From: a virus
Taxonomy: Duplodnaviria > Heunggongvirae > Uroviricota > Caudoviricetes
Direction: 5' to 3' (one strand)
Length of the DNA: 18,836 bases
Virus record (IMG/VR): IMGVR_UViG_2541047960_000007
Location: 1 to 18,836 of that record
Positions 1 to 18,836 of the stretch are shown one piece after another. A program made the translations under genes and the position numbers. Under the pieces are notes generated by a model. That model saw nothing but the letters and a program-made list of their open reading frames with translations, made no database searches and was not told where the DNA came from. How positions within the stretch are numbered: the stretch's first letter is position 1; each line of letters begins with the position of its first letter.

Positions 1-220
<220 letters not shown>

Positions 221-528
221 ACAGCCTCATCCCGCGTGGCGTGAAGTGCATCAGTATGCAGCGTCACCAGTGCCACAACCGTGACCAGATCAGCCGTATC
301 AGTCACGGTATCCGGCTGCGCTGATACAACCTCATTTTCATGTCCGGTCAGCACATTTTCCGGGCTGAGAGGGGTCTCCTGACCGGCAGTGTCGCCCGTG
401 TCATCAAGCTCTTCTTCCAGCTCTGCCACACGGAGCGCCAGTTCTTCTTTCGTCCCCGTCAGGCTGATATCACGGTTCAGTTGTTCACCCAGCGAGCGGA
501 GACGGGCAATCAGTTCATCTTTCGTCAT
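221..528 (-). pseudogene. FI: Lambda FI-type DNA-packaging protein, 3'-truncated by the IS insertion
   Basis: The ORF reads MTKDELIARLRSLGEQLNRD...LHTDALHATRDE and then continues into IS terminal sequence (AVVVVK, stop at 205-207). The likely true start is the ATG at 528, preceded by GGAGGAG. The N-terminal extension MALRGHCFSVEES in the ORF track is probably not translated. About 25-30 C-terminal codons are missing relative to lambda FI (132 aa, from recall). Confidence 0.75.
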
Positions 529-569
529 GGACTCCTCCACAGAGAAACAATGGCCCCGAAGGGCCATGA

Positions 570-1595
570 TTACGCCAGTTGTACAGACACGAACTCATCA
601 GGGTCAGCCAGCAGCATCAGCGGTGCTGACTGAATCATGGTGAACTCACGCGCCGGGTCGCCGGTGGTCACCCAGTTTTTCGGGTAACGGGCAGAGGCGT
701 TAATGCCTTCGCGCTGTGCGTCCGCATCCTGAATGCAACCATAGGTGCGCAGACCGCGTGCCTGAGTGTTCCCCAGCACCATCGTGTTGTCCGGCAGGAA
801 GTTCTTTTTGACGCCGTTTTCCACGTACTGTCCGGAATACACGACGATGGCCACATCGCCATACATTCCCTTATAAGACACCGCTTTGCCCAGGTCTTTT
901 ACCGCTGTCTCCAGCTCGGAATGAGAGCCGCGACGGGTATCCAGCTTCTCCCTGACGGCCTTGAAGGAACGGAACAGCGCCCAGCCTTTCGGATCAAACA
1001 CGATGATATTCACCACACCGCTGGCGTTCAGCGCGTAGGCTTCGATATCGTCGGTCGGGTCATACGTGGACTTGTCACGCTTGCTCCACTCCGTGCCGCC
1101 GGACTGCGTGATGTTATTCGCCGCACTGCGGCCCATATCCACCTCAACCGGATCGAAGGCTTCACCGGTCATGGTGTATTTGCCCTTAAGCACGGCAGAA
1201 ACTGCCTGCATCTCTTCGACCTGGGCAATCGCCAGATTTTCATCCAGCATATTCTGCCGAATAATACGGCGACGACGGTAAGCCGGGTCAGCCAGGTTCT
1301 GCGGATCTTCATCCGGCAGGCGACGCAGGGTCATCTGCGGATTCACCTCATGCTTGGGTTTGACATAACCCGGCGTAAATTCAGAGGTGGAGCCGCCACG
1401 GGATCGGATAACCTCACCGGAAACAATCGGCGAAACGTACAGCGCCATGTTTACCAGTCCCGGAATTTGTGAGAGATAGACTTTTTCCGTGGTGAAAGGA
1501 TAGGTTTCACGGAAAAACAGGCGCAGAAACAGCGGATCGAACTTAAAGTGATGCTGGGTCGATGCCAGTAATTCTGCAGTTGTATATACAGACAT
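570..1595 (-). CDS. E: Major capsid protein, lambda gpE type (341 aa)
   Basis: Full-length 341-aa translation, essentially collinear with lambda gpE as I recall it (MS.YTTA.LLA...FKFDPLFLRLFFRE...VSVQLA). Position after D and before FI matches lambda gene order. Confidence 0.95.
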   Translation of the reverse strand: MSVYTTAELLASTQHHFKFDPLFLRLFFRETYPFTTEKVYLSQIPGLVNMALYVSPIVSGEVIRSRGGSTSEFTPGYVKPKHEVNPQMTLRRLPDEDPQNLADPAYRRRRIIRQNMLDENLAIAQVEEMQAVSAVLKGKYTMTGEAFDPVEVDMGRSAANNITQSGGTEWSKRDKSTYDPTDDIEAYALNASGVVNIIVFDPKGWALFRSFKAVREKLDTRRGSHSELETAVKDLGKAVSYKGMYGDVAIVVYSGQYVENGVKKNFLPDNTMVLGNTQARGLRTYGCIQDADAQREGINASARYPKNWVTTGDPAREFTMIQSAPLMLLADPDEFVSVQLA

Positions 1596-1605
1596 AAATT
1601 ATTTC

Positions 1606-1632
1606 CATAAAAAAAGCCGCACAGGCGGCCTT
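1606..1632 (-). terminator. Intergenic hairpin plus T7 tract between D and E (intrinsic-terminator-like)
   Basis: Minus strand reads GCCGC-CTGT-GCGGC followed by TTTTTTT, directly upstream of the E start. The 55-nt D-E spacer matches lambda. Confidence 0.35.
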
Positions 1633-1650
1633 TAGTGATGAAGGGTAAAG

Positions 1651-1983
1651 TTAAACGATGCTGATTGCCGTTCCGGCAAACGCGGTCCGTTTTTTCGTCT
1701 CGTCGCTGGCAGCCTCCGGCCAGAGCACATCCTCATAACGGAACGTGCCGGACTTGTAGAACGTCAGCGTGGTGCTGGTCTGGTCAGCTGCAACAGCCAG
1801 AATGCCAACGGCAGCACCGTCGGTGGTGCCATCCCACGCAACCAGCTTACGGGTGGCGGTATCCGGCATCAGCGGAGTCATTGCAGGCGCTTTCGCACTC
1901 AATCCGCCGGGCGCGGTTGCGGTATGAGCCGGATCACTGTTGCCCAGCGGCTGGTAATGGGTAAAGGTTTCTTTGCTCGTCAT
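1651..1983 (-). CDS. D: Head decoration protein, lambda gpD type (110 aa)
   Basis: Translation [38 protein letters not shown]...AISIV. Start taken at the ATG at 1983 (third Met of the track ORF), giving 110 aa. Confidence 0.93.
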
Positions 1984-1992
1984 AAACATCCC

Positions 1993-2598
1993 TTACACTG
2001 GTGTGTTCAGCAAATCGTTAACGGCATCAGATGCCGGGTTACCTGCAGCCAGTGGTGCCGGTGCACCCTGCATCAGACGATCCAGCGCAGTGTCACTGCG
2101 CGCCTGTGCACTCTGTGGTGCTGCGGCCAGAATGCGGCGGGCCGTTTCCACGGTCATTCCGGGGGTTTCTGCCAGAACGCGCGCCTGTTCTTCGCGTCCG
2201 TGAGCCTCCTCACAGTTGAGGATCCCCATAATGCGGCTGTTTTCTGCCGCAACCGCTGCGGTGATCTGCGCGTTCACGTCCGGCTGCGCCGCGCTGGCGT
2301 TTTCGCCCTCCGTCGCTTGCACCACGTCAGTAACGTCAGCCTGCGAAGCGGTGGCTGAAACAGTTGTTGATTGAGTCTCTTTGGTCATTCGCCCTCCTGA
2401 GAGACGGGATTTACGTGCATCCAGTGCATCACGCATGACGGTGATCGCATCGGTGCTGTTAACAAGTTCATCAGCCAGTCCGGCATCAATGGCCTCCTGA
2501 CCGCTGTACACTGCAGCCTCGGTATCCAGCACAGCCTGCACGGACAGGCCGGTATATGCCGACACCTTCTGCGCAAACATCTGGCGGGTTGCATCCAT
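1993..2598 (-). CDS. Nu3: Scaffolding protein Nu3, nested in-frame in the 3' part of C
   Basis: An in-frame internal ATG at 2596-2598 (MDATRQMFAQK...) shares the C stop codon, as in the lambda C/Nu3 arrangement. The exact start was not verified. Confidence 0.55.
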   Translation of the reverse strand: MDATRQMFAQKVSAYTGLSVQAVLDTEAAVYSGQEAIDAGLADELVNSTDAITVMRDALDARKSRLSGGRMTKETQSTTVSATASQADVTDVVQATEGENASAAQPDVNAQITAAVAAENSRIMGILNCEEAHGREEQARVLAETPGMTVETARRILAAAPQSAQARSDTALDRLMQGAPAPLAAGNPASDAVNDLLNTPV

Positions 2599-3292
2599 CC
2601 GGGACTGCAGTGTCTCCCGGACGTCATCCGGAAGATGGCTGTAGGGGTTGCCATCCACCTTATGGCTGCCGCTGTAAATCAGCGTGATTTCCACGCCCTG
2701 TTTCTCCAGCGCAGCACCGTAATTACTGTGAGCCATCATGACGCCGATGGAGCCTGTCCGGGCGGTCTGCGTGACCAGACGCCGGGAGGCGGCGCTGGCA
2801 AGCAGCTGACCTGCACTGCAGTTCATGTCGTTGGCCAGCGCCCATACAGGTTTTATGTCACGCACACGGGCGATGATGTCAGCGCAGTCAAATGCCCCTG
2901 CCACCATTCCACCGGGCGTGTCCATATCGAGCAGAATGCCGTCCACCATCGGGTCACTGGCAGCCTGTTGCAGACGGGCGATAATGCCGTTGTAACCGGT
3001 CATCCCCGAATAAGGCTGCAGCGCCCGCGTCCGGCTGACCAGCGTACCGGACACCGGCAGCACGGCGATGCCGTTCATGACCTGATAACTGCGGGCCTGT
3101 CGTGGTCCGTCACCATCACCGGCTAACGCCAGCGTCGCGGGTGCCTCCTGGGCAGTCAGGCTGTCGCCGGACACCGCATCCGTCAGGCGGCTGATCCCTA
3201 GCTGGCCTGCAAGCGCACAAAAGAAAACCCGCGCATAGGCGGGTTCAAGCATCAGCGGCTCATTAAAGGCCATGCTGGCAATATGCGGGAGA

Positions 3293-3312
<20 letters not shown>
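1993..3312 (-). CDS. C: Capsid assembly protease / minor capsid protein C (439 aa, GTG start)
   Basis: Track ORF 1993..3447 has a 45-codon upstream extension. The lambda-C-like sequence begins at (V)TAELRNLPHIASMAFNEPLML, corresponding to a GTG at 3310-3312 and giving 439 aa. It overlaps the end of B by about 20 nt, as in lambda. Confidence 0.9.
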
Positions 3313-6993
<3,681 letters not shown>

Positions 6994-7019
<26 letters not shown>

Positions 7020-7539
7020 TCAGCAACCCCGGTATCAGTTCATCCAGCGCGGCTGCTTTGTTCATGGCTTTGATGATATCCCGTTTCAGGAAATCAACAT
7101 GTCGGTTTTCCAGTTCCGGAAAACGCCGCTGCACCGACAGGGGGATCCCGTCGAGAATACTGGCAATTTCACCTGCGATCCGCGACAGCACGAAAGTACA
7201 GAATGCGGTTTCCACCACTTCAGCGGAGTCTCTGGCATTTTTCAGCTCCTGTGCGTCGGCCTGCGCACGCGTAAGTCGATGGCGTTCGTACTCAATAGTC
7301 CCTGGCTGGAGATCTGTCTCGCTGGCCTGCCGCAGTTCTTCAACTTCCCGGCGCAGCTTTTCGTTCTCAATTTCAGCATCCCTTTCGGCATACCATTTTA
7401 TGACGGCGGCAGAGTCATAAAGCACCTCATTACCCTTGCCACCGCCTCGCAGAACGGGCATTCCCTGTTCCTGCCAGTTCTGAATGGTACGGATACTCGC
7501 ACCGAAAATGTCAGCCAGCTGCTTTTTGTTGACTTCCAT
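6994..7539 (-). CDS. Nu1: Terminase small subunit, lambda Nu1 type (181 aa)
   Basis: 181-aa translation MEVNKKQLADIFGASIRTIQNWQEQGMPVLRGGGKGNEVLYDSAAVIKWYAERDAEIENEKLRREVEELRQ... with an N-terminal winged-HTH. Lies immediately next to cos. Confidence 0.93.
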
Positions 7540-7544
7540 TGTTC

Positions 7545-7765
7545 ATTCCACGGCCAAAAACAGAAAAAGGAAACGACAGAGGCCAAAAAGCTCGCTTTCA
7601 GCACCTGTCGTTTCCTTTCTTTTCAGGGGGTATTTTAAATAAAAACATTAAGTTACGACGAAGAAGAACGGAAACGCCTTAAACCGGAAAATTTTCATAA
7701 ATAGCGAAAACCCGCGAGGTCACCGCCCCGTAACCTGTCGGATCACCGGAAAGGACCCGTAAAGT
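7545..7765. other. cos region (cosB with Nu1/IHF binding sites, cosN, cosQ side), lambda-type
   Basis: The reverse complement of 7541-7728 is near-identical to the lambda left end as recalled (GGGCGG.GACCTCGCGGGTTTTCGCTATTTATGAAAATTTTCCGGTTTAAGGCGTTTCCGTTCTTCTTCGTC...). Sequence to the right of 7728 matches the lambda right end (CGTAACCTGTCGGATCACCGGAAAGGACCCGTAAAGTGATAATGATTATCATC). Confidence 0.8.
7717..7728. other. cosN 12-nt cohesive-end sequence (variant)
   Basis: Plus strand AGGTCACCGCCC is the reverse complement of GGGCGGTGACCT. The canonical lambda cohesive end is GGGCGGCGACCT, so there is one difference at overhang position 7. Confidence 0.8.
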
Positions 7766-7927
7766 GATAATGATTATCATCTACATATCACAACGTGCGT
7801 GGAGGCCATCAAACCACGTCAAATAATCAATTATGACGCAGGTATCGTATTAATTGATCTGCATCAACTTAACGTAAAAACAACTTCAGACAATACAAAT
7901 CAGCGACACTGAATACGGGGCAACCTC

Positions 7928-8161
7928 ATGTCAACGAAGAACAGAACCCGCAGAACAACAACCCGCAACATCCGCTTTCCTAACCAAATGATTGAACAAA
8001 TTAACATCGCTCTTGAGCAAAAAGGGTCCGGGAATTTCTCAGCCTGGGTCATTGAAGCCTGCCGCCGGAGACTGTGCTCAGAAAAAAGAGTTTCTTCTGA
8101 AGCAAACAAAGAAAAGAGTGACATTACTGAATTGCTCAGAAAACAGGTCAGACCAGATTGA
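7928..8161 (+). CDS. ynfO: Small ribbon-helix-helix-like DNA-binding protein (YnfO-like, 77 aa)
   Basis: 77-aa ORF. The segment RNIRFPNQMIEQINIALEQKGSGNFSAWVIEACRRRL fits a beta-strand/helix/helix (Arc/MetJ-like) pattern. Its position just distal to cos matches a small ORF at the lambda right end and ynfO in Qin (from recall). Confidence 0.6.
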   Translation: MSTKNRTRRTTTRNIRFPNQMIEQINIALEQKGSGNFSAWVIEACRRRLCSEKRVSSEANKEKSDITELLRKQVRPD

Positions 8162-8203
8162 AGCAATTTAGATAATCGTGCAGACTACGCCCCCTCATAT
8201 CAC

Positions 8204-8629
8204 ATGGAAGGTTTATCTATGGATCAGGTAGTCATTTTTAAACAAATATTTGATAAAGTTCAAAACGATTTAAACTATCAATGGTTTTATTCTGAGCTAA
8301 AACGTCACAATGTCTCACATTACATTTACTATTTAGCCACAGAGAATGTTCATATTGTATTAAAAAATGATAATACAGTGTTATTAAAGGGCCTAAAAAA
8401 CATTGTGTCTGTCAAATTTTCAAAGGATAGGCATCTTATAGAAACGACCTCTAATAAGCTGAAATCCAGAGAGATCACATTTCAGGAATACAGAAGAAAC
8501 CTTGCTAAAGCAGGAGTTTTTCGGTGGGTTACAAATATCCACGAACAAAAAAGATATTACTATACCTTTGATAATTCATTACTATTTACTGAAAGCATCC
8601 AGAAAACTACACAGATCTTACCACTCTAA
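8204..8629 (+). CDS. ydfO: DUF1398 family protein (YdfO-like)
   Basis: 141-aa ORF; the start may instead be the second ATG at 8219 ([11 protein letters not shown]...). Lambdoid moron of unknown function; synteny with Qin ydfO. Confidence 0.75.
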
Positions 8630-8729
8630 ACCATAACGTCCGGCTTCTCTCACTCCTGAGCCGGACTGCATTGGTTTAATAAAAACCATCAACAATTGTG
8701 ATTTAGATATTCGGAACCATTCAAATATA

Positions 8730-8756
8730 ACAAAACCCCGTAAAAACGAGGTTTAT
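8730..8756. terminator. Putative bidirectional intrinsic terminator between convergent ydfO and gnsB
   Basis: AAAACCCCG-TAAAAA-CGAGGTTT hairpin with T/A-rich flanks on both strands. Confidence 0.4.
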
Positions 8757-8780
8757 GGATAAATTTTATTATTGAATACA

Positions 8781-8954
8781 TCAGATTAAATTAATCTTGA
8801 CATCATAGCTTTCAAGACCCGTCATTTTTTCCCGTGCGGTAAACTGAATACTGGTAACTTCTTTCCCGGTCTTTTTCTTAAGTTCAATAATTTTTTTTGT
8901 TATATATTCAGAAATATCTGCTTCTGCTTTTGTTTTTAAGTTTTCAATATTCAT
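8781..8954 (-). CDS. gnsB: GnsB-like small protein (57 aa); absent from the ORF track because it is under 60 aa
   Basis: Manual translation of the minus strand gives MNIENLKTKAEADISEYITKKIIELKKKTGKEVTSIQFTAREKMTGLESYDVKINLI. An AAGAGGA Shine-Dalgarno lies upstream and a TATAAT -10 element about 60 nt upstream. Confidence 0.8.
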   Translation of the reverse strand: MNIENLKTKAEADISEYITKKIIELKKKTGKEVTSIQFTAREKMTGLESYDVKINLI

Positions 8955-9125
8955 CATTTCCTCTTTTAGTCTGTTATGACTTTCCAGTTACACAGTAAGT
9001 CGATTATATGGTGCAAACGTGTAAAAGATAAGATGAAACATCGCAATAATCAACATACGATAGTCTAAATTTTACACAAACAGACAAAGAGAATTTTCCT
9101 GAATTATCAATGCAATAGCATCAAA

Positions 9126-9356
9126 TCAACTCAAGAGCCTTATTGCTGCTTCCAGAATTTCTTCTGAAGTAACATGTCGATCCGCGGCTACATAAATGAC
9201 TTTATGATCTCCGGTCAGAGATGGAAACCCTGCGGCCATTACAGTAAGGTGTGTTTTTTCGCCATTTGGATATTCACGCATGATGGTGTTAACTCCAGTC
9301 ATCGCTGGCACTACCACTGCTGGTTCAGAGTTAAAAAAAACTATGATTTTTTTCAT
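9126..9356 (-). CDS. ynfN: YnfN-like small protein (76 aa from internal ATG)
   Basis: Track ORF 9126..9398. Start placed at MKKIIVFFNSEP (ATG 9354-9356) because a strong terminator sits at 9400-9422 immediately upstream. Synteny with Qin ynfN. Confidence 0.55.
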   Translation of the reverse strand: MKKIIVFFNSEPAVVVPAMTGVNTIMREYPNGEKTHLTVMAAGFPSLTGDHKVIYVAADRHVTSEEILEAAIRLLS

Positions 9357-9399
9357 GATGTTACCGTAGTATGTGAGTATCCATCGAATAGACACCAAG

Positions 9400-9438
9400 C
9401 AAAAAAGCTCCCGAAGGAGCCTTCATTTTCACTTTTTT
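9400..9438. terminator. Intrinsic terminator downstream of cspI (minus strand), likely bidirectional
   Basis: Minus strand reads GCTCC-TTCG-GGAGC followed by TTTTTT. On the plus strand the same hairpin is followed by a T-rich stretch. Confidence 0.55.
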
Positions 9439-9627
9439 AAATCCAACGACAGACGGCTGGCATTTAAGTATTGTGAAATATTATCAAATGTAATCATCAT
9501 TGATTTACAAAAGATACATTTTGCCCCGAAAGGATTCATGTCAGAAACATCAAAAGATGATGTTCTATACTGGGAACCATGACAACACGGGCATCTAAAG
9601 TGAATATGGTTTGTAATATTGTCTACC

Positions 9628-9840
9628 TCAAAGCGCCACTACATGAACAGCGGCAGGACCTTTAGGTCCGTTCTCAATACCAAATTCAACTTCCTGATTC
9701 TCAGTTAATGTTTTGAAATCGTTGCTCTGAATTGCTGAGAAATGGACAAACACATCTTTGCTGCCATCTTTCGGCGTGATGAAACCAAAACCTTTTTCAG
9801 GGTTAAACCATTTCACTAAACCAGTCATTTTGTTAGACAT
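9628..9840 (-). CDS. cspI: Cold-shock protein, CspA family (CspI-like, 70 aa)
   Basis: [70 protein letters not shown] carries the RNP1/RNP2 motifs (KGFGFI, VFVHF). Confidence 0.9.
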
Positions 9841-10010
9841 AATTATTACCTTTTGAAGAAATTAGCCCTTGGGCAGAATGGTCCGAAAAAAAATATCAGA
9901 GAGAAAAACCAACAAGGAAATCTCAAGAGGTACAAATAATAAAATTATAACAATGACTGCTTCAGATAAATTTGTAACAAACCAGAACACCATTAACGCA
10001 TGATTAACCA
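9841..10010 (-). promoter_or_regulatory. cspI promoter and long 5' UTR with cold-box-like element
   Basis: About 160-nt AT-rich leader, as is typical of cspA-family genes. The 11-mer ATGCGTTAATG (mRNA sense; plus strand 9991-10001) is shared with the cspB leader. Confidence 0.4.
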
Positions 10011-10202
10011 CCCATAGCAAGGATTACTTTTGTAAAGAAAAACACAGCAATGAAAGAATAGCTTTATTTATTAATAAAACGTGTCATTCTGATTAAGACC
10101 TTTTATCTTACCCTTAAGATTTCAGGAATTTTGGCTCATGGAAGAGTCCTTTTTATTTAAATTTTACATTCCGCGATGTAAATGTTCCGATTTAATATTA
10201 CC

Positions 10203-11226
<1,024 letters not shown>

Positions 11227-11230
<4 letters not shown>

Positions 11231-11538
11231 AGATATTTATGATGAGGACGCTCGTGCTTATTGGCAGGATTTTCAATCTTAAAGGAGTACTGATGCTGCA
11301 GATAAGACTCAACTTTTTCTGACAATTTTTCTGCTACTTCCAGGAAGACTTGCCGGACGCTCCTTCTGGCTGCTGCCTCATAAAACTCCAGCGCGGCACC
11401 TTCAACACGGTCCAGCGAGATGTCCAGGTCAAAAATTTCACCGTCAAAGCGTTCTTTGTCCTGTAAGGCTACAGTTACCGTAACTTTATTCTCAAAATTA
11501 CGGACTCCTTTCACAACCAGTTCATAGTCTTGAGTCAT
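11227..11538 (-). CDS. ydfR: DUF1327 family protein (YdfR-like) inside the lysis cassette
   Basis: 103-aa acidic protein. ATGA overlap with the endolysin start and 5 nt downstream of the holin stop. Function unknown. Confidence 0.7.
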
Positions 11539-11542
11539 TGGA

Positions 11543-11758
11543 TTACTCTCCTCTCGCAGCCTTACGCCTGTCTTCTTTAATCTTGAAATAAAGATTTGTC
11601 AGATACGTCAGCAGGCCAAAAACCAGGCTACCCAGCACACCGATTGCAGCCCACTGTGACGGAGTTACTTTATCGAGTAACTGCAATGCCCAGAAACCAG
11701 CATTACCCGCCGATGTGCCATAGGCAACACCTGTTGTTAACTTATCCATTGATTTCAT
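11543..11758 (-). CDS. essQ: Pinholin (phage 21 S-like class II holin, 71 aa) with dual start
   Basis: [71 protein letters not shown] has two TMDs (Gly/Ala-rich TMD1) and a basic C-terminus. The Met1-Lys-Ser-Met4 dual-start motif is present. The 25-codon upstream extension in the track ORF is probably untranslated. Confidence 0.85.
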
Positions 11759-11977
11759 ATCCTCACCCCGATGTACACGGATGGTGCAATATGTTTGAAA
11801 AGATCGGAGTCTACGGGGTAGTTTTGACAGCACACGTTGTTCTCAACGGCGCTAAAAAAACATACACATTAAAAATGTGGGTAATTATTTTGAAAGAAAG
11901 TCATATATAAAATAATAATACGAGAAATGTTTTCATATTTAGTGTACTGTATACGGCCATTTATACAGGAAAAGCCT

Positions 11978-12148
11978 ATGTCAGAACGTAAAAACTCAAA
12001 ATCACGCCGTAATTATCTCGTTAAATGTTCCTGCCCAAACTGCACCCAAGAGTCAGAACACAGTTTTTCAAGAGTACAAAAAGGTGCCCTTTTGATCTGC
12101 CCTCATTGCAACAAAGTATTCCAGACAAATCTTAAAGCTGTAGCCTGA
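11978..12148 (+). CDS. Small zinc-ribbon protein (56 aa), possibly YnfU-like
   Basis: MSERKNSKSRRNYLVKCSCPNCTQESEHSFSRVQKGALLICPHCNKVFQTNLKAVA carries CxxC...CPHC. AGGAAAAG Shine-Dalgarno 7 nt upstream of the ATG at 11978. The track ORF start at 11927 lacks an RBS. Confidence 0.6.
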   Translation: MSERKNSKSRRNYLVKCSCPNCTQESEHSFSRVQKGALLICPHCNKVFQTNLKAVA

Positions 12149-12203
12149 TTGATTTTATTAGTAACAAGTATTTTTTATATTTTAATAATATATTTAAAGC
12201 AGA

Positions 12204-12232
12204 TAATAAAAAACCCGCCTGAGCGGGTTTGA
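12204..12232. terminator. Intrinsic terminator (strong on minus strand, weaker on plus)
   Basis: AAAAAA-CCCGC-CTGA-GCGGG-TTT. On the minus strand the hairpin is followed by a run of seven T. Confidence 0.6.
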
Positions 12233-12511
12233 GATTGTGGTGCTTTTTGTGGGAGTCATCCACTTACGCACTTTGTTTTGCCATGCCAGCAGTTAGCTTC
12301 TGCTGTAAAACTATTCATGCAGCAAACCTGCACTTCACCACAATGGTTAGCATACTTTTCCTGATTAAGATTTTGCCAAATATGCTAGCCATTGTTTCAT
12401 GTATTGGACCTCCTTACTTTTTATTAAAGAGATCCAATATTCACTACTCTGTCCGTATCTCTACTCAGGCATCAGCCTTCTTCGTTATCGTATACAGACG
12501 AGCGATGAATT

Positions 12512-12727
12512 TTAATCAGTAATGATGACATTTGCTGCTGCAGGACCTTTAGCACCACTCTCTATAGAGAAGGTAACCTTTTGACCTTCAAATAAGGTTC
12601 GATAATTATCATTCTGAATCGCAGAAAAATGCACAAACACATCTTTACTACCATCAACAGGAGAAATAAAGCCGAAACCTTTATCAGCGTTAAACCATTT
12701 TACTAAACCAGTCATTTTATTTGACAT
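12512..12727 (-). CDS. cspB: Cold-shock protein, CspA family (CspB-like, 71 aa)
   Basis: [71 protein letters not shown]. Confidence 0.9.
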
Positions 12728-12905
12728 TCTACATTCCTTAACTTGAGCCTTTCGGCATAAATGGTTTGCATAACAGAAACGACTTCGTACTTAATTGGAG
12801 AGACTCAAAGAAGGAATAAGTGAATAACACCTGAAATGAGAACTGCTTTAGTAAACTACTTCGTATATCGTCTGTTCTTCAAACCGACGCAATCATTAAC
12901 GCATA
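12728..12905 (-). promoter_or_regulatory. cspB promoter and long 5' UTR with cold-box-like element; divergent with the cspF leader
   Basis: Leader of about 170 nt. The same ATGCGTTAATG 11-mer (plus strand 12894-12904) sits at a similar distance from the start codon as in cspI. Confidence 0.4.
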
Positions 12906-13027
12906 GTTGAACATATGAAGCAATGTTTATTTTAGACATCCAGCCATCTTCAACCCCATCAAAAAACTATAGCTTTCTTCAGGAACGTGTGTATAGTGCG
13001 CCAAGTTATCAGTATTAAGGAATTTTT

Positions 13028-13240
13028 TTGTCCCGTAAAATGACAGGAATTGTCAAAACCTTTGACGGCAAAAGCGGCAAGGGTCTTATCACCCCATCCG
13101 ATGGTCGTATCGATGTCCAGCTTCATGTTTCAGCGCTCAATCTCCGCGATGCAGAAGAAATTACCACCGGATTACGCGTGGAATTTTGCCGGATAAATGG
13201 TCTGCGTGGCCCTTCAGCTGCCAATGTTTACCTTTCATGA
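13028..13240 (+). CDS. cspF: Cold-shock-like protein (CspF/CspH subfamily, 70 aa), apparent TTG start
   Basis: (M)[74 protein letters not shown] lies 7 nt upstream of the TTG at 13028. The first ATG is 4 codons downstream. Confidence 0.85.
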
Positions 13241-13294
13241 GCTATATTAAAGCTTTAATTTCAGGCCCCATCGGATCACACATGGAGAGTTTTT

Positions 13295-13384
13295 ATGAAT
13301 AACCCCGTCTGTCTTGATGACTGGTTGATTGGCTTTAAAAGCTTATGCTGTACTTTGGCCGTAATAGCTCTGCTAATAATATAA
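13295..13384 (+). CDS. Candidate 29-aa hydrophobic small protein
   Basis: GGAGAG, then 5 nt, then ATG. Translation [29 protein letters not shown] has a single C-terminal hydrophobic helix. Lies between cspF and the terminator at 13534-13565. Confidence 0.3.
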
Positions 13385-13533
13385 TAAGCAGACTCATTGT
13401 GTTTAGGGACATTGTACTGGAAGAAAACATTTTAAACATCAGGCAAATAACCAAGTCACCAGCTAAATAATAAGTTAACAGACATGAGTCCCGGGATGAG
13501 ATTCAACATTACCATTGCCCCATTTAAAGCACA

Positions 13534-13565
13534 AAACCCGCTCATCAGCGGGTTTTCTACTTTTT
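13534..13565. terminator. Intrinsic terminator, bidirectional (cspF-operon terminator and candidate tR' for the late leader)
   Basis: AAACCCGC-TCATCA-GCGGGTTT followed by TTTTCTACTTTTT on the plus strand. On the minus strand the hairpin is followed by TTTTGTGCTTT. Confidence 0.6.
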
Positions 13566-13595
13566 CTTAACGTCGGGTATACAAAGCCCATCGTT

Positions 13596-13630
13596 GAAAA
13601 AATTTTATCCATATTTTTTGAAAAATGCAA
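13596..13630 (-). promoter_or_regulatory. Candidate sigma70 late promoter (pR'-like) immediately downstream of Q
   Basis: Minus strand TTGCAT (13630-13625), 17-nt spacer, TAAAAT (13607-13602). Lies about 32 nt after the Q stop; the terminator hairpin is roughly 45-60 nt downstream of the predicted start site. Confidence 0.4.
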
Positions 13631-13661
13631 ACATCATGTCGCCATCTTCAGCAAAAATCAT

Positions 13662-16359
<2,698 letters not shown>

Positions 16360-16402
16360 TGAGGTGTACTGGCAATAGCGGACACAACCATTTGTTCTTT
16401 TT

Positions 16403-17221
16403 TTAAGCAGCCATCTGATGATATTTTTCCCTGAAGGCTGCCGGGGAGATATTCCCCAGACGAGAGTGACGACGCTGACGATTGTAGAAAATCTCAATGT
16501 ATTCCCGTATTACTGAGATGGCTTCATCCCGGTTATTAAAACGATAGTGGCTCAGGCTCTCATTTTTCAGCGTTCCCCAGAAGCTTTCCATCGGAGCGTT
16601 GTCGTAACAGTTACCTTTACGCGACATTGATGTTTTCAGACCAAACTGCTCCTGTATGACCCGGTAATCGTATGCGCAGTACTGTGAACCTCGATCAGAG
16701 TGGTGGATTAGCCCGGCAGGTGGGCGCTGGCTCCTGAGCGCCATAAACAGGGCTTTACCTGTCAGCTCTTTTGTCATGCGCTCTCCCATGGCGTAGCCGA
16801 CAATTTCGCACGTATAAACATCTTTGATGCCAGCGAGGTACAACCATCCCTCCTGTGTGGCAACATACGTCAGGTCCGCCACCCAGACCTGATTTGGTGC
16901 TGTAGGAGTGAACGTCTGGTTCAGCAGATTTGGCGCAACTGGCAGATTGTGGTTCGGGTTCGTAGTCGCTCTGAACTTGCGTTTCTGCTTACAGCGTAGC
17001 CTTAGCTCCTTACGAAGACGTGCCAGTCGGTCACGACCAACGATGATGCCATTCTCTGCCAGCTCCGTCTGGAGCCGCCGGGTTCCATATGTTTCGCGAG
17101 TGCGGATATGTGCCACCTTAATCTCCAGTTTTAGCCGCTCATCACTTTGTTTTCTGTCTGAGGGTTCATGCTGTACCCAGTTGTAATAACCGCTCCTGGA
17201 TACACCAAATACCTGACACAT
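16403..17221 (-). CDS. IS3-family transposase OrfB (IS600), expressed as an OrfAB fusion by -1 frameshift
   Basis: DDE catalytic region (..HSDRGSQY.., ..SRKGNCYDNAPMESFWGTLK..). The orfB frame is -1 relative to orfA, with an A7G slippery run at 17301-17308 inside the orfA 3' end. Confidence 0.9.
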   Translation of the reverse strand: MCQVFGVSRSGYYNWVQHEPSDRKQSDERLKLEIKVAHIRTRETYGTRRLQTELAENGIIVGRDRLARLRKELRLRCKQKRKFRATTNPNHNLPVAPNLLNQTFTPTAPNQVWVADLTYVATQEGWLYLAGIKDVYTCEIVGYAMGERMTKELTGKALFMALRSQRPPAGLIHHSDRGSQYCAYDYRVIQEQFGLKTSMSRKGNCYDNAPMESFWGTLKNESLSHYRFNNRDEAISVIREYIEIFYNRQRRHSRLGNISPAAFREKYHQMAA

Positions 17222-17256
17222 CGCTTCAATGGGAAATTGTTGTCGCCATTGTTCGA

Positions 17257-17559
17257 TTAACGCGTATTTTTCAGCGACTCCTGTGCAAAATACGCTGTTG
17301 CTTTTTTTAATATATCTCGCTCAAGGCGAGCTTCATTTAACGCCTTACGCAGTTGCAGAATTTCAGATTCCAGTTCAGCCACCGTGCGGGAACCAGGAGT
17401 ACCGAGCCCTTTTCTGGCGGCGGTAACCCATTGTCCTAAAGTGCCTTCAGGAAGAGATAATCGGGAAGCGCCTTCGCTGATCGAAAGTTGATTTTCAAGA
17501 ACCGTTCTGACAGCTTCGGCTTTGAACTCTTTAGAGTAACGTTGGTTTTTTCTGCTCAT
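17257..17559 (-). CDS. IS3-family transposase OrfA (IS600)
   Basis: 100 aa with an HTH and leucine-zipper-like region (MSRKNQRYSKEFKAEAVRTVLENQLSISEGASRL...LERDILKKATAYFAQ). Confidence 0.9.
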   Translation of the reverse strand: MSRKNQRYSKEFKAEAVRTVLENQLSISEGASRLSLPEGTLGQWVTAARKGLGTPGSRTVAELESEILQLRKALNEARLERDILKKATAYFAQESLKNTR

Positions 17560-17623
17560 TATTAGCTCCTTCTGATGCCATTCTATTTCAGGAAGGAGTG
17601 TCCGTTAAACTCAGGCTACCTCA

Positions 17624-18836
17624 GTCAGCTTTAGGTTTAACATAGTATTTTGAGCGTAAATCAATACGGGCATTATCCACTCGTTCATGGACACTCTTTT
17701 CATCATCCAGTGGTATAGGCTCCGGGCCATCAACATACTTTTCCCAGCCCAGCGCTTTCCCGTCATACAGAACGTTAATTTCACCGTCAAAGTTCTCGCA
17801 TACAGTAACAACCGAATGCCTAAGTCGATATCCCCGGCCCTCACTGCGTACCTGAAACGCACTGCTTTTGTACTGGAAAGTGAGATTTTTAGACAGAACG
17901 CGCTTCGCCTGTAGGCTGAAGATATAACCCAGTTCCTCTTCAGAATGGTGCACATCAAGATGAGCATTATCAGTAGTACGAGGCGACGTAGCGAACCGGT
18001 TGTTATAGGCTTCAATAAAGGTCGGCAACCATGCATTTGCTGTTTCAATATCACTGATATTCTGAAGCCGCATTTCTTTGACCAGCCTGTCCTGTAGTGT
18101 CTGATTGGCGCGCTCTACCCGCCCTTTTGCCTGCGGGCTGTTGGCATGGATTGGCTCGATGCCCAGTGTCTTTATCGCACGAGTGAACTGGGTCAGCTCA
18201 CCTTCCCGCTCTGGGTTATTTACCCTGAATATACTGTGTCTATCAGAGTAGAGAGCGAGCGGTACGCCATGATCATTAAGGTAACCCCGGAGGGTTTCCA
18301 TGTAAGCCCGGGTTGTTTCAGCAGGCACAAAACGCAACGCCATCAACGCACTGGTGGCATCATCAATGAAAACGATCAGTGTACATCTGGGGCCTCGATT
18401 TTCAAACCAGTCATGAGGTGAGCCATCAATCTGGATCAGTTCACCGTAAGATGGTCGTCGCATGCGGCGTTGATATATACGGGCAATTTTACGACGGCGT
18501 TCACGCCATAACCCCTCTTCTATCATCCACTTTCTGAGAGTTTCAACGGATAAAGATAAACCGTGTATCTCGCGCAATTTTTCGCACGCAAACGTAGGTC
18601 CAAAATCAGCGTAACGGCCTTTGAGGAGTGAAATTACTGTTGCTCTGAATTCAGTAGAAAAGGAATTATTAGGACGCTTTCCACGTCGGTGGGAAACCAG
18701 ACCAGAAGGCCCTTCATTTCTATACCGTTGCACCTGAACCGCCCCGGGTTTCCTGGAGAGTGTTTTATCTGTGAACTCAGGCTGCCAGATCATCGTTTCC
18801 GATGGAAGCATAATAAGCTTTTTCTGCTTCTGCCGG
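17624..18836 (-). pseudogene. DDE (rve/integrase-core) transposase gene of another IS (IS481/ISNCY-like), 3' end interrupted by IS600; 5' end may extend beyond the window
   Basis: Translation carries D (LIQIDGS), D (LYSDRHS) and E (KGRVERANQ) motifs. Its stop codon TGA (17621-17623) is supplied by the terminal TCA of IS600. The frame stays open upstream of the first ATG to the window edge, and there is no clear RBS. Confidence 0.65.

Follow-up and report, generated by a model that had tools for sequence, protein, structure and literature searches.

A 29-codon reading frame downstream of cspF in a Qin-like prophage is the known small gene ynfS

Several kinds of described small proteins resemble the product of the locus reported here, a 29-codon gene of a Qin-like prophage that encodes the protein YnfS. 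The type I toxins (Hok/Gef, Ldr, Ibs, ShoB, TisB, DinQ and ZorO) share its small size and single hydrophobic helix, and one of them, hokD, is also prophage-borne; the mRNAs of type I toxins are folded and are translationally inert under normal growth. The small inner-membrane regulators AcrZ and MgtS are, like YnfS, shorter than 50 aa, consist of essentially one transmembrane helix, are present at modest levels and were detected by SPA tagging. In contrast to the prophage-borne YnfS, which is found only in Escherichia/Shigella, AcrZ and MgtS are encoded on the chromosome, are conserved between genera and have defined partners. Similar in genomic context are YnfQ and YnfR (both encoded after cspI) and YmcF (encoded after cspG): these are also short ORFs located directly 3' of a csp paralogue and on the same strand, and came out of the same tagging screens as YnfS, but none of them has sequence similarity to it. 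YnfR follows the cold induction of its csp gene; no cold induction of YnfS is reported in the literature.

YnfS itself was described in the cryptic prophage Qin of Escherichia coli K-12, where its gene (b4750, YP_009518791.1, annotated as 'protein YnfS' at 1642122-1642211 of NC_000913.3) has cspF on one side and the Q-type antiterminator gene ydfT on the other. VanOrsdel et al. (2018; PMC6001520) tagged small ORFs chromosomally with SPA and detected YnfS by immunoblot among 36 small proteins; Table 1 of that paper lists ynfS with its flanking genes cspF/ydfT, its coordinates and a sequence identical to the one studied here, and ynfS was also positive in tetracycline-inhibited ribosome profiling. 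Weaver et al. (10.1101/511675) observed strong Onc112/retapamulin initiation peaks at the ynfS start, and the tagged protein builds up during ordinary growth in LB (PMC6001520, 10.1101/511675). Other mentions are brief: a tiling-array study has the ynfS transcript among those lowered by fluoride, and a 2024 y-ome survey places ynfS among the uncharacterised Qin genes. No function of YnfS is reported in the full-text literature on E. coli ynfS.

The window (the whole stretch of DNA that was analysed, 18,836 nucleotides of the IMG/VR virus record IMGVR_UViG_2541047960_000007) contains the same gene. Positions 13000-13560 of the window are 100% identical to E. coli K-12 MG1655, and the 29-codon ORF at 13295-13384 has the same 29-aa translation, the same identical 561-bp DNA context and the same place between cspF and ydfT as K-12 ynfS. 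The Pfam family PF23697 (YnfS) covers the peptide end to end (positions 1-29 of 29, E=4.7e-23, 80.9 bits against a cutoff of 27), a full-length profile match above the curated cutoff that places the peptide in the YnfS family. In other genomes the same peptide carries the PGAP label 'hypothetical protein' (WP_120795389.1). It is therefore a near certainty that the ORF is ynfS, an already catalogued gene, and that reading the window led to the correct rediscovery of a known gene. A preliminary description of this DNA, made from the letters of the window, had presented the ORF as a candidate peptide; as a new find this does not hold, as both the K-12 reference annotation and Pfam have listed ynfS/b4750 for years. 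The features around the gene are as follows.

12512..12727, minus strand: cspB, the divergent neighbour of cspF (ORF and annotation), with a 5' UTR thermoregulator at 12496-12888
13028..13240, plus strand: cspF, encoding the cold shock-like protein CspF (ORF and annotation); putative upstream cistron of the ynfS transcript
13241..13294, plus strand: cspF-ynfS intergenic spacer of 54 nt, unstructured
13284..13289, plus strand: ynfS Shine-Dalgarno sequence GGAGAG, 5 nt before the ATG (read from the sequence)
13295..13384, plus strand: ynfS (b4750) CDS, from the ORF list, equivalent to NC_000913.3 1642122-1642211 and matching Pfam PF23697
13385..13532, plus strand: spacer 3' of ynfS, the most variable segment of the cspF-ynfS unit between lineages
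13533..13566, both strands: putative bidirectional intrinsic terminator (terminator scan on the plus strand, folds, and invariance across lineages)
13602..13631, minus strand: candidate late promoter (pR'-like), TTTGCA - 18 nt - TAAAAT, a weak 9/12 consensus match just downstream of Q
13662..13912, minus strand: C-terminal fragment of the Q-type antiterminator gene (ydfT/quuQ); the K-12 alignment stops at 13912
13913..15866, plus strand: IS100 (IS21 family, istA and istB), 1954 bp, inserted in Q (ORFs of 340 aa and 260 aa, annotation, and junctions)

The coordinates, the 29-aa length and the translation are exactly as the preliminary description gave them. The gene starts with ATG at 13295-13297 and, after 29 codons, ends with a TAA stop at 13382-13384, directly followed by a second TAA. 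The good ribosome-binding site that had been pointed out is present as well: GGAGAG at 13284-13289 is separated from the ATG by a 5-nt spacer, TTTTT at 13290-13294, and the GGAGAG is kept in all five aligned lineages and in all of the 132 loci sampled below. YnfS has a short acidic/polar N-terminus (with D8 and D9) followed by a 19-residue hydrophobic C-terminal segment, and has no C-terminal tail. The Kyte-Doolittle hydropathy averages 2.46 over residues 11-29, and the GRAVY is 1.47 for the complete peptide, so that the description as one C-terminal hydrophobic helix was fair. The peptide has three cysteines; a lipoprotein signal was considered and rejected, as none of the three has a preceding lipobox when checked by eye.

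Sequence alone makes only a modest to moderate case for ynfS. The window contains 14 ATG-initiated ORFs of 25-60 codons that are preceded by a Shine-Dalgarno sequence, and 13.9 +/- 3.6 are found in Markov-random sequence, i.e. such ORFs occur at the random rate. When hydrophobicity is added as a criterion, one ORF is seen and 0.14 are expected per window; a hydropathy equal to that of YnfS is reached by 0.35% of random stop-free 29-codon ORFs of the local composition. That ynfS is real follows from evidence outside the window, since the ORF is identical to the experimentally detected K-12 gene. The claim that the ORF encodes a genuine small hydrophobic peptide with a translation signal is thus borne out by the published immunoblot and by the initiation-profiling peaks, both obtained with an identical sequence. 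As a discovery the ORF carries little weight, being present in the K-12 annotation, in Pfam and in two small-protein papers; its value is one of calibration, in that reading raw sequence alone picked out a real, translated 29-codon gene.

The order cspF - ynfS - Q gene is the same in K-12, in strains CE10, SCU-101 and Z247, and in phages 2H10, PhiR63_1 and HannyBb; ynfS directly follows cspF in every locus that we sampled. Consensus promoter and terminator scans gave no promoter-like or terminator-like site between cspF and ynfS, and the spacer that includes the ribosome-binding site is unstructured (RNA fold of -5.6 kcal/mol, z=+0.94 against shuffles; the z-score is -1.19 for the whole 569-nt cspF-ynfS RNA). 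Because of the missing signals between the two genes and the unstructured spacer, ynfS is predicted to be a second cistron with an accessible ribosome-binding site, most likely co-transcribed with cspF. A consensus scan upstream of cspF identified no promoter. The cspA-type thermoregulator (Rfam RF01766) matches over its full length at cspB (12496-12888, minus strand, 158.8 bits) and at cspI, the gene upstream of YnfQ/YnfR (9601-9986, minus strand, 112.8 bits), but has no Rfam match at cspF. The lack of a thermoregulator leader fits the view that cspF is no classical cold-shock gene. In a study of long-term cultures (PMC7406224), the cspF transcript rose in long-term stationary phase and loss of cspF had no phenotype.

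About 150 nt 3' of ynfS there is a strong hairpin at 13533-13556, AAAACCCGCT-CATC-AGCGGGTTTT, with U-rich tails on both strands. On the plus strand the hairpin (-15.1 kcal/mol, z=-7.0) is followed by UUUUCUACUUUUU, and on the minus strand the same hairpin is followed by UUUUGUGCUUU. Given the U-rich runs on both sides, it looks like a bidirectional terminator: on the plus strand it would end the cspF-ynfS transcript, and on the minus strand it would act as a tR'-type terminator just downstream of Q, the first one met past the late promoter region.

In the lambda-type organisation the late promoter lies next to Q, and in lambdoid phages the Q-modified RNA polymerase reads through the terminator toward the holin gene. 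The position of our candidate late promoter at 13602..13631 fits this organisation, and the promoter block is conserved in all lineages. The Q fragment and the holin/lysis genes all lie on the minus strand and run against ynfS (plus strand), and the path from Q to the holin gene crosses ynfS and cspF on the antisense strand. The proposal that ynfS lies antisense to the late transcript is thus supported by the gene order, and the same antisense gene order is found in the Escherichia phage genomes 2H10, PhiR63_1 and HannyBb. In the prophage of the window, however, late antisense transcription is unlikely to be efficient, because IS100 splits Q. The insertion element (istA at 13999-15021 and istB at 15018-15800) is flanked by the direct repeat (A)CAATCC, and the exact IS100-in-Q junction is found in only three out of 5426 complete E. 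coli genomes, CE10, IAI39 and N32, the lineage to which the window probably belongs. RefSeq annotates the Q fragment of strain CE10 as an incomplete antitermination protein pseudogene, and the prophage in the window is probably without a functional Q. In CE10 an IS600 (IS3 family) transposase is annotated just past the Q N-terminal fragment. Stx phages carry tRNA genes between Q and the lysis genes; none were found between these genes in the window.

We found the ynfS region in 1413 out of 5426 complete E. coli genomes; nearly all copies are at least 99% identical, and 116 records are 90-95% identical. Outside these genomes, the YnfS peptide occurs in five phage records, all from Escherichia phages (PhiR42_1, HannyBb, PhiR63_1 and 2H10, the last with two records), and a scan with a degenerate DNA motif gave the ynfS motif in more than 119 IMG/VR contigs. 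The motif scan over one genome per species (185,579 species) returned only two E. coli records and one from Shigella flexneri. Searches for diverged DNA relatives of the ynfS region in the phage collection gave none, only the same Qin-type module. The K-12 cspG-cspH module has no ynfS paralogue after cspH (tblastn), and the homology between cspG-cspH and cspB-cspF ends exactly at the csp stop codon. As judged from these searches, YnfS appears to be an orphan restricted to Qin-like prophages of Escherichia/Shigella, and in the loci examined it always follows cspF.

For the analysis of variation, loci were sampled via an anchor outside the ORF (the 3' end of cspF), which avoids ascertainment bias, giving 132 loci. 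The ORF is intact in 129 of these; two carry a premature stop (K15stop), and in one the start codon is changed to ATA, so that the Shine-Dalgarno sequence and start codon are kept in 131 loci. The null alleles sit in otherwise intact cspF-ynfS modules, and IMGVR_UViG_2700989507_000025 is among the carriers. Variable positions in ynfS are M1I, N2D, N3K, P4S, D9G, L11M, I12T, K15*, S16I, A22T, V23L and I29M, and the single synonymous change is at C6 (TGT>TGC). There are thus about 12 non-synonymous or null changes against one synonymous change. The neutral expectation for the synonymous fraction is 22-30%, and arithmetic from those fractions gives a probability of roughly 0.1 for at most one synonymous change out of 13; a dN/dS-style test of this kind has low power with only ~13 variable sites. 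There is no sign of purifying selection on ynfS, and no synonymous bias. Conservation with synonymous-biased substitution had been put forward as a mark of a real gene: the first part stood, with the frame kept in 129 out of 132 loci, and the second did not.

Comparison of ynfS with its flanks points in another direction. Between the K-12 type and the 2H10 type, ynfS differs at 2/90 positions, the 3' spacer at 23/148 plus a 7-nt indel, and the terminator at 0/34. Across the between-lineage comparisons ynfS has 2/90 and 4/90 differences, against 23/148 and 18/148 for the 3' spacer, and cspF has 0/213. This lower divergence of ynfS is not decisive, since the values for cspF (0/213) and the terminator (0/34) indicate that mosaic recombination shapes the counts and confounds comparison between segments. 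Within the hydrophobic segment all five substitutions stay membrane-compatible, which has a chance probability of ~0.15. Overall, the population data suggest that ynfS may be a young and weakly constrained gene. The segment at 13385-13532 is a hypervariable patch with 12-16% divergence, flanked by ynfS at 2-4% and by the terminator at 0%; it could reflect relaxed constraint or could be a recombination patch.

Our preferred explanation, which we consider probable though far from assured, is that ynfS is the distal cistron of the cspF transcript, has its own Shine-Dalgarno sequence and encodes a non-toxic membrane peptide with a single helix. Expression of the cspF-ynfS unit in the lysogen is known from the literature (PMC6001520, 10.1101/511675, PMC7406224). 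Under this explanation, cspF and ynfS would be transcribed together from the prophage during lysogeny, against the direction of the phage late operon, as far as the bidirectional hairpin, a terminator that also serves the late promoter region. The exposed, strong Shine-Dalgarno sequence would drive independent initiation at ynfS, and the peptide would probably insert in the inner membrane as a single helix and be non-toxic at native levels. Our best guess is that YnfS would be a small accessory membrane protein without toxicity, encoded in a young 'moron' unit that is lineage-restricted and at most weakly constrained, and that it may modulate a membrane protein or do nothing. Lambdoid morons are accessory units between Q and the lysis genes that are expressed in the lysogen, have a terminator of their own and are transcribed independently of the late operon. 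The cspF-ynfS unit, a candidate of this kind, lies between Q and the holin gene in opposite orientation and has a terminator; a promoter for cspF was not seen in the consensus scan. A point against the proposal is that the mutation spectrum (~12 against one) together with null alleles in three out of 132 loci is what a neutrally drifting ORF would show, and the YnfS peptide may have no function at all. As a possibly young and weakly constrained gene, ynfS has some interest for the origin of small membrane proteins on mobile elements, rather than as a new system.

The preliminary description offered, as a hypothesis, a different reading, that YnfS is a type I-like membrane toxin with late transcription running antisense to it. 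The ynfS mRNA would then be neutralised by an antisense RNA, namely the Q-dependent late transcript or a separate small RNA made for this purpose; we regard this as very unlikely. What speaks for it is that YnfS is a small peptide with one hydrophobic helix (29 aa, with a hydropathy of 2.46, within the size of <60 aa and the hydrophobicity expected of such toxins, and with membrane insertion predicted), that a bona fide type I toxin, hokD, is encoded in the same prophage (3 kb off in K-12), that ynfS is convergent to the late operon, and that there is a weak promoter-like site on the opposite strand at 13405..13376. But this site is a 9/12 match of a kind that occurs at chance level (six found against 4.3 in shuffled sequence), and in the 2H10/Z247 lineages both of its hexamers are altered (the -35 from TAAACA to TAGATA and the -10 from TATATT to TACATT), so that it is not conserved; this check was computational, made from the DNA letters only. 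YnfS has no toxin-family match either: at E<=10 the YnfS family is the sole Pfam match, with Hok, Ldr, Ibs, ShoB, TisB and the like absent, searches of NCBIfam, PADLOC and PDB sequences with YnfS gave nothing, and PHROGs gave only a noise match (0.12). The region has no Rfam sRNA family, and neither the ribosome-binding-site spacer nor the whole mRNA is more structured than shuffles (z-scores as given above), in contrast to the type I systems with their cognate antisense sRNAs and structured, silent mRNAs. Furthermore, ynfS would be a second cistron behind cspF instead of part of a self-contained toxin/antisense cassette, and the protein is translated and accumulates in unstressed LB cultures, the opposite of tight translational silencing; the C-terminal SPA tag could mask toxicity, however, so that a native peptide that is toxic would, strictly speaking, still be compatible with detection of the tagged form. 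As for the late transcript, it arises only once the prophage is induced and depends on Q, a gene that is broken in the window; because it is made only after induction, it cannot keep a toxin silent in the lysogen. Taken together, the suggested toxin role and antisense regulation find no support in family matches, a conserved antisense promoter or an unusual mRNA structure. In a related scheme, YnfS would be a membrane-active peptide (a toxin, or a superinfection-exclusion/abortive-infection factor) whose mRNA is destroyed by the convergent Q-dependent late transcript at lytic growth. Such a type I-like arrangement would have a phage operon transcript, instead of a dedicated sRNA, as its antisense partner, and we give it only a slim chance. 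In our view YnfS is not a component of a toxin-antitoxin system.

A non-toxic membrane peptide has a stronger competitor in the idea that ynfS is translated but is a functionless or near-neutral young proto-gene, born in the A+T-rich 3' part of the cspF transcript with a Shine-Dalgarno sequence that is good by chance; its apparent conservation would then reflect the recent common ancestry of the prophage module. This is a possibility that we take seriously, while considering it doubtful. It agrees with the spectrum of about 12 non-synonymous, nonsense or start-loss changes against one synonymous change in more than 130 loci (compatible with the neutral 22-30%), with the null alleles in three out of 132 loci, with the confinement of ynfS to Escherichia/Shigella without diverged phage relatives or a copy next to cspH, with its listing as uncharacterised in the y-ome survey, and with the loss of the upstream cspF having no phenotype in long-term cultures (PMC7406224). 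On the other hand, ynfS diverges less than its flanks (2/90 and 4/90 against 23/148 and 18/148, a pattern that prophage mosaicism could also give), the Shine-Dalgarno sequence and start codon are kept in 131 out of 132 loci, the five substitutions in the hydrophobic segment are all membrane-compatible (albeit with P ~0.15), and hydrophobicity is far above that expected from local base composition (0.35%). Going one step further, ynfS might be an untranslated chance ORF, as the random rate of short ATG ORFs preceded by a Shine-Dalgarno sequence (14 against 13.9) would allow; this has next to no chance of being right, being refuted by the published translation evidence for the identical sequence (PMC6001520, 10.1101/511675) and opposed by the annotation of ynfS in RefSeq and Pfam and by its intact frame in 129 out of 132 loci.

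The locus is embedded in a larger stretch that resembles Qin: positions 9172-13912 of the window are 99.83% identical to K-12 Qin, with the order cspI; the lysis cassette rzpQ/rrrQ/ydfR/essQ (minus strand); ynfU (plus); cspB (minus); cspF (plus); ynfS (plus); and Q (minus). Before position 9172 and after position 16359 the window departs from K-12 Qin, except for a 92-bp piece at 17624-17715. From these alignments, the prophage in the window appears to be mosaic, with both of its sides unlike K-12 Qin.

Rearrangements are also seen near ynfS in the related phages. PhiR63_1 and HannyBb have ~1.7 kb of extra DNA between ynfS and Q, and in both phages a segment with the candidate late promoter and the 3' end of Q is present twice (in PhiR63_1 at 3290-3397 and 4978-5100). 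One copy adjoins the terminator, and the second, 76% identical, adjoins Q. The duplication of this segment looks like a sign of module insertion by recombination within the segment.

Other known small-protein genes of Qin are also present in the window. For example, ynfU, encoding a zinc-knuckle protein, is at 11978-12148 (plus strand), inside an ORF at 11927-12148. Downstream of cspI, ynfR and ynfQ are found at ~9360-9616 (minus strand), with the YnfR peptide encoded on the minus strand from 9426. Short ORFs trailing csp paralogues are a recurring pattern in the prophage of the window.

What the first reader, a model, noticed from the sequence alone, without database searches (positions are those of the whole stretch)
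16357..17626. IS600 lacks a target-site duplication and abuts two truncated genes, marking an IS-mediated deletion or rearrangement boundary
IS600 (1264 bp, ends TGAGGT…ACCTCA) is flanked by TAA on the Q side and GTC on the other, so there is no 3-bp duplication. On one side Q begins at about codon 6. On the other side, a different transposase gene runs straight into the IS end, and the IS terminus supplies its stop codon. The simplest reading is that recombination or an adjacent deletion at this IS removed the Q 5' end, its promoter and the whole early/immunity region, replacing them with unrelated IS-rich DNA.
Basis: seen in the sequence. Interest (0 to 1): 0.5.

Follow-up and report, generated by a model that had tools for sequence, protein, structure and literature searches.

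The report
IS600-by-IS600 recombination deletion in Qin prophage
The copy of the mobile element IS600 in this defective E. coli prophage lacks matching flanks because two identical IS600 copies, both still present in a sister strain, recombined and deleted the 5.4 kb between them; this is a clearly documented but ordinary event.

Summary
IS600 lies at 16360-17623 (1264 bp) and is flanked by TAA and GTC, so it has no 3-bp duplication. On one side it abuts the Q antiterminator from codon 6. On the other it abuts an ISNCY transposase relic whose stop codon is the last three bases of the IS.

Comparison with three genomes explains this. E. coli CE10, a close relative, carries two identical IS600 copies in the same orientation in the same Qin-type prophage. 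One sits in Q codon 6, flanked TAA|TAA. The other sits 30 codons before the end of the ISNCY/ydfW reading frame, flanked GTC|GTC. Strains MS 21-1 and K-12 DH5alpha have both sites empty. The window, IAI39 and N32 combine the left flank of the first copy with the right flank of the second.

The cause is therefore recombination between directly repeated IS600 copies. It removed 6,623 bp: 5,359 bp plus one IS. The lost genes are Q codons 1-5, ydfU, a small ORF, rem, hokD, relE, relB, ydfV, flxA and the ydfW tail.

Two details are wrong: the neighbouring DNA is native prophage DNA, and the immunity region was not removed by this event.

This is a textbook mechanism and of low interest.

The parts
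13662..13912 (-). C-terminal fragment of the Q antiterminator (ydfT), from about codon 168 to the stop codon
   Evidence: Collinear with MS 21-1 ydfT. Pfam PF03589, E=1.1e-25. Annotated as a partial antitermination protein in IAI39.
13913..15866 (+). IS100 (IS21 family; istA 13999-15021, istB 15018-15800) inserted in Q around codons 168-170. It is flanked by the direct repeat CAATCC (13907-13912 and 15867-15872). This is a simple insertion and serves as an internal control.
   Evidence: The site is empty in MS 21-1.
15867..16359 (-). N-terminal fragment of Q, codons 6-170. Codons 1-5 and everything upstream are missing.
   Evidence: 100% identical to MS 21-1 L003 17042-17535. The translation begins LPKYYSPK, which is residue 6 onward. 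PF03589, E=1.3e-22.
16357..16359 (.). TAA: one half of the target-site duplication of ancestral IS600 copy A (Q codon 6, Leu TTA)
   Evidence: CE10 copy A is flanked TAA|TAA. MS 21-1 and DH5alpha have a single TAA at the empty site.
16360..17623 (-). IS600, 1264 bp, a recombinant of two identical ancestral copies. orfA is 17257-17559, orfB is 16403-17221, the A7G slippery site is 17301-17308, and the terminal inverted repeats begin TGAGGT.
17624..17626 (.). GTC: one half of the target-site duplication of ancestral IS600 copy B
   Evidence: CE10 copy B is flanked GTC|GTC. MS 21-1 and DH5alpha have a single GTC at the empty site.
17624..18734 (-). ISNCY-family (IS1202-group-like) transposase relic native to Qin-type prophages. 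It lacks its last 30 codons (the ydfW tail, lost in the deletion) and about 47 N-terminal codons (cut by the next IS).
   Evidence: NF033594 at 426.7 bits. 100% identical to MS 21-1 L003 21576-22686. Full reading frame seen in MS 21-1. Present in K-12 DH5alpha Qin.
18735..18836 (-). Terminal 102 bp of another IS3-family (IS629-like) element, beginning TGAACCGCCCCGGG. It supplies the ATG (18811) of the chimeric 396-aa ORF 17621-18811.
   Evidence: 100% identical to the IS ends at L001 14905-15006 and L002 6001-6102. The junction itself is found in no searched collection.

Best explanation
The IS600 at 16360-17623 is what remains after homologous recombination between two identical IS600 copies in the same orientation. 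These copies had inserted independently into a Qin-type defective prophage. Copy A inserted into codon 6 of the Q antiterminator gene and duplicated TAA. Copy B inserted 30 codons before the end of the ISNCY/ydfW reading frame and duplicated GTC. A crossover anywhere within the 1264-bp identity looped out or unequally exchanged the intervening 5,359 bp plus one IS copy, 6,623 bp in total. One IS600 was left, carrying the left flank of A (TAA) and the right flank of B (GTC).

Shown here: both precursor insertions with their own duplications, both empty sites, the hybrid product, and the absence of the reciprocal junctions in the product genomes.

Inferred: that the exchange was host (RecA-type) homologous recombination; that it happened once, in a common ancestor of IAI39, N32 and the window's strain; and that the excised circle or duplication partner was lost.

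Consequence: the prophage lost Q codons 1-5, ydfU, a small ORF, rem, hokD, relBE, ydfV, flxA and the ydfW tail. Q was already non-functional, being split by both IS600 and IS100.
For: 1. In CE10 locus L002, IS600 copy A (1222-2485) is flanked GGTAA|...|TAAGGC and copy B (7845-9108) is flanked GGTC|...|GTCAGC. Both are on the same strand and both are 1264/1264 identical to the window copy.

2. The window and IAI39 show left flank ...GGTAA and right flank GTCAGC..., that is A-left plus B-right.

3. MS 21-1 (L003) and K-12 DH5alpha (L006) carry the uninterrupted sites GGTAAGGCTTC and GATGGTCAGCTT, 4,040 bp apart in MS 21-1 (measured there only), with the Qin gene order ydfT-ydfU-rem-hokD-relEB-ydfV-flxA-ydfW-ISNCY in both.

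4. Junction census in 5,426 complete E. coli genomes: A-left and B-right occur in exactly CE10, IAI39 and N32. A-right and B-left occur only in CE10.

5. Other IS600 copies carry normal 3-bp duplications, GTG|GTG and CTC|CTC. IS100 in the same gene has its own direct repeat. The missing duplication is therefore specific to this copy.

6. N32 shows that this IS600 remains a recombination substrate. The same two flanks now sit about 198 kb apart on inverted IS600 copies, each paired with one half of a split GTT duplication in a DUF3313 gene.

7. Recombination between homologous IS copies is a measured and frequent source of deletions in E. coli (PMC5009759).
Against: The two precursor copies are identical, so the crossover point cannot be mapped. 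RecA dependence cannot be shown from sequence. The window comes from a fourth strain that I could not identify: it has 10 mismatches to IAI39 over 10.9 kb and a unique junction at 18734/18735. Its reads therefore cannot be checked, and absence of the reciprocal junctions elsewhere in its genome is not shown. CE10 is a living relative that kept the ancestral arrangement, not the literal ancestor.
Confidence: 0.93

Rival explanations
1. Assembly collapse. The source strain really has the CE10-like two-copy arrangement, and the assembler threaded a single path through the 1264-bp identical repeat, skipping the 5.4-kb interval.
For: The window's origin is unknown. Both window ends fall inside multi-copy IS fragments (1-220 and 18735-18836), as often happens at the ends of draft contigs. 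Two 100% identical copies 5.4 kb apart are the kind of repeat that gets collapsed.
Against: The same join exists in the finished IAI39 chromosome. N32 and IAI39 lack the reciprocal junctions genome-wide, so the deletion genotype is real in this lineage. The window also runs straight through IS100 and IS600, which an assembly that breaks at repeats would not do.
Confidence: 0.04
2. Transposase-mediated adjacent deletion. A single IS600 sitting in Q attacked a nearby target in the ISNCY relic by intramolecular transposition and deleted the interval. No second copy was ever present in this lineage.
For: This would also leave one IS with the old flank (TAA) on one side and a new, unrelated flank on the other.
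Against: The right breakpoint coincides to the nucleotide with CE10's copy B, which carries its own complete GTC|GTC duplication, the mark of an independent simple insertion. The lineages also share the IS100 insertion and both outer junctions. From established knowledge, IS3-family elements move by copy-out/paste-in through a circular intermediate, which leaves the donor site intact and does not typically make adjacent deletions.
Confidence: 0.02
3. One reading: one IS-associated event removed Q's 5' end, its promoter and the entire early/immunity region, and juxtaposed foreign IS-rich DNA.
For: Q's 5' end and upstream genes are indeed gone, and the neighbourhood is IS-dense, with IS100, IS600, ISNCY and an IS629-like element.
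Against: The ISNCY relic is the native neighbour 4,040 bp away in the IS-free MS 21-1 Qin prophage, and the same gene order is present in K-12 DH5alpha. The replication-region genes still follow it in IAI39, and in K-12 dicC/dicA follow as well. Whatever removed further early genes in these strains involves other IS elements, not this IS600.
Confidence: 0.01

Closest known systems
Deletion by homologous recombination between directly repeated IS copies, as measured for IS1 and IS5 in E. coli mutation-accumulation lines (PMC5009759)
   Same: There are two same-orientation identical IS copies. The interval plus one copy is lost. The surviving copy has non-matching (hybrid) target-site flanks.
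   Different: Here the element is IS600, the substrate is a Qin-type defective prophage, and the event is a natural polymorphism among O7:K1-related strains. In K-12, where IS600 is single-copy, that paper recorded no IS600 events.
IS600-flanked Shiga-toxin region of Shigella dysenteriae 1: tandem amplification and deletion of stx (McDonough & Butterton 1999, Mol Microbiol 34:1058). The reference is as listed in PMC7819885; the mechanistic content is from my own knowledge.
   Same: IS600 copies sit inside a defective lambdoid prophage close to the late-regulatory region and act as portable homology for deletion or amplification.
   Different: It is a different prophage with different cargo. 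There is no toxin gene here. Only the deletion outcome is seen, plus a later inversion in N32.
Qin cryptic prophage of E. coli K-12
   Same: The gene order is the same: nohA, ynfO, ydfO, gnsB, ynfN, cspI, rzpQ, rrrQ, ydfR, essQ, cspB, cspF, ydfT(Q), ydfU, rem, hokD, relEB, ydfV, flxA, ydfW, ISNCY relic.
   Different: The window's version still carries lambda-like head genes. Its Q is disrupted by IS100 and IS600, and it lacks the ydfU-flxA block.

Membership tests
IS600 (IS3 family, IS3 group) | 1264-bp element with near-identity to reference IS600 | tested here: met
   1264/1264 identity to many copies annotated 'IS3-like element IS600 family transposase'.
IS600 (IS3 family, IS3 group) | Imperfect terminal inverted repeats ending 5'-TG...CA-3' | tested here: met
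   One end reads TGAGGTGTACTGGCAATAGCGGACAC. The reverse complement of the other end reads TGAGGTAGCCTGAGTTTAACGGACAC.
IS600 (IS3 family, IS3 group) | orfA and orfB joined by a -1 programmed frameshift at an A6G-type slippery site, with a DDE transposase | tested here: met
   orfA is 100 aa and orfB is 272 aa. NF033516 transpos_IS3 covers profile positions 1-86 in orfA and 106-369 in orfB, the latter at 335 bits. AAAAAAAG lies at 17301-17308 in the overlap. RefSeq annotates the identical copy with a programmed frameshift.
IS600 (IS3 family, IS3 group) | 3-bp target-site duplication at a simple insertion | tested here: not met
   This copy is flanked TAA and GTC. Four other identical copies have perfect 3-bp duplications. 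The failure reflects a rearrangement after insertion, not a different element.
Deletion by recombination between direct IS repeats | A precursor arrangement exists with two same-orientation copies at exactly the two breakpoints, each with its own duplication | tested here: met
   CE10 L002 1222-2485 (TAA|TAA) and 7845-9108 (GTC|GTC), same strand.
Deletion by recombination between direct IS repeats | The product carries the left flank of one copy and the right flank of the other, and the reciprocal junctions are absent from the product genome | tested here: met
   The hybrid flanks are in the window, IAI39 and N32. The A-right and B-left junctions are found only in CE10 among 5,426 genomes. For the window's own genome outside the window this cannot be tested.
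Deletion by recombination between direct IS repeats | Dependence on host homologous recombination (RecA) | not testable with these tools
   This needs a genetic assay, for example the deletion frequency in CE10 recA+ versus recA-.
Transposase-mediated adjacent deletion | The new junction lies at a target not previously occupied by the IS | tested here: not met
   The junction is base-identical to the pre-existing copy B insertion site in CE10.
Lambdoid Q antiterminator (Pfam PF03589) | Significant match to the Antiterm domain and collinearity with ydfT | tested here: met
   PF03589 gives E=1.3e-22 and 1.1e-25 for the two fragments. The N-terminal fragment 15866-16359 is 100% identical to MS 21-1 ydfT, and the C-terminal fragment is collinear with it.
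ISNCY-family transposase (NCBIfam NF033594) | Score above the curated cut-off | tested here: met
   426.7 bits against a cut-off of 250, covering profile positions 31-365 of 368. The ends of the element were not looked for.

The most novel reading that the evidence does not exclude
The IS600 copies nested in this Qin-type prophage could act as a recurrent recombination hub in the O7:K1 / IAI39-CE10-N32 extraintestinal lineage. They would first have removed the relBE-hokD toxin-antitoxin block and flxA, then driven a roughly 198-kb chromosomal inversion in N32. Loss of the toxin-antitoxin modules might be selected, for example through altered stress or persistence behaviour, rather than neutral decay.
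Probability: 0.07. Interest if true: 0.25.

Novelty: already known. Interest (0 to 1): 0.1.

Why it matters
The practical value is small. The finding shows that a missing target-site duplication reliably flags a rearrangement after insertion. It provides a lineage marker that separates IAI39, N32 and the window's strain from CE10. It explains several odd annotated pseudogenes in RefSeq: Q 'missing C-terminus', ISNCY 'missing C-terminus', and a chimeric 396-aa ORF. It also documents loss of the relBE and hokD toxin-antitoxin loci from a cryptic prophage. It does not reveal a new mechanism or system.

Tried and rejected
1. I looked for the window's source strain through the unusual ISNCY|IS629-like junction at 18734/18735. 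No complete E. coli genome covers it. There was no exact match in genome contigs or metagenome contigs. The source remains unidentified.

2. I considered that the window is IAI39 itself. This was rejected: there are 10 mismatches over 7800-18734, and the sequence differs beyond 18734.

3. I considered a single-IS adjacent deletion. This was rejected because the breakpoint coincides exactly with CE10 copy B, which has its own duplication.

4. I considered that the ISNCY transposase is foreign DNA brought in by the event. This was rejected: it is at the same place in K-12 DH5alpha and MS 21-1.

5. I tried to map the crossover point inside IS600. This is impossible because the two CE10 copies are identical.

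6. An Rfam scan of the window found only two cspA thermoregulators and nothing at the IS.

7. A literature search found no paper describing this particular deletion.

Full report
**1. Observation**

Reading the sequence and locating the element ends places IS600 at window 16360-17623. It is 1264 bp and runs from TGAGGT to ACCTCA. It is 100% identical to copies annotated 'IS3-like element IS600 family transposase' in many complete E. coli genomes.

It has the expected anatomy:
- orfA at 17257-17559 and orfB at 16403-17221, both on the minus strand.
- Both ORFs match NCBIfam transpos_IS3, with orfB scoring 335 bits.
- An AAAAAAAG slippery site at 17301-17308 in the orfA/orfB overlap.
- Imperfect terminal inverted repeats.

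The three bases outside the ends are TAA (16357-16359) and GTC (17624-17626), so there is no duplication.

The Q-side claim is exact. In the intact 250-aa YdfT/Q of strain MS 21-1, TAA is the reverse complement of Leu6 (TTA), and the window retains codon 6 onward. Both Q fragments match Pfam PF03589.

The other-side claim is also exact. An ISNCY-family transposase frame scores 426.7 bits against NF033594, whose cut-off is 250. It reads on the minus strand up to 17624 and stops at TGA, which is the reverse complement of IS600 bases 17621-17623.

**2. Is the missing duplication meaningful?**

Yes. Four other IS600 copies of identical sequence have perfect 3-bp duplications: TAA|TAA and GTC|GTC in CE10, GTG|GTG in CE10 and CTC|CTC in IAI39. 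IS100, which also interrupts Q in the window (13913-15866), carries its own direct repeat CAATCC around a site that is empty in MS 21-1. The anomaly is therefore specific to this IS600 copy.

**3. What happened**

The window is a Qin-type defective prophage. Its gene order is nohA, ynfO, ydfO, gnsB, ynfN, cspI, rzpQ, rrrQ, ydfR, essQ, cspB, cspF, Q. Four comparison genomes define a series.

| State | Strains | Arrangement |
|---|---|---|
| a. IS-free | MS 21-1 (L003), K-12 DH5alpha (L006) | Q-ydfU-ORF-rem-hokD-relE-relB-ydfV-flxA-ydfW-ISNCY relic, with single TAA and single GTC sites (4,040 bp apart in MS 21-1) |
| b. Two copies | CE10 (L002) | Two IS600 copies, same orientation, identical sequence. 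Copy A at the TAA site (TAA|TAA), copy B at the GTC site (GTC|GTC). 5,359 bp between them, the extra 1,319 bp being an IS3-family element next to flxA |
| c. Hybrid | IAI39 (L001) and the window | One IS600 with A's left flank and B's right flank |
| d. Hybrid plus inversion | N32 | The same two flanks on two inverted IS600 copies about 198 kb apart, each paired with one GTT of a split duplication in a DUF3313 gene |

State d is what an inversion between the hybrid copy and a third, inverted IS600 would produce.

A junction census over 5,426 complete genomes agrees. Q|IS600 and IS600|ISNCY occur only in CE10, IAI39 and N32. The reciprocal junctions IS600|Q 5' end-ydfU and ydfW|IS600 occur only in CE10.

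**4. Mechanism**

The simplest account, which I hold with about 0.93 confidence, has four steps:
- Two independent IS600 insertions occurred in an ancestor of this lineage.
- A crossover took place within the 1264-bp identity between the direct repeats.
- That removed 6,623 bp (5,359 bp plus one IS).
- The product was inherited by IAI39, N32 and the window's strain.

The insertions, empty sites, hybrid product and missing reciprocal junctions are shown. Host RecA dependence, the single origin and the fate of the excised DNA are inferred. Recombination between homologous IS copies is a measured and common source of deletions in E. coli (PMC5009759). IS600 in defective prophages is also familiar from the S. 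dysenteriae stx region (reference in PMC7819885; details from my own knowledge).

**5. Rivals**

- A transposase-mediated adjacent deletion would need to hit the very nucleotide where CE10 has an independent insertion with its own duplication. I rate it 0.02.
- Collapse of two identical copies by an assembler cannot be excluded for the window's own, unidentified source. However, the same join is in the finished IAI39 chromosome, and the reciprocal junctions are missing genome-wide in IAI39 and N32. I rate it 0.04.
That claim was loss of the entire early/immunity region and replacement by unrelated DNA. The ISNCY relic is native Qin DNA, present even in K-12, where the replication genes and dicC/dicA follow it. 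The replication-region genes are still present beyond the relic in IAI39.

**6. What was lost and what it means**

The deletion removed:
- Q codons 1-5 and the short Q-ydfU spacer
- ydfU (DUF968)
- a 92-aa ORF
- rem
- hokD
- relE and relB
- ydfV
- flxA
- the last 30 codons of the ISNCY frame, which include the in-frame 'ydfW' ORF

Q was already dead, split by IS600 at codon 6 and by IS100 at codons 168-170. The functional novelty is nil. The prophage is simply decaying further and has lost two toxin-antitoxin loci.

**7. Comparison with the known, and verdict**

The element is a bona fide IS600; every defining feature is met except the duplication, and that exception is explained. The event is a textbook IS-by-IS recombination deletion. 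I found no paper describing this particular deletion, but the junction is in public RefSeq genomes and the kind of event is fully known.

Novelty: already known. Interest: 0.1. The observation is confirmed and the interpretation is partly supported.

Noticed in passing
window 18734/18735 (and 18735-18836): The ISNCY relic is cut at its 5' side by the end of an IS629-like IS3-family element (TGAACCGCCCCGGG...). Relative to IAI39, either this is a new insertion or 3,969 bp (L001 10936-14904: the rest of ISNCY, a methyltransferase, DUF977, an O-like ORF and YdaT') has been deleted next to the IS copy that sits at YdaT in IAI39 and CE10. The junction was found in none of 5,426 complete E. coli genomes, nor in genome contigs or metagenome contigs. 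The window ends too soon to decide.
   Followed up: partly
window 17621-18811 (minus strand): The 396-aa ORF is doubly chimeric. Its ATG and first 26 codons come from the IS629-like element end, its body is the ISNCY relic, and its stop codon is the IS600 terminus.
   Followed up: yes
window 13913-15866: IS100 (IS21 family, istA/istB) is inserted in Q at codons 168-170 with the direct repeat CAATCC. The insertion is shared with IAI39, CE10 and N32, so Q is interrupted twice.
   Followed up: yes
L004 22372-23635 and L005 5001-6264 (E. coli N32): N32 carries Q-TAA|IS600|GTT-DUF3313'-tehB and DUF3313'-GTT|IS600|GTC-ISNCY on inverted IS600 copies about 198 kb apart. This indicates a large chromosomal inversion through a third IS600 after the deletion.
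   Followed up: partly
L003 21483-21632 and L006 5032-5181 (ydfW): The K-12 'protein YdfW' ORF lies in the same frame as, and inside the 3' end of, the ISNCY transposase reading frame. In MS 21-1 that frame reads without a stop from MIKETV... to ...DKKD*. ydfW therefore looks like the tail of the transposase relic rather than a separate gene.
   Followed up: partly
window 1-220: The window begins inside the end of another IS3-family element inserted in the phage FI gene, as in N32. Both window ends therefore lie in multi-copy IS fragments. The two pieces are not copies of the same end.
   Followed up: partly
window 11395-11422: There is a cluster of 7 mismatches within 28 bp against both IAI39 and N32, in the ydfR region. 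The surrounding 10.9 kb otherwise has only 3 differences from IAI39. This could be a small recombination or gene-conversion patch.
   Followed up: no
window 9601-9986 and 12496-12888 (minus strand): Two Rfam cspA thermoregulator matches (112.8 and 158.8 bits) lie upstream of the prophage cold-shock genes cspI and cspB.
   Followed up: no
window 15844-16497 (minus strand): A 217-aa ORF starts at a TTG inside the IS600 end and reads in frame into Q codon 6. RefSeq extends the Q pseudogene 51 bp into IS600 in IAI39. It is unlikely to matter, because IS100 interrupts Q downstream.
   Followed up: no
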